Origin: a phage
Sequence record: PZ168832.1
Direction: 5' to 3' (one strand)
DNA: 64,000 nucleotides
Shown: positions 1-64,000 of the stretch, one piece after another
How the letters are laid out: each line of letters opens with the position of its first letter
Position numbering within the stretch: the first letter of the stretch is position 1
Program-made: the position numbers and the translations under genes
Notes under the pieces: generated by a model
Told to the model about the DNA's origin: nothing
The model's input: only the letters and a program-made list of their open reading frames with translations
Databases searched by the model: none

Positions 1-354
1 ATTATTAGAACTCATTGATGTAAAGATTTCTGCACCAGAACGGTTTTCACCAATCAGGTTAATAAAGCCGCCAGTTGAACGAGGCTGAACGAAAGTGAAA
101 CGTTGCATCCACGGAGTGCGGTTGGCACCTTTCCCTGTGAATCCTTGAATCTGAATATTCAGGCCTTCTTGCTCGTTCACACCGATGTAAGTGGTAATTG
201 TTGCGCCAGTCGTCGCTGCGGTCTTGCCGTCCATCGCTTCGCAATCGTAAACAGCGATTGAATCGGAAGTACGGACAGCGGCTTCAGTCGCTTCCATATA
301 CATGGTTCCGAGAATAGCAGTTGCGGCAAGCGCGATTCCAGTGATGCGTTTCAT
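1..354 (-). CDS. Secreted protein, partial (ATG at 354; runs off the window start with no stop)
   Basis: Open frame read by hand from ATG 354..352 to position 1 (118 codons, not in the ORF track because it lacks a stop). N-terminus MKRITGIALAATAILGTMYMEA is signal-peptide-like. Confidence 0.45.
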   Translation of the reverse strand, partial: MKRITGIALAATAILGTMYMEATEAAVRTSDSIAVYDCEAMDGKTAATTGATITTYIGVNEQEGLNIQIQGFTGKGANRTPWMQRFTFVQPRSTGGFINLIGENRSGAEIFTSMSSNN

Positions 355-419
355 TTTCGTTTCCTCTATGATTTCTGCTTCAATGATTAAAGTATACGCC
401 CATTGAAGCAGAAAGCAAA

Positions 420-1415
420 TTATTTATTAGCAATATAAGCAAATTTTTGATAGTTATTTGCTTTGATGAGTTTTTCAACTTCAACAAGGTCATGAGCTAC
501 GTCATCAAGCAAGATGTTGCGCCATGTAGCGAATCGGCCAACACTGAATACGTTCAAATCCATAGTCAGCTGGAGCAGTAAGGCGTGTCGCAAGTCTTTC
601 GGAATGTCGACAATCTTGCCATATTTCTGGTCGACCTTTTCAACTTCTTCAAGAGCAATGTCACTCCATGAGAGGCCAAAGGCTGTCAATACTTCGTCAA
701 CTTCTGCACGCAACTTAATGTCACGGTAACGAGTGATGCCGCCAGCGGCTTCAATTGCGGCTTCACTTACGCTAACCAAAGGAATTGTTTCAATGATCAA
801 TGTGTCGCCAGTGATTGATGCGCGGTAAGTTCTGACGGAGTAGTCAGGAAAGTAAATGGTTTGATACAGTTCACACTTGCGTTTAATCTTAAAGCGGTAA
901 ACACGAATGTTTGCCTTGTCGAATGAGAAATCAATCTTTTGATCAATCCCAGCAAGCTTCATTATGACTGGCAGCGGCGATGTGTTGATGATTGGCGTCT
1001 CGCTATAGCCGCAAAGAGTATCAACAGGAGTATTAAAGAATATGCGGTCACCCAGTTTGTCGACAAGCTGATCATAAAAGTCATCAGGCGCAATATAACG
1101 CGTTGCAGTTTTAAGCTTCATGATTGAACGGCTGCCAAACTGATTGGTGACCTTCATGGAATACATGTTGGCAAGGTTGATTGGGCAATGGTCGTGGTAG
1201 TAGTTGCCGCGAAAATACACAGCCTTGTCAACTGTCACTGCCTTAAAAGGGATTCCGGTAATACGGCTTACTTCTTCGCCGCGAAAGCGTAGCAGCGCCT
1301 TGTGCTGTGGCGCTCGCTCCCCTGCTTCGTACACAATAGAGTTCGGGAAGTGACACGCGGTAATAAGTCCTGCCAAACCGCCGCCGATAATCATTACAGG
1401 TTGTTTCATGTTCAT
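420..1415 (-). CDS. FAD/NAD(P)-binding oxidoreductase, UDP-galactopyranose-mutase / amine-oxidase-like
   Basis: N-terminal dinucleotide-binding motif MIIGGGLAGL (GxGxxG) and C-terminal GRFATWRNILLDDV resembling the GR..Y..MD flavoenzyme motif. ATG at 1415 and 1409; AAGGA RBS is better spaced for 1409. Confidence 0.6.
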   Translation of the reverse strand: MNMKQPVMIIGGGLAGLITACHFPNSIVYEAGERAPQHKALLRFRGEEVSRITGIPFKAVTVDKAVYFRGNYYHDHCPINLANMYSMKVTNQFGSRSIMKLKTATRYIAPDDFYDQLVDKLGDRIFFNTPVDTLCGYSETPIINTSPLPVIMKLAGIDQKIDFSFDKANIRVYRFKIKRKCELYQTIYFPDYSVRTYRASITGDTLIIETIPLVSVSEAAIEAAGGITRYRDIKLRAEVDEVLTAFGLSWSDIALEEVEKVDQKYGKIVDIPKDLRHALLLQLTMDLNVFSVGRFATWRNILLDDVAHDLVEVEKLIKANNYQKFAYIANK

Positions 1416-1439
1416 TTGTCCTTTGTGGGTGATATGAGA

Positions 1440-1468
1440 AGTATAATAGCTAAATTATTTTACAGCAA
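1440..1468 (-). promoter_or_regulatory. Sigma70-like promoter for the oxidoreductase / secreted-protein unit
   Basis: On minus strand TTGCTG, 17-nt spacer, TATACT, between the upstream terminator and the ATG at 1415. Confidence 0.35.
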
Positions 1469-1494
1469 CAAGTCATTTCTATTTAGTACAGACG

Positions 1495-1521
1495 AAAAAA
1501 GACCCACAACAAGTGTGGGTC
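1495..1521 (-). terminator. Rho-independent terminator after the Lys/Ala/Glu-repeat gene
   Basis: Perfect 8-bp stem GACCCACA/TGTGGGTC with 5-nt loop, followed on the minus strand by TTTTTT. Confidence 0.5.
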
Positions 1522-1549
1522 AATTACCGCTATATAACCGTCCTACAGG

Positions 1550-2389
1550 TTATTCCGCTTGATCACCGTCTTCGGCATTGTCGTTGGATTCAACATCGAC
1601 AAACTCGATGTGTCCCATCTCTTCCAGCTTGCTCAGGTAGGAGCGAACGGAAGCGCCAAACAGTTGATCTTTAACTTTCTCGCCCAGCTCATCGATAGAC
1701 TGTGCCACGCCAACTTCGCCTTCTTTGATCGCCGCCAGAACGCGTCCACGGGTGGAATGCTCTTGCGGCTGGCTCAGGCCATTGCCAGTGTAGATGAAGT
1801 GAGTGGCTTTTGCACGACGCTGACCGTTTGCCTTTTTAGCAGCCTTGCGCTCTGCGATAGCTTTGCGACGTTCTTCAGCTTCTTTCTTACGCTGTTCTTT
1901 CTGCTGTTCCGCAGCTTCTTTCGCCGCAATCTTAGCAGCTTCACGCTCTGCCTTGCGTTTCGCCTTGGCTTCTTCTTTGGCCTTCTCTTTTTCGGCCTTC
2001 GCTGCAGCACGGGCTTGATCACGCTCTGCTTTCTTAGCAGCAGCCTGCTCTGCTTTCAGGCGCTTGGCTTCTTCTTTAGCCTTTGCCTTTTCGATTTCTT
2101 TTGCTGCTTTAGCGGCTTCACGCTCTGCTTTCTTAGCAGCAGCCTTTTCTGCACGCTCTTTAGCTTTCTTAGCTGCTTCTTCAGCACGCTTCTGAGCCTT
2201 CTCATCAGCAGCCTGTTTGCGCTTCAGCGCGGCTTCTTCACGCTTGGCTTGTTTTTCCTGCTCACGCTTCTGGCGTTTTTCTTCGGCTTCTTTCTTTTTA
2301 GCCAGGCGTTTTTCTTCAGCCACGCGACGACGTTCTGCTGCGGCTGCTTGTTTTTCTTCTTTAGATAATACTTTGATTGCTTCGGCCAT
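1550..2389 (-). CDS. Lys/Ala/Glu-rich low-complexity protein with a C-terminal globular domain (histone-H1-like / nucleoid-associated candidate)
   Basis: About 200 aa of KAE repeats (AEKAAAKKAEREAAKAAKE...), then a roughly 80-aa non-repetitive C-terminal region. ORF-track start at 2395 is GTG; ATG at 2389 has an AAGGA RBS 8 nt upstream. Confidence 0.6.
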   Translation of the reverse strand: MAEAIKVLSKEEKQAAAAERRRVAEEKRLAKKKEAEEKRQKREQEKQAKREEAALKRKQAADEKAQKRAEEAAKKAKERAEKAAAKKAEREAAKAAKEIEKAKAKEEAKRLKAEQAAAKKAERDQARAAAKAEKEKAKEEAKAKRKAEREAAKIAAKEAAEQQKEQRKKEAEERRKAIAERKAAKKANGQRRAKATHFIYTGNGLSQPQEHSTRGRVLAAIKEGEVGVAQSIDELGEKVKDQLFGASVRSYLSKLEEMGHIEFVDVESNDNAEDGDQAE

Positions 2390-2548
2390 ATTCACAGTCC
2401 TTAAATAAATTAGTTTATTTTATATTCCCCGTTTGGGATAACTTAATTATGCCTTCAGTCGCCGCCAGTAGCAACTAAAAACTATGGCGGCAATGCCACT
2501 TTAATTAAACTGATTTTCAGTTTTATTTTTCGTAAATTTACGTCAACA

Positions 2549-3733
2549 TTAACGCGCTTTCAAATCACGGTACACGGTCAGATTCTTCTTAGCACGGGTG
2601 ATAGCGGTGTACATCATCTTGGAGTACGGAACGCCGCGCAGGATTTCTTCCAGCACGCACACGTTGTCCCACTCGCTGCCTTGCGATTTGTGGACCGTGA
2701 TTACATAGCCATAGTCCATCCCGCCAACAGCGCGTTGAGCCTCTTTGCGCACTTCCTGATCAGTAGAGAAGGAAAGAGGATTAATCTTAACCTTTATATC
2801 TTTGCCATCGGTAAGCGAGCGCAAATTGACATACATGATTTCATTGGACTCGTCTTCGTCCCTTTCAAAGTCCGGCACTGGCTCATAGCTAATAACAATC
2901 CCTTGCTCGCCATTACAGAATCCTGGGCCGTGTTGGTTGAAGGTGCAAATAACCTTCTCGCCGATTCCTGGCATTGGCGTTATACGTCCGCTCACTTGCC
3001 GTAATAATGAATTCCATTTGTCTTTGGTGCTATTATAGGAGCAAATAATTTGATCATCTTCGCCCATGAATTTCTTCAATGCAGTAACGCGCGGCGATTC
3101 TGCCAACACTTTGACGTCATCATATTCACGCGGAGGAAGGCGGTTGCCTTGGCGCACGAAGAAGGAGGCGCGGATAATGTTGGACTCTTTCCCTTGCCGC
3201 ATGATTTCTGTTAACAGTACGTCAACGGCTTCTTCGGTAAAGTAGGCGGCGGCTTTTACCGGAGGGACTTGTCCAATGTCGCCTAATGCCAGGACAGGGA
3301 TGCGGTGATCAAGAAGGCGCTCTGTGTCCCACTCGCCAACCATCGACGCTTCATCGAGTACAACAAGGTGCGGCCTTTCATCCAGCTTTGACTTTCTCGA
3401 AAAGATTGGCTCATTGTCGTCATTTACGCCGCGCACGTTATAGATGAACTGGTGAAGGGTCTTAGCGCCACGACAGCCTTTTTGCTTTAATCGGCTTGCA
3501 GCCTTTCCGGTCGGCGCAATATAGATAGCGCCGTACTCACCGACACAGCGGCGCACAATCTCGCGAGCAATAGAGGTTTTACCAGTCCCTGCATAGCCAG
3601 CGATGAAAAACACGCGCTTCGTCGTTTTACCGTCCTGCAATCGCTTGTACCATGCAACGGCTTTCTCGATGGCGTCGATTTGTTGCGCGTTAAACTGAAT
3701 CACTGGCTCATCATTAAATTCTGGAATGTTCAT
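2549..3733 (-). CDS. dda: Dda/RecD-like SF1 DNA helicase
   Basis: Walker A GYAGTGKT, DEAS-like LVVLDEASM, C-terminal VITVHKSQGSEWD motif; 394 aa. Confidence 0.8.
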   Translation of the reverse strand: MNIPEFNDEPVIQFNAQQIDAIEKAVAWYKRLQDGKTTKRVFFIAGYAGTGKTSIAREIVRRCVGEYGAIYIAPTGKAASRLKQKGCRGAKTLHQFIYNVRGVNDDNEPIFSRKSKLDERPHLVVLDEASMVGEWDTERLLDHRIPVLALGDIGQVPPVKAAAYFTEEAVDVLLTEIMRQGKESNIIRASFFVRQGNRLPPREYDDVKVLAESPRVTALKKFMGEDDQIICSYNSTKDKWNSLLRQVSGRITPMPGIGEKVICTFNQHGPGFCNGEQGIVISYEPVPDFERDEDESNEIMYVNLRSLTDGKDIKVKINPLSFSTDQEVRKEAQRAVGGMDYGYVITVHKSQGSEWDNVCVLEEILRGVPYSKMMYTAITRAKKNLTVYRDLKAR

Positions 3734-4059
3734 TATAACTCCACTACGCTTTCAAGGTCCAGATATACTGGAATAAAATGGCAATCTTCTTTTCGTTCAA
3801 ACATCTCACCATCAACATGGCTGAAGAAAACAGTTGTGTTTGGTATCTTCCATCCTTTCTCGTCGCGCACTAAGTACGCCATGGATTCAACAGGGATGTA
3901 CAGCGATACCGGATTCGCGGCAAAAATAAATTTGATTCTGTCTGGTTGACCCAGGAATCGCATGATTGTTAGGCTTGAATTCAATCTTGTATTAAGGAAG
4001 GACTCAACGATTCCGACGTGTGTTGCACGCTCGCGTTGCTTCGTCTCTTTTTCGTTCAT
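3733..4059 (-). CDS. Hypothetical protein
   Basis: 108-aa ORF with AAGGT RBS; its stop overlaps the helicase start (TAATG), suggesting translational coupling. Confidence 0.5.
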   Translation of the reverse strand: MNEKETKQRERATHVGIVESFLNTRLNSSLTIMRFLGQPDRIKFIFAANPVSLYIPVESMAYLVRDEKGWKIPNTTVFFSHVDGEMFERKEDCHFIPVYLDLESVVEL

Positions 4060-4162
4060 TTCAGGCGACCTTTGTTAGTGCGGAAATATTTTTTGATAGT
4101 ATAATTGCAGATATAGTATAAAGCAAAGTAAATCGAAATTGTGAACTAAATGGTAAATATTG

Positions 4163-4190
4163 TTGACTTTGTATCACTCAATATTATACT
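4163..4190 (+). promoter_or_regulatory. Sigma70-like promoter upstream of the primase-polymerase gene
   Basis: TTGACT (4163-4168), 16-nt spacer, TATACT (4185-4190), in the divergent intergenic region. Confidence 0.45.
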
Positions 4191-4219
4191 GCAGGTATTG
4201 ATTACCGAAGGAAAGAAAG

Positions 4220-5302
4220 ATGGCTAGTTTAAGAGAAGAAGCAAAAATAATTGAAGAGTTTTTAACAGAACTCCAAAGAGGCATCCCAGAAGATGAGCGC
4301 GTCATGACGGTGTTTGCTCCTGAAGCAACGGTACAGACCGACGAGCGCGGCAAGAAGATCAACAGCAGCTTCTGGCCTAAGCCTTGGAAGTTGGGCAAGC
4401 CGCTCATGCAGCACCAAAACGGCTATGCGTGCATCAGTTCAATGCGTAAGTCTCCCAACCCAAAGACGGGTGAGATGCGATACTGGCGTACAGAGTCGGC
4501 CTTTGGTCACGGTATGGCGATGATGGTCGACGACATCGGCCACGGTAAAGGGTCCAAAGGCGATTTAGATTTGGAATTCTTTTTCGAGCGACTGAAGCCG
4601 ACTGTCATTGTCGAGACGTCACCGAACAACCACCAGCTTTGGTACTTCTTTAAAGAGCCGATTGACCATCTTATTCAGTTCAAAGCATTCCTTGGGTCTT
4701 TCGTAAACATGGTACTCAAGAAGGGCGGCGACAATACGATTAAAGACGTGACGCGCGTGGGCCGTGTTCCTGGGTGCATCAACAACAAGCGTGTGACTCA
4801 CGACGGCCCCTATAAATATGTCGATGAGAACGGCGACCCGTTCCGCTGCCGACTTGTCCATGCAGACTACTCCTTGCGCTACACCATCGAAGACATCTGT
4901 CAGGCATTTGGCTTTCACGTCGTTATGTCGCAAAAGCGTGAGATTCAAATTGACGTCGATGAATACAAGTACGATGCTGTTTGGTATAAAATAGCCCAGC
5001 AGATTCTAGCGCGCAACAAAATGGGTGAAGGGTCTGATGGCGACGTCATCGAGAACATGTCAGGCAAGTGCCGCATAATCTGTCCTTGGGGTGAAGAACA
5101 CACCAACGGCGACCCGTATGGCGCTTATTTTCGCGGCCCCATCCCTGGTGCTGAACATGAATTCGTTTTCGGTTGCGCTCACGACTGTCACCGGAAAGGG
5201 GAAGGCAAGAAAGGTTGGACCGCTTTTGTTGAAGCAGTAGTCATGCCTTATATTGAGAATCAACTTGATATGATAAATCGTCGCGCAGGTGGCATAAAAT
5301 AG
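4220..5302 (+). CDS. Primase-polymerase (archaeo-eukaryotic primase superfamily, Prim-Pol type)
   Basis: Motifs consistent with Prim-Pol: acidic MVDDIG, SPNNHQLWYF (sG.G.H-like), DVTRVGRVPGCINNK (D...R.PG..N.K); Cys/His-rich C-terminus. Confidence 0.6.
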   Translation: MASLREEAKIIEEFLTELQRGIPEDERVMTVFAPEATVQTDERGKKINSSFWPKPWKLGKPLMQHQNGYACISSMRKSPNPKTGEMRYWRTESAFGHGMAMMVDDIGHGKGSKGDLDLEFFFERLKPTVIVETSPNNHQLWYFFKEPIDHLIQFKAFLGSFVNMVLKKGGDNTIKDVTRVGRVPGCINNKRVTHDGPYKYVDENGDPFRCRLVHADYSLRYTIEDICQAFGFHVVMSQKREIQIDVDEYKYDAVWYKIAQQILARNKMGEGSDGDVIENMSGKCRIICPWGEEHTNGDPYGAYFRGPIPGAEHEFVFGCAHDCHRKGEGKKGWTAFVEAVVMPYIENQLDMINRRAGGIK

Positions 5303-5360
5303 TTTGCTTTTATTTTCATAGCAACTATAATCATTTTATGAACTGAAGCAGAGGTGATTT

Positions 5361-5507
5361 ATGCAAAGCGAAGAATTGAACATCGAGGTTGAATGTCTGT
5401 TAAAGTCGTTAGAACATAAACCAGTAGAGCTTCCGACCCTTCAAGGAGTCATGGCTCACCATCAAGCGGCTGCGGCCAAACACTACTCTGAATTTGTTAA
5501 GGAATAA
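5361..5507 (+). CDS. Small hypothetical protein (48 aa)
   Basis: GAGGTG RBS then ATG at 5361; below the ORF-track length cutoff; fills the gap before 5510. Confidence 0.3.
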   Translation: MQSEELNIEVECLLKSLEHKPVELPTLQGVMAHHQAAAAKHYSEFVKE

Positions 5508-5509
5508 AA

Positions 5510-5800
5510 ATGAACGAACCAAAAATGATGACCGTTGAAGAAGCGCAAAAGCTTCGTGTTGAAAACGAGCTTAAGCTTGTCAACCAGATTCTCCCCTTGT
5601 TTGCAGGCTACGCAGTGGAGGAAGTTGTTGGGGCAATCCTTAACGTATCCACACATGTCGCTATGAATCTTCAGGCCGAACGATTCAATACGCTGCTGAC
5701 TATTAAAAACCTTACGGTCAGTGCAACGTTCACCGTTGAGCCAGTCAATTTTGACGAAGCTGCAGCCGCGATTCAACAACAGCGAGATCAAGAGGTGTAG
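5510..5800 (+). CDS. Hypothetical protein
   Basis: 96-aa ORF in a coupled gene array. Confidence 0.5.
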   Translation: MNEPKMMTVEEAQKLRVENELKLVNQILPLFAGYAVEEVVGAILNVSTHVAMNLQAERFNTLLTIKNLTVSATFTVEPVNFDEAAAAIQQQRDQEV

Positions 5801-5801
5801 C

Positions 5802-6065
5802 ATGGGTGCTTTCCGTAACGAGTTCACCTGGAACGTTACCAGAAATCTCTCGACTTGTCCTAACTGTGCAAGCGATGTTATCAAGGTGCGGCAGCATCGC
5901 AACGCGGAGGAAGGTGCCTGGGAAGATGGCGACCTTGTAGAGTGCCAGTGCTGCTCTCATGAAGGCGTTGTGGAGCTTTACGCTGGCGAAGGTTGCCCAC
6001 CAGCAGAGCGCACAGCACGCGTTGAATGGGATGCAACAGACTCCATTGGTGATCCTCAACAGTAA
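5802..6065 (+). CDS. Cys-rich (zinc-ribbon-like) small protein
   Basis: AGAGGTG RBS then ATG at 5802; CPNC ... CQCCSHEG pattern. Confidence 0.5.
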   Translation: MGAFRNEFTWNVTRNLSTCPNCASDVIKVRQHRNAEEGAWEDGDLVECQCCSHEGVVELYAGEGCPPAERTARVEWDATDSIGDPQQ

Positions 6066-6083
6066 ATTTAGGTATAGATACTT

Positions 6084-6188
6084 ATGAAAGCCGTAAAGAA
6101 ATACACATTAATCATTTCCCTTGTCATCATCCTGGGGCTATTATATGTATTGGATATGGCATATTATTTGGCAGGGGTGAGTGGATGA
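6084..6188 (+). CDS. Small hydrophobic peptide (34 aa)
   Basis: MKAVKKYTLIISLVIILGLLYVLDMAYYLAGVSG; stop overlaps the next ATG (ATGA). Confidence 0.3.
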   Translation: MKAVKKYTLIISLVIILGLLYVLDMAYYLAGVSG

Positions 6189-6475
6189 ATATTGTAATTC
6201 TTTATGGTGAAAATATCAGCGATGACGACATCGAAGTTGCCGTTGATGTTTACGGTATCGATGAGGTGAAACGTGTTGAAGAAATTAGTGGCGCAAATCT
6301 CAATGAGATTGTCAAAGAAGCTGGCTGCCCTTCGGAAGAGATTCTGGTGGTTACTAACGATGACCTGTCTTCTATGGATCATTTGCGCCGCATCTTCACC
6401 GATTGCCAATACCTTCATGCTGTTCAATCAGTAAACAAATTGAGAAAGGCATACGCCAACCAATTTCCTTGCTGA
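6185..6475 (+). CDS. Hypothetical acidic protein
   Basis: 96-aa ORF. Confidence 0.5.
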   Translation: MNIVILYGENISDDDIEVAVDVYGIDEVKRVEEISGANLNEIVKEAGCPSEEILVVTNDDLSSMDHLRRIFTDCQYLHAVQSVNKLRKAYANQFPC

Positions 6476-6525
6476 TAGTTCACCAGTTATATTGCTTTAA
6501 ATTGAGTTTTACTATATTAATATAC

Positions 6526-6550
6526 AACGCCAGATTTCTGGCGTTTATTT
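6526..6550 (+). terminator. Rho-independent terminator
   Basis: Stem AACGCCAG/CTGGCGTT, loop ATTT, followed by a T-rich tract. Confidence 0.5.
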
Positions 6551-6611
6551 ACCGCACCCTGAAAGGATATATCCATGCAACAATATAACAAAGCCGTATC
6601 AGGAGGATTAA

Positions 6612-8282
6612 ATGTCAATTGAACATGACAATCTTCCAGAGGATACAGGTGATGAATTTGGTGCAATCTTTGACGAAATTCAAGACGCTGGTGTTTCAGA
6701 AGAAATGCAAGCAGCAGAGCAGCAAGGCACCAGAGCTAAAATAAGCCTTCAGCACAAGGCTGTTGAGAAAGATGCAGAGCGCATGGAATGCTACGGTGAA
6801 GAAGACTTGGTTGAAAGGGCACGTTTGCTCGCCTCACTTCAGGTAATCAAGTTCCCTCACTATAAACCGACGAAAGATGATTTTGTTCTTCAGGCGGACC
6901 GGACGAGTGACATGAACCGTTATGCGGTTTTCGACGCGTTGTTTGATAAGGGAAGCGGCGTTGTTCCATTCCCTCACAAAGATACTTTTCGTGGGCGCTT
7001 AGTCGACCATCGCGGCGAAACATTCACCGACCGGACGTTGGAAGTCACAGAGATAGTTGCCGCTGTCGACGCAGCAGGCCTGTCCAACCCAAACTCACGG
7101 CAGGTCGCTCAATCCTATAAGGAATGGGCCATGCGTTATCAGCGCGACGACCTGATGGACTTCTTCTACAAGAAGCTGCCTGAATGGGACGGTACTGCGC
7201 GCATTGAGAAATACCTTATCGAGCTATTCCGACCGTTCGATACAGAGTTAAACCGACAAATCGGTGTGTATTTTTGGCTATCGCTCTATAACCGCCTGAC
7301 CAACCCTGGCTGTCAAGCGCCAATATCCATTGCGCTCATCGGCGGCCAGAACGCAGGGAAGAGTTATTTTAGTAAGCTGCTTTGCGAAGCTATTATGAAC
7401 GACCGCCACGCAACACCGATTCCGTTGAACTTGGCCGCGCAAAACTTCAACCCGTTCTTGCGAGCTATTACGGGTCGCTCAATTATCGCGAACGTTGGCG
7501 AGATGACAGGCTTTAAAAAGGCCGACATCGAAAACATGAAAGCATTCCTGACTAAGACGGAAGATGACCTGGACTTCAAATTTGAAGACACGCAGGTTAA
7601 ACCACGCCAGTGGATTGCGATCATGGACGGCAACGAATACGCAGGCATGCAGCGTGACGACACGGGCAACCGTCGTGTTTACCCTATCTTTGTTGGCCAA
7701 CTTGCTGACAAGGACGGGCAACCGAACTGGTCTAAAGACTTCCAAGCTGACCTTTCCACTTTGAAAGAAGATGTTTGGCAGCTTATGGCTGAGTGCGCTG
7801 CGTGGATGGAGAAGCACGGCGAAGCAGGTTACAACGCCTTTGTTGGTGAAACGTCTCGTATGCTTACTGAGTTCAGCAAGAATGAAATGGAACGCGCTCG
7901 CGGCGTTATCCGTGATGAGATGGTCGACAACGACCTTGTTGAAGTCGTCATTACTGCGCCTTATGACCGACATCACAGCGGACGCTGGCACATCACCAGT
8001 GGTGCAATCGCTATGGGATTCAGAGCTAAGTGCGGCAAGTCGCCTTTCTCACGTACCCTTGCGCCGCACATGTCGAAACTTGGATTTGAGCCTGCAACCT
8101 ATCGCAACCAGCGTGGTTACTTTACGCCGCTGATTAAGAATGAAGCAGGGGAATACATTTCTGACTTGATGACTATCTTGGCGTATCTTATCCGCGACGA
8201 GTCTGACCCTGAAGATATTGAATTCTTGAAGAAGGTTATTGAACGCAAACGTTCTTTAGGAAGAGATAAGGATGAATTCTGA
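6612..8282 (+). CDS. Primase-associated P-loop helicase (VirE / D5-like, SF3-type)
   Basis: Walker A GGQNAGKSYFSKLL; 556 aa; sits downstream of the Prim-Pol gene, giving a split primase-helicase arrangement. Confidence 0.6.
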   Translation: MSIEHDNLPEDTGDEFGAIFDEIQDAGVSEEMQAAEQQGTRAKISLQHKAVEKDAERMECYGEEDLVERARLLASLQVIKFPHYKPTKDDFVLQADRTSDMNRYAVFDALFDKGSGVVPFPHKDTFRGRLVDHRGETFTDRTLEVTEIVAAVDAAGLSNPNSRQVAQSYKEWAMRYQRDDLMDFFYKKLPEWDGTARIEKYLIELFRPFDTELNRQIGVYFWLSLYNRLTNPGCQAPISIALIGGQNAGKSYFSKLLCEAIMNDRHATPIPLNLAAQNFNPFLRAITGRSIIANVGEMTGFKKADIENMKAFLTKTEDDLDFKFEDTQVKPRQWIAIMDGNEYAGMQRDDTGNRRVYPIFVGQLADKDGQPNWSKDFQADLSTLKEDVWQLMAECAAWMEKHGEAGYNAFVGETSRMLTEFSKNEMERARGVIRDEMVDNDLVEVVITAPYDRHHSGRWHITSGAIAMGFRAKCGKSPFSRTLAPHMSKLGFEPATYRNQRGYFTPLIKNEAGEYISDLMTILAYLIRDESDPEDIEFLKKVIERKRSLGRDKDEF

Positions 8283-8929
8283 TGAATAAAGCAATCAACA
8301 TCGCTAAATTCTTTCAAAATCTCGGTGAACTGAACAAAGAGAGTGACGTTCACGGAGAAGAAATGAACCGGATGATTTCAACCGTGTTGCGTGGTTTTGG
8401 GTACGATAAGGACTCCATCAACTGTAAGCGCACGAAGCTTGTCGATGAGACATACCTTTACTACGTTGAATTGCGCGTAGGGAAAGAGTTGATGATCATC
8501 GACCCTAAATTGGAAGGGGCGCACTGTTTTGGCGCTCACCCTCGTGCGAGTGAATTCAAGGGTCGCGGTCGCAACCGACTCCAGAAGCTTGATGATGCAG
8601 GCGACTTGAACATCTCGATGTTCCTCAAAGAGTTCCTTGCGCTGCCGAAGGTTGCATCCTCAACGGGCCGTGATGACCTGTGCAAGATTGGATTCAGAAC
8701 TAAAGATTTGCGCAATGCGCTACGCAAGAAGGGATTTGTACCTTCTTATGATAACGTCGCCGCGCTGATGGCTTCCATGGAGGAAGCTGAAGCAATGGAT
8801 AAAGTGCGCGGCTATTTCCTGAATACAGGCTACACAATGTATGAGTGGCACACCAAAGGATTGACTGTCGCCGACTTCATCTATTCATTAGAGCAGAAGT
8901 ATGTACGCAATATGCAGGCCACAGGATAA
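8282..8929 (+). CDS. Hypothetical protein
   Basis: 215-aa ORF, start overlaps upstream stop. Confidence 0.55.
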   Translation: MNKAINIAKFFQNLGELNKESDVHGEEMNRMISTVLRGFGYDKDSINCKRTKLVDETYLYYVELRVGKELMIIDPKLEGAHCFGAHPRASEFKGRGRNRLQKLDDAGDLNISMFLKEFLALPKVASSTGRDDLCKIGFRTKDLRNALRKKGFVPSYDNVAALMASMEEAEAMDKVRGYFLNTGYTMYEWHTKGLTVADFIYSLEQKYVRNMQATG

Positions 8930-8968
8930 TTATCATCAAAATATTTGCTTTTCTGACGAGGTGATATT

Positions 8969-9193
8969 ATGATTAACTTAGACAGGATTGAGTTAGCACT
9001 TAGTACCTTAATCAAATATTACCAGTTTGCTTTTAAGGCTAGTTTGTTCGGCTTGTTCAATCCTCATCAAGCAGCAAAGGCGCGAAGCAATGCCAACCGC
9101 CTGCGCTGTACTGGTATAGTTATCCACGACCGGATATTGACAGAGGGTAGATTCAGCCATGAATACACAAGGGAGAATAACAAATCAACGTAG
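8969..9193 (+). CDS. Hypothetical protein
   Basis: GAGGTGA RBS then ATG. Confidence 0.4.
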   Translation: MINLDRIELALSTLIKYYQFAFKASLFGLFNPHQAAKARSNANRLRCTGIVIHDRILTEGRFSHEYTRENNKST

Positions 9194-9368
9194 GGCTTTA
9201 CAAGTCCTCATCCACTACCTGTCACGCCTTTATCCAACGGCGCACGAGCAGAATCCATCAACGGGTCACCTGTTTAAGCGCCGTAACCTTTCGTTAAAAA
9301 CATTTGCTTTAATCCAATATGACCGCTACCTGGACGGGCGCTACTGCGGCCCGAAGGATTCTCTATGA
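9159..9368 (+). CDS. Hypothetical protein (doubtful)
   Basis: Overlaps the previous ORF by 35 nt; no clear RBS. Confidence 0.25.
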   Translation: MNTQGRITNQRRALQVLIHYLSRLYPTAHEQNPSTGHLFKRRNLSLKTFALIQYDRYLDGRYCGPKDSL

Positions 9369-9643
9369 TTACTACATACAAAGTATTCTTTGTCAAGTGC
9401 ACATCATCTATTGATGACCAATTTACTGCTGGCAAGAATTATCCCGTGATTTCTGAGTCAAGGCTAGATATAATCTTGAACGATCATGAAATCTATGAGC
9501 CGATGCCAGCGACTGCGTTTGATGTTATCGGTCATGTTCGGATTAAGACGAATGTTGAAACGATGCATGACCCGTTGTTCAAGAAGCAAATCAAGAATGC
9601 CATGCAAGACTTTTGCGCGGCCATGTTTAAATATTATAAGTGA
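9365..9643 (+). CDS. Hypothetical protein
   Basis: 92-aa ORF. Confidence 0.45.
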   Translation: MITTYKVFFVKCTSSIDDQFTAGKNYPVISESRLDIILNDHEIYEPMPATAFDVIGHVRIKTNVETMHDPLFKKQIKNAMQDFCAAMFKYYK

Positions 9644-9650
9644 GTTGAAG

Positions 9651-9872
9651 ATGAGCAAGAAAACCCTTAAGGCTGGCGACCGTATCCGTTGGGTGTCAGG
9701 ACAGCATATGCGCGCAGGCACCATCCTTGAGCTGGATGAATACCTTACCGATTCGCGCGGTCGCAATCATTACCGTGTAAGAATCGATACAGTAAAAGAA
9801 GATGACAAGTCACTGGTTGGTGAAGTCGTCATCGTAACTCCACGTCAAATCAAGGCGGCTTGTGAAGCATGA
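9651..9872 (+). CDS. Hypothetical protein
   Basis: In-frame ATG at 9651 within ORF-track entry 9486..9872. Confidence 0.45.
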   Translation: MSKKTLKAGDRIRWVSGQHMRAGTILELDEYLTDSRGRNHYRVRIDTVKEDDKSLVGEVVIVTPRQIKAACEA

Positions 9873-10024
9873 ATAAATATCAATTTAGCGATAATAAAAT
9901 CAGTAAGGCAGATGCAATCAAGCAGCTTCGCCGCGTACTTGAAGCCAGCGGCCATACGAAAGAGCGCGCACGCGTCCTGGCCAAAGAGCATTATAAACGT
10001 TTTGTGTCACAAATCAGAGGTTGA
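9869..10024 (+). CDS. Small hypothetical protein (51 aa)
   Basis: ATGA overlap with the upstream stop; below ORF-track cutoff. Confidence 0.3.
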   Translation: MNKYQFSDNKISKADAIKQLRRVLEASGHTKERARVLAKEHYKRFVSQIRG

Positions 10025-10026
10025 CC

Positions 10027-10374
10027 ATGGCTCATGTTAAAGACGAAGTGTTGTATGGCGCAGAAATTAAGAAGCGCGTGCGTGAGATGGCTTCCGGTGG
10101 CACGCTGCTGCCGCCGCGCGTTCGATGCGACCATGTGATTGGCGTATCCGGCACGAAAGAGATGGGTGTGTTGGTAAAAGACATTCGCGTTGGCGATGTC
10201 ATGGTCATAGACCGACAAGCACGCGTCGTTATCCAGGTGCAACCGAACGATGATGAAGGCTGTGTTCTATTGAAGCTGAAGAAGCTTTCATCCAGCCCAG
10301 CGAAGGCCGTCATCAAGAAGGTGTGGCCCGAAGGATTACGCAAACTCATTCGTCGACCCGTGGAGAATGTATAA
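10027..10374 (+). CDS. Hypothetical protein
   Basis: GAGGT RBS then ATG at 10027 (track start 10021 is TTG). Confidence 0.5.
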   Translation: MAHVKDEVLYGAEIKKRVREMASGGTLLPPRVRCDHVIGVSGTKEMGVLVKDIRVGDVMVIDRQARVVIQVQPNDDEGCVLLKLKKLSSSPAKAVIKKVWPEGLRKLIRRPVENV

Positions 10375-10610
10375 TGGAAGATTATATCAACGCTATGTAT
10401 ATGGCATTCTATGTCGTGCAACTTCCCAATGGCGCGGTATTCTATGGCGAGTATACCTTTGACGTTCAATATGACGTTTCAGAGCGTACAGTGTTAACAA
10501 GGGAGTTAATCGCGGACCTTAAGGACGACATCAAACGCGTCGCGCGGCAGCAGTTCAATTTGGATGACACCGTCATCGTTCGAATTACCGGAATAACAGA
10601 GGTGCAGTGA
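10374..10610 (+). CDS. Hypothetical protein
   Basis: ATG at 10374 overlapping the upstream stop. Confidence 0.5.
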   Translation: MEDYINAMYMAFYVVQLPNGAVFYGEYTFDVQYDVSERTVLTRELIADLKDDIKRVARQQFNLDDTVIVRITGITEVQ

Positions 10611-10939
10611 TGACCCGTGATCAGATACTCGCCGCGCATGAGCGTGGATTGATAAAGGAAGTTTGGAAGAAGGCCAATGTCTTTGCTGATTCTTATTACT
10701 TCTTAAAGAAGTGCATAAAAGAAAATGCAAGAATGGGCAACACAGTATTGACTTTTAATCTTCTATCTTATGGCGAAAAGCTTAATGCAATATATGCTTG
10801 TCGACTAGCCAGCATGAAGTTCGATAGAGGAAACGACGGAGAGTTGACCATCTATCGATTCTCTCACCGGACGGGTGATACAAAGATAACAAGGACACGT
10901 GACCAGATAGAGATTGACCTACTCCACTATGTAAAATGA
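10610..10939 (+). CDS. Hypothetical protein
   Basis: ATG at 10610 in a GTGATGA overlap. Confidence 0.5.
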   Translation: MTRDQILAAHERGLIKEVWKKANVFADSYYFLKKCIKENARMGNTVLTFNLLSYGEKLNAIYACRLASMKFDRGNDGELTIYRFSHRTGDTKITRTRDQIEIDLLHYVK

Positions 10940-10945
10940 ATATCA

Positions 10946-10978
10946 AAAGGTGAGCTAAATGCTTGCCTTTTATTTTAT
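10946..10978 (+). terminator. Rho-independent terminator (copy 1 of a duplicated element)
   Basis: AAAGGTGAGC-TAAAT-GCTTGCCTTT hairpin (10 bp including 2 G-U pairs) plus T-tract; identical to 12199-12223. Confidence 0.55.
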
Positions 10979-10991
10979 CAATACTTATACT
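10963..10991 (+). promoter_or_regulatory. Sigma70-like promoter overlapping the terminator tail
   Basis: TTGCCT (10963-10968), 17-nt spacer, TATACT (10986-10991). Confidence 0.35.
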
Positions 10992-11023
10992 ATTTTCATC
11001 AAGACAAACAAGTGAGGCGAATT

Positions 11024-11341
11024 ATGATTTACTTAGGCATCGACCAGGAACAAGACGAGCGTTTAGGAAGCGTGTTAAACGTAGACTTAAACACAGCTGT
11101 ACACATCAAGCCTTGGCCAGAGGACCACGGCGACGTAGTTGTACCCGTTGCGCCTTGGACGCGTTACGTGGCCATTGACAATGACGGCCTTGTACATTGT
11201 TATTCAGAAAAGCCGACCTACTTCGAAAAGTATCACCAATGGCTCATGACTGGTTGGGCATTGGTACGCTGTTGCGGCGAAGTCGGTCTGGATGGCTGGA
11301 GCTTCGAGGCTAGTGAATCGTGTGTCGAGGTGCGATTATGA
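11024..11341 (+). CDS. Hypothetical protein
   Basis: TGAGGCG RBS then ATG at 11024; the ORF-track start lies inside the terminator. Confidence 0.5.
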   Translation: MIYLGIDQEQDERLGSVLNVDLNTAVHIKPWPEDHGDVVVPVAPWTRYVAIDNDGLVHCYSEKPTYFEKYHQWLMTGWALVRCCGEVGLDGWSFEASESCVEVRL

Positions 11342-11556
11342 ATGCCGCGCTGGGTAAGCTGTCTTTCAACAAGCGCAACGAGTTGCGTATGGTGTCGCGC
11401 TTTCAACAAACGCATTTATCACTAATCAAGATTGCAAACAAGGCCTACTCTCTAAATTGTCCTGAAGAAGAATGGAAAGAATTGAATGAGCGTCGTAAAC
11501 AATTACAAAAGGCTGCGTTTAAGCTGCAGCAATATGCCATGGAGTATGCAAAATGA
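11338..11556 (+). CDS. Hypothetical protein
   Basis: ATGA overlap with upstream stop. Confidence 0.45.
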   Translation: MNAALGKLSFNKRNELRMVSRFQQTHLSLIKIANKAYSLNCPEEEWKELNERRKQLQKAAFKLQQYAMEYAK

Positions 11557-11936
11557 GAATGAAGCGTTGCCCTTACTGCCACGATGTAATGCACCTTCCA
11601 CACGAAGAGTTTGTGCAGCACATGACTAACTGTGATAAGAATCCTAAGAGCGAAAGCCAACTTGAAGAAAGAATGTTCTTGGTGTCATTCAAAGCTTCTG
11701 CTTATGAAGTGCAACGTTCTTACGGCGCACCAAGTACGATTTACTGCCCAACAACATTGAGAAGCGACATCGACTCAATTCAGCTTGCGGCCTGGATTAA
11801 CGTTAAGGAAGGAGTCACGCCGCACTTTATTGCGCGCCTCCAATCTCAGATTCTACAAATGAAGCGCGAATACAACCGTGACATAACTGAAGTGAAGGTG
11901 TTGTCTATCACGCCTATGAATAAGGAGTTGCCGTGA
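11553..11936 (+). CDS. Hypothetical protein with Cys/His cluster
   Basis: N-terminal CPYCHDVMHLPHEEFVQHMTNC. Confidence 0.5.
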   Translation: MRMKRCPYCHDVMHLPHEEFVQHMTNCDKNPKSESQLEERMFLVSFKASAYEVQRSYGAPSTIYCPTTLRSDIDSIQLAAWINVKEGVTPHFIARLQSQILQMKREYNRDITEVKVLSITPMNKELP

Positions 11937-12193
11937 ACAAGGGTCCGATGACGAAGTTGGCCGTTGCCGCGCGGAAGCTTCGACAAGCCGTTAATGGGTC
12001 GCGGCCCGTGGCGTTAACACTCGACGATGCAAAGGCACTGGTAGAGCTGCTCGACGAGCACAACCGACGCAAGAATCTGGAGAACACATTACGCTGGCGC
12101 GTTACTCCGAAAGGGCGGGAGAGCGAAAAGAAAGCTTACTTGCGGCGCAAACTAAGGTCGGTCGGCCTTCACGAAGAGGCGAAGAATATTTAA
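11933..12193 (+). CDS. Hypothetical protein
   Basis: TAAGGAG RBS 5 nt before a GTG start. Confidence 0.45.
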   Translation: MNKGPMTKLAVAARKLRQAVNGSRPVALTLDDAKALVELLDEHNRRKNLENTLRWRVTPKGRESEKKAYLRRKLRSVGLHEEAKNI

Positions 12194-12198
12194 TTCAA

Positions 12199-12230
12199 AA
12201 AGGTGAGCTAAATGCTTGCCTTTTTATTTG
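12199..12230 (+). terminator. Rho-independent terminator (copy 2 of the duplicated element)
   Basis: Same hairpin sequence as 10946-10970, followed by TTTTTATTT. Confidence 0.55.
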
Positions 12231-12243
12231 CCTGTATTATACT
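12216..12243 (+). promoter_or_regulatory. Sigma70-like promoter overlapping the terminator tail
   Basis: TTGCCT (12216-12221), 16-nt spacer, TATACT (12238-12243). Confidence 0.35.
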
Positions 12244-12265
12244 TAGTTCATCAAGCAAAGGAGAA

Positions 12266-12574
12266 ATGATTATGAGTTACGACGAAAGGTTTGGCAGAAG
12301 CGGATTATTTCATGACGCTGTACACAAAGACAGCAAAGATGTTGTCTGCGCATTCAAGGTTGATTCTTACGGTACACTGAAACCTTTTAAGGTCGGCGAA
12401 ACATACAAGCTGTTTCACGGCTGGTTGACGCGTCGCAACAACTTGCCTGACGTGGAGGTGTGGTGGATAGAATACAAGGGTCAGGCTCATCGGTGCAAGG
12501 TTGTAGAGATGCACGGCGTCAAATACTATCAATCGATCATCAGCGGCTTTGTTTTTAAAGAGGGTGAGCTATGA
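12266..12574 (+). CDS. Hypothetical protein
   Basis: AAAGGAG RBS then ATG at 12266; the ORF-track N-terminus is a terminator artefact. Confidence 0.5.
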   Translation: MIMSYDERFGRSGLFHDAVHKDSKDVVCAFKVDSYGTLKPFKVGETYKLFHGWLTRRNNLPDVEVWWIEYKGQAHRCKVVEMHGVKYYQSIISGFVFKEGEL

Positions 12575-12876
12575 GTACAGAAGCGATGAAGAAAAAGATT
12601 TTGAACGCTTTGCAAGAAGGCGTGAACTGTGGTGCTATCAAAGAGTTTAATGAGGCGCAAGTCAGCGGAGAGAATGCAATAGGATTTAGTAATAATAAAG
12701 GCGGCATCGCCGCAATCCTTTTGTTAAACAACACCGATGATAAGTTTATACTTTACGTCGGAGGGTATGAGCTTGTTGTTGATGATTTATTCATCACTTG
12801 TGCCGACGGCCTTAACCCTATGTTGACATTTGAACGTTGCGGAATTCGTGTTGCAACGTTTGGAGGGAATTTATGA
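12571..12876 (+). CDS. Hypothetical protein
   Basis: ATGA overlap. Confidence 0.5.
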   Translation: MSTEAMKKKILNALQEGVNCGAIKEFNEAQVSGENAIGFSNNKGGIAAILLLNNTDDKFILYVGGYELVVDDLFITCADGLNPMLTFERCGIRVATFGGNL

Positions 12877-13058
12877 GTACCGAAGTCCATAACGCTTCAG
12901 CACTGGTGAGCTTTTACCGCAACAAAGGCGTGTCACTCGTTAAAACGCCGCAAGGCATGCTGTTCTTTGGCACGCGCTTCCTTAAGGCTTCGGAGCGTGA
13001 AACGCTGTCCAAGTTTGACCAGAAAACATTGCACGCAGTTTGGAGAAGACAACAATGA
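12873..13058 (+). CDS. Hypothetical protein
   Basis: GGAGGG RBS then ATG at 12873. Confidence 0.45.
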   Translation: MSTEVHNASALVSFYRNKGVSLVKTPQGMLFFGTRFLKASERETLSKFDQKTLHAVWRRQQ

Positions 13059-13291
13059 CATCCAATCTTAAAGCCCGTTTGTTATTCATCAAGCCGCATG
13101 TGCCTTATAAGATTAGTAAGCGCACCTGGCTTAACATTTACAACCGCAGCGGCGACCGTTGTTTGTACAAGGCAAAGCGACGCAAGAAGGTATATTTAAA
13201 GGCTGTGGTGTCGCATCCTGTTGATGCATTCCTCGTCGGCGAAAATGAATTATCAATCGGCTATCAAATTGAATTAGGAGTAAAGAAATGA
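13055..13291 (+). CDS. Hypothetical basic protein
   Basis: ATG at 13055 overlapping the upstream stop. Confidence 0.45.
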   Translation: MTSNLKARLLFIKPHVPYKISKRTWLNIYNRSGDRCLYKAKRRKKVYLKAVVSHPVDAFLVGENELSIGYQIELGVKK

Positions 13292-13614
13292 AAATCGAAC
13301 AACTCGAAGCATTATTGGAAATGGCTGTAAAGGCAGGCGCAATAAAAAGCTATCGCCGCGAGAAGTCTGACGATGCTGCGCACTTTTGTCGCAACTTCTA
13401 TATTGTCGGCAACCTTAACGACCACTACACCATCGAGTGGTATACTAATATGATGACGCTTAAGTCGCGCACCATGGAGCTTTGGTGCGATGACGTTTGT
13501 CTTTCTCATAGCCACCCGTGCTACGACGTTGCGCTTGGATTCTTTTACAAAAGCAACCAGCCAATCGCCCACATCGGAGAGAAGTACGACCACTTGAAGG
13601 AGAAGGTTGAATAA
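13288..13614 (+). CDS. Hypothetical protein
   Basis: ATGA overlap. Confidence 0.5.
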   Translation: MKIEQLEALLEMAVKAGAIKSYRREKSDDAAHFCRNFYIVGNLNDHYTIEWYTNMMTLKSRTMELWCDDVCLSHSHPCYDVALGFFYKSNQPIAHIGEKYDHLKEKVE

Positions 13615-13955
13615 TGGAAGAGCAAGAAGGTCGTGAGCTAACGTTCGACGAGCAAATGAAAGAGCTTCAGCGCACATCGCCGCTGCGCGGTAAGATTGTT
13701 GACATCGAGGCGAGCGAATCCAATCTCACCCAGTGGCGGCTCAAGTGCACCAGCACAAGCAAGGATATGTTAAGCTTCAAAGTCGGTCATACTTATTTGC
13801 TTTATGAGGCAAAAGGACTTATTATTGATGGAAGGCAAATTGTCTTCACCGTCGTCAACGGCATGCGTTGGTTCGTGAAGCGTGATGTCGAGGGCCGTGA
13901 CATGTTTGTCGCAGGCTTTCTAGAAACAAGATTCCAATTGGAGAAGGTTAAATGA
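13614..13955 (+). CDS. Hypothetical protein
   Basis: 113-aa ORF. Confidence 0.5.
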   Translation: MEEQEGRELTFDEQMKELQRTSPLRGKIVDIEASESNLTQWRLKCTSTSKDMLSFKVGHTYLLYEAKGLIIDGRQIVFTVVNGMRWFVKRDVEGRDMFVAGFLETRFQLEKVK

Positions 13956-14284
13956 AATTGAAATGGTATGTGGACCCTGAGCCGACAGGCCAATACAGGT
14001 CATTCCAACGTCGCGGCTGGCCGACTTGTTACAGCGGCAATCCCGATAAAGAAGACTGCGAGCTGCTTGCCGCTATCGTAAGCCTCGACCATCACGGCTA
14101 TGAAGGCCACTACGCGAGAGCAACCAACCTTCGGCTCAAGGTGCGCATCCATTTCAAGGTCGCAGGCGAGGACCGCACCGGACTCTCCAAGGAAGAGTTC
14201 AGCAGCATCGCCGACGCAAAGGCGTGGCTCAAGGCTTTCTATAAGAACAACCCTAAATTCTATCCAACTAAGGATGCATCATGA
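13952..14284 (+). CDS. Hypothetical protein
   Basis: ATGA overlap. Confidence 0.5.
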   Translation: MKLKWYVDPEPTGQYRSFQRRGWPTCYSGNPDKEDCELLAAIVSLDHHGYEGHYARATNLRLKVRIHFKVAGEDRTGLSKEEFSSIADAKAWLKAFYKNNPKFYPTKDAS

Positions 14285-14772
14285 CTAATAAAACTCAGCG
14301 CATCAAGTTCGAAGGCAAAGAATACAAAATAGACGTTCGTGCAAGATTCATTGCGCGCGATTCCAATGGCGGCATTTGGTTGTATGAGTCAAAACCTGTA
14401 TGGGAAGAGCGGCGCGGCCAGTGGTTGTACGAGACTTGTGGTTCGGTTTGGTGCGAGCGCATCGACCAAGTGAAGACGTTGAAAAAGAACCGACCAGCAT
14501 CACGAGATTCTCTGCAAGAAGTCGAATCAATCAAAATCCAAGACCCAGCAACGTCGACCGATAAACAATACGCAGTCGGGCAACGTGACATCGAGCAACT
14601 CGACGAGGGTGGCTATTATACGCGCCACATCTATGCCATGACTCATGAAGGACTTTACAGCAAGTCAGACATCGCCGCTGAACTGGCTCACCGTGACTTG
14701 CAAATTGACCTTCTCAAGATAGAAGTGCAAAACTTACGCAACACCCTGTTAAATACTTGGAGCTTAAAATGA
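14281..14772 (+). CDS. Hypothetical protein
   Basis: 163-aa ORF. Confidence 0.5.
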   Translation: MTNKTQRIKFEGKEYKIDVRARFIARDSNGGIWLYESKPVWEERRGQWLYETCGSVWCERIDQVKTLKKNRPASRDSLQEVESIKIQDPATSTDKQYAVGQRDIEQLDEGGYYTRHIYAMTHEGLYSKSDIAAELAHRDLQIDLLKIEVQNLRNTLLNTWSLK

Positions 14773-15194
14773 TACAACGTTACGACCTGACATATGATGT
14801 GGTATCAGAAGATTGCGCCATCACTCCCGTTCCAGAGAGTCATGAAGGACGTTTTGTTGAATATGAGGACTATGCTGCGCTGGAAGCGAAATATAGTGAA
14901 GCGCAACGCGAGTTGGTTGCATTACGCTCACAGGTCCGTGATGCGTCGGCGCTTGTTAAGCAGTTGCACGACGTCGTTGCTACTATAGGCGTGGATGATG
15001 ATGCACCGAAGGAGGAAGCGTGGACCGTGTGGCTTGGTGGAGATAATCCGGTGCCTGGGAAGATGGTTGAGTTTGAATTACTCAACGGTTATAAATCAAA
15101 AGCTGCCGTTCCTTCGGACAGTTTGACATGGGATAAAGTCACAAGCCCGACTGGTGCAAAGATTATTGCCTATCGGGTCGTTAAGGAGGGGTGA
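14769..15194 (+). CDS. Hypothetical protein
   Basis: ATG at 14769 overlapping the upstream stop. Confidence 0.5.
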   Translation: MIQRYDLTYDVVSEDCAITPVPESHEGRFVEYEDYAALEAKYSEAQRELVALRSQVRDASALVKQLHDVVATIGVDDDAPKEEAWTVWLGGDNPVPGKMVEFELLNGYKSKAAVPSDSLTWDKVTSPTGAKIIAYRVVKEG

Positions 15195-15643
15195 TGGGTA
15201 AAAAGCTTATCGCCGCTGGTTGGGCCATCCCGAAGTGGGCTCATCGTGCGCACTACTTTGATGAAGGAGAAGTGCAAAGCCTTTGTGGTCGCGCAACTTA
15301 TTTCGGTGATGAGCGCGTCAGCGGCGATTACATCGACTCGCTTTTAGGCAAAGGTGATTGCAAGAAATGTCAGGATATATTAAGAGATATTCTTACGCAA
15401 AGAGGATTGCTTGAGCTTGATGAATCGGAGGAAGTAATTGAACTTAAGCTTGAAGCGAATTACCTTATTTATACGTTCAAGAACTATTACGCAACTAATA
15501 TGCGCTCAAAAATGAGCGAGGAAGTAATAGAAAAGGTGTTCACCTACAATCCGCTAAGGATGAATAAAACTAAATTGAAGAAGTTTAATATAATGTTAAG
15601 GAAAGAATTTAAAAGGCTTGGAGTGAAGAATTTTATATTTTAA
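15194..15643 (+). CDS. Hypothetical protein
   Basis: AGGAGG RBS then ATG at 15194; last gene before a strong terminator. Confidence 0.5.
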   Translation: MGKKLIAAGWAIPKWAHRAHYFDEGEVQSLCGRATYFGDERVSGDYIDSLLGKGDCKKCQDILRDILTQRGLLELDESEEVIELKLEANYLIYTFKNYYATNMRSKMSEEVIEKVFTYNPLRMNKTKLKKFNIMLRKEFKRLGVKNFIF

Positions 15644-15660
15644 TAGTGATTAATGTTAAG

Positions 15661-15684
15661 AGGGCCGATTGGCCCTTTTTGTTT
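15661..15684 (+). terminator. Rho-independent terminator ending the plus-strand early array
   Basis: AGGGCC-GATT-GGCCCT hairpin followed by TTTTTGTTTG. Confidence 0.6.
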
Positions 15685-15798
15685 GCCTGTGGAATGTGAG
15701 GCTTTTGTGGTTATTTACGATTCAAGGCTGTAATTTAAGAGAGCGAAAATATTATAATAATTTATCAAGATTATTGCATATTGTGGCAATCAACGTTT

Positions 15799-16499
15799 AT
15801 ACGTATTTATGACAGTTTAATCCACTAAATAATACGGATAGAACAGTGAGGAAAATACAGCGGTGTATTTTAGTGTAAATATTGAATCAAAAATAAATAA
15901 TTATGGTGCTATTATATACGCAGATTGTTTGTAATTTATAGGATATTTTATCGTGGAGTATTGGCTAACGGTGCGTTAGCCGTGGGTCTTGGTGCTTGTG
16001 GTGTTGATGCTCAGAATTTTAATAATGTTTTAGTTTTAGTAATCGTAGTCAATGATGATACGTATAAGAAAATGAGAGTCACCCCTTCACAGGATATTGT
16101 ACCGTGGCCCTGTGGTGCGCCGCGCCTGGGATTGCTGGTATACACTGGTGCTATTTTGCCGCGAAGGCAGTCATTCATACGTATCATGACGTATCATTGG
16201 GCTATTGATTTATAAGGAAAAATACGCTGATACGGATGATACGGGTGCAAACATAATATATATAGAATTCCAGAAAATTAATTAACTCCATTTTGAATTA
16301 ATTTAAATTAATTTTTTTCTACATCCTCATACTTATACTAAACTTATATTTATACGTATCATCCGTAAGATATAAGTAAAAACAAAGACTTGCGGCAATA
16401 CGGATGATACGTCATGATACGCTTCAACCAGCCATCTGCGGCTAAGTCATTGATTTGCATAACAAGCGGCGAAAGGGATGGATTTCTTTTATACGTATC
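15799..16499. repeat. Iteron cluster A: 9-10-bp CGTATCATC / GATGATACG units in both orientations around an AT-rich core
   Basis: Units at about 16057-16065, 16176-16200, 16229-16245, 16353-16369, 16398-16422, 16491-16499; AT-rich core 16261-16316; 8-bp palindrome GGCTAACG..CGTTAGCC at 15962-15980. Confidence 0.6.
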
Positions 16500-16635
16500 A
16501 AACAGTACACCACGCACCACGGTCCGCAATCCACGCAGCATTATGATTTGTGTACATTTATAGCCATAATGAACATCAATCTGCACTTGAATATAATGTC
16601 CATCCATTGTATAATTCACACTATTAATTTGCACT

Positions 16636-17124
16636 ATGGGATTTTGCACTATGAGTCAAGACTATGTAGCGATGCCTGAAGACTTTGAAGACCCGCGATT
16701 TGCAGAGCACAATCAGGCTTTATTCGATGAGTTCATTGACCTTGTTATTCAGGGCCATGACATGCGCGCAGCTTTTGCACTAGTATTTGGAATGGAAGTT
16801 GCAACGGATAACTACACTGGACAGCGAATCCTTTGCGCGCAACGCAACCCATACTACAAAATGCGCTTCAAAAAGCGTATGGAAGAGATGCCACTCAAGG
16901 ATTTGTGGAGCGTAAAAGGTGCAATTCACAATTTGGTTAAGCTTGTGCGTGATCCAGAAGTCGCGGCGTCAGCCAAGCTTAATGCTATTCGCGAACTGAA
17001 TATCATCTACGGCATCACGATGATTGATGAAAACGGCAATAGTAAAATGGGCCGTTCCATGGACGATTTCTACAAGGATTTTGGAGAGGCAGCCAAAGAA
17101 GGCGAGCAATTCTCCCGCCACTAG
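16636..17124 (+). CDS. Terminase small-subunit-like DNA-binding protein (tentative)
   Basis: N-terminal FDEFIDLVIQGHDMRAAFALVFG and QRNPYYKMR resemble the small-terminase HTH pattern (F..EY..d.n...AA..AGYS ... LL.NP.V), by recall only. Alternative starts at 16651 and 16672. Confidence 0.4.
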   Translation: MGFCTMSQDYVAMPEDFEDPRFAEHNQALFDEFIDLVIQGHDMRAAFALVFGMEVATDNYTGQRILCAQRNPYYKMRFKKRMEEMPLKDLWSVKGAIHNLVKLVRDPEVAASAKLNAIRELNIIYGITMIDENGNSKMGRSMDDFYKDFGEAAKEGEQFSRH

Positions 17125-17142
17125 CCAATTTGCACTATAAAA

Positions 17143-17178
17143 CGGCCCTAGAACACATCTTCTCCACTTCTAGGGCCG
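17143..17178 (+). other. 11-bp perfect inverted repeat (stem-loop) just after the terminase-small-like gene
   Basis: CGGCCCTAGAA, 14-nt loop, TTCTAGGGCCG; no T-tract follows. Confidence 0.3.
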
Positions 17179-17523
17179 TCGGTAATACGACGGGGAAGGT
17201 TGCAACCGTAAACGCGTTAGAAAGTGTATTATTATAAGTCATCTTTTAGTCACCTTACGTAACAATTTACGACCTTCAGCCGTCCAATCGAACGACTCCA
17301 CCAGCAGATTCGCACTATAACCTAAGATGATGCGCCCTTTCTCGTTATCGACCCGCCAACAAGTCTCGAATAGCATTCGATTTGCACTATTAACTATCGC
17401 CGCAACGCGCGTAGGGTAAACGCAATTTGCACTATGGTCATAAAGGGATAAGGTGCGACCACTTCCGATGGACAACGTAGCGATGAGAATGAGCGTATTC
17501 ATAAGCCACCAATTTGCACTATG

Positions 17524-17546
17524 AAAAGCGACCCCGAAGGGCCGCC
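17524..17546 (-). terminator. Rho-independent terminator ending the minus-strand arm of the cassette
   Basis: On minus strand GGCGGCCC-TTCG-GGGTCGC (7-bp stem with one G-U, TTCG tetraloop) followed by TTTT. Confidence 0.45.
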
Positions 17547-17552
17547 ATTCGA

Positions 17553-18179
17553 TTAGATAATCTGGAAGGTGTAGGACTTGTTGCCGAACTCGAAGTTCAA
17601 GCGCCCAGCTTCCTTAAGCTTCATGCGGAAGCGAATATGTTTGCTATCCGGTAAGCCCAGCGCGGCGAACGCTACGCGGACCGATTTGAACTCTCCTACA
17701 CCCTCGACCATAACGCCGTTACGGGTAAGACGCTTTTGCGCCACTTCCTTATTATCCCAACTTTTTGCAATGCCTTCGCTATTCGAACGGCGATGGGAAG
17801 GAGTTCCGTTTTGCACTACGCAATTTGCACTATCGTTTAAACCGCTCTTAACGAAGGCTTCATACTCTTCGTCGGTCATCGCGTCGAGTTCTTCCTGCGT
17901 CGGCTCGGCCTTTTTAACGACCGCACGCGCCTTATGCGTTTTTACATCGCTGGACACTTCCTCGCGCGGCTTCGCGTCGGGGATGGGCGATTCGTTGGAC
18001 GGCTCATCGAGCGCGTTTAAGGACTCGATTAACGCGATTACGCGAGTCTCGGCGGTCCGGCGGTCCGAAAACTTCTTAATCGGTTTTGAGCCGGAATTTG
18101 CATTATAGAATGCAACGAGGTCGGCGGTCTTAGTTGCGATAACGTCGCCGCTAGTCGAGAAGCGATTTAAGCTAACCAT
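17553..18179 (-). CDS. Hypothetical protein (208 aa), cassette gene
   Basis: Strong third-position bias with abundant CGC/TCG/GCG/TTA codons unlike the rest of the window; the antisense ORF 17578..18108 is Ser-rich low complexity. Confidence 0.55.
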   Translation of the reverse strand: MVSLNRFSTSGDVIATKTADLVAFYNANSGSKPIKKFSDRRTAETRVIALIESLNALDEPSNESPIPDAKPREEVSSDVKTHKARAVVKKAEPTQEELDAMTDEEYEAFVKSGLNDSANCVVQNGTPSHRRSNSEGIAKSWDNKEVAQKRLTRNGVMVEGVGEFKSVRVAFAALGLPDSKHIRFRMKLKEAGRLNFEFGNKSYTFQII

Positions 18180-18259
18180 AATAAACTCCTATTTGTTAGG
18201 GCGCTAGGCGCGAAAGAATTTTATTAAAGCGCCGCGCACGACGCTCTAAAAATCCTCTC

Positions 18260-18544
18260 TTACGCTTCGACGAGGGAGAAGGTTTCAAATTCTTCTTCTC
18301 CCATAACGAGTAAAATATTCCCGATTTCGACCGCTTCGAAGAAGTATCCGTTAACGTTTACTTCGAATGATTCGCGGTCCGATTCCGGTAACGCCGCGTA
18401 AAGTTTAAAAGCCTCGGCGACCGTTACCCCACCCGCTTCAATAGTTTGATCTACGTTCGCGGCGTAGACTTCGGATAAATTTTGTTTTACGCCGTAGTTC
18501 TCGACGATAGCGTTACGGATAGAAGAAACGTTAAGAATAGCCAT
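18260..18544 (-). CDS. Small acidic protein, paralogue of 19176..19466
   Basis: Aligns by eye with 19176..19466: SIRNA/SAIRAA, LSEVYAANVDQTIE vs LESVYLSNVDATIE, VNVNGYFFEAVEIG vs VTINGFVYTITEIG. Confidence 0.55.
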   Translation of the reverse strand: MAILNVSSIRNAIVENYGVKQNLSEVYAANVDQTIEAGGVTVAEAFKLYAALPESDRESFEVNVNGYFFEAVEIGNILLVMGEEEFETFSLVEA

Positions 18545-18612
18545 TTTAAACTCCTAGTTGGGATAGGCGTTAACGACCTATTCGTTAACTCATCCCGTCC
18601 CGATATGAGTAC

Positions 18613-18640
18613 ATTATAATATAGTGTAGAAAAAAGTAAA
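18613..18640 (-). promoter_or_regulatory. Cassette promoter P1 (sigma70-like)
   Basis: On minus strand TTTACT, 16-nt spacer, TATAAT, followed by a conserved TATCGGGACGGG block. Confidence 0.5.
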
Positions 18641-18684
18641 GCACTTTTTCGATAAAAATGCGATAAATTATTTTATCTTTTTTC

Positions 18685-18712
18685 TTTACTTCTTCGTACA
18701 CTCGCGTATACT
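18685..18712 (+). promoter_or_regulatory. Cassette promoter P2 (sigma70-like)
   Basis: TTTACT (18685-18690), 16-nt spacer, TATACT (18707-18712), then conserved GTTTATATCGAGACGG. Confidence 0.5.
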
Positions 18713-18767
18713 TGTTTATATCGAGACGGGCGATGGCCTTTCTTCTACTAGCATCGGGAGCTTTATT

Positions 18768-19070
18768 ATGACTACTTTGATCTCTTCCATCCTTACTTAC
18801 GACGAAGACCGCTTAACCGTTCGCTCTCTTATCGCCGCCGTTAACGCGGAACTAGAATCTAGCGCCATTAAGGTCCGCGCGGTCGCCTTCATCGGCCTTT
18901 CCTTCGACGATATGAAGTACGCCGAACGTAGCGCCATCCGCTTCACGAAGACCGACGACGAAGCCGTTACCCTTATCGAGACGGTTACGCCGCGCGACGA
19001 AGCGTTAATTATCATCGAGTATATCGATATAGAAGGTGATAAAGCTTATAAATATTTTATCGCAAAATAA
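18768..19070 (+). CDS. Small acidic protein (100 aa), cassette gene
   Basis: ORF with GGGAG RBS; same codon bias as the other cassette genes. Confidence 0.55.
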   Translation: MTTLISSILTYDEDRLTVRSLIAAVNAELESSAIKVRAVAFIGLSFDDMKYAERSAIRFTKTDDEAVTLIETVTPRDEALIIIEYIDIEGDKAYKYFIAK

Positions 19071-19081
19071 CGAAAAATTGC

Positions 19082-19110
19082 TTTACTTATTCGTACACTA
19101 AGACTATAAT
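19082..19110 (+). promoter_or_regulatory. Cassette promoter P3 (sigma70-like)
   Basis: TTTACT (19082-19087), 17-nt spacer, TATAAT (19105-19110), then conserved GTTTATATCGAGAGGG. Confidence 0.55.
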
Positions 19111-19175
19111 GTTTATATCGAGAGGGATGAGGAAGCGAATAGGTCGCTACCCTCCCGACTAACTAGGAGAATATT

Positions 19176-19466
19176 ATGATTACTTTATCCGCTATCCGCG
19201 CCGCTCGCGTCGAAACTTCCGAAAACTCTAATGTATTTGGCGAAACCTTAGAGAGCGTTTATCTCTCTAACGTAGACGCGACTATCGAGTCTATTTATGA
19301 ACCGATCAACTTCCTCGACCTTTACAAGTATCGCGACGAGGACGTAGCATCCTACCGCGTAACGATTAACGGCTTCGTCTATACGATTACCGAAATCGGC
19401 GGCGAATATCTCGCGATCCCGCAACTCGGCGGAGAAGTGACTTATTTTAAAATCGTAAGCCTTTAA
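19176..19466 (+). CDS. Small acidic protein, paralogue of 18260..18544
   Basis: See alignment under 18260..18544; TAGGAG RBS. Confidence 0.55.
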   Translation: MITLSAIRAARVETSENSNVFGETLESVYLSNVDATIESIYEPINFLDLYKYRDEDVASYRVTINGFVYTITEIGGEYLAIPQLGGEVTYFKIVSL

Positions 19467-19477
19467 GGAGAAGAAAA

Positions 19478-19687
19478 ATGACTAATATGAATAACTCTCT
19501 TAACGCGCGCGCCCATCGTACCGCCGTCATCGATATGTTCCGCGAACTTAAGGAATTATGCGATAATATGAACGCGATGTTATCCATCGGCGGCTGGGGA
19601 TACGAAGAAGAGGTTAAATACGCGGTTATGCGTCGTAAGCGCGATAACGTCCTGGGACAAATTAAACGCGCCGGATTATTCCTTTAA
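19478..19687 (+). CDS. Small hypothetical protein (69 aa), cassette gene
   Basis: GGAGAAG RBS then ATG; followed by a terminator. Confidence 0.45.
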   Translation: MTNMNNSLNARAHRTAVIDMFRELKELCDNMNAMLSIGGWGYEEEVKYAVMRRKRDNVLGQIKRAGLFL

Positions 19688-19713
19688 TTATAATTACCCA
19701 CCGTTACTAATAG

Positions 19714-19739
19714 GCCGCGCTTAGTCGCGGCTTTTCTTC
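19714..19739 (+). terminator. Rho-independent terminator ending the plus-strand arm of the cassette
   Basis: GCCGCG-CTTAGT-CGCGGC hairpin followed by TTTTCTTCG. Confidence 0.55.
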
Positions 19740-19857
19740 GTCCCTATTTCGATGCGCTTCTCCGCGAAAACTCCTTTATCCTTCCCTTCGTCGTCGCATA
19801 ATCTTCTTCGAGATGCTCCTTAGTTCGCATAACAGGTATTACGTTAAATGGAGAACA

Positions 19858-19931
19858 TCGCGTAAGTCCTTGTTTTATATAGACACCTATATCGGACCGT
19901 TAGGGCGGGTCGCGTAAGTCGTTGTTTTATA
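19858..19931 (+). repeat. Direct repeat pair TCGCGTAAGTC(C/G)TTGTTTTATA
   Basis: Copies at 19858-19879 and 19910-19931, 52 bp apart, in a non-coding stretch. Confidence 0.5.
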
Positions 19932-20056
19932 AAGGCGCAAAACTTTCCCTTCGTTCCGAACTAAAACGAGGAATATGCCGACCCTTCGTCCGAAAATAGT
20001 ACGCATGCGAAATTACATGCATCTAGAATAATCCCCACCGATATTATCCTACACGC

Positions 20057-20120
20057 AATCATTCGCTTTCGAATCATTATGCTTCATATTGTTATGCGTC
20101 AAATCATTCGCTTTCGAATT
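20057..20120 (+). repeat. Direct repeat pair of an internally palindromic unit AATCATTCGCTTTCGAAT
   Basis: Copies at 20057-20075 and 20102-20120; each contains the inverted repeat ATTCG..CGAAT. Confidence 0.5.
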
Positions 20121-20391
20121 GTAACGCTGGAAACTGTAACGGCTATTGATTATTGCGTTCGTGTGGTTTTTATGGCATGGGTCTTTTGGTGCGTTTTGGT
20201 ACTTGATGGAATTTGCGGTACACTAATCAAAATACGACACATTTGGTCCACTAACTTTTCAAAGAAAAAGTCCCAGACAGTACCGTACTATTTTGTACCC
20301 ACAGTAAATTTGCAGTACACTCCTGCGCGGCAGGCAAAATAAAGGGCCGCCACAGCGACCCACGATTCACGGTTAAATCAACAAGCACCCA

Positions 20392-20772
20392 CTATTCACT
20401 CTTATGGGCATCACCAAAGCCATCCGCAATCTGGCTGATCAGCGATTCAATGGACACAGTTTTACCAATTGATCGAGCGGTAATAGCAAGCATATTATCA
20501 ATCAAACCATGATTGGATGCATATGATCCAGGTTTTGAATCATCTTCAGAACAACCAAAAAGCTGGTCGCGCAGACTTTCAAGAGAACGCTCAATATTTT
20601 CCAACTTCTCTTCTAAATCGGATTGGCGACGTAAAACCCACGTCAAGTCACGGTTGCCAACTTCCAATCCATCAGAATAGCAAGGTGGAGCGTCAATTTT
20701 GATGCTGGAACCAAAAGCAATGCCGCTGCCTTTAGTATATGTGTGACTCATAGAATCATTTTTATTTGACAT
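20392..20772 (-). CDS. Hypothetical protein downstream of the tail fibre (possible fibre assembly factor)
   Basis: AAGGT RBS then ATG at 20772 (track start 20838 is TTG). Confidence 0.45.
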   Translation of the reverse strand: MSNKNDSMSHTYTKGSGIAFGSSIKIDAPPCYSDGLEVGNRDLTWVLRRQSDLEEKLENIERSLESLRDQLFGCSEDDSKPGSYASNHGLIDNMLAITARSIGKTVSIESLISQIADGFGDAHKSE

Positions 20773-20847
20773 ATCGTTACCTTCAATATTTGGGTGATTA
20801 ACAATAAGTATAATAAAGCCGCATAGCGCGGCATTCAAATCGATTTA

Positions 20848-21096
20848 TTAATTGTGACGATTGGATTCATCAATCGATACCAATTGTGCAGGGTCGCCGG
20901 ATACAGTTGCGCCGATGATGCCCATCTGAGAGAAAAATTCTGAATAAACTTCCTTCCAGTACTTACGCGCTGCTTTCTGGGCTTGTCCTTTGCGCTTGAA
21001 GCTTTTGCCTTGAAAGATGAAACGGTCTTTTGGCGCGGAATACTCCACCACACCTTCCAGCCATTGTAAGAATGCTACTGATTCATTTTGATTCAT
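20848..21096 (-). CDS. Hypothetical protein
   Basis: GAGGA RBS 5 nt before the ATG. Confidence 0.5.
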   Translation of the reverse strand: MNQNESVAFLQWLEGVVEYSAPKDRFIFQGKSFKRKGQAQKAARKYWKEVYSEFFSQMGIIGATVSGDPAQLVSIDESNRHN

Positions 21097-21103
21097 ATAA
21101 TCC

Positions 21104-21505
21104 TCAATATTTTAATAAGAAAGCGCCCAACCAACTTTCCTCAATCTCGCGGCCAGTAGCCACACGGTCGGTCTTTGCTATGGGTCTGGATTCGCCGCAG
21201 GGTAATCCGTCTTGTAGCTGTGTACTATTGCCAATTCTCACCAAAACCTTTCCATCAGGGTCGATATAAGCGCGACAACCCATGATTTCGAGTCGCTGTA
21301 GACACTGGCGAATCGTTTTCAGCTTCTCACCGGACCGGATAGAGCGTGGTCGCGACCGCGACCGCTGACCGTTCTTATTCACTGTACGCTTGAAAACCGG
21401 AATATCATTGGTGCGTTGTGGCTTGGGTCGGTAGTAGGCTTCTTCACCAGGAGTTGCGCCTGGTGTCAGTTCGCGCTTAAGCGCCTTTTCGATATCGATG
21501 ATCAT
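21104..21505 (-). CDS. Hypothetical basic protein
   Basis: 133-aa ORF, Arg/Lys-rich; no clear RBS. Confidence 0.45.
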   Translation of the reverse strand: MIIDIEKALKRELTPGATPGEEAYYRPKPQRTNDIPVFKRTVNKNGQRSRSRPRSIRSGEKLKTIRQCLQRLEIMGCRAYIDPDGKVLVRIGNSTQLQDGLPCGESRPIAKTDRVATGREIEESWLGAFLLKY

Positions 21506-21506
21506 A

Positions 21507-21607
21507 ATTCATGCCGCAGCAGCATGGATGATTGCGTAAACAATTCCAAACAGGGCGACAACACAAACAGTGCCCCAAAATGCAAAGCGTCGTGACTCTT
21601 TATCCAT
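21507..21607 (-). CDS. Small hydrophobic peptide (32 aa)
   Basis: MDKESRRFAFWGTVCVVALFGIVYAIIHAAAA, bridging two genes with overlapping start and stop. Confidence 0.25.
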
Positions 21608-21809
21608 TGTCCACCGCCCCAATATCAGTTAAGAACTCGTGCAACGCGCCTTTCTTATTGAGTCTTTGCATAGTTTTGATATCATCAAGCGATATACTCT
21701 GATCACTTTGCTGTTTATCTATGCAGACAAGGCCGCCTTTCTTAGCCTTGATTGTCATGCCTTTGGCTTCAATACTTTTTACGAAATCGGACAATAATTT
21801 AATTTCCAT
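21600..21809 (-). CDS. Hypothetical protein
   Basis: GAGGTG RBS then ATG at 21809. Confidence 0.45.
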   Translation of the reverse strand: MEIKLLSDFVKSIEAKGMTIKAKKGGLVCIDKQQSDQSISLDDIKTMQRLNKKGALHEFLTDIGAVDNG

Positions 21810-21890
21810 AATACACCTCACTTGTTAACGTATAATGAGTATAACTTAATAGCCCATAAAGTAAAGGCGCTTTTCAGCGCCTTGAGTGAA

Positions 21891-24248
21891 TTATTTCGCT
21901 GCTTTCAGCGCGGCTATCTCTGCCTTGAGTTCATCTATCTGATCCATCAATGCAAGAATAGCCTCGTGGTGCAGTGCTGCTGCTACACCTGGTGTGTTGA
22001 CAGATTTTATGTTATCCAACGTCGAACCGTCGCGCAGAGTAACAGGCGATGACTGTGTTTCAGATACTGCTTCAGGAAAGTCTTTCTCTACATCCTGGGC
22101 GATGAAGCCAAAACCGACGGAGCCATTAGTTTCCAGAGTCCATGCCACGCCTCTGATGTTGCGCATCTTGACAAGTGGATCAGTGATCCGCTCAATGTTA
22201 CTTTTAATACGTTCATCAGATATACTCCGCCACTCCTGACACCTTGCTATTCCATCGGAGCCAAAAAGATAAGAGGCCGCGCCGCCTGTCCCGCTGTAAA
22301 CGTTCAATTGCGCGCGGTCCAGCGTGGTCGTGCTACTCCTTATGCCTCCGAGAATCCAGCTTCCACTGTACCAGTCACCGCTGATTGAGTTTACAAAATT
22401 TCCTTCTGGAACGTTGGCATAGTTTTGAATCCTTATGGCGTTGTTTTCTGCAGCAGCAACGCCTACTGAATTAACTGGGGATGCAACAAGGTCTTTAGAC
22501 CGGATATATGCATCAACAACTATTGTCCCATCAGGGCGCAGAGTTCCAATCTGGGATGTGGAATTCGGCAACACCAATTTGCCATCTTGGTTAAATGCCC
22601 ACTCTTGCACCCCATTAGATATCACAGCACCTTGTTCAGACGTCAATCCATCAATTTTGCCGTATGCCTGCAAGAATGCTTGATACGCGATGTTCGTGCC
22701 AATCTTATATTCAGATTTTACACTACCGCCTCTGACAAGCATTCCGGCTGCAGGTTTTACTGCGTCGCCGTTAATCACACTCCAAGAAGTATTCGCGGCA
22801 ACAAATCCACCCGATGCACGAATCACCCAAACGCCAACAAAGTTGCGACCCATGATTTCGTCAGTTGCCGCTCCATAAATCGGGCTTGATCTGGATGCAT
22901 CAATATTTATTGTATTGAGACGCCCCTCTACTGCCCCGCTTCCAACAGGTATGGTGTCGCCAGCGCCTTGGGGGTACAAATCGTTGTTTGTGTAAAAAGC
23001 ACCTCGGACGGCTGTGCCAAAGATTTGCGCATAAGTGCCTGCCGATACACCAGCGGCTGAGCCTGTGATGTTTGGTGCAGCAGATTCAAATATTTGACCG
23101 TTCGCAGTGGAGTTGCCGCCATCACCGCGCCCGTAAAGCGCCCGTACAGAGCCTGTCTGAACACCGTTAAGGTCTGGGACACGGAATGTCGTTGTGCCGT
23201 TACCTGAAGAATATTTTGCACGTTTGAACTTATCCGCAAGCCAGTCGGCATCTGCGATGGGCGAAAGCATTTGCGCATACGCCCAAAGTTCAGGCCAGTC
23301 AGCACGGTTTAGCAATTGCCCGTCTGCAACGACTTCGTATGGCTGAATATATGATCTACTATTGCGAAGATGGAAATCGCCAACACCATAGTTCATGACG
23401 CCGTTCATACTTGGACCAACGGTGCCTGTGTTTACTAAGTTTTCAACCCAACGCTTAGTCGCGGCATCATAATCATTTACAGGGTCGCCAGCGAGCGGCG
23501 TTGATCCTTGTGGACGGATGTTTAGCCACGCCTGAGCATTATCTGCAGAGCCTGTGCCGCCCATTGAAGTTGGAACGATGCTCTGATCAGCAACAGGGCC
23601 GAATCCAAAAGCAGACTTCATCCCTTGGATGGTAGTTTGCCCTGTGCCGCCGTTGGCGACTGGGATGACAGATTTACTGTTGTATAATTGCGCCCATTGA
23701 CTCCAAACCCCATTTACCGCGTTGTAAGTCCTTTGGTATGTAACATTGTTGTAATATGTTGAGTATCTTTGGACGCAACTTTCTATTGATGGTCCAGTTT
23801 TTAGGACTTCAAGGACTCCTGCTTGTGAAACTGGGTAATTAAGAACAGTCTGAGCATCTGCATTGAAGTCTTGGAAATAATTTCCAAACCAAGAGCCTGT
23901 CAGAAAGTTGAGATTTATCCCAGAAGGAAGTTTGCCATAATTTCTTACAACCCCTGTTAAGGTCGCAGCAGTGTTACGAATAGAAAGCATGTCACCAGCA
24001 GACCATGCACGCGCTGCCGTACCTTCTTGTGCGCGCTGCACGGTCAGGACGTCTCCAACCACGGCTGTCACTGTGACAATTTCGAATTGGCGGCCTGTTG
24101 CAGCGTCGACGATTGTCGCCACTACACGCTCGTTCGCGCCCAAGGTCGGAAATCCCGACCCTGAGCGAATTGTGATTGTGGTGTCTGAAGTCGTCGTTGG
24201 TTGAGCCAGCGCGACCTCAAAGTTGTTTTTGAATATTAGCCTTGGCAT
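21891..24248 (-). CDS. Tail fibre / tailspike protein with C-terminal intramolecular chaperone (peptidase S74-like) domain
   Basis: 785 aa; Gly/Ser/Thr-rich beta-type body; collar-like FRVPDLNGVQ...GRG; C-terminus SDERIKSNIERI ... GFIAQDVEKDFPEAV ... ALMDQIDELKAEIAALKAAK typical of auto-cleaving chaperone domains; GAGGA RBS. Confidence 0.75.
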   Translation of the reverse strand: MPRLIFKNNFEVALAQPTTTSDTTITIRSGSGFPTLGANERVVATIVDAATGRQFEIVTVTAVVGDVLTVQRAQEGTAARAWSAGDMLSIRNTAATLTGVVRNYGKLPSGINLNFLTGSWFGNYFQDFNADAQTVLNYPVSQAGVLEVLKTGPSIESCVQRYSTYYNNVTYQRTYNAVNGVWSQWAQLYNSKSVIPVANGGTGQTTIQGMKSAFGFGPVADQSIVPTSMGGTGSADNAQAWLNIRPQGSTPLAGDPVNDYDAATKRWVENLVNTGTVGPSMNGVMNYGVGDFHLRNSRSYIQPYEVVADGQLLNRADWPELWAYAQMLSPIADADWLADKFKRAKYSSGNGTTTFRVPDLNGVQTGSVRALYGRGDGGNSTANGQIFESAAPNITGSAAGVSAGTYAQIFGTAVRGAFYTNNDLYPQGAGDTIPVGSGAVEGRLNTINIDASRSSPIYGAATDEIMGRNFVGVWVIRASGGFVAANTSWSVINGDAVKPAAGMLVRGGSVKSEYKIGTNIAYQAFLQAYGKIDGLTSEQGAVISNGVQEWAFNQDGKLVLPNSTSQIGTLRPDGTIVVDAYIRSKDLVASPVNSVGVAAAENNAIRIQNYANVPEGNFVNSISGDWYSGSWILGGIRSSTTTLDRAQLNVYSGTGGAASYLFGSDGIARCQEWRSISDERIKSNIERITDPLVKMRNIRGVAWTLETNGSVGFGFIAQDVEKDFPEAVSETQSSPVTLRDGSTLDNIKSVNTPGVAAALHHEAILALMDQIDELKAEIAALKAAK

Positions 24249-24286
24249 TTTACGGTCCTCGTTTTGTCGACAACCGTATTATAACC

Positions 24287-24628
24287 TTAATTTCTTTTGA
24301 GAGGAATATGACGGTGGCTGCCATTATTTGGTTTAATAATGAGCATAAAAACGATTAGAAAGATGATGGCTGATATACTTAATTCAATCAGCGCGGCTTG
24401 AGATATGGATTGGTCTTCGTGATACTGCTTTTGCATTTCCGCTTTCTTCTGAGCGCAAACTTCAGGTGATATATAATCGCCTTTTGAGTTGCCATAATAA
24501 ATCTCGCCATTCTCAGAAATAAGTCTGCCGCAAATATCAGTTTCAGCCTTTGCGCTTGACATCATAATGACGGTGCCGATGATAGCGGCAATTGTCCAGA
24601 TTAGCAGTTGTGATAAAGTGTTGTTCAT
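24287..24628 (-). CDS. Membrane/secreted protein (N-terminal signal or anchor, C-terminal TM)
   Basis: AAAGAGG RBS then ATG at 24628; MNNTLSQLLIWTIAAIIGTVIMMSSAKA ... AALIELSISAIIFLIVFMLII. Confidence 0.45.
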   Translation of the reverse strand: MNNTLSQLLIWTIAAIIGTVIMMSSAKAETDICGRLISENGEIYYGNSKGDYISPEVCAQKKAEMQKQYHEDQSISQAALIELSISAIIFLIVFMLIIKPNNGSHRHIPLKRN

Positions 24629-24824
24629 GATGACCTCTTTAAATTCCCTTCCCACATCGGGAAGGGTGAATATTATTTTAAACGAAAGAATAGGCGCGTG
24701 CCACACAGAGAGTCCCAACGGCCTTCGCCGTCCCATATCGAACCAACGCCAGCAGTGATTGGGCCAGCAGAATTGGCGGCATTGGCCCAAGCGAGACGTT
24801 TCAACTTCCAACTGCACCAACGAT

Positions 24825-25058
24825 TCACAGTTCACCTCCAGATTGCAAAACAAGTCCCGCATAGAGGATTGCTAAAGCTAAAGGCGCACCACTTCCAGCT
24901 TCTCTATTCTCTTTGATTTGAAGAGTGTCCTTAAGGAATTGCAGCTGAACGTTGAATTCATTTTCAATTCCAAGCACTCCAGCTAATTCTTTTACAGAAT
25001 CTGCATATGCCTTGTCTAGCACTTCTTTTGGTACTGTTAAAGTCAATTCATTTGCCAT
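24825..25058 (-). CDS. Hypothetical protein
   Basis: In-frame ATG at 25058 (track start is GTG). Confidence 0.4.
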   Translation of the reverse strand: MANELTLTVPKEVLDKAYADSVKELAGVLGIENEFNVQLQFLKDTLQIKENREAGSGAPLALAILYAGLVLQSGGEL

Positions 25059-25269
25059 TTTCTTTCCACTCCACAAATGTGCTGCCACTTGTTTCTCTAT
25101 TTAGCAGGTATCTGCCGCGCATTCCATGAAGGCTGAATTCAACCGTCGATGGATTAGATTTTGAAAGCCACATCGCTTGACCGTCGAATGGTCCGCCAAC
25201 GCATGTGTATTTGGCTTTTGGCTCACTCCTTTTGGGCCGTTTTGCCCGCTCTTTGATTGATAGTCTCAT
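25048..25269 (-). CDS. Hypothetical basic protein
   Basis: 73-aa ORF with ATG. Confidence 0.4.
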   Translation of the reverse strand: MRLSIKERAKRPKRSEPKAKYTCVGGPFDGQAMWLSKSNPSTVEFSLHGMRGRYLLNRETSGSTFVEWKENGK

Positions 25270-25484
25270 CAGTCTTCACCTTGAGATTCAAGACAAGTAA
25301 GAACAAGCCATGTCATCGGAAGAATCAAAACCAGAGAAATAAGGGACCAGATGGACCAGCACAAGATGACAGACTTGAATGTGTGAACGTCGCCAAACGC
25401 AGCAGTGAAACAAAATCCCATCACGAAAGCAAGCGCGGTGGAGTGGTTATCAATGGCTTTGATGGCACGGTCGATGAGTTTCAT
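25269..25484 (-). CDS. Two-TM small membrane protein (holin-like candidate)
   Basis: GGAGG RBS 5 nt before ATG; two hydrophobic segments TALAFVMGFCFTAAFG and VILCWSIWSLISLVLILPMTWLVLTCL. Confidence 0.45.
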   Translation of the reverse strand: MKLIDRAIKAIDNHSTALAFVMGFCFTAAFGDVHTFKSVILCWSIWSLISLVLILPMTWLVLTCLESQGED

Positions 25485-25573
25485 ATTACCTCCGGTTTTG
25501 AGTTAATATGATTATAACGCAGAGCTTCAGAAAGGCAAACTTTTTGTGAATTTATGCCGTCCATGGCAAATGA

Positions 25574-25804
25574 TTAGTGAGAAGACACGACTAATGTGCC
25601 GCTTCCTTTCGCGAAAATCTCAACACCTGGCGGGATTGTGACCGTGCCAACCACTGCGATTCCGATCAACTTGTCATCGGCTTTTTCTTCGAAACAGATC
25701 TCTGCGGCACCGCCGCGAACTTGAATAAGTGCGCCTGATACGTTTTCAGCAACAGAAAGAACGGAAGTGTAAGATGGAGTGAGTTGAATATTTACTAGGG
25801 CCAT
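25574..25804 (-). CDS. Hypothetical protein
   Basis: AGGAG RBS 7 nt before ATG. Confidence 0.4.
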   Translation of the reverse strand: MALVNIQLTPSYTSVLSVAENVSGALIQVRGGAAEICFEEKADDKLIGIAVVGTVTIPPGVEIFAKGSGTLVVSSH

Positions 25805-25818
25805 GATTTACTCCTGAT

Positions 25819-25845
25819 AAAAAAATGGCCAGAAAGAATCTGGCC
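25819..25845 (-). terminator. Rho-independent terminator on the minus strand, directly upstream of the RBS of 25574..25804
   Basis: On minus strand GGCCAGA-TTCTT-TCTGGCC followed by ATTTTTTT. Confidence 0.4.
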
Positions 25846-25922
25846 GAAAAGATCACCCTTTATCCACTACTAAGCTGGAATCATAATTTTACTTGATATA
25901 GCTGTCGCAAGCAAACTATAAT

Positions 25923-27383
25923 ATGAATAAAATATTAACACATAATTGGAAAGTCATGTACCAGTTGAATCCTGCTTTAAGAGAAGTCTGGAAGACGAAA
26001 GCGCGATACAAAGTAATATACGGCGGTCGTGCATCTTCCAAATCGCATGATGCCGCTGGTTTTGCTATTTATTTGGCGGCAAACTTTAAATTAAAATTCC
26101 TTTGCGTTCGACAATTCCAGAACAAGATTTCTGAATCAGTATATACGCTATTAAAAGACAAAATAGAAATTTCTGATTTCAAAGATGAGTTCAACTTGTT
26201 AAAGAACTCCATTGAACACAAAAGAACAAAATCTGAATTCTTATTTTACGGTATCGCACGCAACGTTGACGAAATCAAATCAACAGAAGGCGTTGATGTT
26301 CTTTGGCTTGAAGAAGCGCACGCACTTACTGAAGAGCAGTGGGACATCATTGAGCCGACAATTCGTAAGGAAGGGTCCGAAATATGGATCATATTTAACC
26401 CTGATGAAGAGGCTGATTTCGTCTACCAGAACTTTGTTATGCGACCGCCTAAAAATGCCATCGTTAAGAAGATTAACTGGCAGGACAATCCATTCTTGTC
26501 GCAAACAATGCTGGACGTTATCGCTGGCATGTATGAGCGCGACCCGAAAAAGGCAGAACACGTTTATGGCGGAGTACCGAAGACAGGCGGCGACAAGTCG
26601 GTCATCAACCGTGCATTCGTCAAGGCCGCACTAAACCTCCACAAACACCCTACGTTGGGATGGAGCTTGTCAGGGTCTAACCGTATAGGCTTTGACGTGG
26701 CAGACGACGGCGACGACTTAAACGCCACAGCATTTGTCACGGGCAACGTATTGCGCGGCATAAAGACATGGGAAGGTCTGGAAGATGAATTGCTTAAGTC
26801 CGCAAGCGGAGTTTGGAAAGATGCATTAACATTCGGCGCATCAATTACCTATGACGCCATCGGTGTTGGTGCATTTGCTGGTTCAAAATTTGATGAGCTT
26901 AATGAGTATGCAATCCATGAAAATCCAACATTCCCAAGAATCGAATTTAATGCGTTCAACGCGCAAGGTGCTGTTGATGATCCTGATGACGTCTTCCTTG
27001 AGTTACCACACGTTGAAATACTCAATAAAGACCATTTCGCAAACATAAAAGCGCAAAAATGGACTGAGATTGCCGAACGATTCAGGAAGACATATGAGTA
27101 TGCAACAGGGCAGGCCGTATACCCGACTGATGAGCTGATTTCCATCGACACAGACGGCATTCCAGAACTTGGGATTCCTGCTTGGTCTGCGGAAGAAATT
27201 GAGACATTTCTTTTTGAGATGTCAGCGCCGCGCAAAGACACGTCTGTGCTTGGTAAGTTTAAAGTTGAATCGAAAAAGGATATGGCAAAGCGTGGAGTCA
27301 AATCGCCTAACAAAGCGGACGCAGCAATCATGGCGTTGATGAAACCAATTGTTGCAGCATCCGGCTTCTTCTCTAACCTTTAA
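25923..27383 (+). CDS. terL: Terminase large subunit
   Basis: P-loop KVIYGGRASSKSH, Walker B-like VDVLWLEEAH, acidic nuclease-type C-terminal half; 486 aa. Confidence 0.85.
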   Translation: MNKILTHNWKVMYQLNPALREVWKTKARYKVIYGGRASSKSHDAAGFAIYLAANFKLKFLCVRQFQNKISESVYTLLKDKIEISDFKDEFNLLKNSIEHKRTKSEFLFYGIARNVDEIKSTEGVDVLWLEEAHALTEEQWDIIEPTIRKEGSEIWIIFNPDEEADFVYQNFVMRPPKNAIVKKINWQDNPFLSQTMLDVIAGMYERDPKKAEHVYGGVPKTGGDKSVINRAFVKAALNLHKHPTLGWSLSGSNRIGFDVADDGDDLNATAFVTGNVLRGIKTWEGLEDELLKSASGVWKDALTFGASITYDAIGVGAFAGSKFDELNEYAIHENPTFPRIEFNAFNAQGAVDDPDDVFLELPHVEILNKDHFANIKAQKWTEIAERFRKTYEYATGQAVYPTDELISIDTDGIPELGIPAWSAEEIETFLFEMSAPRKDTSVLGKFKVESKKDMAKRGVKSPNKADAAIMALMKPIVAASGFFSNL

Positions 27384-27386
27384 CAA

Positions 27387-27626
27387 TTAAAGCATTCCGT
27401 GCTGAAGGTCGAGTTTTCTTGCGGCAAACGACCTGGCACGGAATCGCTTACCCGCCCTTACTGCCTGTCGAATCTTCTTTTGCAAACACTTACGATCAAA
27501 ATCGTTGCGGTCGACGGCTTCGAGTAAATCACGACGCAAAGCACCCAGTGTCGACTTTTCAGAGACTTCAACGCCCAGCGCCGCTGCAACGTCTTTCAAA
27601 ACATCGAGTTCGGTTAAAGTTCTCAT
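27387..27626 (-). CDS. Small basic protein
   Basis: 79 aa; N-terminal TLTELDVLKDVAAALGV looks helix-hairpin-helix / SAP-like; basic C-terminus. Confidence 0.45.
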   Translation of the reverse strand: MRTLTELDVLKDVAAALGVEVSEKSTLGALRRDLLEAVDRNDFDRKCLQKKIRQAVRAGKRFRARSFAARKLDLQHGML

Positions 27627-28039
27627 TTGATAATCCCCTTGATGTCTGATTCTGCCATAAAGATTGGAGTTCCGCCGCCAGGAACAATCGAGCGCGTGAC
27701 TTTATCAAACATATCGTTTTCTTCAACTTGAATACGATAGAATTTATTTTTGGATGAAGATGGGCACAATCCCATAAATTTGCCGATTCCGCGAACGCAT
27801 TCATCTTCAAAGTATACTGTTTCACCTTGAATGGAGTCGATGTTGTCTACTGGATAGACTTTGCGACCCAACAACCACTCATCCAAAGTAGCTTGCAAGA
27901 CGTTTCGCGCATCTAAAATCCACGGGTCAATAATAGCACCTTCATATCGCGCAGCAGTGGCTTTTGCCAGCTCTTCATATTCGCATACGTTTACCACTTC
28001 GCCTTGATGAAGGACGACAAATACAATTGTTGTGCTCAT
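27623..28039 (-). CDS. Hypothetical protein
   Basis: AAAGGAG RBS 6 nt before ATG; 138 aa. Confidence 0.5.
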   Translation of the reverse strand: MSTTIVFVVLHQGEVVNVCEYEELAKATAARYEGAIIDPWILDARNVLQATLDEWLLGRKVYPVDNIDSIQGETVYFEDECVRGIGKFMGLCPSSSKNKFYRIQVEENDMFDKVTRSIVPGGGTPIFMAESDIKGIIK

Positions 28040-28201
28040 TTCAATCTCCTTTCGTTTGGTTAACTAAAATATAACTCAAAATGATACAAAAGCAAAATAT
28101 TTTATGAACTATTTATGATTACTATACATATCATTTGCTTACAAACACATGAATATTTATAATATAGATTGATTCCCTTTCACTGTCAGGTGGCGTTAAC
28201 A

Positions 28202-30577
28202 ATGAAAATTCTTGGCATAAAACTCTGGGAGAAGACGCAACCAGAAGCCGAACCAGCGGAGATGCCGCCAGGCGACCCATTGGCACCGTTTGAACGCCTT
28301 GAAAGGCGCGGCAGCGGTCAACGCTGGGAAAAGACTGAAAGCAATCGACCGACCTTTAAAACGGTTGATGACTTCCCTTTATATGAGCCTGATATTAATG
28401 GCGATGGTGTTGCAATCATAAAAGGTCGTTCAGTCGATTCCGCAACAGTATCCAAAAAGGTTATGGATAATGCCTTAAAGAACATCAGTTCAGAAGGGCA
28501 AGTCAACCCATACACAGTACCTATTCAACTTCAAAACTGGTATTTGTCACAGTCATTTATCGGCTATCAAGCTTGTGCCATCATCGCACAGCATTGGCTG
28601 GTGAACAAGGCTTGCTCTATGGTAGGCCGTGATGCAGTGCGTAAAGGTTGGGAAGTAAAATCAAGCTCTGAATCAGAATTGTCTGTGCAGGCCAGCGAAC
28701 GCTTAAAGCAAATTGATAAAGAATTTAATATCAAAGAGCACTTAGTTGAAGCCGAACGATTCAAAAATATTTTTGGTATCCGCGTCATCATATTTGATGT
28801 GCGTAGCGATGATCCAGAATACTACAGCAAACCTTTTAACATTGATGGTGTGACAAAGGGGTCTTATAAGGGAATCATTCAGGTTGACCCTTATTGGATG
28901 ATGCCATTTTTGACGTCTGAAAACACCGCCGACCCTGCATCACAGCACTTCTATGATCCAGAATACTGGGTGATCAGCGGACAACGTTATCATCGAAGCC
29001 ACCTGATCATTTTGCGAAACGATGAGCCAGCTGATATTCTCAAGCCGACTTATATTTACGGCGGCATCCCTCTGACTCAGCAGATTTATGAACGCATCTA
29101 TGCCGCTGAACGTACCGCTAACGAAGCGCCATTGCTGGCGATGTCCAAGCGTACAACCACGCTGCGGACCGACGTTGACAAGGCGATTGCCAATGAGCGG
29201 TCTTTTGCTGAACGTCTGATGATGTGGATTAAGTACCGCGACAACTATGCAGTCAAAGTGCTTGGTCAAAAAGAAGAGATGGACCAGTTCGACATCAACT
29301 TGTCAGACTTCGACAGCATCATCATGAACCAGTACCAGCTGGTGGCCGCAATCGCAAAAGTTCCGTCGACCAAACTTCTTGGGACTTCGCCAAAAGGCTT
29401 TAACGCCACTGGTGAATTTGAGATGGTCAGCTATCACGAAGAGTTGGAAACGTGCCAGCAGCATGACCTGACAAAAATTCTCGACCGCCATTACAAAATC
29501 CTTCTCAAATCAGAAGGGGTGGAAGTCGACGTTAAGGTTGCATGGGAACCAGTTGGCTCACTTACTGCTACTCAACTTGCAGAAATCAACGACAAGCGAG
29601 CTAACACTGGCAAAACTCTCATTGATGCTGGCGTCATTTCTCCTGATGAAGAGCGCGACCGCATCAAAGACGACAAAAACAGCGGCTACAACCGTCTGCC
29701 GGAAGACGCAGCAGAAGAAACCCCAGGGATGTCTCCAGAGAATATGGCATTGCTTGGCAAGTCTGCTGGTGAAGTCCTGCAAGGTAAGGCCGATATTGAA
29801 CAGGCGAAAGTTGATGTCGTTAAGATGGGCGGCCAGTTCTATAGCGAAACAGGTATTATGCCAGAGGGTGCCGCGCGTGGTGAGTTGGCGGAAAACCCTG
29901 ACAAAGCGCCTGTCGAAATCAACATGGACGATACCGATGATGAATCAAGCCATCAGGTTGATGTCCTAACGCAGTTGAAAGAAGGGCTGGAGGGTATTGC
30001 GGATTACTACCTGAAAGAAGGTCAGGATGTGGATTTTGACCCTCAAAAAGATTCACGGTCGGTGCAACCGTCTACCCTTCCAAGCGTTAAAGGACACGTC
30101 GTCAACTTACGCCACAACGTGGGTAAAATGGACGCAGCATCATTACCTAAGATGAAGTTGCACGGAATGATTCTTGGCATTGAGAATCCGCGAAACAGCA
30201 TTCGTAGAGGAAACAGCCTTGACGGTGAATGGGCCGTGAAGATGCCGCACCACTACGGATTCATCAAGGGCACCAAGGGCGCAGACGGTGATGAAGTCGA
30301 CTGCTTTGTGGGTCCAAATCTGAAGTCGCCGAAAGTCTTTATCGTGAACCAAAACGATAACTACTCTGGCGAGTTTGATGAACACAAGTGTATGCTTGGA
30401 TTCGATTCAGCAGAAGAAGCGAAAGAAGCTTATCAAGCATCATTTGGTAACGGTTGGAACGGATTCGACTCAATCCACGAATTAGATGTGAACTCATTCA
30501 AGGAGTGGTTGAAGGGTGATTGCTCTCAAGCATACGGAGCACTCAATAATCCTACTAATTCACCGAAGCAAGGTTGA
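28202..30577 (+). CDS. Portal protein with an unassigned C-terminal extension (tentative)
   Basis: Position directly after terminase and before a Mu-F-like head morphogenesis gene; AGGTGG RBS then ATG at 28202; about 790 aa, larger than typical portals. Confidence 0.6.
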   Translation: MKILGIKLWEKTQPEAEPAEMPPGDPLAPFERLERRGSGQRWEKTESNRPTFKTVDDFPLYEPDINGDGVAIIKGRSVDSATVSKKVMDNALKNISSEGQVNPYTVPIQLQNWYLSQSFIGYQACAIIAQHWLVNKACSMVGRDAVRKGWEVKSSSESELSVQASERLKQIDKEFNIKEHLVEAERFKNIFGIRVIIFDVRSDDPEYYSKPFNIDGVTKGSYKGIIQVDPYWMMPFLTSENTADPASQHFYDPEYWVISGQRYHRSHLIILRNDEPADILKPTYIYGGIPLTQQIYERIYAAERTANEAPLLAMSKRTTTLRTDVDKAIANERSFAERLMMWIKYRDNYAVKVLGQKEEMDQFDINLSDFDSIIMNQYQLVAAIAKVPSTKLLGTSPKGFNATGEFEMVSYHEELETCQQHDLTKILDRHYKILLKSEGVEVDVKVAWEPVGSLTATQLAEINDKRANTGKTLIDAGVISPDEERDRIKDDKNSGYNRLPEDAAEETPGMSPENMALLGKSAGEVLQGKADIEQAKVDVVKMGGQFYSETGIMPEGAARGELAENPDKAPVEINMDDTDDESSHQVDVLTQLKEGLEGIADYYLKEGQDVDFDPQKDSRSVQPSTLPSVKGHVVNLRHNVGKMDAASLPKMKLHGMILGIENPRNSIRRGNSLDGEWAVKMPHHYGFIKGTKGADGDEVDCFVGPNLKSPKVFIVNQNDNYSGEFDEHKCMLGFDSAEEAKEAYQASFGNGWNGFDSIHELDVNSFKEWLKGDCSQAYGALNNPTNSPKQG

Positions 30578-30578
30578 T

Positions 30579-31430
30579 ATGGCTTTTAAAGCTTCGAAAA
30601 AACGTGAACGCCGCTCACCCGATAGAATCGGACGCGGCAGTCCGATAATCCCATCAAACGCTATTGCGATGGCCTACCGTCGTGAGATGAAAGGTCTTTG
30701 CTATGCGATGATTGATGACTATCAGGCAGGCATTTCAGAATGGCTTGACAAGAAGCAGGTGCAGAAGTTTTTTGCGCAAGACTCTGCTGATTCGACATTC
30801 CAGACCCTTATGAAACGGCTGCAACTGAAATGGGCAAAGGCGTTTGCACGTGTTGGGTCGAAGATTGCCGCTGATTTTATCAAATCGGTCGAAAAGGGTG
30901 CCACTTCTGCTACATTCGCAAGCCTTAAGTCCGCAGGCATAGAAGCGCCAAAGGCCACATATAACAAATTCGTTGAGAACACTCTTAGAACAAGCGAGAA
31001 GTTTAACACGACTCTAGTGACTAAGGTCGGCGAGGATATTCACAACAGGGTGTACGAAGCGGTGATGCTTTCGCTGACTTCGCCAGACCCAGCACAGCAA
31101 GGCGCATCCGGCATTCAGGCGGCATTAAGAAATGTCAAACACTTCTCTGCAAAACGCGTAGACCTTATCGCCAAAGACCAAACGAGCAAACTTTATTGCG
31201 TATTAAGTGATGAAAGGATGCGACAGAATGGCGTGGAGGAATTTGAGTGGGCGCATTCAGGAGCAGGCAAAGAGCCGCGAATATCACATGAGCACGTCGA
31301 CGGCATGAGATTCAAGCTTGATGACAAACGCTTATGGGAAGTAGGTGGAGAACTTAAGTTCAAAAAGGGTGACATCGGTCCTCCTGGATGGGCAATACAC
31401 TGCAAGTGCAGAAAAATACCAATTATCTGA
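30579..31430 (+). CDS. Head morphogenesis protein (Mu gpF / SPP1 gp7-like)
   Basis: C-terminal HEHVDGM ... PPGWAIHCKCRKIPI, characteristic of this family. Confidence 0.7.
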   Translation: MAFKASKKRERRSPDRIGRGSPIIPSNAIAMAYRREMKGLCYAMIDDYQAGISEWLDKKQVQKFFAQDSADSTFQTLMKRLQLKWAKAFARVGSKIAADFIKSVEKGATSATFASLKSAGIEAPKATYNKFVENTLRTSEKFNTTLVTKVGEDIHNRVYEAVMLSLTSPDPAQQGASGIQAALRNVKHFSAKRVDLIAKDQTSKLYCVLSDERMRQNGVEEFEWAHSGAGKEPRISHEHVDGMRFKLDDKRLWEVGGELKFKKGDIGPPGWAIHCKCRKIPII

Positions 31431-31502
31431 ATTAAGATAGTTGTAAATAAGCGCAATTTAAACTGTGCAATTATTAATTTGATATGAACTAAAGAGGAAG
31501 TT

Positions 31503-31640
31503 ATGCAAAAGATTATTCAGTCACGTTATGTTAAAGTGCGAAATATTAATTGCAACTCTTTGCTTTCTTGGAAATGGGCTGTTTATGACTCAATGCTGAT
31601 TGGCGTTTTAGTTGCTGGAGTGCTTTTTAATATTCACTGA
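31503..31640 (+). CDS. Small hydrophobic peptide (45 aa)
   Basis: AGAGGA RBS then ATG; hydrophobic C-terminus MLIGVLVAGVLF. Confidence 0.3.
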   Translation: MQKIIQSRYVKVRNINCNSLLSWKWAVYDSMLIGVLVAGVLFNIH

Positions 31641-31672
31641 ATCGCCTGGCAATGGATTGCCGCAGGATTTCA

Positions 31673-31950
31673 CGCGTATAATGACGTATCATCCGTATCA
31701 AGTAAGTAGTTGTTTTCAAAAGAATCTTACGGATGATACGGATGATACGCGTTGCCGCGATACTTTATAGGAATTCAAATAAATTAATTTAAAATTATAT
31801 ATCTAATTTAATTTTATTTTTTTATAAACTCTTATATATGAAAAGTATCCGTATCATCCGTATCATCCGTAGCACACCAGTGATAGCGCGGCTTATACAC
31901 CGATACGGATAAAAATACGCCTCATTTTATCCGTATCATCCGTATCACAC
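31673..31950. repeat. Iteron cluster B: same 9-bp CGTATCATC / GATGATACG units and a homologous AT-rich core
   Basis: Units at 31681-31700, 31727-31750, 31845-31873, 31901-31920, 31925-31950; AT-rich core 31767-31824 shares TATAG(G)AATTC and AATTAATTTAAA with cluster A. Confidence 0.6.
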
Positions 31951-32062
31951 TAATTAAGGCGCGGCTATATCGGTTGTTATACATATTCAAACCATAATTA
32001 TTGTTTGCCTAAGTTTTTTTCATTAGATATAATACACAATACTTATTTGAGGGTGGATGCGA

Positions 32063-33475
32063 ATGCAAACGGCACGCGAAATTGACAAAAATGGATTCTT
32101 GACGATTGTGGGTTGTCCCATTTCGTCATTTGGCATTTTTGATTATTCTGCAGGTCAGGTTGGACTTGATGGTGATCCGAATCGCATCGTAAAAGTTTAT
32201 CGCCCAGAGTCAGCGGTGAAAGACCCCGAAGCGATAGATTCATTCAAAAATATCCCTTTCATCGACAATCACGAAATGCTTTCTGGATTCGAAGGTGATG
32301 AGGATAACACAGCACCCGAAGAGTATGGAGTTGATGGCGTTCTGACTGGCAATGTTTATTATGACAAGCCATGGATGCGCGGCGACCTTAAAGTGTTTAG
32401 CCGTCGTCTGAAGAAGGCCATTGATTCTGGAAAGGTTGACTTGTCTTTGGGCTATGACTGTGAATTCATCATACAGTCTGGAGAGTTTGACGGGCAGCCG
32501 TATGAAGTGGTGCAGACAACTCTTCGCGGCAACCACATTGCTCTCGTGGACGTTGGTCGAGTACCAGGTGCACGGGTGCTGGATGGTCGTTGCTTTGACC
32601 ATCTTTGTTTGACGACTGTAACACCATCCAACGAGGATTTAGACATGCCAAAACCGTTAAAAGGTAAAGCGCGTGATAATGCTGTTGAACAGCTGAAATC
32701 ACTGATCCCTGCGCTCGAACAATTTCTGAATGAAGAGAGTACTGAAGCTGCTCATCAGGACGAAGTTGAAGTGAAAGCAGAAGAGAAGGACTCAACCGAA
32801 AATCGTGAAGAAGTAATGGTTGATCCAGAAGTCAAGGCAGAAGCAGAAGAAACCCCAGAAGGTGAAGAGAAGTTTGAAGTTGAAACTGAATCTAACGCTG
32901 GCGGCGAACTTCCGCAATTGATCAGCCAAATCGAAGCACTTATTGCAAAACTGAAAGGTGGCGCGGTAGGTGATGAAGAAGAAGTTGAAGCCGAAGTCAA
33001 AGACGAAGAAGTTGAAGTCAAGGCTGAAGATGTATCACCTTGCGACAAAGCTGAAGATGTGGTTAGCGGCCTGCAAAACAGCAACGTAAAGGGGGCTTCG
33101 GTCGAAAAAGATGACAAACCGACAAAAGCGGCGAAAGCGTCGCCAGGTCCAGCAAAAGGGGAACACTCAATGGCATCTGATTCAGCAGTTGCTGCTTTCT
33201 ACGCTGATTCTGCTCGTAAGAATAGCCTCTACCAGCGCCTGTCTAAAGTTGTTGGTGCCTTTGATCATGCAACTATGGACTCCAAGTCCGTAGCGAAATA
33301 TGGCGCTAAAAAGTTAGGCTTGAAGTGCGTTGATGGTGCTGAGTTTGACGTGGTGGATAATTATCTGCGTGGCGTTGAACACGGTCAAAAACAGCGTGTA
33401 GTCGCAAAACAAAAGGCCGCTGCGGATTCTGCAGCAACTGACGAAGCATTTGAAGCTTGGTTGAAAGGGGAATAA
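32063..33475 (+). CDS. Prohead protease / scaffold-like protein with acidic repeats (tentative)
   Basis: Lies between the head morphogenesis gene and the capsid gene; central region of EVEVKAEE-type acidic repeats. Confidence 0.5.
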   Translation: MQTAREIDKNGFLTIVGCPISSFGIFDYSAGQVGLDGDPNRIVKVYRPESAVKDPEAIDSFKNIPFIDNHEMLSGFEGDEDNTAPEEYGVDGVLTGNVYYDKPWMRGDLKVFSRRLKKAIDSGKVDLSLGYDCEFIIQSGEFDGQPYEVVQTTLRGNHIALVDVGRVPGARVLDGRCFDHLCLTTVTPSNEDLDMPKPLKGKARDNAVEQLKSLIPALEQFLNEESTEAAHQDEVEVKAEEKDSTENREEVMVDPEVKAEAEETPEGEEKFEVETESNAGGELPQLISQIEALIAKLKGGAVGDEEEVEAEVKDEEVEVKAEDVSPCDKAEDVVSGLQNSNVKGASVEKDDKPTKAAKASPGPAKGEHSMASDSAVAAFYADSARKNSLYQRLSKVVGAFDHATMDSKSVAKYGAKKLGLKCVDGAEFDVVDNYLRGVEHGQKQRVVAKQKAAADSAATDEAFEAWLKGE

Positions 33476-33477
33476 AT

Positions 33478-34095
33478 ATGACTTTCCAAACTAGTGTAGG
33501 CCGTCAATATACAACTGGCTTTCCTGGCGACATCGTTCGCGACGGCCCACAGCGTGGGAAGCCAGGTCGAATTGCCAACGCCAACGAAGGCGCAAACGTA
33601 AACGCCATCAGCCGTGTGTTCGGTTTTAAGGCTGACGTATCCTTAATGGGTACTGGTCAAACCAAAACTTTGGGCGCGCAGGACTTTGAAGTTGAGCTGG
33701 GCGGCACCAACTACTACGGCATCCTCGGCAATAGCAAGCGTTACGCGCTGTATGGCAACTCTACTGGTCCTTTGGGCGCCAGCATGGTTCTGCCTCAATA
33801 TAGCGAAGGCGAGTTCTACGACATGTGCACGGGCCTCGTAGTTGAAGTATTCAACCCAAGCACCAGCCCGCAGACGCTTAACTATGGCGATTTGCTCGCT
33901 TATGTACCTAAAGGCATCTCCAGCACGGATAACCCGAACAACTTGCCTATTGGTGCAATTATCGCCTATACTGGCTCACTGCCAACTGGCATGGTTGCCA
34001 TTCCAGGCGGTATCGTGATTGACCCGACTGCTATTGCCCTTTCCGGCCCAAGCGTCCAGTCTTCCACTTATACCATTGTACAATTGACTCGTTAA
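33478..34095 (+). CDS. Capsid-associated structural protein (decoration or scaffold candidate)
   Basis: Immediately upstream of the major capsid gene; Gly/Thr-rich. Confidence 0.45.
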   Translation: MTFQTSVGRQYTTGFPGDIVRDGPQRGKPGRIANANEGANVNAISRVFGFKADVSLMGTGQTKTLGAQDFEVELGGTNYYGILGNSKRYALYGNSTGPLGASMVLPQYSEGEFYDMCTGLVVEVFNPSTSPQTLNYGDLLAYVPKGISSTDNPNNLPIGAIIAYTGSLPTGMVAIPGGIVIDPTAIALSGPSVQSSTYTIVQLTR

Positions 34096-34109
34096 TAGGC
34101 AGGTGAATA

Positions 34110-35249
34110 ATGACTCGCATTAGCCAAACACACTCTCGCCTCCCAGCGAGCAAGGTGCGCCCTTTTGATATGCAATCCGTCACCGACGCGGCTGTTTCCC
34201 AGCTTGCTCGTATCGGTATTGTGTTTGATTCCGCGATTGTGCGTGATCAGATTGAGCACTTAAACCGTGCAGGCGCTTTCCGCGTAGGTGATGCCGCGTT
34301 TACTGCGCCGCAGACTACTCCGTCAATCCCGACCCCGTTGCAGTTCCTGCAGCAGTGGTTGCCTGGCTTCGTCAAAATCATGACAGCTGCTCGTAAAATC
34401 GACGAGCTGGTTGGTATTGATACCGTTGGTCAGTGGGAAGATGCAGAAATCGTTCAGGGCATCGTTGAACCAGCTGGCACCGCAGTTGAATATGGTGATT
34501 TCACCTCTATTCCTCTGGCAAGCTGGAACGTAAACTTTGAACGTCGCTCTATCGTTCGCGGTGAAATGGGCATGGCAGTTGGTATGCTGGAAGAAGGCCG
34601 CGCGTCTGCGATGCGTCTGAACTCCGCAGAAACCAAACGCCAGCAGGCTGCTGTATCTCTGGAAATCATGCGTAACGCAATCGGCTTCTATGGTTGGTAC
34701 AACGGGAACAACCGCACGTTCGGCTTCCTGAATGATCCAAACCTGCCAGCGGCGATGACTTCCACCACCACTTCCGGCTGGGCCACTGCGACTTTCCAAC
34801 AGGTGACTGCAGACATCCGTTTGATGGTTCGTCAAATTCGTGTGAACTCTCAGGACCAGATTGATCCAGAGAAGGTTGACATGACTCTTGCGCTGCCGAC
34901 TAACTCTATCGATTGGCTGTCCAACACCACTGACTTCGGTATTTCTGTACGTGACTGGATCACCCAGACTTATCCGAAGATGAAGATCAAGTCTGCACCG
35001 GAACTCAACGGCGCACTTGGCAGCGACCCGACTTTCTTGAACGTGGCATACCTGTACGCTGATCACATCGATTCCTCAATCGATGGTTCAAGCGATGATG
35101 GTTCCGTATTCAGTCAGCTGGTTCAAACCAAGTTCATGACTCTGGGCGTTGAAAAGCGTGCTAAGAGCTACGTTGAAGACTACGCAAACGCAACAGCAGG
35201 CGTTCTGCTCAAGCGTCCGTTCGCAGTCGTCCGTATGACTGGTATTTAA
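34110..35249 (+). CDS. Major capsid protein (tentative)
   Basis: 379-aa ORF in the canonical position; AGGTG RBS; followed by a stem-loop. Confidence 0.55.
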
Positions 35250-35364
35250 TTGCTGTGATTACACAGTAAAACACATGGGGCGTGGTCGAAAGGCTTCGCC
35301 CCATATCAATAGACCTCAAGGGCTGTAGGGGCTTATCTGAGGCTTATATAAATAGGACTACAAA

Positions 35365-35829
35365 ATGCCAAAATACATCGTTTCAACTATGTCTATGTCA
35401 GTCAACTACACTTTCTATACGGAAGTGAAAGAAAACCCGAATGCAAAAGCTGGTTCAGGCGCTCTTCCAAATATTCGCAAACAGATTCTGATCAAGGGCG
35501 GTGCTGGTCTTACTTCGGCAACTTCCGGCTTTGGTGAAATGGCAAAAGGCGCTGATGGTGCACCTTTGTGGACTCCTGAAGGAATCGTCACCGTTGTAAG
35601 CGATGCTGATTTTGAACATTTAAAAGATCATCACGTATTCAAGCAGCACCTTGAAAAAGGTCTGGTTAAAGTGGTTAACCACGACATCGTTGGCAATCAT
35701 AAAGCTGTCGCTAAAGAAGTGCGCGGCATGTCAGATGACCCGTTCGCACCTATGACGCGTGAGACGGCTGACAAGCGCATCAAGGTTAAATTGAGCGGCG
35801 AACAAGAAGATGATTTGTTCCGCGTTTAA
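35365..35829 (+). CDS. Virion structural protein, unknown function
   Basis: 154-aa ORF in the head-tail joining region. Confidence 0.5.
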   Translation: MPKYIVSTMSMSVNYTFYTEVKENPNAKAGSGALPNIRKQILIKGGAGLTSATSGFGEMAKGADGAPLWTPEGIVTVVSDADFEHLKDHHVFKQHLEKGLVKVVNHDIVGNHKAVAKEVRGMSDDPFAPMTRETADKRIKVKLSGEQEDDLFRV

Positions 35830-35843
35830 ATAAGGTGAATGCC

Positions 35844-36299
35844 ATGTCATTAGATTACGAAAAGTTCAGAATAAAATTTCCACAGTTTGCTGATCAGGTA
35901 AAATTCCCTGACACAACGCTTCAAGTATTCTATGACATGGCATGTGAATTTATTGAATCACAAGACAGTCCTTGTCGTGTTTTAAATGGCAGTAAATTGG
36001 AGCTGGCATTGGAATATATGACGGCTCATCTTTTATGCATAGCCACAGACCAACAGGTGTCTGTGTCTTCTGGTGACGGAGTCGAACAAGGCGGCTTCGT
36101 GACTGGTGCAACAATCGGTGACATCACCGTGAATAAGGTAGCGCCGCCTGCAAGTGATGGTTGGGAATACTGGCTTTCAAGCACTCCTTATGGCATGGCG
36201 CTTTGGGCGCTTCTGCAAGCACTGGCTGTCGGCGGCTTGTCGTTTGGCGGTCTTCCAGAGCGCGAAGGATTTCGTAAAATTGGTGGGGTATTCTGGTGA
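35844..36299 (+). CDS. Head-tail connector candidate
   Basis: AAGGTG RBS then ATG at 35844. Confidence 0.45.
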   Translation: MSLDYEKFRIKFPQFADQVKFPDTTLQVFYDMACEFIESQDSPCRVLNGSKLELALEYMTAHLLCIATDQQVSVSSGDGVEQGGFVTGATIGDITVNKVAPPASDGWEYWLSSTPYGMALWALLQALAVGGLSFGGLPEREGFRKIGGVFW

Positions 36300-36682
36300 G
36301 GATTCCTGGCGTAAACTTATATCGAGTTGCGACAAAGGTCATCGGTCGCCAACCGATTCAATATTACATGTACAAGGGGCGCACTCTTGATAAAATGCGC
36401 AACTACGTTACCACTTATGAAGAACCAATCACGCTACTTGCTTCGGTGCAGGCTGTTCTTCGAAATCAATACGTCGAGCTTGGATTGGAGCTTCAAAAGA
36501 ACTATGTCAAAATATGGGTAGACAAAGACATTGTTGACCTTGACCGCGACGCTTCCGGCGACTATTTTGTGTTTGGTGGGAAAACGTATAAAATGGAAGA
36601 TGAAACGACATGGTTTGACCAAGATGGTTGGACTACTTGCCTTGCCGTGGAAATAAAACAAAGCTTTCCAGTGTCTACTTGA
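36296..36682 (+). CDS. Hypothetical structural protein
   Basis: GTG start overlapping upstream stop. Confidence 0.45.
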   Translation: MRIPGVNLYRVATKVIGRQPIQYYMYKGRTLDKMRNYVTTYEEPITLLASVQAVLRNQYVELGLELQKNYVKIWVDKDIVDLDRDASGDYFVFGGKTYKMEDETTWFDQDGWTTCLAVEIKQSFPVST

Positions 36683-36689
36683 GGTGTAT

Positions 36690-37265
36690 ATGACAGATGT
36701 CGACCTGATTGACATGCTGGCAACGCGAATTGAAGAAGGTCTGGCGGCGTATAGTCGTGCAGACCTTTCTGCTGTTCCGGTCCAGAAAAAGTATCAACCG
36801 ACTCAACAGGGTATTCCGACTGGTGACCAAATTTGGTTTAACCTTTTATTCTCAGTTCCGTTTGGATGGTCCATGAGGAAAAGTGAATTTGTCAATGATG
36901 AGTCTCAATTTGTAAACGGAAAATTCAAAGATATTGAAGATCAAATATACGCTACACGTTTTCAAATCAGCGGCTTATTTCCAGAAGTTCCTGGCAATCC
37001 AGAAAAGCCTACTGCTAATGACGTATTGACTTATTTGGCAAGATTCATAACTCATAAAGCGAATTTGAGGGATTGGTTCAAAAAGCATCAGGCATCAGTA
37101 TATCGAATCGACATGAATAATAATGAAAAGTTTTATGATGACATGTCGCAATTTGAATCATTCCCTTCTTTTGATTTGGTAATACTTCACAGAAACGCAA
37201 TTTCAATTGATACTCCTGCTGTTGCAAGAGCTGTTAATAATGATTTGGGTGATATTCCGGTGTAA
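36690..37265 (+). CDS. Hypothetical structural protein
   Basis: GAGGTG RBS; ATG at 36690. Confidence 0.5.
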   Translation: MTDVDLIDMLATRIEEGLAAYSRADLSAVPVQKKYQPTQQGIPTGDQIWFNLLFSVPFGWSMRKSEFVNDESQFVNGKFKDIEDQIYATRFQISGLFPEVPGNPEKPTANDVLTYLARFITHKANLRDWFKKHQASVYRIDMNNNEKFYDDMSQFESFPSFDLVILHRNAISIDTPAVARAVNNDLGDIPV

Positions 37266-37266
37266 T

Positions 37267-37752
37267 ATGACAAAATCAAAAATGATAGAAAAACAGATTA
37301 AGGCGCTTCAGTCTATGAAGGGTCTTACTGTTGAGGCAGGATGGTTTGATTCTACCAGATACCCTTCAGAAACTGGTGGAGAAGGAATACTGGTGTCAGA
37401 AGTCGCGCGGCTTAACGAGTTTGGTCACATAGCCGTTTTGAACTTTGGACAAGGACCAGTCAGGGTAGAAGTGCCACCCAGACCATTCATGAGATATGCC
37501 TATGAATTATTCGTTAGTGAGCGCAGTGAAATAGAGAATAAAATTGCTAAAAAGATTTTTTCCGGTAAAATAGACGCTAGACAGGCATTGGGTCAAATTG
37601 GGCTTGCGATGGAAGCAAAGATTGTCGAATCAATTAAAAACGGACCGTGGCAACCAAATGCCAGATATACTGTACGTGTGAAGGGATTCGACAAGCCTTT
37701 GATTCACACTAGCCTCATGTGGCAATCTGTCAGCAGCCAAGTCATTAAATAA
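37267..37752 (+). CDS. Neck / tail completion candidate
   Basis: ATG 1 nt after upstream stop; immediately precedes the sheath gene. Confidence 0.5.
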   Translation: MTKSKMIEKQIKALQSMKGLTVEAGWFDSTRYPSETGGEGILVSEVARLNEFGHIAVLNFGQGPVRVEVPPRPFMRYAYELFVSERSEIENKIAKKIFSGKIDARQALGQIGLAMEAKIVESIKNGPWQPNARYTVRVKGFDKPLIHTSLMWQSVSSQVIK

Positions 37753-37764
37753 GAGGACACCGAC

Positions 37765-39303
37765 GTGATCAGTCAATCTCGTTATATTAAAATTGTATCA
37801 GGGGTCGGAGCAGGCGCGGCTGTTGCAGTTCGCAAACTGTCGCTTCGCATCATGACTTCCAATACAGTTCTGCCGCCAGGCATTGTAGCAGAATTTTCAA
37901 CTGCTGATGCCGTTGGATCATATTTCGGTTTTTCTTCCGAAGAATACAAGCGTGCAGCACTGTATTTTGGATTCATCAGCAAGCAAATCAACTCGCCTGA
38001 TTCAATCAGTTTTTCTCGCGTTGTATCCACGGCGATTCCTGCAATGGTTATCGGCGATACTGAGCCTAAAACACTTGCTACTTTTCAGGCATTCACTGGC
38101 GCTATCTTAAGCATCACTTATGACGGCACAGACTACCTGACCGACGCAATCAACCTTTCAGCGGCAACAAGCCTTGCCAACGTAGCGGAACTTTTGGAAA
38201 CGGCAATCAACACCAAGTTTGCAGCAGAAGGTGGGACATCGGTGCCTGCACTTGCTGATGCAGAAGTGTATTGGAACGCCAACACCCAGCAGTTCACTTT
38301 GGAAGCCGCGCCGTCGACCGCTGGCGCTGGCAACCTTTCGATTAACGTTACAGGTCAACCGACAGACCCATCTCAGGCGCTTGGTTGGACGACTACTGGC
38401 ACCGTTACGGTCGATGGTCAGGGCGTAGCAAGTCCGGTAGAAGCCATCGCGGCATCTGTAGAGATTTCCAACAACTTTGGCTCATTCCTTTTCGCTGGAG
38501 CAGACCGAACGCTGGAAGAAATCACCGCTGTTGCAGCTTGGACTCACTCGCAGAACAATATGTACATGTATCTGTTCTCGACTGCATTCGCCAACATCGG
38601 CTCATACTATACCGCGCTGAAAGGTTACTCAGGCGTTGGCATGATGATCCGTGCAACCAACCTCGCGAATGATTACATCGACCAGGCACCTGCTGAAATT
38701 CTTGCGGCAACAAACTATAATACTGTAAACGCAACTCAAAACTACATGTATTATCAGTTTGACACGCGAAATGTTACTGTATCGACTGATTCACGCGCAG
38801 ATACTGCTGATCAAAACCGTGCAAACTATATCGGCGCTACTCAGCAAGCTGGTCAAACGCTCGCATTCTTCCAGCGTGGCGTTCTGATGGGCGGGTCTAC
38901 CGCAGCAGTTGACATGAACACTTATGCCAACGAGATGTGGCTTAAATCTGCTATCACTTCTCAATTGTTCAGCATGTTCTTGAATCTTGGTCGCGTGCCT
39001 GCAAACGAAGAAGGCAAAGCGACTGTACAAGCCATGATTCAAGTTGCTGTTGACAATGCGAAGGTTAACGGCACCATCTCTGTCGGTAAGGCGCTGACGG
39101 AAATCCAGAAACAGTACATCACGCAAACTTCCGGTGACAACACTGCTTGGCGGCAGGTTGAGACTATCGGCTATTGGTTGACTGTCGATTTTGACACTGA
39201 AACCACTTCCGATAACCGAACCGAATACTATGCAACATACACGCTAATCTACTCTAAAGATGATGCTGTGCGTCGCGTTGAAGGTCGTGACGTTCTTATT
39301 TAA
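37765..39303 (+). CDS. Tail sheath protein (tentative)
   Basis: 512 aa, directly upstream of the tube gene; AAGAGGA RBS then GTG start. Confidence 0.55.
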   Translation: MISQSRYIKIVSGVGAGAAVAVRKLSLRIMTSNTVLPPGIVAEFSTADAVGSYFGFSSEEYKRAALYFGFISKQINSPDSISFSRVVSTAIPAMVIGDTEPKTLATFQAFTGAILSITYDGTDYLTDAINLSAATSLANVAELLETAINTKFAAEGGTSVPALADAEVYWNANTQQFTLEAAPSTAGAGNLSINVTGQPTDPSQALGWTTTGTVTVDGQGVASPVEAIAASVEISNNFGSFLFAGADRTLEEITAVAAWTHSQNNMYMYLFSTAFANIGSYYTALKGYSGVGMMIRATNLANDYIDQAPAEILAATNYNTVNATQNYMYYQFDTRNVTVSTDSRADTADQNRANYIGATQQAGQTLAFFQRGVLMGGSTAAVDMNTYANEMWLKSAITSQLFSMFLNLGRVPANEEGKATVQAMIQVAVDNAKVNGTISVGKALTEIQKQYITQTSGDNTAWRQVETIGYWLTVDFDTETTSDNRTEYYATYTLIYSKDDAVRRVEGRDVLI

Positions 39304-39309
39304 ATAATT

Positions 39310-39327
39310 GCCGCCGTAACTGGCGGC
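39310..39327 (+). other. Stem-loop between the sheath and tube genes
   Basis: GCCGCC-GTAACT-GGCGGC, no T-tract. Confidence 0.3.
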
Positions 39328-39350
39328 CATCTCTCTGAGAGGAATCTGTA

Positions 39351-39818
39351 ATGATTAACGTTTCCGGTTTTGGCGCTTCGATTCGTTTGGTAGCATCAAA
39401 CACTTTTCCGAATGGTGTGACTCTTTCTGATTTTGCAGATGATGCTGATCCGATTGACGCGCCGGACCTGCAAATCTCTGAGGCCGCAATGGGCCTTAAC
39501 GGTGACCTAGTAGTATGGAACCGTGCAAACCCACTTGAAGTAGGTGTGAACATCATCCCTACTTCTGAAAGTGATGTCAACTTGGACGTTCTTGCAGCTG
39601 CAAACCGCGTAGGCAAGCGTAAGAACTCCGCAAAAGACGTGATCACACTTGTGCTGACTTATCCTTCTGGAATGGTTATCACGCTAAACAAAGGCACCTT
39701 GACAACTGGTTCAGTAATTCCTGGCATCCAGTCTCAAGGTCGTGTGAAAACACGTCAATATCGCTTCAAGTTTGAGAACGTAGTCAAAACTGGCGTGAGC
39801 AACCAAGAGATTTTATAA
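39351..39818 (+). CDS. Tail tube protein
   Basis: 155 aa directly after the sheath gene; paralogous to 40769..41266 (MINVSGFGASIRLVA vs MVNISGFGTSIRIVA). Confidence 0.55.
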   Translation: MINVSGFGASIRLVASNTFPNGVTLSDFADDADPIDAPDLQISEAAMGLNGDLVVWNRANPLEVGVNIIPTSESDVNLDVLAAANRVGKRKNSAKDVITLVLTYPSGMVITLNKGTLTTGSVIPGIQSQGRVKTRQYRFKFENVVKTGVSNQEIL

Positions 39819-40147
39819 TGTATCAAATACCACTTGACAGCGTACCTAACCAGAATATCAGCTTTAACGTTGACGGTGCATATTGGCAGTTGCACATTTT
39901 TGCCGCTATCGAGCATATGTGTGCCGACGTATATCGCAATGGTGAACTTTTGATTCAAGGGGTGCGCTGTTTTGGTGGTATCCCAATGGTGCCTTATAAG
40001 TATCTCATGATTGGGTACGGTAATTTCATTTTCGACAGCGTACCTGATTATGAAAGTTTTAACTCTGGCGGCTGTAATCTATATTACATGTCAGAATCTG
40101 AGTTGGCTGAATTCCAGGCCACTGCTGAAGCGGAGTTTGCAATTTGA
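39818..40147 (+). CDS. Hypothetical tail protein
   Basis: 109-aa ORF. Confidence 0.45.
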   Translation: MYQIPLDSVPNQNISFNVDGAYWQLHIFAAIEHMCADVYRNGELLIQGVRCFGGIPMVPYKYLMIGYGNFIFDSVPDYESFNSGGCNLYYMSESELAEFQATAEAEFAI

Positions 40148-40500
40148 CAACTCTAACCATTGAAGTGAACGAAAATAATGACCTTTTTCTACCTGATGGA
40201 AGAAACTTAAATATTCTTTCAGGAGAAAAAGCAATGGTGCAAGTAATCAAGGCCGCGCATCAGATGCGACTTGGTGAAGACTTGTACGATATAGAAAACG
40301 GGGTCGATTATTTGGGGACCGTTTTCAAGTCGCCCGTTGACGAAGACGGTGCGCGAAAGTCGATTGCAGATGCTATTCTGAAGAAAGCAGACGTTGCCGG
40401 AATCGACTCATTGACTGTCACCATCCAAAACGGTATCCTTGGATTCACTGCAGAAGTGGTGACTATTTATGGCGAACGTATAAAGGTGAGTAATCAATAA
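40144..40500 (+). CDS. Hypothetical tail protein
   Basis: TTG start with GGAG RBS, overlapping upstream stop. Confidence 0.4.
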   Translation: MTTLTIEVNENNDLFLPDGRNLNILSGEKAMVQVIKAAHQMRLGEDLYDIENGVDYLGTVFKSPVDEDGARKSIADAILKKADVAGIDSLTVTIQNGILGFTAEVVTIYGERIKVSNQ

Positions 40501-40766
40501 TGGCACAAGTAATTCATTTTGCAAATGGCGTCATGAAATTTGGCGAAAAATTTGAAGACGCATCAGAGCTGTTTAATAAGAAGGTTGAGCCTGTTACAGA
40601 AATCAAAGAGCAGGTCGAAGAAAAGTCCGTTGAACAAAAACTCGATTTTGATTCCATGAGCGTTTCAGAATTGAAGTCTTATGCCAAAGAAAATGGCATC
40701 GACATCAAGGGTCTTTCTTATAAGGATGAAATTCTTGCTGCAGTTAAATCTGCATCTGCGGAGTAA
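40500..40766 (+). CDS. Small protein with SAP / Rho-N-like helix-extension-helix motif
   Basis: MSVSELKSYAKENGIDIKGLSYKDEILAAV. Confidence 0.45.
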   Translation: MAQVIHFANGVMKFGEKFEDASELFNKKVEPVTEIKEQVEEKSVEQKLDFDSMSVSELKSYAKENGIDIKGLSYKDEILAAVKSASAE

Positions 40767-40768
40767 AC

Positions 40769-41266
40769 ATGGTCAATATTAGTGGATTTGGCACAAGCAT
40801 TAGAATTGTCGCTCTTCAATCTTTTCCTGTTGGGCTGAATATCAGTTCTTTGTCTGATGACCAGGATTCGCTAATTATTGAGGAAGTTGAATCAGTAGGT
40901 TATCAACTTACTTACGACGGCGGCATTTGCATATACGACAAAGCCGCCGTCGTTCGCGTATCCATTGCGGTCATTCCAAACACTGAAGATGACATAAATC
41001 TTAAGCTTTTATTATCTGCCCGTAAAGGTGGATTCAAGTGGTTGCCAATTCAGGATGTGACATCAATGCTTATTACATATCCTGACGGTGGAAGGGTGGC
41101 ATTCTCTAACGGAACAATAATCAGCGGTCCGCTTGGTGACTCCATAGAGCAATCAGGCCGTCGCAAGACAAACCGATACACATTTGTGTTTGCCAGCTAC
41201 GGTGGCGCACAGAGCACGTCTCAAATTGCCAAGGGCGTGGTGCAAAGCATATTGGGGTCCATTTAA
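40769..41266 (+). CDS. Tail tube protein paralogue
   Basis: Aligns along its length with 39351..39818 (shared KGTL/NGTI ... QSGR.KT.RY.F). Confidence 0.55.
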   Translation: MVNISGFGTSIRIVALQSFPVGLNISSLSDDQDSLIIEEVESVGYQLTYDGGICIYDKAAVVRVSIAVIPNTEDDINLKLLLSARKGGFKWLPIQDVTSMLITYPDGGRVAFSNGTIISGPLGDSIEQSGRRKTNRYTFVFASYGGAQSTSQIAKGVVQSILGSI

Positions 41267-41799
41267 TGGCTATCGATTTACTGTCATATAGTCTATCAAA
41301 CAGAAGCTTCACGATAAAGAGCTTCAACCTTGGAGAAGTATCCACGCTTGGATGGGCCATAGTCAACGTCAAAATAAGACTCCAAGCGAAGATATTCAAA
41401 AACCAAAGGGAAGACGGCAGCTATATTGTCGATGGCAGAGTAAAGATGCCGCGAATACTCACTGTCACCGTGATAGCTCAGACGAAAAGCGCATCAGACG
41501 CAATAGCTAAGATGTTGCAAAACAGGTCGACTATATACACAATTAATTCCCGTGGTCTAATATTCGAACGTATGGTGCTGCAAAATAACAACTTCAGCCA
41601 GGACGCTGACAATATAACGTCTCAGCCCATACAATTGGTCTTCCATGAGATATTAACACAGCAGGATGTGTCTATTCAAACAGCGCAGGCAGGCGACTCA
41701 ACAGTAATAGAGCGCGGCATTGCATACATAAAAGAAACTTCTGCCAGCGTCACTGGCGTCGCTACAAAGGTGATGAATGGTATCAAGGGGATGTTCTGA
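41266..41799 (+). CDS. Hypothetical tail protein
   Basis: 177-aa ORF. Confidence 0.5.
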   Translation: MAIDLLSYSLSNRSFTIKSFNLGEVSTLGWAIVNVKIRLQAKIFKNQREDGSYIVDGRVKMPRILTVTVIAQTKSASDAIAKMLQNRSTIYTINSRGLIFERMVLQNNNFSQDADNITSQPIQLVFHEILTQQDVSIQTAQAGDSTVIERGIAYIKETSASVTGVATKVMNGIKGMF

Positions 41800-42359
41800 T
41801 GGACTTCGTTTCGATTCTGCTTTCTGGTCAATCTTTGACCATAACGAATGAGTCAACAGGTCTTCCTGTCTGGACAAGGCTTTCACCTGTTTCTGCAGAA
41901 ATAACATCCCCAGCAGAAACAACTCAATTCCCTCTTGCTGGTACAGCCATGCAGGTTGTCGAAGTATCAAGCACGTCATCAGTAAGCAATTTACAGGCGG
42001 CAAAGGTTGTAATGCCAGCCCATATGGCGTTAAACGTAATTTGCAATGACCAGTCTACAATTGAAAATATCATAAATTCATTTGATGATGACGAAGTCAC
42101 ATTTTCAATAACTTCTCGAAGCATCATTGCCAGTAAAATGTCGATGTCCGACGTTGAAATAACCCAGTCAGAAGAAAACTTGAATGGAGTCTCAATAGTA
42201 ATAACTTTCGAGCAAACGTCATTTAGCATTCAAGGAAGCTTCGACCCTAAACAATCTGCAGACGAATCATCAAATGGTGTTGCTATTAAAGAACCAGTCA
42301 GTTTGACTACAACTGTGAGTTCGTTATATAATAAAATAAAATCAACAGTAGGAATATAA
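41799..42359 (+). CDS. Hypothetical tail protein
   Basis: 186-aa ORF. Confidence 0.5.
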   Translation: MDFVSILLSGQSLTITNESTGLPVWTRLSPVSAEITSPAETTQFPLAGTAMQVVEVSSTSSVSNLQAAKVVMPAHMALNVICNDQSTIENIINSFDDDEVTFSITSRSIIASKMSMSDVEITQSEENLNGVSIVITFEQTSFSIQGSFDPKQSADESSNGVAIKEPVSLTTTVSSLYNKIKSTVGI

Positions 42360-42360
42360 A

Positions 42361-42777
42361 ATGAAGATCACCAACAAACAAACTGGTCGTACAGTAGAAA
42401 TTAAAATCAGCAAAATGACTGCGATGGAAGGCTGGAATATTCAGCGTCGCTTTGTCGAATTTGCAATGTCGAAGGACCCTGCGTTTCGTTCAGAGTATAC
42501 GATGGAAGTGTTGAGCTTCGCAAAAGTCGAGCTTGATGTTGGCCAAGAAATCCCATTAAGTACTGGTGCACTAATTGACAACCATCTTGGTGACTGGGAA
42601 AACCTTAAAGAAGTCTTCGAAGCAGTCCTCATGGAGAACGGTATAAACCCAGATACTCACGCCGAGCGTGAAGGCTACTGGGAACAAGCTGGCGGCGAAA
42701 TGGCTGCAGCATTCATCGGCGAATCGATGCGATTAATCGCGCCATTCCTCAGCGGCGAGACTCCAAACAAGGGGTAA
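42361..42777 (+). CDS. Tail assembly chaperone candidate
   Basis: 138-aa ORF immediately upstream of the tape-measure gene. Confidence 0.45.
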   Translation: MKITNKQTGRTVEIKISKMTAMEGWNIQRRFVEFAMSKDPAFRSEYTMEVLSFAKVELDVGQEIPLSTGALIDNHLGDWENLKEVFEAVLMENGINPDTHAEREGYWEQAGGEMAAAFIGESMRLIAPFLSGETPNKG

Positions 42778-42780
42778 ACT

Positions 42781-44961
42781 GTGTCTGACTCATTAGAAAA
42801 ATTTGTGCTTCAATATACGGTGGACTTGAAAGAGTCCATCAATCGTCTTGAGCAATTGCAAGATAAGGTTGATCAGACAAACAAAAAGGCAAAATCCGCT
42901 GGCAAAGATTTCTCTGGAGCATTCAAAGATGTTTTTGGCGAGCTAAAGCCGCTTACTGGTGAGCTAGGGTCAATTGACGGAATACTTGCGCGGCTGACAT
43001 ATCGTTTTGCCGCGCTCGTCCCTGTTGTCGCAGGATTGGCAGTCGTCGTCAAATCCATCGTTGATGTTCGAAAAGAATACGAAGCGCAAAGAAAGCTTGG
43101 TTTTGAAGCCGGACTCTCTCCAATGGGTGTCGAACAACTACAACGACAGTTGAATGAAAGTTCAGGTGGCATCCTTGGCGCACAGGGGTCGCGAGACTTA
43201 ATCAGCAAAGCTTCTAATCTGGCATTCAATGCATACACCAACCCCGATGTGATGAACAAGGACAACTTGTTGTTGAACAAGATGGGGACAAGTCCTTTCA
43301 ACAGTAACGGCGGCATCAAAGACACGAATCAGCTGCTTGATGAAATTGGAACAAAGCTGAGAAGTGTGAATGAGCAAACCGCTCGTGCTATTGGTGCTCT
43401 GGCAGGTTTTACCGCCGATGAAGTCCGCGCCCTTCGCGAGCGCAACCAGTCTGTGAAAGAAAGCACACGCATAAGCGATGAGGAAACGGCAAAGCTGCAG
43501 CGCCAACAAGCTGCTCTTGAGACTATACGAAATAGTATGGGGCAAATTCAAGAAGATTGGCGGCGTATTGAGCTGGTTATCGGTGAAAACGTTATGCCTG
43601 CATTCTCGACGCTTGTCAGCAAAACCGCCGATACAGTCGAAGGATTCCAGATGATGTTCCAAAGAATGTCTGACGGATGGAGCGAATTTGTCGACAATTT
43701 CATCGCTGACTTGAAACACCCGTTTGATAAACAGGCGGCTGTTAACGAGCGTCACGAGCGTGCCGTTGATAGATGGATCACGCAGATGGCCGAAGGCGAT
43801 GTGAAACGCCAGAGGAACCAGGAGCAAAACGCAGCTGAACAACGTTCTGCGCAAGCACTTTTCACTCGCGATATAAACCTGTTTTCAAGCGCCGTTTCAA
43901 CATTTGCTGGCGTCATTGATGAGCGACAAGCATGGGCTGCATGGGCTGGTGAAATAGGACGAAGCGCAGGTCAATCTGCCATGCCTGGAACACCAGCACT
44001 AAGTACTGGCGCGACCGTAGGCAACAACTTGGGATCAGGCAATCCGACCGCTTACGACTCAATATATGAGGAAGCATCCAAGCGTTATGGAATCCCTGTT
44101 GCGATGATGAAGGCCGTAACAGAAGTCGAATCTGGATTCAACCCCAATGCCGTAAGCGGAGCAGGTGCGACCGGACTGATGCAAATCATGCCTTCCAACT
44201 TCAAGGGCCTTGGTATCACAGACGGCAACGACCCTAGACAAAACATTATGGGCGGCGCTCAACTGTTGAAAGAGTATTTAAACGCTGCCAACGGCGATTG
44301 GAATCTTGCGCTGACGATGTATCACGGCGGCTACGACCGCAGCGGCTGGGGCAAGAATACACGCGCTTATCCTGGAAAGGTCATGGCCGCTCTCGACCGA
44401 CAATCCAATGGTGAGTATGCCACGGCAGCGCCGCAAGGTGCACCAGTTACTCCAGTACTTAGCGGTAGCGGAGCGGAAGCACCAAAGGGCAGCTATGCAC
44501 CAGTACAAGGCCAATCGCGCCAAACGGTGCAATACAGGCAATTGCAAGAAGCCATTGCAGGATACCTGAACGTACCAGTTGAGCAGTTGATGCAGGGACA
44601 AGTAAACAAAGGTGATATTGACTTTGCTCAAACTTACCTTAAGCTTGGAACGCAAAGGGATTATATTAAAAATATGCAGCTGGCTTCAACTCCAGGTGTA
44701 AGACCGAACATTCAAGCCGAAGCGATGAAAAACGCTCGTCTTGCTGCATTCCAACTTGAAGCATTCCAGAAATATGGCGGCGACCTTTCCGCGAATAGTC
44801 GACCTGGTGGGCGTGATATTACTATGGGTCAGAAAAACGTTGTCATCAACGTAAACGGCGCTCAAGACCCACGCAGCACGGCGTTCGAAACGAAACGGGT
44901 GCTTGAACAAGATGATATCAACGACATAAACAACCTTACTGCTACACCTTTGAAGTGGTGA
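42781..44961 (+). CDS. Tape measure protein with lytic transglycosylase (SLT) domain
   Basis: Coiled-coil-rich N-terminal half; SLT motifs EVESGFNPNAVS ... GLMQIMPSNF ... LTMYHGGY; GTG start with AAGGGG RBS. Confidence 0.7.
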   Translation: MSDSLEKFVLQYTVDLKESINRLEQLQDKVDQTNKKAKSAGKDFSGAFKDVFGELKPLTGELGSIDGILARLTYRFAALVPVVAGLAVVVKSIVDVRKEYEAQRKLGFEAGLSPMGVEQLQRQLNESSGGILGAQGSRDLISKASNLAFNAYTNPDVMNKDNLLLNKMGTSPFNSNGGIKDTNQLLDEIGTKLRSVNEQTARAIGALAGFTADEVRALRERNQSVKESTRISDEETAKLQRQQAALETIRNSMGQIQEDWRRIELVIGENVMPAFSTLVSKTADTVEGFQMMFQRMSDGWSEFVDNFIADLKHPFDKQAAVNERHERAVDRWITQMAEGDVKRQRNQEQNAAEQRSAQALFTRDINLFSSAVSTFAGVIDERQAWAAWAGEIGRSAGQSAMPGTPALSTGATVGNNLGSGNPTAYDSIYEEASKRYGIPVAMMKAVTEVESGFNPNAVSGAGATGLMQIMPSNFKGLGITDGNDPRQNIMGGAQLLKEYLNAANGDWNLALTMYHGGYDRSGWGKNTRAYPGKVMAALDRQSNGEYATAAPQGAPVTPVLSGSGAEAPKGSYAPVQGQSRQTVQYRQLQEAIAGYLNVPVEQLMQGQVNKGDIDFAQTYLKLGTQRDYIKNMQLASTPGVRPNIQAEAMKNARLAAFQLEAFQKYGGDLSANSRPGGRDITMGQKNVVINVNGAQDPRSTAFETKRVLEQDDINDINNLTATPLKW

Positions 44962-44965
44962 TAAT

Positions 44966-45838
44966 TTGAAAAAGAGAATCCTTAAAGTCACCTTATCTAT
45001 GCCGGATGGCACAAGCCAAGTGCTTGATGAAGGATTGATGCTTAGATGCCGAATCAAAAAGGCAGCACTTTCCGTGCAAAATAAGGCCACAATCGAAGTC
45101 GCAGGATTGACAGGGTACTTGAGAGAGCACCTGCTTTCCAACTTCACCGCATTCAACAAACGTCTGCGTGATCAAGGCCAATTGGCGGCGAATTACGTCA
45201 ACGTAACAATTGAAGCTGGATATAGAGAAGGCAACGTTGTTAGCAGCAACTTAGTCTACAAGGGGCAAGTCACAACGGTCGAGATAACAGCGCCGCCGCC
45301 GAACATCGTCATACGCATCACTTGCTACACCAACCAGATAAACAGGACTAAGTTCATCACTCAAGCTGCACCGTCAAACCCAACATTCAAAGAGTTTGTG
45401 GAGTGGTCGGCAAAGCAAATGGATATTGATACTGTTATCTGCGATACTTCGATTAACAATCAGCGTCTTGTTAACCCAGGCCGCACAACATATGTTGCAG
45501 CCGCCTTGCTGCTTGAGATTCAGAACTATCAAAGGAACTCTATTGCGGCATATATCGATGATGATACGCTCATCGTCAAGGATAAAGACAAAATTCTGAA
45601 TCCAGAACAGATAACGGTGATTGAGGAATTTGTCGGAATACCGATGTGGAACGAGTGGGGCGCTGACTTCACTTGCATGTATAACGCGGATTTGAAGCTT
45701 GCCCAAGGTGTGAAATTCAAATCAGTCTTAAACCCAAGCTTGAACGACACCACATTCGTCATCATGCAACTTGAATATGATTTAGCAAGTCGTGATGACA
45801 TATTTACGGTGACGGGCGGCGTTGCACCATCGGCCTAA
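44966..45838 (+). CDS. Tail / baseplate hub-associated protein
   Basis: 290-aa ORF between the tape measure and baseplate genes; TTG start. Confidence 0.45.
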   Translation: MKKRILKVTLSMPDGTSQVLDEGLMLRCRIKKAALSVQNKATIEVAGLTGYLREHLLSNFTAFNKRLRDQGQLAANYVNVTIEAGYREGNVVSSNLVYKGQVTTVEITAPPPNIVIRITCYTNQINRTKFITQAAPSNPTFKEFVEWSAKQMDIDTVICDTSINNQRLVNPGRTTYVAAALLLEIQNYQRNSIAAYIDDDTLIVKDKDKILNPEQITVIEEFVGIPMWNEWGADFTCMYNADLKLAQGVKFKSVLNPSLNDTTFVIMQLEYDLASRDDIFTVTGGVAPSA

Positions 45839-45840
45839 AT

Positions 45841-46362
45841 ATGAGAAAGAATAAAGTAATTGAGTTGTTTGGAGTTACTTATGAAATACATCAATTCAGC
45901 GCAATAGATGCGTTTGAAATGGTTGATGCGATAAGCATATTAACTCCACTTGAATTATTAAGTGAATGTCATGTTATTAAATATGACGGAACTAAAGTCA
46001 GGTTAAACTCTGAGAAGGCCATAAGTGAAGAAGTGAAAAGTGTGCCAAATCACTTGCCGCCAAACCTTGTATTGAAAGTTCTAATGGAAGCGGTAAAGAA
46101 GCACAATTTTGGATTCCTCAGTGATTGGAAAGGCACTAAGATTCCAAATAGATTCTTGGCTGACGTTCCGACCGTGGAGCCTAATTATCTTGAGCCGATG
46201 GTTGCAAGCCTAATAAACAATGGTCTTGCTTCGTTAAAAGAACTGGAAGAATATTATTCATTGCGTGATGCATTCGCCATGTTTGATGGACTAATAGCAA
46301 AATCACTTAATGAAGCCTACTCAAACGAAGCTGCCATTAAAGAATCAAAGTCAAATCGCTAA
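45841..46362 (+). CDS. Hypothetical baseplate protein
   Basis: 173-aa ORF. Confidence 0.5.
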   Translation: MRKNKVIELFGVTYEIHQFSAIDAFEMVDAISILTPLELLSECHVIKYDGTKVRLNSEKAISEEVKSVPNHLPPNLVLKVLMEAVKKHNFGFLSDWKGTKIPNRFLADVPTVEPNYLEPMVASLINNGLASLKELEEYYSLRDAFAMFDGLIAKSLNEAYSNEAAIKESKSNR

Positions 46363-46373
46363 AATATTGCTTA

Positions 46374-46420
46374 TAGACTCCTTATAGATTATAATTTGTT
46401 GATCAGATATAAGGAGTCTA
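46374..46420 (+). promoter_or_regulatory. 13-bp perfect inverted repeat pairing with the RBS of the next gene
   Basis: TAGACTCCTTATA (46374-46386) and TATAAGGAGTCTA (46408-46420); the second arm contains AAGGAG just before ATG 46420; spacer contains TATAAT. Confidence 0.35.
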
Positions 46421-47148
46421 TGATGGCAGAAAAGTTAACCCAACTTACAAGCCCCAACCAAACTGACAAATCAAGTATGTTTGCCGCGCTGCAGGGAATG
46501 CTGGACCGTGGCAAGTATACCACTGACGGCATGATTCCTGCACAAGTAATATCTTATGACCGCAAACAGAATTTAGCAGTCATAAAGCCTGTTATTCATT
46601 TCGTAAGTCTTGATGATAGACCAGTGGAGCGTCAACCACTGGTGTCAATTCCTGTATTGGCAATCGGCGGCGGCGGCTTCGTAATCAACTTTCCTCTGAA
46701 AGAGGGTGATTTGGGCTGGATATTCGCTGGCGACCGCGAGTTGTCGACATTCCTTGAAGAATTGAAGCCGACCGCGCCTACCAATGGCCGCGCGAAAACT
46801 TTCGCTGATGGACTGTTCATACCGGATGTATTTCGAAAATACACCATAAGCGGAGAGGATGCAGGCTCAATGGTAATCCAGTCACTCAGCGGAGCTGTCC
46901 GCATCGCATTAAGTGATGACTCGATAAACATAACTGCATCGGCTGGAGTAAATGTGAAAACACCAATAACCACTATCGACCAACAATTGATAGTTAATGG
47001 AAAGGCAACGTTCAATGGTGGTATAGAAGGGAAAGAAGGAACGACGGCAACGCTTCCGACTGGCACAACAATCGGCGGCACAAATGTATCCACTCACGGT
47101 CACATAGGTAACGGACCTGGAAACAGAACTGGGGATATGATAGAATGA
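46420..47148 (+). CDS. Baseplate spike / hub protein (gpV-like, tentative)
   Basis: About 240 aa with a Gly-rich beta-type C-terminus, upstream of a gpJ-like gene. Confidence 0.45.
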   Translation: MMAEKLTQLTSPNQTDKSSMFAALQGMLDRGKYTTDGMIPAQVISYDRKQNLAVIKPVIHFVSLDDRPVERQPLVSIPVLAIGGGGFVINFPLKEGDLGWIFAGDRELSTFLEELKPTAPTNGRAKTFADGLFIPDVFRKYTISGEDAGSMVIQSLSGAVRIALSDDSINITASAGVNVKTPITTIDQQLIVNGKATFNGGIEGKEGTTATLPTGTTIGGTNVSTHGHIGNGPGNRTGDMIE

Positions 47149-48416
47149 GTGCACAATATTCTTACATAGTAAGCACTGGTGTAATAACCATCGACACAGC
47201 CGATTTGCTGGCTGACGTTCAAAGTGAATGGATTGAGTCATTAGGGGTCGGGCTTGACGTTGATGCCTCGACACCGCAAGGCACCCTAATCGCGACAGAG
47301 ACTTTGGCAAGAACTTCAGTCATGAAGAATAACGCCGAGCTGGGAAGTCTCATCAACCCTAATTATTCATATGGCGTATACCTTGATGCCATCGCGGCGT
47401 TGCTTGGTATTGAGCGAACGAAAAACATCAGCACGATGTTGAAAGGCATTACCGCAGAAGGAACGCCGCTGTTGGAAATTCCTGCTGGAAGTTTGCTGAC
47501 GGATTCAAATGGCACATACTGGTATGTTTTGGAAGACGTTCAAATCACTTCGACTGGCAAGACAAGCAATATGACTCTTGCATCAAAAGAGTATGGCTCA
47601 TTTACTGTTGCACCTGATGAAGAGTTTACCGTGGTGCAAGGATATGACGTCATCGGATGGTCAAGAACGTATTCAACATCAGCAACGACGACCGTACCAG
47701 GTACGCAATACATGGGCGACGGAGCGTTAAAGGCCGCTCGCGTTAAGCGCCTTTACCAGCAGGGAATTGCATCGCTTGGTGCTATTCGCGCTCGCGCCAT
47801 GTCGGTCGACGGCGTGGAATCGGTGATGGTAGTGGAGAATGACACGGGATTGCCTGGAACGGTGCGCGGCATCACCTTTTCAACGCCTAACGGTGTCTGG
47901 GTGTGCGCAAGCGGAACGTTCGATAAGCAAGTTTTTGCTGAGACTATTTTCAAGGCAAAGATGGGCGGCCAACCGTGGGACTTTGGTGCTACCAACCAGG
48001 GTGATCCAGTCAACTCGCCTGATGGAATAGAAGTTGTCGACGAAGAATCGCAACTGTCTTATTTCGTAAAGTTCAACACTGCTGTCATATATGACTTGTA
48101 TGTCGACATTACTGTTGTAAGAGGCACCGCAACCGCCGATGCCGAATCTATTATTGCCGCTGTGTTGAATTACGGTAATGGAAATTTTAACGGCGAGCAA
48201 GGATATGCAGTGGGTCAATCTCAATCTTCTTTTGAGATTGCTTCATCAGTGTCTTGCGAGTATCCAGGTCTGTACATTAAAGATTGCAAAATTGCAGCAG
48301 TTAAAAGCGGACAGGCAGCGCCAAATTATCCATCCGATTACGGCAGCGAGTGGATTGCCAATCCTTGGGATAAGGCTAATACTATGCGCGGCTTCATCAA
48401 CGTTAAATTTGTGTGA
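47145..48416 (+). CDS. Baseplate wedge protein (gpJ-like, tentative)
   Basis: 423 aa, positioned between the spike and fibre genes. Confidence 0.45.
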   Translation: MSAQYSYIVSTGVITIDTADLLADVQSEWIESLGVGLDVDASTPQGTLIATETLARTSVMKNNAELGSLINPNYSYGVYLDAIAALLGIERTKNISTMLKGITAEGTPLLEIPAGSLLTDSNGTYWYVLEDVQITSTGKTSNMTLASKEYGSFTVAPDEEFTVVQGYDVIGWSRTYSTSATTTVPGTQYMGDGALKAARVKRLYQQGIASLGAIRARAMSVDGVESVMVVENDTGLPGTVRGITFSTPNGVWVCASGTFDKQVFAETIFKAKMGGQPWDFGATNQGDPVNSPDGIEVVDEESQLSYFVKFNTAVIYDLYVDITVVRGTATADAESIIAAVLNYGNGNFNGEQGYAVGQSQSSFEIASSVSCEYPGLYIKDCKIAAVKSGQAAPNYPSDYGSEWIANPWDKANTMRGFINVKFV

Positions 48417-48422
48417 GGAACT

Positions 48423-51161
48423 ATGCAAAAGTTTGACACAAACCTGTTGCAAAACCTTAAGTGGATGCAGAACAATGCGCCAAACATCACATCTTTGGTG
48501 CAAAAGAAAAGTGACTGGTATGAAAGATACCAAGATCAGTTTTGGACTGACTGGTACAATAACATTTTTAACATTGACACTTGTGATGCAATGGGCATTT
48601 ATATTTGGTGCGACATCCTTTGCATACCAAGAGACTTTGTGGACTTAAGCAACTATGAGCACAACTGGGCGTTTGGACCCACACGCGACAATTTCGAAGG
48701 GCCGGACAATATCGGCGGCAACTTCTTTGGTGCTGGCGGAAAGGTTGTGAAAAACATCGAAGAAGCCCGCATCCTTCTGAAGCTTCGTTATCTGACGCTT
48801 ACAAGTGATGGCCGCATAGAAAGCATCAACCGTATGCTTAAGTGGATTTTCAACCGTGGAGAAGATTGGGATTACTCTTCATCGCGCTACGCATATGTGA
48901 CAGATAATACTCAAGGCGCGGTGTCTTCTTCTGAAGCAACAAACGGCTCATTCCTTCTGTACGACTGGCAGGGGTCAACTGAGATTCAGCACGATTATAA
49001 ACAAGTTCTTTTGAGCCACGGCAACAACGCAGGACTTACCATAAGTGGGGTGGCAGGGACCGTTTCGCGAATGGCACACCCAGACTGGTATTCATGGGGT
49101 AATGGTTCCGGCGCTGGTATTGTCGGTGGCGACACCAGACAGTACGGCGGCCCTGATTACTATGGACAGTTGTGTGGCGATTACCCAGGTGAGGCAATAG
49201 AGAATTTTGCCAACGCAGTAAGGGTCGTCAAGACGGCTTCAAGCGGTGAGCCTGTGTATTCTTTGGCTAATAATCCAAGCGCACAGTCAATTGCCCTTCC
49301 TTCGCAGGCTGGCGTTAACGTTTGCTATAGCTTCTACATAAAGGTGCTTTCTGAAAACGTCGCTTCTGTTTCTGTTACAGAGAATAGTGATGCATCGAGC
49401 AATGGAAAGCTGTTTGACCCCGTCACCGGCCAGTTCAACTTGGACCCGTCATTGAGCTATTTCATCAAAGGCAAATTCGATGGAGTAAGAAGGGAATCAA
49501 ACCGTGGTGGCATAAAAGCAATTGGCGGCGATTGGTATCGAATCTGGATTGTAGAGCAGACGGCAACCGCTGCTTCTGGAGTAAGTACCAGCTTTTCAAT
49601 AGAGTTGAAGGCGACTGCCGCTGGATCAACTCAAACTCGTGAATTGCCTGAAGGGTCTGATGCACTTCTTTTTGGATACTCGATTTGCGTCTGCGACCCT
49701 GTTCAGAATCCAAATGGGCCTGAGCCTTATTTTTATGGAACGCAAAACCCTCCTTCTGACGGAACAGCAATACTGTCTGTAACGGCGGGAACGCTCAACA
49801 ACATCTCCTGTGCAAACGGACCGCTGACGACAAGAAACGGTGTGGTTGGCGAGTCATTCATGCAACCTGGCTCATCACTTGCATACTCTGGCTCAATCGG
49901 CGGCTACCCGTACCCAGGGAACGCCACATTGATTGCAGAGACTGACGGCATCAGACGCTCATGGAACGTTAGCAGGCTTGATGGAGTACCGCCGCCGCCG
50001 ACCGCTGACTATTACATGGAATACGTCATCGGACCTTATTTCGCCAACAACCTGTCAGACAACTTTAAGACGCTAGTTGGCGACAGGAATGAAGGATTCT
50101 TGCCAGCAAATGCCGGAATACGTTGGCAGCTTTACCAAGAAGTCGCAGACTTATCTGATATTGATTTGACCGTCAGCAACATAACAGACACGCGAGTAGG
50201 ATTCGAAACGGAAGGTGTCGCATGGATTAACACTGACGGCATCATCAGAGTTGGCGGCATAAACGAGTGGCCGTTGAACAACTTCAAAGGTGTTATACGA
50301 CAGCTTGAATCTTTGAAAGGTGTGAACCAAGTTATCGACGGCGCACTTGTCAACGACTATTCAATCTCAAAAGCATCAAGAGATGACTTTGGTCGTGAAA
50401 TCCCACGTGCCGCGATCACAAACTACTGGCGATACACACAGCCCAATGACGGCACATCTTTTGGAAATATCGTCAAGGACGGAGATAACACGGTAACGGC
50501 GACGCCAATCAGCGGTGTGCCCAACCAGTTCCCATCATTCAAGCTTTCCGCTACAATAGGGACTGTGCCAGCGTCCGGCTATGCACGTGCTGTACTTGCT
50601 ACTAAATACACTGGCAACCTGACTGGTCCTTTGTCATTTATCGCAATAGTTAAAAACAACACGGTAAACGGTCAAAAACTTTTCGTAACCGTACCGGATG
50701 GTATGGGCGGCTATATCCCTAAATTCTACAGCATAGGCGCAGGTGATTTGCAACGTATCGAAATTGACCTTGCCGCTGAGATTGTTGCAGGAACGACTTG
50801 GGATGGTTCGACAGGTGGAATCAGCATTGGTTTGATATCAGGGAAAGACTTGCCGACCGAAGTTGGTACGACTCTTGAACTTGATATTTTAAGCTTGATG
50901 CTTGTTTCTGGTAATACGATGAATGCTCTTGCGATTTCAACAAGCGAAGATTTTGCAAAGAAAACTGCAACTTCTATATACATCAAAAACCCAGGGTCAC
51001 TGGCGACTGGAGTTCAATTGATAGCTTCGAATGGGGATGTTGTAGCGACAGTAAACTTTCCAAGAAGTGCTGCTGGCGGTTATGTTTCAAGCATGAATAT
51101 AACTGACTTGACTGGTGATTGGGCATCGACCCTTTTATCAAAAATTAAATACATCGTGTAG
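48423..51161 (+). CDS. Large tail fibre / baseplate-attached protein
   Basis: 912 aa, Gly/Ser/Thr/Asn-rich; GAGGAA RBS. Confidence 0.55.
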   Translation: MQKFDTNLLQNLKWMQNNAPNITSLVQKKSDWYERYQDQFWTDWYNNIFNIDTCDAMGIYIWCDILCIPRDFVDLSNYEHNWAFGPTRDNFEGPDNIGGNFFGAGGKVVKNIEEARILLKLRYLTLTSDGRIESINRMLKWIFNRGEDWDYSSSRYAYVTDNTQGAVSSSEATNGSFLLYDWQGSTEIQHDYKQVLLSHGNNAGLTISGVAGTVSRMAHPDWYSWGNGSGAGIVGGDTRQYGGPDYYGQLCGDYPGEAIENFANAVRVVKTASSGEPVYSLANNPSAQSIALPSQAGVNVCYSFYIKVLSENVASVSVTENSDASSNGKLFDPVTGQFNLDPSLSYFIKGKFDGVRRESNRGGIKAIGGDWYRIWIVEQTATAASGVSTSFSIELKATAAGSTQTRELPEGSDALLFGYSICVCDPVQNPNGPEPYFYGTQNPPSDGTAILSVTAGTLNNISCANGPLTTRNGVVGESFMQPGSSLAYSGSIGGYPYPGNATLIAETDGIRRSWNVSRLDGVPPPPTADYYMEYVIGPYFANNLSDNFKTLVGDRNEGFLPANAGIRWQLYQEVADLSDIDLTVSNITDTRVGFETEGVAWINTDGIIRVGGINEWPLNNFKGVIRQLESLKGVNQVIDGALVNDYSISKASRDDFGREIPRAAITNYWRYTQPNDGTSFGNIVKDGDNTVTATPISGVPNQFPSFKLSATIGTVPASGYARAVLATKYTGNLTGPLSFIAIVKNNTVNGQKLFVTVPDGMGGYIPKFYSIGAGDLQRIEIDLAAEIVAGTTWDGSTGGISIGLISGKDLPTEVGTTLELDILSLMLVSGNTMNALAISTSEDFAKKTATSIYIKNPGSLATGVQLIASNGDVVATVNFPRSAAGGYVSSMNITDLTGDWASTLLSKIKYIV

Positions 51162-51171
51162 AGGAACGGCA

Positions 51172-52959
51172 ATGCCAACACTTATTAACAGACCTTTCGC
51201 GCAAAGCGGTGATGTATCCGTGGTGCCGGATGCAAGCCCAAGTGGTTATGTGAACTTCCAGCGCGGATACACCCCTGACTATGCGCTTGCTCTGGCGGCT
51301 GGAAACGTCTCCGCGAAAGCTGTTGAGCGCGAATCGATGAACTGGTTGTTGAATCTGATTACAGACAACCTTATGTTTATTCAAGATCATGGCGCTCAAC
51401 AATATTTCTCTTCTGACTTGAAGCCGGATGGATACCCGAAAAACGCCATCGTAGTAAGCAACTCTGGAACTCCTTCAGCGCCTGAATGGCGCATTTTCCA
51501 GAGCGTAGTTGACGGAAACACAAGCGCCGTCCCGGCCAACGGAGAAACGGAATCTTGGCAGGAATTAACACTGCCCAGCGAAGCGCGAAAATACATTCCT
51601 ATGCCTGCTGGCGGCGATGCGCAAAACCCGTATTTTGTTCGCGGATTGATTTCAAGTGTTGTTGACTTTGACAATATCACGACTTCCACAACTATCGTGA
51701 TTCAATCCGATGCCGTTGCCGCTCTGTGCTCTAACATACCGAATGCTGTTGGCGCAACGAAGGTTGCAGGTCGGCTGCAGGTATGCGCTTGGCAGGTCGA
51801 TGAACAAACCTTTGCCTTGCAGCAATATACATCAATGAATGGCTATTTGTTTACTCGCTCTTATACTTCTGGTGCTTGGAGTGCTTGGATTCAAAATGCC
51901 ACTGTTCAAGACGTTCAAATTGGAACGCCGAATCTTGCATCAGGTAAAGGAGCGCAAGACATAATCCTTACCGTCCCAGCAGGTTATTCATGGCCTCCGT
52001 CAGCAGGTAGTCGCCTGACAATCGTCAATGATGTGACGACTACCGGACCTGTCACTGTGACCATTGGTGTAAACAAAGTTGCCGTTCTTGGATTCGACGG
52101 CAGCGAGTTGCCAGCTGGCGCTATCGTAGGCCTGTTGCCATTCACCATCATCTATGACGGCACTGTTTGGCGTCTTCTTCAGGCATTCGGCGCGGCGCAA
52201 ATCGGCGTTGATGCTACGGAGCCGCAGCAGTTTGTTACCAAAAGGCAACTTGACGCGCTTGCCGCGAAGTTGATTACCATGGGTGACGTATTCGAAGTCG
52301 GTGAGACTCGATTCCTTACCAACGGGACCAACCCGAATACTAAACTGGGCGCTTACGGCCAGGTATGGACACGACTGCCTGATAACATGGTGATTCGCAC
52401 GTCCGGCGCTGCGCGAAACGGTCTTGATACAGGCGGAGCAGACTCTGTTACTCTCACCGCCGCCATGCTTCCTCTCCATAATCACAGCGTGAACATTACC
52501 ACGCGACAAAGTGGTCCATGGTCCAATACCACTGGAGACGCAGGCAACCATAACCACACAGGCGATACCAGTCAAAACGGCGCTCACGTGCACGGAATGG
52601 ACACGGCAGGCAACCACCATCATGACAGTAGCTGGGGTGAAGCGAATACGAACGATGCACGATACGGCGTTTATGATGGAACACACAACAACTTCGGAAG
52701 TCGAAAGGGCGGCGACTGGGACAACTACAAATACAACACTTCAACCAACGGCAACCACGTCCATAATATTCAGTCGTCTGGATCACACACCCATGGGTTG
52801 AATATAAATTACGCTGGCAATCACAGCCATAGCTATACCCTTCCCGCTCACACTCACGATGTGGTCGGTAACACTGGCAACGCAGGGCAGTCCGTTCCAA
52901 CGGCTGTTTCAACCCTGCCGCGATATGTCGTCTTGAACGGCTGGTACAGAAGCGCATAA
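51172..52959 (+). CDS. Tail fibre protein with His-x-His repeat tip
   Basis: GAGGA RBS then ATG at 51172; C-terminal region has seven HxH motifs (NHNH, AHVH, NHHH, NHVH, SHTH, NHSH, AHTH). Confidence 0.65.
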   Translation: MPTLINRPFAQSGDVSVVPDASPSGYVNFQRGYTPDYALALAAGNVSAKAVERESMNWLLNLITDNLMFIQDHGAQQYFSSDLKPDGYPKNAIVVSNSGTPSAPEWRIFQSVVDGNTSAVPANGETESWQELTLPSEARKYIPMPAGGDAQNPYFVRGLISSVVDFDNITTSTTIVIQSDAVAALCSNIPNAVGATKVAGRLQVCAWQVDEQTFALQQYTSMNGYLFTRSYTSGAWSAWIQNATVQDVQIGTPNLASGKGAQDIILTVPAGYSWPPSAGSRLTIVNDVTTTGPVTVTIGVNKVAVLGFDGSELPAGAIVGLLPFTIIYDGTVWRLLQAFGAAQIGVDATEPQQFVTKRQLDALAAKLITMGDVFEVGETRFLTNGTNPNTKLGAYGQVWTRLPDNMVIRTSGAARNGLDTGGADSVTLTAAMLPLHNHSVNITTRQSGPWSNTTGDAGNHNHTGDTSQNGAHVHGMDTAGNHHHDSSWGEANTNDARYGVYDGTHNNFGSRKGGDWDNYKYNTSTNGNHVHNIQSSGSHTHGLNINYAGNHSHSYTLPAHTHDVVGNTGNAGQSVPTAVSTLPRYVVLNGWYRSA

Positions 52960-52967
52960 GGTGATTT

Positions 52968-53612
52968 ATGATTAATGCAAACGTAATATCTAAAGGGACC
53001 GGATGCAGCATGGATGTCGCAGAGAAATGGGTGGACCCTTTCAAGCAGGCTTGTGAGCACTACGGAATCAAAAGCAAGAATGCCATCGCGGCATTCCTTG
53101 CAAACGTAGGAGTAGAGACAGGCAGCTTGAGAACATTTGTGGAAAATCTCAACTACTCTGCACAGGGTCTTGCCAACACGTGGCCTAGCCGTTACAGCGT
53201 CAGCGGTCGTTTCGGTGGCGCACCAAACTCCTTGGCGTTGTCGATTGCCCGTAAACCAATGGAAATCGCCAATAATACATATGCAAACCGAATGGGAAAT
53301 GGTTCGGTAGCATCTGGCGACGGTTGGAAGTACCGTGGCCGTGGTGCCATTCAGCTGACTGGAAAGGACAACTATGCAGAGTATTCAAAGCAATCAGGGT
53401 ATGACGCCTTGAATAACCCTGACATTTTGACTGAGCCGAAATACATCGCTGACAGCGCGGCGTGGTTCTTCAAGAACAGCGGTTGCATTCCACTTGCCGA
53501 TGCGGGTGCATTTGATTCGACCGTGAAGCGGATTAACGGGGCCGCGCCGAATACGGCTAACCATGGGGATTTGCGACGGAAGCGTTACAAGGATGCACTA
53601 GCAGTTATGTAA
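52968..53612 (+). CDS. Endolysin, glycoside hydrolase family 19 (chitinase-like)
   Basis: AAFLANVGVETGSL and YRGRGAIQLTGKDNY match GH19 catalytic signatures; no signal peptide or TM. Confidence 0.8.
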   Translation: MINANVISKGTGCSMDVAEKWVDPFKQACEHYGIKSKNAIAAFLANVGVETGSLRTFVENLNYSAQGLANTWPSRYSVSGRFGGAPNSLALSIARKPMEIANNTYANRMGNGSVASGDGWKYRGRGAIQLTGKDNYAEYSKQSGYDALNNPDILTEPKYIADSAAWFFKNSGCIPLADAGAFDSTVKRINGAAPNTANHGDLRRKRYKDALAVM

Positions 53613-53615
53613 GAA

Positions 53616-53635
53616 AAAGGCCCATATGGGCCTTT
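53616..53635. terminator. Bidirectional rho-independent terminator between convergent units
   Basis: 20-bp perfect palindrome AAAGGCCCATATGGGCCTTT flanked by T-rich sequence on both strands. Confidence 0.55.
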
Positions 53636-53637
53636 GT

Positions 53638-53850
53638 TTATTTCACGGCTTCAACCTGGACTGGCGGCGCGGAACTTGTATCAATGTCTGGCAAGTCGAA
53701 GTAATACCCCGCCATGCCAATCACGCCAACAATCGCGGCCCGTGCCACCTTGTTGCTAATTGACTCCCCAATAAGCTTTACCAACAGGGACAAGATTTGA
53801 GACGTCAAAGCCTTTTTCAGCCTTTTGTTTTCTTCCAAATCTTTCTGCAT
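53638..53850 (-). CDS. Small single-TM membrane protein
   Basis: GGTGG RBS then ATG at 53850; hydrophobic VARAAIVGVIGMAGYYF. Confidence 0.4.
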   Translation of the reverse strand: MQKDLEENKRLKKALTSQILSLLVKLIGESISNKVARAAIVGVIGMAGYYFDLPDIDTSSAPPVQVEAVK

Positions 53851-53864
53851 AACTACCACCCATG

Positions 53865-54407
53865 TCAACGCACATCCTGTGTCTTAACATTACCTGAAGC
53901 ATCTCTTAAGGGCAGTGGATAGTAGGCCATTTGGTAGTCTGATACGCCTTCAACATGATAAAACACGATTACGTCTTTGCTGTTGATGAGCATGTTAACG
54001 ACATCTGATTTATCTTCTGGAGTGAGTATGAGTGCGCCGCCTGTCCTGCTGTCTACTGCAACAGGGTATGTCTTGTCGACAAGGCCGCTGTCCAATGTAT
54101 TATACCTGACAACGATTTCAGCGGCATCAACTTTTGCAATTGACATTCCGAACACAAACGACACGACTTGGCGACCGCGATCATTCATTACGCACATCTT
54201 TTCCTTATCAAACCTTTCCTTTATCACATCATATTTGTTCCAGCAAAATTCGAACGATTGGCCGTTGTTAAAATATCTCGTTAACACTTTGGCATTACTA
54301 TTTGGCGGCGTAAACATACTTTCAGCCGCTGCACTTTTGGTGAAGAACAAGACTGTCAGCATAGCCATGATGGTGATCAAAACAATCTTTAAAGTTTTCG
54401 ATTTCAT
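53865..54407 (-). CDS. Secreted / periplasmic protein, unknown function
   Basis: N-terminal MKSKTLKIVLITIMAMLTVLFFTKSAAA; AAAGGTG RBS. Confidence 0.5.
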   Translation of the reverse strand: MKSKTLKIVLITIMAMLTVLFFTKSAAAESMFTPPNSNAKVLTRYFNNGQSFEFCWNKYDVIKERFDKEKMCVMNDRGRQVVSFVFGMSIAKVDAAEIVVRYNTLDSGLVDKTYPVAVDSRTGGALILTPEDKSDVVNMLINSKDVIVFYHVEGVSDYQMAYYPLPLRDASGNVKTQDVR

Positions 54408-54438
54408 TATAATTCACCTTTTGATTACGAATATTAAT

Positions 54439-54466
54439 AGTATAGGCCGAAGGTTTTGAAAGTAAA
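54439..54466 (-). promoter_or_regulatory. Sigma70-like promoter for the 54407-53638 two-gene unit
   Basis: On minus strand TTTACT, 16-nt spacer, TATACT. Confidence 0.3.
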
Positions 54467-54480
54467 TAAGGCGAAAGGTA

Positions 54481-54511
54481 AATAAAAGAAAAGCCGGAGA
54501 TTTCCGGCTTT
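54481..54511 (-). terminator. Rho-independent terminator after the ligase gene
   Basis: Stem AAAGCCGG/CCGGCTTT, 6-nt loop, followed on the minus strand by a T-rich tract. Confidence 0.5.
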
Positions 54512-54583
54512 ATGTATACACTGTATATTAAATTCTATAAAACGACGCGATAGATTATCCGCACCAATTATTTATCTAGTGTC

Positions 54584-55546
54584 TTAAAAATACTCCATAT
54601 CGGTAATATCACGGAAGCATTTATACAAAGCAGAGCGCGGCACATCAACGATGCCAAAGTTAAAGAATTTATACGTTAGATATTTATCGCGATAGTTCTC
54701 GCGATTCTCCCAAAGCATTTTTCTCTCTGCCATAGGCATTGAACCAGCGGATACGCGGAAAGGAATCATTTCACCTTTTTCATCCACATATTTTGGATTG
54801 ACGACTACGAATGAGCCAAGGTGTCCTTTCGCAACTAAACCTTCAGCCTCTTTTGAACGCTTGGTGCGACCCAATTCGTCAATGAATGCTTCGTTGTTGT
54901 TCTCCATCATCTCAACGAAGTCTATGATCAATCCTTCTTCATCCGTCCACGGCTTGTCCTTCCACACATCACGTGACTTCGGCGTCGCGCGGCCATGCTT
55001 GTATTTGCCCGTCCAAGACTTGCCATACAAGCCTTCATATCCAAGCTGGTCTGCTTCGATTTGCATCGCCGCGTACTGTTCCATATTTTCGATGTTTCGA
55101 TATTCGAGAGCGCGAAGGAATGGGCGTCGACCATGGTTGATGAGATGTTGATTAACTTCAGCAACTCTGGCTCGATAGTTTGCATAACGCTTTTCAAAAG
55201 GCAGATCAGGGTCGCTGAAGTCATCAAACACCCACCATGTAAAGTTAGTTATTGCGTCAGTATTCATGCATGCAGTATAGGCCTGTTGCATTACGTTCTT
55301 ATCATTTGGATTGCCGTCGATTAGCTCTCCATCAAGTCCGTGAATTAGTTCACCCAAAAAGAGGAACTCTTTTTTGATTTGAACGTTGCGCAACGGCATG
55401 CCGGAAGTGCCCATTGGCAAGTTGTCATACGCCATTGCACGTATGCCATCGACCTTGAATGACAGTCCGCAAGGCAGCGGCACGTCTTCGCCGCGCTCGA
55501 TAATCTGCTTACGTTGGCAACCCTTCATTGGTTTTAATGCTGTCAT
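54584..55546 (-). CDS. ATP-dependent DNA ligase
   Basis: Nucleotidyltransferase motif I KVDGIR (KxDG); 320 aa, similar in size to small phage ligases. Confidence 0.7.
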   Translation of the reverse strand: MTALKPMKGCQRKQIIERGEDVPLPCGLSFKVDGIRAMAYDNLPMGTSGMPLRNVQIKKEFLFLGELIHGLDGELIDGNPNDKNVMQQAYTACMNTDAITNFTWWVFDDFSDPDLPFEKRYANYRARVAEVNQHLINHGRRPFLRALEYRNIENMEQYAAMQIEADQLGYEGLYGKSWTGKYKHGRATPKSRDVWKDKPWTDEEGLIIDFVEMMENNNEAFIDELGRTKRSKEAEGLVAKGHLGSFVVVNPKYVDEKGEMIPFRVSAGSMPMAERKMLWENRENYRDKYLTYKFFNFGIVDVPRSALYKCFRDITDMEYF

Positions 55547-55548
55547 AA

Positions 55549-56172
55549 TTATTGTCCTGTAACTTCTCTGATCACACGGTCTTCAAGTTCCAGCTTCTTT
55601 ACCATTTTGCAGGAGTGCTCATAAGCTGGATCAGTCGATTTGATAAACGTGCCGTTGTACATGACACCTTTGCGGTCCTTGATGTCTTCGTAGGCCGCTT
55701 GCGCACAGTCGGATAATCGAAGGCCATAATCATGAGCTACGCCGGAAAGGTAATCGACTGCGGCCATGATAGTGACGTCAATATCCATGGCCTGATTCTT
55801 GGCAATAGCATCACCAAGTCGTCCAAGGGTCTTTGCCAGGCGAAGGATAAATGAATGAGGGTGAGCGCCCTTATCAGCGCAACCGCCGCCATTAATGTTT
55901 TCGATTTCAGTACCGTTTTGCGCTGCCAGGATGGCCAACACAACAAGGCAATCGCCGATGTCGTCCTTAATTGCCGCCTGCAAGTCACAGATGGCCTGCT
56001 CTGTATATCCAATTTCAGGGTCAAAGAACACAAGGTCATGGAGTTGATCAACGTGGTCGGTTAACTCCCCAAACTCGCTGATAAGCTTCGGATATTGGTC
56101 TTTAAGGTCGCAACCTTGGATGATGTTACGGTCAGAAGCCCACTGGCGAATGTTTGCATAAATCTGGTTCAT
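55549..56172 (-). CDS. MazG-like nucleoside triphosphate pyrophosphohydrolase
   Basis: EFGELTDHV and IGDCLVVLAILAAQNG fit the MazG helical EExxE / D motif pattern. Confidence 0.6.
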   Translation of the reverse strand: MNQIYANIRQWASDRNIIQGCDLKDQYPKLISEFGELTDHVDQLHDLVFFDPEIGYTEQAICDLQAAIKDDIGDCLVVLAILAAQNGTEIENINGGGCADKGAHPHSFILRLAKTLGRLGDAIAKNQAMDIDVTIMAAVDYLSGVAHDYGLRLSDCAQAAYEDIKDRKGVMYNGTFIKSTDPAYEHSCKMVKKLELEDRVIREVTGQ

Positions 56173-56687
56173 TTATTTTCCTTTGATGCATTTAATTGAT
56201 CGATTTTTATTTTAGCCTGATTATAAGTATCAATCAAGCTATTAACTTTCTCTTTTAATCGGTTTGTTTCTGCGGCGAACTGAACAAGAAATCTGACATC
56301 CTCTTCTGATAGTCCACAGTTTCCTTCTGGGATAGAGAGGCGTCCAGTGGTCGCAGAGTCGGGCACACTCCTGAGTAACTCACGGGAGCAGCTGAGTTGC
56401 TCGCGCAGCTTGATATTCCCAGACTTGTAACGAGCAATAGTGTCATCAGCAACCAGTTGCGCTTCCTGGCGACCCTTCTCATATGCCGATGCCGATTCAA
56501 CCTGTAAAGTTGCAATTTGCTCTTCGAGTGCATTTATCTTGTCCTTACGCTCATTAAGCGATGTCAGATATTGATTATCCTTGGCCAGTGATGCGTTGGT
56601 TTGCTGCAGGTCTTCAACGTATGATCCAGCGGCAAACGCACCAACAAGGGCCAGAATCTTCAGGAGCGGTACAATTCTTTCTATCAT
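56169..56687 (-). CDS. Inner-membrane spanin (Rz-like)
   Basis: N-terminal TM LLKILALVGAFAAGS, long coiled-coil region, embedded +1-frame lipoprotein gene; GGTG RBS. Confidence 0.6.
   Translation of the reverse strand: MIERIVPLLKILALVGAFAAGSYVEDLQQTNASLAKDNQYLTSLNERKDKINALEEQIATLQVESASAYEKGRQEAQLVADDTIARYKSGNIKLREQLSCSRELLRSVPDSATTGRLSIPEGNCGLSEEDVRFLVQFAAETNRLKEKVNSLIDTYNQAKIKIDQLNASKENK
56255..56482 (-). CDS. Outer-membrane lipoprotein spanin (Rz1-like), fully embedded in the Rz frame
   Basis: MRRVARKRNWLLMTLLLVTSLGISSC: positive n-region, hydrophobic core, lipobox ISSC; Pro-containing mature part. Start ambiguous (ATG at 56533, 56482, 56446). Confidence 0.5.
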   Translation of the reverse strand: MRRVARKRNWLLMTLLLVTSLGISSCASNSAAPVSYSGVCPTLRPLDASLSQKETVDYQKRMSDFLFSSPQKQTD

Positions 56688-56744
56688 GATGCACCAGATA
56701 AATAAAAGGCCGCCAAACGGCAGCCTTGTTGATTTGATTGTCGA

Positions 56745-57605
56745 TTAAAACTCTTCTGCGTCGGTCGGAGTTTCATTGACAGGACCAGCGGCACCGCTTG
56801 CTTCTTCCTGCTTGCTGCGGTCGATGTTAACGTTACCGCCAACTACGTCGTTGTGGAATGCCTTGGCGACTTCGTACAGGCCTTTGTCCTGCACCAGACC
56901 TTCCAGCTCAAACTTCAGAACAGACCAGGTGTTGCCGTCTTTGGACTGGGATGCAGTACCCATGCGAACGATGTTCATAAAGGTCGGCGGCGTTTTCAGA
57001 CCCTGCGGAGTCTGAACTTTCTTCTGCTGCAGCGCGGTCATCAGCATGCGAGACGGCTTGATCATGGAAGAAGTCAGAGACAGCATTGCGCTACCAAATT
57101 CACCAGTTTCTTCGTTCAACAGAATCACAAAGTGGTTGCGTGTATCTGCGTAGTAAGGCGATTTCTTCTCGTGCACCTTGCCGTTTTCGTCTGGCACAAA
57201 CACCTTACCGTTGATCTCAACAGCGCGGCCTGCCGCGACTTCTGCATCAACGTGCTCTTTGGTGAATTCACCTTTAAAGCCTTTATCGTCGGACTCGCGA
57301 CCGCCCCAAAGAATGAAGGTGCGTTTGAATGCGCAAGGGATGATCTGCACGCCTTTCTTGCCGTCATACAACTCACCAGTAACGGTGTTGTAAAGCATGC
57401 CAGCTTTTGCGCCAGGAACGTGTTTTGGATCATCTTCGTCGACCATAGGAGACATCTTCTGCAGTACGACGATAAAAGGAATGGCATACGCATCGGCATC
57501 GGCACCTTCAAAACCAGCGCCAAAATCGGTCATGTCGACAAAATCAGCCATAGCGGACATCTGGGTGTTTTTCACTGCAACTTCGGTGGTTTCTTTCTTA
57601 GACAT
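56745..57605 (-). CDS. Putative ssDNA-binding / recombination protein (product uncertain)
   Basis: 286 aa; acidic C-terminus ending in Phe (ETPTDAEEF), a feature of T7 gp2.5-type and bacterial SSBs. Confidence 0.45.
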   Translation of the reverse strand: MSKKETTEVAVKNTQMSAMADFVDMTDFGAGFEGADADAYAIPFIVVLQKMSPMVDEDDPKHVPGAKAGMLYNTVTGELYDGKKGVQIIPCAFKRTFILWGGRESDDKGFKGEFTKEHVDAEVAAGRAVEINGKVFVPDENGKVHEKKSPYYADTRNHFVILLNEETGEFGSAMLSLTSSMIKPSRMLMTALQQKKVQTPQGLKTPPTFMNIVRMGTASQSKDGNTWSVLKFELEGLVQDKGLYEVAKAFHNDVVGGNVNIDRSKQEEASGAAGPVNETPTDAEEF

Positions 57606-57664
57606 TTGATATTTTCCTATAGTATCAAGTTTCGTGGCAACCTGATTTCAAGATAAAGGTTAAA

Positions 57665-58222
57665 TTACTTTTTGCTTTTAGGCAAGGTTATTTTAGCTTC
57701 TTTGTATTCAAAAACGCTAATATCTTCACTAACTGGATTGCCCGCTTCCAGCTGTTCTTTTACAAACGACTTCAGTGTAGCAGAATGAACGCCTTGTTTC
57801 AACGTGGCTTCAACACCATCTTCACGCAGCGCGGCAACAATCTCTTGCGCCTGTTCGATTTCTTCGCGACCGAACTCAGCCGTGACGCTGGACTTGATCA
57901 AGCCGCCGTAACCGTTGTTGACAAGCCAATCGAAAACTTTTAATTCGTTTTCTTTCTTGATTGAAGCGTTCACCTTGGACTCGACCTTGATTTTGGTCTT
58001 GTCCTCAAGCTTGATTTCGGACACGCCAAGCTCATCCATAACGCCAGGAAGCAGAACAGTTTTGATTTCACTGATGCGCTGCTTTTGCATATCAGCTTCA
58101 TCTTCAAGCTTTGTCAAAACTTCTTGTCGTTCTGCCAGTTCAGACACTAAGCGCGCAAGGCGCTCTTGAATGCTCTCAGGAGCAACCTGCGGCAAATCAT
58201 CTTCCCAATTAATATTGCTCAT
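57665..58222 (-). CDS. Hypothetical coiled-coil protein
   Basis: 185-aa ORF, ATGA overlap with the upstream gene. Confidence 0.5.
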   Translation of the reverse strand: MSNINWEDDLPQVAPESIQERLARLVSELAERQEVLTKLEDEADMQKQRISEIKTVLLPGVMDELGVSEIKLEDKTKIKVESKVNASIKKENELKVFDWLVNNGYGGLIKSSVTAEFGREEIEQAQEIVAALREDGVEATLKQGVHSATLKSFVKEQLEAGNPVSEDISVFEYKEAKITLPKSKK

Positions 58223-58482
58223 ATTTTACCTTCTTGCATTAGCCCTTCAACACGGGTCATTTGATAACGTTCAGGCTTCCAAGCCGCCAAAGCCTTCTCA
58301 GCGCCTTTTAAGGTTTTATATGCCTTGATGCCAGGCATAATAACGGTATTCACCCCAGCACCGTTGCCATAATCAAACTCTTTAACAACGCGGAACATAC
58401 CGTCAATTTCTTTGACCAAAAGACGTTTGAAAGCGATTGCGCCAGTAGCTTCATTTTTGTAACGTTCAAGGATGCGTACCAT
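58219..58482 (-). CDS. Hypothetical protein
   Basis: AGAGGA RBS 7 nt before ATG. Confidence 0.5.
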   Translation of the reverse strand: MVRILERYKNEATGAIAFKRLLVKEIDGMFRVVKEFDYGNGAGVNTVIMPGIKAYKTLKGAEKALAAWKPERYQMTRVEGLMQEGKI

Positions 58483-58556
58483 TTTGTGTTCCTCTGTTTC
58501 GTTTCGATGAAGTAATTATGACTCATCTTCCATGACAAGTCAAATTATTTTTGATA

Positions 58557-60080
58557 TTAATTCATCTTTTTGCCGTCGAGGATGTGATCAGCAAGCATAG
58601 ATTTCATGCTCAGTGAACGCTGAATTTCTTCGTCGATGGTATCAACGCCAATAAAATCAACATACAACACGCTTGATTTGGTGCCGATGCGGTGATTTCG
58701 GTCTTCGGATTGCTTGCGCAACTCGTTGTCATAGTTGCAAGAATAATAGATTGCCAAGTCGGCGGCTGTAAGCGTGATTCCGATGCCTGCCGCTGCAGCG
58801 TGACAAACAAGCACTTGCGTCCCACCGTTCTCGACTGTGTTCTTCTGGAAGTCATCAATCAAGAACTCACGCTGCTCTTTTGACGTCTCACCGTTATATA
58901 AACCAGTGACCACTCCTTCAGACTCAAGCCAATCCTTAATCTGGTTCATCTCTTCCTTAAAGATGGCCCAAACAATGAATTTGCGCTCTGGGTCGTCTTC
59001 CAGCACCCCTTCCACATAGTCCTTAAAGGCCGTGAATCGTGGGTTGTCTTCCATGTAGACCATCTCATCATACACCTTAACAAAGCCTGATGTAACCTGC
59101 TTCATCTTAGTGCGAGATGCGATCATCTCAAACTTAACGTTTTCTTCTTCGCCCTTGTATTCCATCAAATAGTTGTACTCATTCTTGAGTTCATCGTAGA
59201 CATCGCGTTGTTTAGGCGACAGCTCGAAGTCGATAAACTTATACACCTTCTCTGGAAGGTCAGGCAAGTATTCCGCTTTTGTCGCACGAAAATAGTGCGG
59301 TTCCATCAGCCGGATAAGCTTGTCAAGGTTTTTGTACATCGGTCGGCCAAACTGGTCTTTGCGCGGCACTTGCGGAATCCCATGGCCATTGCCGCCGATT
59401 TTCTTGAGAATGGCCTGCATCTCTGGGTCGTGCGCTTCAAGCAGCACCGTGAATTCAGAATTGAATGCACGGAACGATTTTGTGCCAAGCAAGCCAGCTT
59501 CAAGGAAGTGATACTGCATGTAAATATCAGCAGGCGAGCGCGGCAGCGGCGTACCGGAAAGGATTCGACGGGCCTTTGCCAGCCGTCCCAATTCCACAAC
59601 CTTGATGGAGCGTTTGGCTGTGTTATTTTTGATACGCGTCGATTCATCAATGATCATCAAACAGCGGTACTTCTTCAGGACGGACTCAATGTGTTGATAA
59701 CCGACTGGCGTATTCACCGTATCAATGTTGAATGAGAAGATGCGCGCAGGCACTTCACCTTCAGGGTAGTGATCAGCAAACATCTTCTCCCAAAGCGCCT
59801 TGCCCTTTTTAGTCTTCATCTTGTCATTGCCGCGCCAGTAATGCCCAATCCACTTGATGGAAAGGTGTTCTGGTGCTTCACGACGAATCCAGTTTGAGTG
59901 CACACCGTTAGGAGCGATGACAACCATGGCATCAAATGCGCCAGCGGCGAAGTGTTTTTCAAACTCTGCCAAAGCAGTCCAGGTTTTGCCAAGACCCTGC
60001 TCCATGAAATAAGCAAAGTATTTTCTGCGGCCTGCTTTATCAAGCGCCAATAATTGGTGGCGCATTCCTTGTGTTTTCAT
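58557..60080 (-). CDS. SNF2-family (SF2) helicase / ATPase
   Basis: Walker A MEQGLGKTW, DEAH-like MIIDESTRIK, helicase C-terminal motifs. Confidence 0.8.
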   Translation of the reverse strand: MKTQGMRHQLLALDKAGRRKYFAYFMEQGLGKTWTALAEFEKHFAAGAFDAMVVIAPNGVHSNWIRREAPEHLSIKWIGHYWRGNDKMKTKKGKALWEKMFADHYPEGEVPARIFSFNIDTVNTPVGYQHIESVLKKYRCLMIIDESTRIKNNTAKRSIKVVELGRLAKARRILSGTPLPRSPADIYMQYHFLEAGLLGTKSFRAFNSEFTVLLEAHDPEMQAILKKIGGNGHGIPQVPRKDQFGRPMYKNLDKLIRLMEPHYFRATKAEYLPDLPEKVYKFIDFELSPKQRDVYDELKNEYNYLMEYKGEEENVKFEMIASRTKMKQVTSGFVKVYDEMVYMEDNPRFTAFKDYVEGVLEDDPERKFIVWAIFKEEMNQIKDWLESEGVVTGLYNGETSKEQREFLIDDFQKNTVENGGTQVLVCHAAAAGIGITLTAADLAIYYSCNYDNELRKQSEDRNHRIGTKSSVLYVDFIGVDTIDEEIQRSLSMKSMLADHILDGKKMN

Positions 60081-60499
60081 GACAATTCCTCTAAATACTT
60101 GATGATGTGATGAATAGTTCCCTTCACGATTATCTCACGTTGAACGTCTGCAGTATTATAACGCTTTAATTCAATAGAAGGGTGGACTAAATAAAACATC
60201 TTCTCAGAATCAACCTTAAGCAAAACGAATGATGGGTATCGCCAATCATTCCACGAAGAAAGGAAGCTGCACTGTCCTTTCTCAAATGCATTTCTGAAAG
60301 GTGCAGTGGTTGCCCTTGCAGGCCACGATTCAAAGAACTTCATTTCAAGCCAAAAGCCGCGCCCTTTCCGGTTGGTGCCGATTACGTCCGGCACGCCATC
60401 ACCAGTCATTGACTCGATTCGTTGAAGCTTCAATACCGATTCTGAATGCTTCTTCAAAGGCACGAATATGTATTTCTGCTCACGGTTATTTGTTGCCAT
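60077..60499 (-). CDS. VRR-NUC domain nuclease
   Basis: GDGVPDVIG ... GFWLEMK fits the PD-(D/E)xK pattern of VRR-NUC. Confidence 0.6.
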   Translation of the reverse strand: MATNNREQKYIFVPLKKHSESVLKLQRIESMTGDGVPDVIGTNRKGRGFWLEMKFFESWPARATTAPFRNAFEKGQCSFLSSWNDWRYPSFVLLKVDSEKMFYLVHPSIELKRYNTADVQREIIVKGTIHHIIKYLEELS

Positions 60500-63383
60500 C
60501 TGGATACACCTGTTTGATCACGTCAACGATGAACATGTCAATGCCTTCAAGCTTACGACCTTTCATCAGGAAGAATGCGCCGTTCCCGACGTTTTCAGCA
60601 ATGTACTTCCCGTACTTCTGGAACTTCTCTGGACGAATCCTGAAGCGCATTGGCGAGTCGGTCGAGTCGTCTTTGCACATAAGGTCGATGAACTGAGTCT
60701 CAAGCTTGTTCCCGTACTGGTCAAACTCTGCGTAGCGGCCATCAGCTTGAAGACCCTTTTTAAGCTTTCCGTACTTTGTATAAATGCCGCGCTCAAGACG
60801 TTTGCGGATGCGTGTTGCTTCGTTCTCGTCTGCAAGCACTTTCTTTGTCAACTTGCCGATTACTATTGCGCGCTCGTCATCACCGACTTCCTTCATCTGG
60901 CGTATTGAAGCGCCGGACGTCACGCCAATAAGATAAGGGTCATTATACGCCCAGCCAAACTTTGTGTGCATCTCTGTAAGGTCGCCGTATTTGACTTCAG
61001 CATTGGCCAATGCATCCTTTTGCTTTTGCGTTAAGGTTCCGGCTTCACGTGCTTCGATATACTTCATCGCCTTCACCATTCCGTACCCTTTCGCGTTCAT
61101 GATGCCGCCGATTAGCTTTCCGTTCGCGATGGTCCAGTTCATTGAAGAGTGATCAGGGTCGATTGGCACATAATCCACGCCTTCCTTCGCAAGTTCACGT
61201 AATATCGCAATCGTCTGGTCTTCATCCTTGGCAGCGCGTAAGCAGGCAGCGGCAAATTCCAACGGGTAGTGTCGCTTAAGCCACAAGGTCCAGTAGGTCA
61301 CGACCGCGTATGACACGGAGTGTGATTTGTTAAAGCCCCATGACCCGAACGTAGCCATCGCTTGCCAAAGCTTTCTTGCATCCGCTTCCGGTACGCCGTT
61401 ATTGATTGCGCCTGCAACAAAGTCCTCGCCAAGCTTGTTAAAGTATTCTTCACCCTTACGGCCTGACATCGCCTTACGGACAGCGGACGTTTTCGCCCAG
61501 TCAAATGAACCAATCTCTTTAACCACGGCCATGATTTGCTCTTGGTAAAGAAACACGCCGTAAGTCTCTTTTAAGTACGGCTCAAGCTGCGGCACGTCGT
61601 ATTCAATCGGCGCACGCCCTGCCGCGCGTTCAATGTATTTCTGGGCCATACCGGATGACAACGGGCCAGGTCGACCCAAAGCCGTCAGGTTGTCGATTTT
61701 GTTAAAGTTATCGACGTGCACAAAGTTTGTTACTGAGCGTACAGCGTCGCCTTCAAACTGGAAGATGCCTGACATCTTGTTTTCGTTAAGAATGTCAAGG
61801 ACGCTTTGATCATCAAGCTTGATGCCGTAGAGCGTTTCAGCATCAATAACGCCTGTATCAGAAATAATGCCGAGAGTACGAAGGCCCAGCGCATCAAGCT
61901 TCAAAAGGTTAAGGTATTCGCTGTCAGGCTTATCGATTTGTGCAATCCCTTCTGCAGTTACAGTACAGTAATCAGAGATTGGGTCATTACACACAATGAT
62001 TCCCGCTGCGTGAACACCTGTGTGGGACGGGTGAATCTCAAGGTCACCCATGCAACGCGCGGCGTCAGGATATTTCGCCACGAACTCTTGGCCCGTGGTC
62101 GTTGTTGCAAAGGTATCCTCCAGGCCGTGACCATAACGGGCGTCACCGGATGAGTATTCAAGCAGTGCGTTTTTAATGTTGGCCGTTTCGTGGTATCCAA
62201 TGTTGAACTTCTTACCAACCTGCGCCATTACTGAGTTGGCCTTAAGCGTGTTGATGTTGCCAAGCTTTGCAACGTTCATTTCGCCGTATTTCTCTTTAAG
62301 GTAATCAAACACCATGTAGCGTTTGGTATCTTCAAAGTCGATGTCGATGTCAGGAAGGTCGGCGCGGCTTACGTCGATGAATCGGGCAAACAGCAGCTTA
62401 TACGGGATTGGGTCCACTTCCGTGATGCCGAGGCAATAGCAAACAAGTGAACCAGCCGATGAGCCGCGAGCAGGACCGACGAGCATTTTTGTTTTTGCGA
62501 ATCGTACAAGGTCCGCTACTACCAGAAAGTATGAGTCGAAATCTTTCAGCTGAATCTGGTGAATTTCTTCGTTGAAGCGGTCCTCATATTCCTGAGTCCA
62601 TTCTTTGATGTGACCTGCTTTGAGACGGTACTCCATCCCCTCACGCGCAAGCTTTACCATATCACCAGCAAGGTGAATAATCGGTGCCTTGCGTAATTTC
62701 AGGTCAAGTCCGACTATGCCGTTTGCTATGTCAACAGCATTGGCCGTTGCCTGATTCAGCTCATCTTCCGTCAAGATGCCTTTAAGCTGTTTGCGCAAGT
62801 CTTCCGCGTCAACGATGCAGTGCGGCTTGACCGTGTCGCGCACTTCCCAAGCATAAGCAAAGTCAACGTGCTCAGGTGAAGGCATGTGGTTGTATCCGGT
62901 TAAAACCAGCGGCCTTCCACCGCTACGATGAGCCAATGCCTGGCGCTTTGCCAAAAGGAACGATGATGGGTTGACGTCTATATAGTCGTAGTCCTCTGGC
63001 CGCAGCAACTCCACGGCACCGCCACAGAATTTAACGACGCCATCGAGCGCACCGAACTCTGCACGGGTAAGCCCACCGCGCTGCGTTGAAAGTGTTGTCG
63101 CGTTGTAAAAAGATTTTAAGTCAAGGGCCAATATCCAAGCCTTCGGTTTGAATCCCTTTTTAGGGTCCGCATCAGGGTCGATGATTGGAATCTCCATCCC
63201 AAACATAGGCTTAATATCATTTTTCTGGCATTCCTTTTCCCAGCGAACGTGACCCCATGTGTTGTTATCAACTAATGCCGCGACTTCGCAGCCCAACTCT
63301 TTGAGCCGTGCTATAATTTCAGGATGCCGTCCATAAACTTCTTTGAACGTGTAACCGCTGCAAACTCTCAATTGTGGAAACAT
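60486..63383 (-). CDS. dnaE: DNA polymerase III alpha-like (DnaE family) with N-terminal PHP domain
   Basis: 965 aa; PHP-like N-terminus; core motif GPARGSSAGSLVCYCLGITEVDP typical of DnaE. Confidence 0.85.
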   Translation of the reverse strand: MFPQLRVCSGYTFKEVYGRHPEIIARLKELGCEVAALVDNNTWGHVRWEKECQKNDIKPMFGMEIPIIDPDADPKKGFKPKAWILALDLKSFYNATTLSTQRGGLTRAEFGALDGVVKFCGGAVELLRPEDYDYIDVNPSSFLLAKRQALAHRSGGRPLVLTGYNHMPSPEHVDFAYAWEVRDTVKPHCIVDAEDLRKQLKGILTEDELNQATANAVDIANGIVGLDLKLRKAPIIHLAGDMVKLAREGMEYRLKAGHIKEWTQEYEDRFNEEIHQIQLKDFDSYFLVVADLVRFAKTKMLVGPARGSSAGSLVCYCLGITEVDPIPYKLLFARFIDVSRADLPDIDIDFEDTKRYMVFDYLKEKYGEMNVAKLGNINTLKANSVMAQVGKKFNIGYHETANIKNALLEYSSGDARYGHGLEDTFATTTTGQEFVAKYPDAARCMGDLEIHPSHTGVHAAGIIVCNDPISDYCTVTAEGIAQIDKPDSEYLNLLKLDALGLRTLGIISDTGVIDAETLYGIKLDDQSVLDILNENKMSGIFQFEGDAVRSVTNFVHVDNFNKIDNLTALGRPGPLSSGMAQKYIERAAGRAPIEYDVPQLEPYLKETYGVFLYQEQIMAVVKEIGSFDWAKTSAVRKAMSGRKGEEYFNKLGEDFVAGAINNGVPEADARKLWQAMATFGSWGFNKSHSVSYAVVTYWTLWLKRHYPLEFAAACLRAAKDEDQTIAILRELAKEGVDYVPIDPDHSSMNWTIANGKLIGGIMNAKGYGMVKAMKYIEAREAGTLTQKQKDALANAEVKYGDLTEMHTKFGWAYNDPYLIGVTSGASIRQMKEVGDDERAIVIGKLTKKVLADENEATRIRKRLERGIYTKYGKLKKGLQADGRYAEFDQYGNKLETQFIDLMCKDDSTDSPMRFRIRPEKFQKYGKYIAENVGNGAFFLMKGRKLEGIDMFIVDVIKQVYPDGNK

Positions 63384-63925
63384 TATTTACTCCAGATGTC
63401 ATATATGCCAATTTGTTGGCAGACTTTGTGCAGTAATATTACGTCGTCTAATGCACGGTGTTTCTGTTCATATTTTCCGAAATATAATTCATACAGCTCT
63501 TGAAGCTTAACTCTTCGGCCAAAAATAGGCAAGGTTTGCTCAACTGTACAAATGTTTATTTCTGGAAAATTAACATCATCAAGCGTAAGTCCTTCGCGCT
63601 GTAGTGCATAATCAAGAATGTTTTTATCGAACGCATGGTTGTGCGCGATAGTGGCATCCGTCTTCTTGAAGATTTCTTTTAGCTGCGGGACAAAATTGAT
63701 GAATGGTGGATTGCACTCAAGGTCTTCATTTGTTAATCCGGTAATCTTTGTGATAATTTCTTCAATCACGATTTCAGGATTAATTATGAATTCAAACGTT
63801 TCAAGAATCTCTTTGCCGTCTGTCAACAGACCTGCAAATTCAATAGGGCGCGGCTGCATCCCAAGCGGCGCTTTCGGGTGCACGGTCAATCCGGTTGTTT
63901 CGAAGTCATAAGGGAGAAATAACAC
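63383..63925 (-). CDS. DnaQ-like 3'-5' exonuclease (proofreading epsilon-like)
   Basis: Exo I motif YDFETTGL; 180 aa; GTG start 7 nt after AGGAGG; stop overlaps the polymerase start. Confidence 0.75.
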   Translation of the reverse strand: MLFLPYDFETTGLTVHPKAPLGMQPRPIEFAGLLTDGKEILETFEFIINPEIVIEEIITKITGLTNEDLECNPPFINFVPQLKEIFKKTDATIAHNHAFDKNILDYALQREGLTLDDVNFPEINICTVEQTLPIFGRRVKLQELYELYFGKYEQKHRALDDVILLHKVCQQIGIYDIWSK

Positions 63926-63936
63926 ATTAGCCTCCT

Positions 63937-63963
63937 ACAAAAAGGCCGCCCATTAGGACGGCC
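63937..63963 (-). terminator. Terminator-like hairpin directly upstream of the exonuclease RBS
   Basis: On minus strand GGCCGTCC-TAAT-GGGCGGCC (one mismatch) followed by TTTTTTG, then AGGAGG. Confidence 0.35.
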
Positions 63964-64000
63964 ACAGATTCACGATTTGTTATACAGTGTACGGAGTACC

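What the first reader, a model, noticed from the sequence alone, without database searches (positions are those of the whole stretch)
46374..46420. 13-bp perfect inverted repeat that would sequester the RBS of the baseplate spike gene
TAGACTCCTTATA and TATAAGGAGTCTA can pair, with the second arm containing the AAGGAG Shine-Dalgarno directly before the ATG at 46420. This could throttle translation or act as an operator.
Basis: seen in the sequence. Interest (0 to 1): 0.35.

Follow-up and report, generated by a model that had tools for sequence, protein, structure and literature searches.

The report
Promoter-embedded hairpin masking spike-gene RBS
The inverted repeat is real, but it brackets a host-type promoter, so only long read-through transcripts can fold the hairpin that hides the spike gene's ribosome site; this is a known trick (phage T4 lysozyme, IS10) newly seen across the Wifcevirus/PB1-like phage family.

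Summary
The window is a Wifcevirus E. coli myophage (99.4% identical to Bas99/WFC). The repeat is confirmed and slightly longer than reported: perfect 14-bp arms at 46373-46386 and 46408-46421. About 0.035 such repeats are expected per 64 kb. As RNA it extends to about 24 bp (46368-46428, -26.7 kcal/mol, z about -5.4 to -6). It buries the Shine-Dalgarno AAGGAG and both ATGs.

Arm 1 is the promoter spacer. RNA started here (about 46402) therefore lacks arm 1 and has an open ribosome site (about 5 kcal/mol to open). Read-through RNA has it locked (about 22-23 kcal/mol).

In the related Pseudomonas phage 14-1, published ONT-cappable-seq places a validated sigma70 start site (P018) between the equivalent arms. 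Across 28 related lineages the promoter is conserved. The arms differ in sequence, yet each pairs best with its own partner (-17.7 vs -11.4 kcal/mol, p<=5e-5).

This is the T4 gene e / IS10 fold-back arrangement: a new member of a known kind. Function is inferred, not shown. A second repeat around a -10 box (369-417) does not mask its ribosome site, which is a caveat.

The parts
45841..46362 (+). Upstream gene (173 aa, unknown function). Its stop codon TAA is at 46360-46362. Read-through transcripts enter the element from here.
   Evidence: ORF list; annotated as a hypothetical protein in Bas99 and Mansfield; no Pfam hit.
46367..46372 (+). Candidate -35 hexamer TTGCTT, 17 bp upstream of the -10 box.
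   Evidence: Read from the sequence. It is too weak for the consensus scanner (3 of 6 matches). Relatives carry TTTACT/TTTACC/TTGACG at the same distance.
46373..46386 (+). Arm 1 of the inverted repeat (ATAGACTCCTTATA). It contains the anti-SD CTCCTT and occupies the first 14 nt of the 17-nt promoter spacer, so it lies upstream of the predicted transcription start.
46390..46395 (+). Perfect -10 hexamer TATAAT, inside the hairpin loop.
   Evidence: The orthologous TATACT of phage 14-1 drives the mapped and reporter-validated TSS P018.
46400..46404 (+). Predicted transcription start zone (A46402 is 7 nt after the -10 box), between the two arms.
   Evidence: Inferred from promoter geometry. In 14-1 the experimental TSS lies 8 nt after the -10 box and downstream of arm 1.
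46408..46421 (+). Arm 2 of the inverted repeat (TATAAGGAGTCTAT). It contains the Shine-Dalgarno AAGGAG (46411-46416) and the first two bases of ATG 46420.
46368..46428 (+). Full predicted RNA helix in read-through transcripts. Outer 4 bp: 46368-71 with 46425-28. Core 15 bp: 46372-86 with 46408-22. Inner 5 bp: 46387-91 with 46400-04. A and U of the ATG at 46423 sit in a 2-nt bulge between helices.
   Evidence: -26.7 kcal/mol; z = -5.4 and -6.05.
46423..47148 (+). Baseplate central spike gene (241 aa from ATG 46423). Its stop overlaps the next start (ATGA).
   Evidence: PF18352.
47145..48416 (+). Baseplate wedge (Baseplate_J) gene. It overlaps the spike stop by 4 nt, so it is probably translationally coupled and belongs to the same promoter-defined unit.
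   Evidence: In 14-1, TU018 comprises spike plus wedge.
42303..42332 (+). Upstream sigma70-like promoter (TTGACT-18-TATAAT, 11 of 12 matches) and likely source of read-through transcripts. No terminator-like site lies on the + strand between it and the hairpin.
   Evidence: By position it corresponds to 14-1 P017.

Best explanation
The 60-nt gap before the spike gene holds an internal sigma70-type promoter (TTGCTT, 17 bp, TATAAT) nested inside an RNA hairpin. Arm 1 is the promoter spacer and arm 2 is the ribosome-binding site. Host RNA polymerase starting here (about 46402) makes a short-leader mRNA for the spike and the overlapping wedge gene. That mRNA lacks arm 1 and is freely translated. 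Transcripts arriving from upstream promoters, such as the one at 42.3 kb, contain both arms and fold into a helix of about 24 bp that buries the SD and both AUGs. On those long mRNAs the spike, and the coupled wedge gene, are translationally silent or possibly cleaved. Spike and wedge output is thereby tied to its own promoter and insulated from the upstream tail operon. What is shown: the repeat, its thermodynamics, the promoter consensus, family-wide conservation of the layout, and a mapped TSS between the arms in phage 14-1. What is inferred: promoter activity in this phage, the existence of read-through RNA, the translational effect, and the biological purpose (timing or stoichiometry).
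For: (1) The helix is highly stable and beyond chance. (2) The computed cost to open SD..AUG is 22-23 kcal/mol in read-through RNA and 4.5-5.4 kcal/mol in RNA starting at 46400-46405. (3) A perfect TATAAT lies in the loop, with TTG at -35 and a 17-bp spacer that equals arm 1 plus 3 nt. (4) The orthologous gap of Pbunavirus 14-1 has an ONT-cappable-seq TSS (P018, 28318). It is sigma70-type and active in msfGFP promoter traps in E. coli and P. aeruginosa, and it defines TU018 = spike + wedge. That TSS lies 8 nt after TATACT and downstream of arm 1 (GGGAAGGCU), which pairs with GGCUUUCCC just before the AUG. (5) Among 14 mapped sigma70 TSSs of 14-1 that have a nearby gene start, only P018 shows strong pairing between the untranscribed upstream 31 nt and the 5' UTR: -24.2 kcal/mol against -5.4 to -14.7. 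Among 17 predicted promoter-gene pairs in the window, the spike one is the extreme at -22.2. (6) In 28 lineage representatives the -10 box is conserved but the arms are lineage-specific. Cognate upstream/UTR duplexes average -17.7 kcal/mol against -11.4 for non-cognate pairs (permutation p<=5e-5). The cognate pair ranks first in both its row and its column in 13 of 28. Examples are L024 ACCTCTTACAGT/ACTGTAAGAGGT, L029 CTCTCCCGGTG/CACCGGGAGAG, L038 ACTCCATGAC/GTCATGGAGT, and Hera, where arm 1 is the -10 box itself. (7) The sense RNA is more stable than the antisense in 17 of 20 lineages (p = 0.004), with G.U pairs on the sense strand. (8) The 121-bp region is 98.3-100% identical in all 29 Wifcevirus records, although the surrounding 1.4 kb drops to 90-94% in 18 of them. 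No variable site occurs at 46318-46400 in 11 aligned genomes. (9) The mechanism has precedent: T4 e, soc, 49 and I-TevI (PMC3014915) and IS10 (Davis et al. 1985, cited in PMC13181058).
Against: No transcript or translation data exist for any Wifcevirus. The TSS is predicted, and the -35 matches only 3 of 6 positions. Read-through transcription is inferred only from the absence of a terminator. The hairpin is not universal. The opening-cost difference is at least 5 kcal/mol in only 12 of 28 lineages, and the all-lineage comparison with control promoters is marginal (Mann-Whitney p = 0.053). In some lineages (L043, L042) arm 2 lies upstream of the SD. A second repeat bracketing a -10 box in the same genome (369-417, minus strand) does not mask its ribosome site (2.1 vs 2.3 kcal/mol), so bracketing a promoter may serve another purpose. 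Because the leader is only about 20 nt long, any 3' arm downstream of the TSS almost has to touch the ribosome site. There is no covariation within Wifcevirus, since the arms are invariant. The single arm change (46409 A>C in vB_Eco4M-7) is uncompensated. The biological reason for silencing read-through copies of a structural gene is unknown.
Confidence: 0.6

Rival explanations
1. RNA processing or stability element. The roughly 24-bp interrupted helix in polycistronic RNA is an RNase III (or other nuclease) site, or a 3'-end protective hairpin that stabilises the upstream hub mRNA. Masking of the ribosome site would then be incidental.
For: The helix length in the window (4+15+5 bp) is in the range of E. 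coli RNase III substrates (general knowledge). The second repeat at 369-417 forms a 15-bp hairpin that does not hide its SD, which suggests that hairpin formation itself may matter.
Against: Stems in relatives are often only 8-12 bp (L029, L038, L043, L097), too short for efficient RNase III cleavage. A pure stability hairpin would not need a 13-25-nt loop spanning the -10 box. Cleavage inside arm 2 would also destroy the ribosome site, so this is a variant of the same outcome rather than a true alternative.
Confidence: 0.14
2. General translational throttle. The promoter-like hexamers are not used, every spike mRNA carries both arms, and the hairpin simply keeps spike synthesis low.
For: The -35 is weak and the consensus scanner did not call the site. 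The central spike is a low-copy virion component, a trimer (general knowledge).
Against: The weaker orthologous promoter of 14-1 (TATACT, poor -35) is an experimentally mapped TSS and is active in E. coli. A -10 box at 21-40 nt from the start codon was found in 33 of 37 related loci scanned; in another two the call was wrong or the box lay too close to the start codon to count, and two had none. An opening cost of 22 kcal/mol would give essentially no translation rather than a throttle.
Confidence: 0.1
3. DNA-level element. The inverted repeat is an operator for a dimeric phage or host regulator, or a cruciform that tunes the embedded promoter.
For: Arm 1 lies in the spacer and arm 2 at about +6 to +19, which are positions where repressors act. 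Two promoters in this genome are bracketed by repeats.
Against: The arms of the two sites are unrelated in sequence. Across lineages the arms differ in sequence, length (7-17 bp) and spacing, which would require a new regulator in each lineage. G.U pairs make the sense RNA more stable than the antisense in 17 of 20 lineages, which is not expected for a DNA palindrome. Loops of 13-25 nt disfavour cruciform extrusion (general knowledge).
Confidence: 0.08
4. Transcription terminator, or a promoter-coupled terminator that ends the upstream unit just where the next one starts.
For: Promoter-terminator overlap is reported as common in bacteria (bioRxiv 10.64898/2026.08.19.745784). Burkholderia phage BCSR129 has an extra hairpin over its -35.
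Against: No U-tract follows arm 2 (GUCUAUGAUGGCAG), the stem is AT-rich, and the scanner does not call it. In the described coupled terminators the stem sits at -35, the T-tract lies in the spacer, and the termination site is about 10 bp upstream of the TSS. Here the 3' arm is downstream of the TSS.
Confidence: 0.04
5. No function: a fortuitous repeat preserved by recent common ancestry.
For: Within Wifcevirus there is no covariation, only identity.
Against: The chance expectation is 0.035 per window. It is the least variable 60-nt stretch in the 1.9-kb alignment. Independent complementary arms occupy the same place in many diverged lineages.
Confidence: 0.04

Closest known systems
Phage T4 gene e (lysozyme) leader, and the like cases of soc, 49 and I-TevI (McPheeters et al. 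1986; reviewed in Uzan & Miller 2010, PMC3014915)
   Same: The SD and AUG are sequestered in a helix on long transcripts from upstream promoters. A promoter placed within the region encoding the 5' strand gives transcripts that lack that strand and are well translated. Related phages keep the arrangement with differing sequences.
   Different: The T4 promoters are gp55-dependent late promoters (TATAAATA), and the logic is temporal: early RNA is silent and late RNA is active. Here the promoter is a host sigma70 type, the gene is a baseplate spike inside a structural operon whose upstream promoters are also sigma70-like, and the phage family (Lindbergviridae) is unrelated. Nothing has been tested experimentally.
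IS10/Tn10 (and IS50) protection from external promoters, known as fold-back inhibition (Davis, Simons & Kleckner 1985, cited in PMC13181058)
   Same: Read-through transcripts from outside contain a segment upstream of the element's own TSS that pairs with the ribosome-binding site. Transcripts from the element's own promoter lack that segment. The purpose is insulation rather than timing, which is the reading preferred here.
   Different: That is a transposase gene of a mobile element. Here it is a virion gene inside a co-oriented operon of the same genome. The details of the IS10 structure are recalled from memory and were not re-examined.
Phage 14-1 promoter P018 / transcription unit TU018 (Putzeys et al. 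2024, PMC10914365)
   Same: It is the orthologous position between the 173-aa-type gene and the spike gene. It is a sigma70-type promoter with a leader of about 19 nt, and the unit covers spike plus wedge. Arms flank the -10 box.
   Different: The arm sequences are unrelated (GGGAAGGCU/GGCUUUCCC). The helix is shorter, with two G.U pairs. The effect on ribosome-site opening is smaller: 6.5-8.1 against 18 kcal/mol. In the parts of that paper I read and searched, the hairpin is not mentioned.
Promoter-coupled terminators (Fletcher et al. 2026, bioRxiv 10.64898/2026.08.19.745784)
   Same: A hairpin-encoding repeat overlaps a promoter in a tandem intergenic gap.
   Different: There the stem-loop supplies the -35, a T-tract fills the spacer, and RNA ends about 10 bp before the next TSS. 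Here the -10 box is in the loop, the 3' arm lies downstream of the TSS, and there is no T-tract.

Membership tests
Promoter-embedded ribosome-site-masking hairpin (T4 gene e type / IS10 fold-back inhibition) | The SD and/or start codon are base-paired in a stable helix in the long transcript | tested here: met
   The SD (46411-16) and ATG 46420 lie in the 15-bp core. ATG 46423 lies between helices. The fold is -26.7 kcal/mol with z = -5.4, and the opening cost is 22-23 kcal/mol.
Promoter-embedded ribosome-site-masking hairpin (T4 gene e type / IS10 fold-back inhibition) | A promoter whose start site lies between the two strands of the helix, so its transcripts lack the 5' strand | tested here: inconclusive
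   At the sequence level this is met: TTGCTT-17-TATAAT with arm 1 in the spacer. It is met experimentally in the orthologous site of phage 14-1, where TSS P018 lies downstream of arm 1. No TSS data exist for this phage.
Promoter-embedded ribosome-site-masking hairpin (T4 gene e type / IS10 fold-back inhibition) | The short transcript has an accessible ribosome site | tested here: met
   The opening cost is 4.5-5.4 kcal/mol for RNAs starting at 46400-46405, with an MFE of only about -6 kcal/mol. This is a computation only.
Promoter-embedded ribosome-site-masking hairpin (T4 gene e type / IS10 fold-back inhibition) | Transcripts from upstream promoters actually read through the site | not testable with these tools
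   A sigma70-like promoter lies at 42303-42332, and no terminator-like site lies on the + strand before 46390. The 14-1 long-read units list no + strand terminator in this region, but the reads were too short to prove read-through.
Promoter-embedded ribosome-site-masking hairpin (T4 gene e type / IS10 fold-back inhibition) | Translation differs between long and short RNAs | not testable with these tools
   This needs reporter fusions, toeprinting or ribosome profiling.
Intrinsic (rho-independent) terminator | A G+C-rich stem followed by a U-tract | tested here: not met
   The scanner makes no call at the site. The stem is AT-rich and the 3' flank is GAUGGCAG.
Promoter-coupled terminator (Fletcher et al. 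2026) | Stem-loop at the -35, T-tract in the spacer, RNA 3' end about 10 bp upstream of the TSS | tested here: not met
   The -10 box lies in the loop, the 3' arm lies downstream of the predicted TSS, and there is no T-tract.
Protein operator (palindromic repressor site) | Conserved half-sites recognised by a cognate regulator, with strand-symmetric constraint | tested here: inconclusive
   The arms differ in every lineage and between the two sites in this genome. The sense-strand bias with G.U pairs argues for RNA. Protein binding cannot be excluded by computation.
RNase III processing site | About two turns of double-stranded RNA, cleaved in vivo | tested here: inconclusive
   The window helix of about 24 bp with a bulge is compatible. 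Many relatives have only 8-12 bp. Cleavage is not testable here.
Any curated RNA family (Rfam 15) | A covariance-model match | tested here: not met
   No match with E<=1 in 46000-46800 on either strand.

The most novel reading that the evidence does not exclude
The spike/wedge unit of the whole Lindbergviridae-like group (Wifcevirus, Pbunavirus, Myosmarvirus and many uncultured relatives) is a self-contained expression cassette. A conserved host-type internal promoter sits in a hairpin that is repeatedly re-invented or continually co-evolving, and this hairpin makes upstream read-through RNA untranslatable. Such a family-wide insulator for baseplate stoichiometry or timing inside a structural operon has not been described for these phages. 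A bolder version is that hairpins bracketing a -10 box (two in this genome, one of which does not mask its ribosome site) act during transcription on polymerase or promoter traffic rather than on ribosomes.
Probability: 0.45. Interest if true: 0.5.

Novelty: new member of a known kind. Interest (0 to 1): 0.4.

Why it matters
If correct, the amount or timing of the central spike and wedge proteins in these phages is set by one small promoter rather than by the long tail operon. Several of these phages are used or proposed for therapy and biocontrol, including PB1-like Pseudomonas phages and Wifcevirus E. coli O157 phages. This matters for reading phage transcriptomes, because RNA coverage over the spike gene would overestimate translatable message. 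It matters for engineering, because moving or deleting the 60-nt gap, or inserting payloads upstream, would change baseplate gene expression. It matters for annotation, because the start codon is 46423 and there is an internal promoter. It also extends a classic T4/IS10 regulatory design to a host-sigma70 promoter in an unrelated phage family. The lineage-specific complementary arms provide a natural set of compensatory variants to test.

Tried and rejected
1. Covariation within Wifcevirus. The arms are invariant in 29 records, and the only arm change (46409 A>C in vB_Eco4M-7) is uncompensated, so nothing can be counted.

2. Covariation within Pbunavirus. A loop-anchored pattern scan of IMG/VR returned only 4 contigs, all with identical arms (arms compared).

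3. A single consensus structure across lineages. MAFFT anchors the -10 box and the ATG, but the helices are out of register between lineages. I therefore did not use the count of structure pairs or a covariance model, and used the cognate versus non-cognate duplex test instead.

4. Rfam: no match.

5. Other copies of the arm in the window: none beyond chance.

6. Terminator reading: rejected (and the sequence).

7. Promoter-coupled terminator: the geometry does not fit.

8. Translational coupling by a ribosome terminating at 46360-62. The stop codon lies 11 nt before arm 1 and would reach only the outer 4 bp. The distance varies in relatives, so this was not pursued.

9. The leader motif ATCGAAACG shared by early promoters of 14-1: not enriched in the window (2 found against 0.9 expected).

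10. The all-lineage test of ribosome-site opening cost against control promoters is only marginal (p = 0.053), because roughly half of the lineages lack a masking hairpin.

Full report
IDENTITY OF THE WINDOW. The 1.4 kb around the finding is 99.4% identical to Escherichia phages ManiWeber_Bas99 and vB_EcoM_WFC. It matches 29 records, all of them Wifcevirus or close relatives; one record places the genus in Lindbergviridae. The local gene order is lytic tail/tape-measure protein, baseplate hub (Pfam PF22759, E217_GP41), a 173-aa protein of unknown function, then a 60-nt gap. After the gap come the central spike (PF18352), the Baseplate_J wedge protein and a 912-aa protein. This sits inside a co-oriented structural module of about 28 kb that has very few intergenic gaps.

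THE OBSERVATION. The repeat is real and one base longer than reported. Arm 1 is ATAGACTCCTTATA (46373-46386) and arm 2 is TATAAGGAGTCTAT (46408-46421), with a 21-nt loop. Markov surrogates of the window give 0.035 perfect 14-mer inverted repeats within 80 nt. The arm has no other copy in the window with fewer than 2 mismatches.

As RNA the helix extends to about 24 bp over 46368-46428. It consists of an outer 4 bp, a core of 15 bp that includes one U.G pair, and an inner 5 bp. The energy is -26.7 kcal/mol with z = -5.4 to -6.05, and none of 200 shuffles folds as well.

Arm 2 holds the SD AAGGAG (46411-46416) and the ATG at 46420. The next in-frame ATG (46423) is the better start. It has 6-nt spacing from the SD, it gives the conserved N-terminus MA..., and most records annotate it. 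Its A and U lie in a 2-nt bulge between two helices.

The loop contains a perfect -10 hexamer, TATAAT (46390-46395). TTGCTT (46367-46372) lies exactly 17 bp upstream, and arm 1 fills the first 14 nt of that spacer. The consensus scanner skipped the site only because the -35 matches 3 of 6 positions.

A transcript started about 7 nt after the -10 box (A46402) contains arm 2 but not arm 1. The computed cost of opening 46411-46425 is 22-23 kcal/mol in RNAs that begin at 46250-46340. It is 4.5-5.4 kcal/mol in RNAs that begin at 46400-46405.

EXPERIMENTAL SUPPORT FROM A RELATIVE. The gene order hub, 173-aa-type gene, gap, spike is kept in four of the five relatives examined: Serratia phage Hera, Pseudomonas phage E217, Burkholderia phage Karil-Mokiny-1 and Xanthomonas phage Carpasina. 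BCSR129 keeps the gap before the spike, but its neighbouring genes are annotated only as hypothetical proteins. Each has a gap of 35-84 nt containing a -10-like box. Phage 14-1 has the same layout.

For Pbunavirus 14-1, the supplementary tables of Putzeys et al. 2024 list TSS P018 at 28318 (+). These tables belong to PMC10914365 and its preprint 10.1101/2023.10.13.562163. [quoted passage not shown] It defines TU018 = gp42 (spike) + gp43 (wedge).

In the 14-1 sequence this TSS lies 8 nt after TATACT and 19 nt before the ATG. It is downstream of GGGAAGGCU, which pairs with GGCUUUCCC immediately before the ATG. The opening cost there is 11.9 kcal/mol for read-through RNA and 3.8 kcal/mol for P018 RNA.

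The pairing is specific to this promoter. Fourteen mapped sigma70 TSSs of 14-1 have a nearby gene start. Only P018 shows strong pairing between the untranscribed 31 nt upstream and the 5' UTR: -24.2 kcal/mol against -5.4 to -14.7.

FAMILY-WIDE PATTERN. A profile search of IMG/VR returned 80 loci. About 37 of them have the gap layout. The rest are P2/Mu-like, with no gap and no promoter, and serve as an outgroup.

In the gap-bearing loci a -10 box of at least 5 of 6 matches usually lies 21-40 nt before the start codon. It is often preceded by TTTACT/TTTACC at 16-18 bp. The flanking sequences differ from lineage to lineage yet are complementary:
- L024: ACCTCTTACAGT / ACTGTAAGAGGT.
- L029: CTCTCCCGGTG / CACCGGGAGAG.
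- L038: ACTCCATGAC / GTCATGGAGT.
- L043: CACCCGCT / AGCGGGTG.
- L097: TTGGCGC / GCGCCAA.
- L052 and Hera: arm 1 is the -10 box itself, and arm 2 runs into the start codon.

For 28 lineage representatives I defined A as the 31 nt upstream of the predicted TSS and B as the TSS through start+9. Cognate duplexes average -17.7 kcal/mol and non-cognate duplexes -11.4 (permutation p<=5e-5). The cognate pair ranks first in both its row and its column in 13 of 28. In 12 of 28 it beats at least 99.5% of same-locus 31-nt windows.

The sense RNA is more stable than the antisense in 17 of 20 lineages (Wilcoxon p = 0.004). This reflects G.U pairs on the sense strand and points to RNA rather than DNA. Hera and L025 differ in the arms by changes that keep pairing through G.U or G-C.

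The trait is not universal. The opening-cost difference is at least 5 kcal/mol in 12 of 28 lineages and at least 8 kcal/mol in 9 of 28. For 15 control promoter-gene pairs in the window the median is 2.9 and the maximum 7.5. The all-lineage comparison is only marginal, with p = 0.053.

CONSERVATION WITHIN THE GENUS. The 121-bp region is 100% identical in 23 of 29 records and at least 98.3% in all. The surrounding 1.4 kb is only 90-94% identical in 18 records. In an 11-genome alignment no site varies between 46318 and 46400, which is the lowest count in 1.9 kb. The few changes are two loop positions and one uncompensated arm position, 46409 A>C in vB_Eco4M-7.

MECHANISM. The arrangement matches the classic design described for T4 genes e, soc, 49 and I-TevI. 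There, long transcripts fold an inhibitory structure over the ribosome site, and a promoter inside the region encoding the 5' strand yields translatable RNA (Uzan & Miller 2010, PMC3014915). It also matches IS10's protection from external promoters (Davis et al. 1985, cited in PMC13181058; the details are from memory).

The promoter here is a host sigma70 type, and the upstream promoters are of the same type: 42303-42332 in the window, and P013-P017 in 14-1. I therefore favour insulation or stoichiometric control over a simple early/late switch, but this is inference. The wedge gene overlaps the spike stop (ATGA), so it would share the control.

RIVALS.
- An intrinsic or promoter-coupled terminator does not fit. 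There is no U-tract, and the 3' arm lies downstream of the TSS.
- A protein operator or cruciform is disfavoured by the lineage-specific arms and the sense-strand bias.
- RNase III processing is compatible with the 24-bp helix in the window but not with the 8-12-bp stems of many relatives. Cleavage would in any case also inactivate the ribosome site.
- A general throttle is unlikely given the mapped orthologous TSS.

CAVEAT. A second perfect 14-bp repeat lies at 372-385/401-414 on the minus strand, extending to 369-417. It brackets the TATACT of a TTGCTT/TTTGCT-type promoter in a 65-nt gap, and it is 96-99% conserved in all 29 records. Its arm 2 spans about +1 to +15 of the predicted RNA and ends 4 nt before the SD. 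The computed accessibility of that ribosome site is unchanged, at 2.1 against 2.3 kcal/mol. It might act through loss of an upstream ribosome standby site, or repeats bracketing a -10 box might have a role that does not involve the ribosome. This keeps my confidence at about 0.6.

VERDICT. It is incomplete, because masking applies only to read-through RNA: the hairpin encloses a promoter. I classify this as a new member of a known regulatory kind. The layout recurs in about half of the lineages examined across a phage family, and it has direct TSS evidence in one relative. In the literature I searched and read I found no description of this hairpin.

Noticed in passing
window 369-417 (minus strand); gene start at 354 (-): A second repeat that brackets a -10 box. 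Its arms TTTCTGCTTCAATG / CATTGAAGCAGAAA (perfect 14 bp, extending to 15-17 bp) surround the TATACT of a TTGCTT/TTTGCT-type promoter in a 65-nt gap. The hairpin ends 4 nt before the SD and does not change the computed accessibility of the ribosome site. It is 96-99% conserved in all 29 Wifcevirus records.
   Followed up: partly
window 16231-16414 and 31682-31944: Nine copies (at most 3 mismatches to the 16-mer) of an ATCCGTATCATCCGTA / CGTATCATCCGTA motif, in direct and inverted orientation, against 0.29 expected. They form two clusters. One lies in a convergent gap. The other lies in the 416-bp non-coding region upstream of the head maturation protease gene, next to TATAAT boxes at 31677 and 32028. 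They look like binding sites for a DNA-binding protein (regulator, origin or packaging).
   Followed up: partly
window 35250-35364 and 39304-39350: G+C-rich hairpins immediately after the major head gene (GGGGCG..CGCCCC) and after the tail sheath gene (GCCGCC..GGCGGC). They are likely terminators or attenuators that partition the late module. The first is followed by a TATAAATA-like sequence before the next gene.
   Followed up: no
window 42303-42332: A near-consensus sigma70 promoter (TTGACT-18-TATAAT) inside the 3' end of a tail gene, 29 nt before the gene preceding the tape-measure gene. By position it is equivalent to the mapped TSS P017 of phage 14-1. It has no fold-back hairpin (-6.0 kcal/mol).
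   Followed up: partly
L018 (Burkholderia phage BCSR129) 1435-1470: Besides the hairpin that masks the SD, a separate 14-bp G+C-rich hairpin encloses the -35 (TTGACG) and ends at the -10 box. It resembles the recently described promoter-coupled terminators.
   Followed up: no
L061 (IMG/VR contig 3300048898_000066) about 2365-2395: The spike homologue has TATAAT only 8 nt before its ATG, with CCGT..TCGA / TCGA.CGG arms around it. This suggests a leaderless mRNA variant of the same module.
   Followed up: no
L104 (phage 14-1) TSSs P001 (707), P006 (4479), P028 (49234): Three mapped early sigma70 promoters share an almost identical 5' UTR (ATYGAAACGCGAAACCCTTCA.ACAAAAGG), and P009 has a related one. 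This is a conserved leader of unknown role. The 9-mer ATCGAAACG is not enriched in the window (2 found against 0.9 expected).
   Followed up: partly
window 46409 (vB_Eco4M-7 and 4M-7n): The only substitution in an arm among the aligned Wifcevirus genomes is A>C. It breaks the second pair from the loop-proximal end of the 15-bp core helix and is not compensated.
   Followed up: yes

Follow-up and report, generated by a model that had tools for sequence, protein, structure and literature searches.

Eight HxH motifs in a tail fibre of a Wifcevirus-like phage mark a putative T4 gp37-type tip joined to a Pbunavirus-type anchor

Results

The window analysed here is a stretch of 64,000 nt of phage DNA that belongs to a Wifcevirus-like E. 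coli myophage, and the tail fibre gene under study occupies 51172..52959 on the plus strand (595 aa plus stop, from the open reading frame and its translation). Its ATG start agrees with the annotations of the orthologues and is preceded, at a distance of 6 nt, by a Shine-Dalgarno-like GAGGA read from the sequence of the same strand (51161..51165), which overlaps the final base of the TAG stop of the upstream gene (51159..51161). The fibre gene is 88-94 % identical in nucleotide sequence to 29 Wifcevirus records, and its product, which matches phrog_5717 (tail protein) with E = 4.5e-173, is the "second" tail fibre conserved among the Wifcevirus phages. The upstream gene (48423..51161, plus strand) encodes a 912-aa baseplate wedge ("triplex") protein, recognised by phmmer and by Pfam DUF2612, whose residues 4-186 match Pa193 gp46 "baseplate wedge 2" (9b45_v, phmmer E = 1.5e-41) and the E217 triplex protein gp45 (8env_K, phmmer E = 5.5e-41). 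A GH19-type endolysin gene lies directly downstream of the fibre gene, and PHROG scans of two small minus-strand ORFs downstream of the fibre were uninformative. Public records name the Wifcevirus fibre only "hypothetical protein" or "tail protein".

By phmmer and tblastn, residues 1-370 of the fibre (51172..52281 on the plus strand) correspond to a baseplate anchor and a bead-like shaft, both of the Pbunavirus type. Residues 2-372 align with residues 4-368 of the Pa193 gp47 tail fibre (PDB 9b45_2; phmmer E = 3.2e-32), a stretch where gp47 has its anchor and bead domains (residues 1-340), and the match ends at fibre residue 372; tblastn with the N-terminus found 291 Pseudomonas phage records at ~34 % identity, and the fibre also matches phrog_4900 (E = 3.3e-46). 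In the Pa193 structure (PDB 9B45), the fibre contacts the wedge protein through gp47 residues 38-52, which dock on gp46, and a gp46 loop binds gp47. Because a wedge homologue is encoded upstream and the N-terminus resembles that of the wedge-docking gp47, the product is best read as a single-chain, baseplate-attached fibre, and the term "distal tail fibre" used in the initial annotation is not supported. The N-terminal 370 residues would plug the fibre into the wedge protein encoded just upstream, and the 912-aa protein is a likely site of attachment.

The C-terminal part of the fibre contains eight HxH motifs, at residues 436 (HNH), 460 (HNH), 472 (HVH), 482 (HHH), 529 (HVH), 539 (HTH), 551 (HSH), and 560 (HTH), which span nucleotides 52477..52857 and all lie within 52470..52870. 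Their spacings are 24, 12, 10, 47, 10, 12, and 9 residues, that is, 4 + 4 motifs around a gap of 47 residues. The presence and clustering of the motifs had been seen correctly in the initial annotation, but it counted seven and placed them all in the C-terminal 130 residues, where only six are found; seven are held by the last 136 residues. The overlooked motif is most likely the collar-proximal LPLHNHS at 436. Nearly all histidines of the fibre (18/19) fall within the last 171 residues, and 16 of the 18 tip histidines belong to HxH. Shuffling of the whole protein never reached eight motifs (0/200,000 shuffles, mean 0.57, maximum 6), shuffling of the His-rich last 165 residues alone did so 7 times in 200,000, and no other ORF in the 64,000-nt window with a length of 150 aa or more has more than two HxH motifs. 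The clustering of HxH in the fibre C-terminus is well beyond chance. Among six Wifcevirus orthologues, all 16 motif histidines are invariant, and the middle "x" residues 461, 473, and 483 vary together with the lone H505; the distant homologues show little or no variation in the HxH columns.

The motifs fall into a domain layout that was delimited mainly by alignment. A collar-like domain with alignment-derived boundaries (residues 371-435, …TGGADSVTLTAAMLP; 52282..52476, plus strand) precedes the needle and aligns with the collar region of T4 gp37 in hhalign; over this stretch, homologues score Pfam Gp10_C or Collar. It is followed on the same strand by a presumed ascending needle strand (residues 436-484, 52477..52623), placed by its motifs at 436, 460, 472, and 482 and by alignment to gp37. 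The 47-residue gap between the two HxH runs defines a presumed head (tip) domain (residues 485-528; 52624..52755, plus strand), which lies where gp37 has its head, between H929 and H966. Motifs and hhalign delimit a presumed descending needle strand (residues 529-562 with HxH at 529, 539, 551, and 560; 52756..52857, plus strand). The C-terminal segment (residues 563-595 plus stop, …LPRYVVLNGWYRSA; 52858..52959, plus strand) would form a strand returning to the collar. The last HxH motif stands 36 residues before the fibre C-terminus, the segment aligns in hhalign with the gp37 end …NIAFNYIVRLA, and a C-terminal motif, GWYRSA / VWRRTA, recurs in the homologues. For a target that is an obligate intertwined trimer, AlphaFold2 models of the tip monomer reached a mean pLDDT of 47.1 with the full homologue alignment and 49.1 with a trimmed alignment, A3, and in both of these low-confidence models of the tip fragment a strand at 220-225 pairs with 9-13.

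The resemblance to the HxH needle of T4 gp37 that the initial annotation had proposed is borne out by profile comparison. The A3 tip family profile matches T4 gp37 residues 811-1026 in hhalign with a probability of 98.7 % and E = 3.8e-16, over 181 columns that run from collar to C-terminus (T4 tip positions 3-215 of 216). In hmmsearch against the PDB, the profile of the tip homologues finds the gp37 structure 2xgf_A with E = 1.3e-14, a value that includes a bias of 45 bits and is to be read with the ability of G-, S-, T-, and H-biased repeats to inflate profile scores. Pairwise BLASTP between fibre tip and gp37 with composition-based statistics gives E = 3e-5. A homologue search with the tip returned 16 distant relatives and 0 Wifcevirus orthologues; the orthologues were taken from a phage collection and IMG/VR. 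The homology is visible only by profiles or pairwise BLAST: single-sequence phmmer of the tip against the PDB found no match at E ≤ 10, and Pfam gave no match at E ≤ 0.1 for the full fibre and, for the tip by itself, a single sub-threshold one to S_tail_recep_bd (E = 0.9). The fibre also stays below the gathering threshold for Collar (PF07484), Gp10_C (PF21939), and the Phage_fiber repeat (PF03335), whereas the homologues P0001, P0002, P0004, P0011, Kyle, and FelixO1 as well as T4 gp37 itself do score the Collar, Gp10_C, or Phage_fiber families.

Both proteins show the order collar, HxH needle, head, HxH needle, and C-terminal strand, and both have the motif context G-x-H-x-H-(S/T/G). As in the fibre, the motifs of T4 gp37 are split into two runs (883, 915, 929 and 966, 980, 989, 998), separated by 37 residues compared with 47 in the fibre. 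Identity between the tips is ~22-30 % only, and the motif-by-motif register with T4 is ambiguous, the BLASTP, hmmsearch, and hhalign alignments disagreeing on it. Nor is the number of motifs the same as in T4, as had been proposed: the fibre has 8 (4+4) and the gp37 tip 7 (3+4). With 2-36 motifs in relatives, no particular meaning attaches to the number. The tip module was found in more than 12,000 cluster representatives at E ≤ 1e-10, each with 2-36 HxH, and the distant homologues always have two HxH runs, a gap of 34-79 aa, and the 12-aa spacing. A convergent origin of the HxH sites was considered and rejected, since the profile homology extends from end to end and takes in the collar and the C-terminal strand, which are not repetitive. 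On these alignments, the tip reads as a homologous, horizontally shared module, and the fibre ends in eight HxH motifs because this module is homologous to the T4 gp37 needle. Independent invention in an "otherwise unrelated fibre", as first implied, does not hold, as the difference from T4 is confined to the N-terminal 370 residues.

Within the fibre, variability is highest in the presumed head (485-528), with 13 variable columns out of 44 compared with 28 out of 551 elsewhere (about 8-fold, Fisher p = 1.3e-6). dN is ~0.145 in the head and 0.008-0.02 in the shaft, and dN/dS is 0.09-0.16 in the head compared with 0.02-0.03 along most of the fibre. Three head alleles occur, with a window/FEC19 type, a ManiWeber type, and a WFC type among the isolates, and dN and dS are both raised in the head. 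Positive selection on the head was rejected, as dN/dS is only 0.09-0.16 and dS is raised too; low dN/dS together with raised dS therefore resembles the exchange of alleles.

Discussion

We consider it very likely that residues ~371-595 form a receptor-binding tip of the T4 gp37 type. By analogy with gp37, the tip would be a homotrimer in which each chain exits the collar-like domain, runs outward along the three-fold axis with four HxH motifs, builds a small head (residues ~485-528), and returns with four more motifs, until its final strand rejoins the collar and a thin six-stranded needle results. Each HxH level would hold one axial metal ion, coordinated by six imidazoles that the three chains contribute together; the needle would thus contain up to eight ions, which would stand in for a hydrophobic core and make it rigid and stable. 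In T4, the axial ion is Fe(II). The HxH histidines of T4 gp37 coordinate seven iron atoms (Islam et al. 2019, PMC6957217; also PMC12609058); H929/H931 are essential, and the gp37 head has OmpC and LPS as ligands (PMC6957217). Metal binding, metal identity, and trimer geometry of the present tip are modelled on these data, and we infer in the same way that the head would contact a conserved receptor on E. coli.

Two other readings concern the histidines themselves. The T4 short tail fibre gp12 has a single HxH site that binds Zn, and a tip with the same fold and coordination geometry could hold zinc, or a mixture of ions that depends on the host cytoplasm, in place of iron. The metal identity is not readable from the sequence, the first motif, LPLHNHS at residue 436, sits at the collar-needle junction, and the homologues score Collar and Gp10_C, families that are shared with the gp10/gp12 group. 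However, gp37 (2XGF), the nearest relative of known structure, is described as having iron at each of its seven sites (PMC6957217), and the G-x-H-x-H-(S/T/G) context is identical in both proteins; we therefore regard ions other than iron as unlikely. Far less probable still is that the histidine cluster is a compositionally biased, low-complexity tail devoid of structural metal sites, which resembles gp37 through composition. G, S, T, N, and H do abound in the tip region, the tip profile carries a large HMMER bias term against the PDB, and the AlphaFold2 monomer models of the tip are disordered. Nevertheless, the BLASTP match to gp37 is obtained despite composition-based statistics, the hhalign match extends over the non-repetitive collar and C-terminal strand, the tip histidines occur almost solely as HxH with invariant H and variable x, and the two-run layout with its 12-aa spacing is kept over thousands of relatives. 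We accordingly favour the gp37-type metal-binding tip over a biased tail.

A further question is what the gp37-type tip does for the phage. It is quite possible, though we lean slightly the other way, that the HxH fibre is a conserved "mechanical" or trigger fibre and that the variable T-shaped fibre (21891..24248) determines host range. This reading addresses what the fibre does rather than what its HxH tip is, and is compatible with a tip of the gp37 type. It was suggested by Humolli et al. (2025, PMC11990801), who argue from a conserved function, and it agrees with the 95-97 % identity of the fibre across Wifcevirus and with the low dN/dS along most of its length. In addition, four of four BASEL Wifcevirus isolates need the O16 O-antigen, a dependence that the same authors ascribe to recognition of this glycan by tail fibres and connect with the variable T-shaped fibres (PMC11990801). 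On the other hand, the presumed head is about 8-fold enriched in what little variation the fibre has, three head alleles with raised dN and dS are what would be expected if the head touched a (mildly) variable surface structure, and the equivalent head residues of T4 are those that bind OmpC and LPS (PMC6957217). Any search for the receptor contacts of Wifcevirus phages, a group with some relevance to the biocontrol of O157 and ESBL E. coli, should start at residues 485-528.

The folding of T4 fibres is helped by the dedicated chaperones gp38 and gp57A, and the gp38 gene lies immediately downstream of the T4 fibre gene. A tblastn search of the 64,000-nt window with T4 gp38 gave nothing better than E = 3.7, and the annotation of the Wifcevirus phage ManiWeber lists no fibre chaperone; folding of the present tip may therefore differ from that in T4, and a downstream gp38-type chaperone is probably peculiar to the T-even phages, not to the tip fold. 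We speculate, as a rather doubtful extension, that the eight-site needle may fold without a dedicated chaperone and that the head, with its few exchanged alleles, may be an unrecognised host-range determinant of Wifcevirus. If both were true, the fibre would offer a compact scaffold on which gp37-type tips could be retargeted without a chaperone.

The HxH tip is real but ordinary, because the module is very common and has already been published for Wifcevirus. Humolli et al. (2025, PLoS Biol) described a conserved Wifcevirus fibre with an elongated, T4-gp37-like tip and conserved HxH on the basis of an AlphaFold 3 trimer model (interface pTM 0.64; no motif count is given; PMC11990801). The gene can be annotated as a baseplate-attached tail fibre with a gp37-like, putatively metal-binding receptor tip. 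Beyond annotation, the finding has little weight; HxH needles are widespread, occurring in tens of thousands of protein clusters, and no open question is moved by it. It adds a further case of tail-fibre mosaicism, in which a Pbunavirus-type anchor is combined with a T4-type tip.

Compared with known systems, the gene appears as a mosaic, with a Pbunavirus-like anchor and shaft joined to a gp37-like tip. T4 gp37 has a shaft of roughly 800 aa joined to gp36 and is the distal half of a jointed fibre, whereas the present protein has an unrelated 370-aa anchor of the Pbunavirus type instead and would attach straight to the baseplate. In the Pbunavirus PaGU11, the gene order of wedge protein, fibre, and, further on, endolysin is as in the Wifcevirus-like phage, but the fibre (PaGU11_00044) is about 964 aa long, has 0 HxH and an unrelated C-terminal domain, and its gene is followed by a 142-aa ORF that the Wifcevirus-like phage lacks. 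By sequence comparison, the present fibre thus belongs with the Pbunavirus-type fibres by its N-terminal module only.

Within Wifcevirus, the orthologue of ManiWeber/Bas99 (Bas99_0031) has 96 % amino-acid identity, conserves all eight HxH motifs, and likewise sits between wedge protein and endolysin, but its head-domain allele differs. It is very probably the "Gp32" of Humolli et al. (2025), since it is the sole HxH-bearing fibre in the tail locus, although the number does not match the locus tag. Among other well-studied phage groups, the tips that come closest are those of the Felixounavirus fibres (Bas63 gp26/gp27; FelixO1 p142/p144), which are also single-chain and baseplate-bound. FelixO1-type tips are about 30-35 % identical to the present tip over all 226 residues, and cryo-EM of Bas63 has revealed collar-needle-head tips with di-histidine repeats (PMC12609058). 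The number of HxH is 7 and 6 in Bas63 (PMC12609058) and, by our count, 9 and 6 in FelixO1, compared with 8 here, and the Felixounavirus anchors and shafts differ from those of the present fibre, FelixO1 p144 having gp37_trimer and gp37_C domains. The fibre of Pantoea phage Kyle (KYLE_56, 628 aa) likewise combines a Pbunavirus-like N-terminus (33 % identity) with an HxH tip, which ends in …ILIGWYRYE and carries nine motifs (4+5), and its synteny with endolysin and DNA ligase matches that of the Wifcevirus-like phage, although the host belongs to another genus.

The fibre gene and its HxH motifs

The tail fibre gene (51172..52959, plus strand, 1,788 bp) encodes 595 residues from an ATG at 51172 that has GAGGA 6 nt 5' of it; a GTG at 51115, given by a mechanical ORF list, overlaps the end of the upstream wedge gene, and the ATG is the better start in view of the GAGGA and the orthologue annotations. 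The gene matches 29 phage records over its full length at 88-94 % nucleotide identity, all of them Escherichia/Shigella myophages of the genus Wifcevirus (including TH35, WFH, WFC, FEC19, ECML-117 and the BASEL phages Bas98-101).

We counted eight HxH motifs in the fibre (residues 436, 460, 472, 482, 529, 539, 551 and 560; nt 52477..52857), and their spacing of 24, 12 and 10, then a gap of 47, then 10, 12 and 9 divides them into two runs of four. Seven lie in the C-terminal 136 residues and six in the C-terminal 130, so the seven reported in the initial annotation for 52470-52870, an interval that contains all eight, was an undercount. The last 171 residues hold 18 of the 19 histidines, 16 of these 18 being in HxH motifs. 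Eight motifs appeared in none of 200,000 whole-protein shuffles (mean 0.57) and in 7 of 200,000 shuffles of the His-rich last 165 residues only; thus, the motif is real and not a by-product of composition, and the C-terminal clustering noticed earlier holds beyond shuffle expectation. Across six orthologues, none of the 16 histidines in these motifs changes, in contrast to the middle residues 461 (N/S), 473 (V/S) and 483 (H/Y), which vary, as does position 505 (H/N), the sole non-motif histidine of the tip.

A mosaic of a baseplate anchor and a T4-like tip

The fibre protein combines two modules in mosaic fashion. Its residues 2-372 share homology with gp47, the tail fibre of Pseudomonas phage Pa193, over the first 368 residues of that protein (PDB 9B45; E = 3.2e-32), a region that cryo-EM resolved as baseplate-binding loops and three bead domains, docking on a loop of the wedge protein gp46 (PMC11456595). 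The gene upstream encodes a 912-aa wedge protein (48423..51161, plus strand), the N-terminus of which is homologous to Pa193 gp46 and the E217 gp45 'triplex' protein (E about 1e-41). Therefore, the fibre is made of a single polypeptide that binds the baseplate directly, and is not the outer half of a jointed fibre, as the term 'distal' had implied. The wedge-protein match is confined to the first about 186 residues, and beyond residue about 190 there was no significant Pfam match; the 912-aa protein exceeds Pa193 gp46 and E217 gp45 (about 500 aa each) by about 400 aa, and the extension could supply a docking site for a second, T-shaped fibre that is absent from Pbunaviruses. A gene for such a fibre (21891..24248, minus strand; 785 aa) lies well away from the tail locus; the first 151 residues of the product are 85 % identical to the 'T-shaped' dual-RBD fibre of phage ManiWeber (Bas99, PQ850618.1), and its C-terminal part has a Peptidase_S74 intramolecular chaperone domain (residues 677-728).

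Single-sequence searches with the C-terminal module (residues 371-595) gave no PDB or Pfam match. A profile of 16 distant tip homologues matched the T4 gp37 tip (PDB 2XGF; E = 1.3e-14), hhalign aligned a trimmed family profile end-to-end with T4 gp37 811-1026 (probability 98.7 %, E = 3.8e-16, 181 columns), with the collar, which is not repetitive, and the last strand (…RYVVLNGWYRSA vs T4 …IAFNYIVRLA) both in the alignment, and composition-corrected pairwise BLASTP gave E = 3e-5. By these three sequence comparisons, the tip is established as a homologue of the T4 gp37 tip, so the proposal of a T4-like tip was essentially right, but its placement in an otherwise unrelated fibre was not.

Proposed architecture and head variation

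In T4 gp37, the HxH histidines bind a row of seven iron atoms on the axis, a change of H929 or H931 to alanine is lethal, and the head supplies the residues that bind OmpC and LPS (PMC6957217; PMC12609058). By homology, the tip would comprise a collar (about 371-435), an ascending strand (436-484) with four HxH sites, a head (about 485-528), a descending strand (529-562) with four more and a closing strand at the C-terminus, giving up to eight axial metal sites; metal binding, metal identity and trimer geometry are putative. Two AlphaFold2 monomer runs gave pLDDT < 50, and the two low-confidence models agree only in that the last strand pairs with one at the beginning of the collar region.

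This layout fits the invariant motif histidines, the gathering of variation in residues 485-528 and the raised dN there. Varying columns number 13 of 44 in this segment and 28 of 551 in the remaining protein (Fisher p = 1.3e-6), and at least three alleles of the presumed head are represented in the six orthologues, which are otherwise 95-97 % identical in protein sequence. Head dN (nt 52624..52755) is about 0.145 vs 0.008-0.02 in the shaft; however, dS is raised as well (0.9-1.6 vs 0.36-0.64 outside the head) and dN/dS remains under 0.2, so a reading as positive selection was rejected. The same values suggest that recombination swaps a few head alleles within a gene that is otherwise clonal and under strong constraint.

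Gene neighbourhood

A GH19/chitinase-like endolysin gene (52968..53612, plus strand) lies directly 3' of the fibre gene. A gp38-like chaperone was found neither downstream nor elsewhere in the window, and the ManiWeber annotation has none. In the Pbunavirus PaGU11, a 142-aa ORF with no assigned function (L007 5888..6316) lies between an HxH-free fibre and the endolysin; it is absent from this position in the window and in Pantoea phage Kyle, and we speculate that it may be a fibre-specific chaperone lost along with the tip swap. Past the endolysin are two minus-strand ORFs, one of 76 aa (53638..53868) matching only phrog_5165 (unknown function) and one of 180 aa (53865..54407) with a hydrophobic, signal-peptide-like N-terminus and no PHROG match; their ManiWeber counterparts are both annotated 'hypothetical'.

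Comparison with known fibres

The ManiWeber orthologue is Bas99_0031, annotated 'tail protein' and flanked by a 912-aa 'hypothetical protein' and an endolysin, in a gene order identical to that of the window. It is the sole HxH-rich protein of that genome region and very probably the 'Gp32' of Humolli et al. (PMC11990801), because their T-shaped 'Gp114' is likewise offset (Bas99_0109). The BASEL paper numbers thus differ from the GenBank tags, Bas99_0032 being the endolysin, and mapping ManiWeber genes by number is misleading. The finding is already published for a 96 %-identical orthologue. Humolli et al. reported an elongated tip resembling that of T4 gp37, with conserved HxH motifs, in the Wifcevirus fibre, for which they used an AlphaFold 3 model of the trimer (interface pTM 0.64), and they described the fibre as highly conserved genus-wide, suggesting a 'more mechanical role' (PMC11990801).

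With tblastn, the tip matched 318 phage records; those outside Wifcevirus are mostly Felixounavirus fibres (30-35 % identity across the whole tip), with further matches in Pantoea, Erwinia, Klebsiella, Citrobacter and other phages. The two fibres of FelixO1 carry 9 and 6 motifs; in phage Kyle, the fibre at the syntenic position combines the same Pbunavirus-like N-terminus with 9; and the PaGU11 fibre has zero. When 1.84 billion cluster representatives were searched with a profile, the E ≤ 1e-3 threshold was passed by 35,418 proteins and E ≤ 1e-10 by 12,364, some part of which is expected to be collar-only matches. The best 150 matches carry 2 to 36 HxH each (mode 7), with 12-residue spacing dominant, 4+3 the commonest layout in short proteins and 4+4 also present; therefore, motif count grows with the length of the needle and nothing special attaches to the T4 number, a point also made by the Bas63 authors (PMC12609058). 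The closest relatives outside phage records (P0001, P0004) are 'tail fiber proteins' of about 300 aa from Xenorhabdus bovienii and Izhakiella capsodis genomes, with only 4 HxH (2+2), a shared C-terminal …MGWYRSA and Phage_fiber_2 and Gp10_C domains; these, presumably fibres of prophages or tailocins, would have very short needles.

The T4 gp37 tip has seven motifs, at 883, 915 and 929 and at 966, 980, 989 and 998 (3+4 around a 37-residue head segment), so the motif count is not the same as in T4, as had been supposed. Both tips share the G-x-H-x-H context, whereas the fibre has one motif more, on the ascending strand, a longer head segment and an anchor of another type, and differs from T4 also in the lack of a gp38-like gene in the window. 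These differences leave the protein within a known kind.

Follow-up and report, generated by a model that had tools for sequence, protein, structure and literature searches.

Embedded two-component spanins were catalogued for the Wifcevirus phage ECML-117 by Kongari et al. in 2018, where its i-spanin and o-spanin are singleton families (BMC Bioinformatics 19:326, PMC6139136). The i-spanin is recorded there with a 24-aa N-terminal membrane part. The supplement to that survey gives the i-spanin as 172 aa and the o-spanin as 75 aa, encoded at 45462..45689, with a signal of 25 aa, the lipobox GISS|C and a mature part of 50 aa, and describes the pair as "best possible candidates" (PMC6139136). In the same survey, disulfide-linked spanin complexes appear as the general rule, the T4 spanin genes PseT.3/PseT.2 are located away from the holin and endolysin genes (Fig. 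8 legend), and PB1-family phages use a unimolecular spanin with the lipobox AWAC (PMC6139136).

Here, we describe the corresponding locus in a 64,000-nucleotide stretch of phage DNA (PZ168832.1; the whole stretch is referred to as the window). The DNA comes from an E. coli myophage of the Wifcevirus type, with 98% identity to vB_EcoM_WFC, Bas99 and FEC19. A 3.8-kb stretch around the spanin locus matched 29 deposited E. coli/Shigella Wifcevirus myophage genomes at 93.6-98.4% identity, among them vB_EcoM_WFC, FEC19, ECML-117, Mansfield and Bas98-101; the 661 bp carrying the spanin pair matched all 29 at 97-99%. The ECML-117 locus is orthologous, with 97.4% of nucleotides identical across the region and 98.8% identity between the Rz proteins, which differ at T60S and L166F. 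The two loci share the embedded architecture, the GISS|C lipobox context, the 50-aa length of the mature o-spanin and the flanking genes; the mature o-spanins differ at position 10 (S in the window, N in ECML-117) and position 48 (Q versus R).

Both genes are annotated in the GenBank records of Mansfield and of Bas98-101, the latter as "Rz-like spanin" and "o-spanin" at homologous coordinates. "Rz-like spanin" is also the RefSeq name for the outer gene, and the Mansfield record cites UniProt I7ATQ8 for the ECML-117 spanin. In many other deposited Wifcevirus records, one or both genes are labelled "hypothetical protein", or the embedded o-spanin is omitted. The 2018 survey listed the pair in a near-identical phage, and public records carry its annotation; it is thus already known and ordinary rather than new. 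Our literature search returned no published experiments on Wifcevirus lysis genes, no paper on Wifcevirus holins and none on phage Mansfield and its spanin; the BASEL paper makes no mention of lysis genes. The spanin locus comprises the following features, in window coordinates.

55549..56172, minus strand: MazG-like pyrophosphatase gene (PHROG 1992, E 1.4e-61), its ATG overlapping the Rz stop codon (ATGA)
56169..56687, minus strand: i-spanin (Rz-like) gene, 172 aa, recognised by its ORF, PHROG 1327, homologues, AlphaFold2 helices and invariant Cys
56619..56675, minus strand: stretch coding for the predicted transmembrane helix at the N-terminus of the i-spanin (Kyte-Doolittle over 19 residues peaks at 1.8, at residue 5)
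56255..56533, minus strand: embedded o-spanin (Rz1-like) ORF, 92 aa, in the +1 frame and wholly inside 56169..56687
56405..56416, minus strand: lipobox codons I-S-S-C, conserved in relatives, the predicted lipidated Cys being followed by Ala
56542..56546, minus strand: AAGGA, a Shine-Dalgarno-like motif 8 nt upstream of ATG 56533
56696..56727, minus strand: intrinsic-terminator-like hairpin and T-run found by a scan (9-bp stem, 4-nt loop, fold of -15.9 kcal/mol)
56745..57605, minus strand: Pam3_Gp34-family gene upstream of Rz, assigned by family match

The 172-aa product possesses a sole strongly hydrophobic stretch, the N-terminal segment IVPLLKILALVGAFAAGSY at residues 5-23, which is helical in the AlphaFold2 model. 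The model, computed from a shallow alignment of 6 sequences (mean pLDDT 80), places helices at residues 5-106 and 128-171, separated by an unstructured region at 107-127; the linker between the helices contains Cys/Pro, and C100 and C124 are invariant among relatives. This predicted helix layout is the i-spanin build. The protein matched PHROG 1327, "Rz-like spanin", at E 1.2e-26, with residues 6-160 aligning to positions 9-156 of the 158-position profile. A Pfam scan at E <= 0.1 did not match it to PF03245 Phage_lysis, the lambda-type Rz family, and for this reason we do not file the protein there: by analogy, it is predicted to work like lambda Rz, yet from outside that sequence family. Pfam and NCBIfam scans returned no significant family match for either spanin product, and only PHROGs recognises both. 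Neither Rz nor the Pam3_Gp34-like neighbour retrieved anything usable from the PDB by sequence search.

With tblastn we detected remote i-spanin homologues, 29-33% identical across 85-89% of the protein. In Burkholderia phage Mica, the homologue is part of a cassette with a class II holin, a SAR endolysin and an o-spanin that is likewise embedded, and in Yersinia phages P840 and PY54 it is the Rz of cassettes that also encode a holin and a lysozyme. These homologues differ from the i-spanin in the window in their place within canonical cassettes, where they immediately follow the genes for holin and endolysin.

The embedded ORF starts 154 nt from the Rz start, which places it in the +1 frame. 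Its product carries MRRVARKRNWLLMTLLLVTSLGISS|CA, with a basic n-region, a hydrophobic core, a lipobox and Ala at +2; judged by a rule-based pattern, the segment LLVTSLGISS|C matches the PROSITE PS51257-style lipobox rule. The lipobox reads AISGC, AISSC or ATSSC in four diverged relatives and GMSSC in Bas99 and WFC. The precursor is 92 aa long from ATG 56533 or 75 aa long from ATG 56482. With either start, the mature o-spanin has 50 residues, including a second Cys; it is longer than lambda Rz1 and, with Pro at 4/50 residues, differs from it in not being proline-rich. The o-spanin matched PHROG 4306 weakly (E 8e-4).

Both in-frame ATGs are conserved. Kongari et al. used the second, ATG 56482, for the 75-aa form of ECML-117 (PMC6139136), whereas the GenBank annotators of Mansfield and Bas99 used the first, ATG 56533, for the 92-aa form; the Mansfield record annotates a ribosome binding site at AAGGA. 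The AAGGA motif and ATG 56533 are kept in 5/5 diverged sequences, while the Rz residues that overlap this ATG vary (N-A, Y-D, H-D, D-D, N-E). The downstream ATG falls in an invariant Rz "YE", with no Shine-Dalgarno motif nearby. Given the AAGGA motif and the preservation of an ATG whose overlapped Rz residues vary, we favour ATG 56533 as the probable o-spanin start.

We judged the pair by the Summer 2007 and Kongari 2018 criteria for an embedded two-component spanin. On the i-spanin side, the sequence predicts a single N-terminal transmembrane domain (TMD) followed by a mainly alpha-helical periplasmic domain, and both partners offer periplasmic cysteines for intermolecular disulfides, C100/C124 of Rz and the second Cys of the o-spanin. 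The organization is that of lambda Rz/Rz1, in which an o-spanin lipoprotein gene likewise lies wholly in the +1 frame of the gene for a type-II inner-membrane protein, the periplasmic domain consists of two helical segments and a linker, and both partners have periplasmic cysteines. An earlier, sequence-only reading of this DNA had called the outer ORF a coiled-coil membrane protein, which the N-terminal hydrophobic segment and the two long AlphaFold2 helices bear out; the lipoprotein ORF that it placed wholly in the +1 frame of that gene, with an ISSC lipobox, proved correct in coordinates, frame and lipobox.

The pair lies in a leftward string of genes that runs from DNA polymerase through helicases, DUF7307, the Pam3_Gp34-like gene and the terminator hairpin to Rz/Rz1, the MazG-like gene and ligase. 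After ligase, the string continues with a terminator, a 180-aa secreted protein and a 70-aa protein, and converges on the GH19 endolysin gene, the last gene of the rightward structural operon. The features at this end are listed below.

52968..53612, plus strand: GH19-type soluble endolysin gene (PF00182, 31.3 bits against a cutoff of 25.5; PHROG 181 endolysin, E 1.9e-70)
53638..53850, minus strand: gene for a 70-aa small protein, a holin or lysis-accessory candidate (PHROG 5165; PA1-LRP homologue; adjoins the endolysin gene)
54490..54511, minus strand: terminator-like hairpin after the ligase gene, found by a scan and annotated in WFC and Mansfield

In a canonical cassette, the spanin genes adjoin those for holin and endolysin on the same strand. 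Here, the spanin gene and the GH19 endolysin gene are 2556 bp apart on opposite strands with four genes between them. Unlike in lambda, the spanin gene does not close a holin-endolysin-spanin cassette but sits between replication-module genes, behind a terminator. T4 PseT.3/PseT.2 differ from the pair in being separate, non-overlapping genes of unrelated families, and in T4 all lysis genes are scattered, while here the endolysin may still adjoin a holin candidate. The gene order around the pair is kept in 4/4 diverged metagenomic relatives (L006-L009); in two of these, L006 and L007, the endolysin has been swapped for a different type (PHROG 90) at an unchanged position. This conserved synteny upholds the sequence-only reading in placing the pair within replication and nucleotide-metabolism genes and away from the endolysin, and the distance that it gave to the GH19 endolysin on the other strand, about 3 kb, agrees with the measured value. 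Of the flanking genes that it named, MazG stood; the other neighbour belongs to the Pam3_Gp34 family, and no functional evidence was found for its label "ssDNA-binding".

The hairpin upstream of Rz and its T-rich tail stop 8 nt short of the Rz start codon. Equivalent hairpins occupy the same intergenic spacer in 4/4 relatives, and the terminator is annotated in the WFC and Mansfield records. The hairpin after the ligase gene closes the Rz/Rz1-MazG-ligase segment. A scan found no sigma-70-like promoter between the terminator and the Rz ATG, which are only 8 nt apart; promoter-like matches overall were no more numerous than in shuffled sequence. With no such site and so little space, transcription of the spanin genes would need to pass the terminator; they appear to be expressed by read-through together with the nucleotide-metabolism genes, and read-through of a conserved terminator would imply low spanin expression. 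As its ATG overlaps the Rz stop, the MazG-like gene probably shares a transcript with the spanin gene and is coupled to it in translation.

Taken together, the evidence makes it very probable that this Wifcevirus locus encodes an embedded two-component spanin that is functional. The sequence-only reading had proposed an embedded Rz/Rz1-type pair, and the open reading frames with their sorting signals, the family homology, the conservation of both frames and the synteny all support it. Among the points against are the lack of a match to PF03245, the o-spanin that is not proline-rich, and the replication and nucleotide-metabolism context.

An embedded frame can also arise by chance, in which case the +1 ORF would be unexpressed and the outer protein would act alone or not be a spanin. 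Among 20,000 versions of this Rz rewritten with synonymous codons, 16% contained an alternate-frame open stretch of 92 codons or more, and 2.3% a Met and a lipobox followed by at least 25 further residues, so that as evidence for the embedded ORF the single sequence is only moderately significant. The weak o-spanin family matches (E 8e-4 to 5e-3) and the want of a good Shine-Dalgarno motif at ATG 56482 also fit a chance frame. Against it stand the four diverged relatives, which were found on metagenomic contigs by protein search and whose Rz proteins are 53-66% identical to that of the window. In each of them, the +1 frame stays open over 103-106 codons, and the lipobox, in an unchanged position, is retained together with the second Cys and the majority of the mature residues. 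The relatives follow the mature consensus C.S.SAP..Y.GVCPTL.PL[DE][AS]SLS, the second Cys (in GVCPTL) being invariant in all five sequences; their mature o-spanins are 70-76% identical to that of the window, and identities across pairs, 67-87%, lie above those of whole Rz. At codons where Rz keeps the same amino acid, synonymous codon identity was 398/533 (75%) inside the overlap and 242/507 (48%) outside, in the same direction in 10/10 pairs. Such conservation of the synonymous sites of Rz inside the overlap is the textbook mark of a second coding frame, and the preservation of the upstream ATG and of AAGGA at 8 nt, although Rz varies there, likewise speaks against chance. We regard this comparative evidence as decisive: judged from the alignments, the embedded +1 frame is under selection, purifying selection is demonstrated for both frames, and a chance origin becomes extremely improbable.

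Accepting an expressed spanin-like pair, its main task could still be an early one at the envelope, such as superinfection exclusion or remodelling, with another factor disrupting the outer membrane at lysis. Such a role would explain co-transcription within the leftward replication and nucleotide-metabolism string, and it agrees with the ATGA coupling to MazG, with the lack of an own promoter after the terminator, and with the different disruptor, a u-spanin, of the related Pbunavirus (Kongari 2018). Nevertheless, the i-spanin is homologous to those of canonical holin-endolysin-spanin cassettes, no further candidate for a spanin came to light in the annotated relative, the T4 spanins also lie away from holin and endolysin, and nothing in the sequence points to exclusion; we thus hold an early role to be unlikely. 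A spanin acting at lysis leaves the arrangement of the lysis genes to be considered, and these could be loosely clustered where the late structural operon meets the leftward one, with the spanins four genes further along. The 70-aa gene is convergent with the endolysin gene and begins 25 bp beyond its stop codon. It is conserved beside the endolysin gene in Wifcevirus, Kylevirus and >280 Pbunavirus genomes, stays in place where the endolysin type is swapped (L006, L007), and has as its homologue in Pantoea phage PA1 the protein PA1-LRP, onto which the published PA1-LRP primers map exactly. Expression of PA1-LRP by itself was toxic, and its fusion to, or co-expression with, the endolysin enhanced killing (PMC11538084). 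However, these experiments comprised fusions and 24-h growth curves rather than a holin assay (PMC11538084), and the experimental support for PA1-LRP as a lysis protein is weak. The two hydrophobic stretches of the 70-aa protein in the window reach Kyte-Doolittle values of 1.1-1.7 over 19 residues, borderline values for a TMD; it matched PHROG 5165 only and no holin family, and ligase, MazG and the secreted 180-aa protein intervene between its gene and the spanins. A loose cluster is accordingly a serious possibility that nonetheless falls short of an even chance.

The gene for the 70-aa protein also bears on the sequence-only reading, whose statement that no holin is adjacent contradicts its own candidate, which is this very gene. 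The other holin candidate of that reading, a small membrane protein encoded at 25269..25484, has two clear TMDs and an acidic C-terminus, with no family match. No holin is annotated in Bas99, nor near the endolysin and spanin genes of Mansfield. The 111-aa protein at 24287..24622 combines a signal-like N-terminus with a TMD at the C-terminus; we considered it as a degenerate u-spanin of the PB1 type and set it aside, as it has no lipobox and homologues only inside Wifcevirus.

For the embedded spanin pair, we propose the standard two-component spanin mechanism with high confidence by analogy, and localisation, complex formation, timing and outer-membrane disruption would follow the lambda Rz/Rz1 paradigm. 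The 172-aa product would be a type-II inner-membrane protein anchored by its N-terminal TMD, and its periplasmic part would be two long helices with a linker containing Cys between them. The product of the +1 frame would be exported, cut by signal peptidase II at ISS|C, lipidated, and sorted by Lol to the outer membrane, a destination predicted from the Ala, rather than Asp, after the lipidated Cys. The i- and o-spanin would bind via their C-termini to form disulfide-linked complexes that span the periplasm, and the invariant Cys100 and Cys124 of Rz fit the disulfide rule. Held inactive by the peptidoglycan mesh, the complexes would fuse or disrupt the outer membrane once a holin has released the GH19 endolysin and the wall has been degraded. 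Transcription of the pair with the leftward replication and nucleotide-metabolism genes, at levels kept low by terminator read-through, may imply early or middle synthesis, which would be tolerable since spanins should be harmless until the wall is gone.

Pbunavirus, the most closely related well-studied genus, shares the synteny from DUF7307 and Pam3_Gp34 through the slot between Pam3_Gp34 and MazG to the MazG-like gene, ligase, the small protein and the convergent endolysin. Its u-spanin has the same role, outer-membrane disruption, and differs in type, being one polypeptide that carries a lipobox and, at its C-terminus, a TMD. In Pbunavirus (shane) and Kylevirus (PA1, as PA1-LVP), the slot of Rz/Rz1 is occupied by a 201-aa multi-TMD protein of PHROG 1544, with a glycine-zipper N-terminus and C-terminal TMDs. 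Its match to GTA_holin_3TM did not reach the threshold (E 0.018; 16 bits, cutoff 24.8) and serves as a lead only. A tblastn search of the window detected no homologue of the Pbunavirus slot protein, shane_51. With Rz/Rz1 at this position here and the 201-aa protein there, the content of the slot has therefore been exchanged between related genera. A broader interpretation, which we consider rather doubtful, is that the interval between the Pam3_Gp34-like and MazG-like genes might be a conserved, terminator-throttled lysis-gene slot of the PB1-like supergroup with exchanged content, holding an embedded two-component spanin in Wifcevirus and the 201-aa protein in Pbunavirus and Kylevirus, where a u-spanin would be encoded elsewhere, and that the PHROG 5165 protein might be the Wifcevirus holin.

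The practical relevance of the locus is mainly one of correct annotation, with little beyond; spanin genes matter for engineering therapeutic E. coli O157 phages and for interpreting lysis phenotypes. For the biology of PB1-like phages, the terminator before the spanins, the exchange of slot content and the small protein beside the endolysin would be useful starting points in the search for the holin, and an exchangeable lysis-gene slot, if true, would amount to an unusual, non-cassette logic of lysis timing.

Two small genes lie to one side of the endolysin.

53638..53850, minus strand: 70-aa protein of PHROG 5165, adjoining the endolysin; homologue of PA1-LRP
53865..54407, minus strand: 180-aa protein whose N-terminus carries a signal or anchor (MKSKTLKIVLITIMAMLTVLFFTKSAAA|ES); its neighbours are the ligase terminator on one side and the 70-aa gene on the other

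PA1-LRP of Pantoea phage PA1 has been studied experimentally (PMC11538084), and the published PA1-LRP primers map to the ORF homologous to the 70-aa gene. The latter is conserved next to the endolysin in more than 300 PB1-like genomes, annotated as hypothetical in every case. The 180-aa protein had no family match; PA1 has a conserved version at 37% identity, as do three of the diverged metagenomic relatives (L006-L008, identity not stated). At that position the Pbunavirus shane has no annotated counterpart, and its ligase-to-shane_48 gap is 280 nt, unannotated. The 180-aa protein may act in the periplasm as a partner of the 70-aa protein next to it, for instance as an antiholin.

The GH19 endolysin itself has been replaced in two diverged relatives, L006 and L007, which carry at the same position an endolysin of another family. 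Both retain the small protein next to the endolysin as well as the spanin pair further away.

L006 9065-9520 and L007 9078-9530, minus strand: 150-aa replacement endolysin, PHROG 90, with metallo-endopeptidase-like matches

What lies between the Pam3_Gp34-like gene and the MazG-like gene varies as well: in Pbunavirus and Kylevirus this slot is filled by a glycine-zipper protein with multiple TMDs, whereas the window has Rz/Rz1 there.

L010 2548-3153: 201-aa slot protein shane_51 of Pseudomonas phage shane
L012 2054-2659: 201-aa slot protein 'LVP' of Pantoea phage PA1

This slot protein belongs to PHROG 1544, with a GTA_holin_3TM match below threshold; a homologue sought within the window was not found. 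Elsewhere, one further membrane protein is encoded in a cluster of leftward genes for small membrane proteins, adjoining a tail-fibre gene.

24287..24622, minus strand: 111-aa protein; signal-like N-terminus, C-terminal TMD and, after the TMD, a basic tail

Its topology is similar to that of a u-spanin, but it lacks a lipobox, and its homologues are confined to Wifcevirus.

Within the spanin pair, the o-spanin start has been assigned differently, to the second ATG (75 aa) by Kongari 2018 (PMC6139136) and to the first (92 aa) by GenBank annotators.

56533 and 56482, minus strand: first and second o-spanin ATGs
56542..56546, minus strand: AAGGA (SD), 8 nt from the first ATG

The first ATG is kept although the Rz residues overlapping it differ. 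At the C-terminus (56255..56266, minus strand), the o-spanin of the window and other Wifcevirus isolates is four residues shorter than in the four diverged relatives, ending in QKQTD rather than QKQTGSE[IT]K.

A strong terminator-like hairpin with a T-run immediately precedes the Rz start codon, the listed motif ending 8 nt short of that codon.

56696..56727, minus strand: terminator-like hairpin and T-run
L006 5939-6000, L007 5941-6000, L008 5093-5151, L009 2009-2058: equivalent hairpins

The equivalents occupy a matching spacer of ~57 nt in all four relatives, despite Rz identity of only 53-66%. Terminator read-through seems to be required for spanin gene expression. At the other end, the Rz stop codon overlaps the MazG-like start codon as ATGA (56169..56172, minus strand), an overlap which suggests that a lysis gene is translationally coupled to a nucleotide-metabolism gene.
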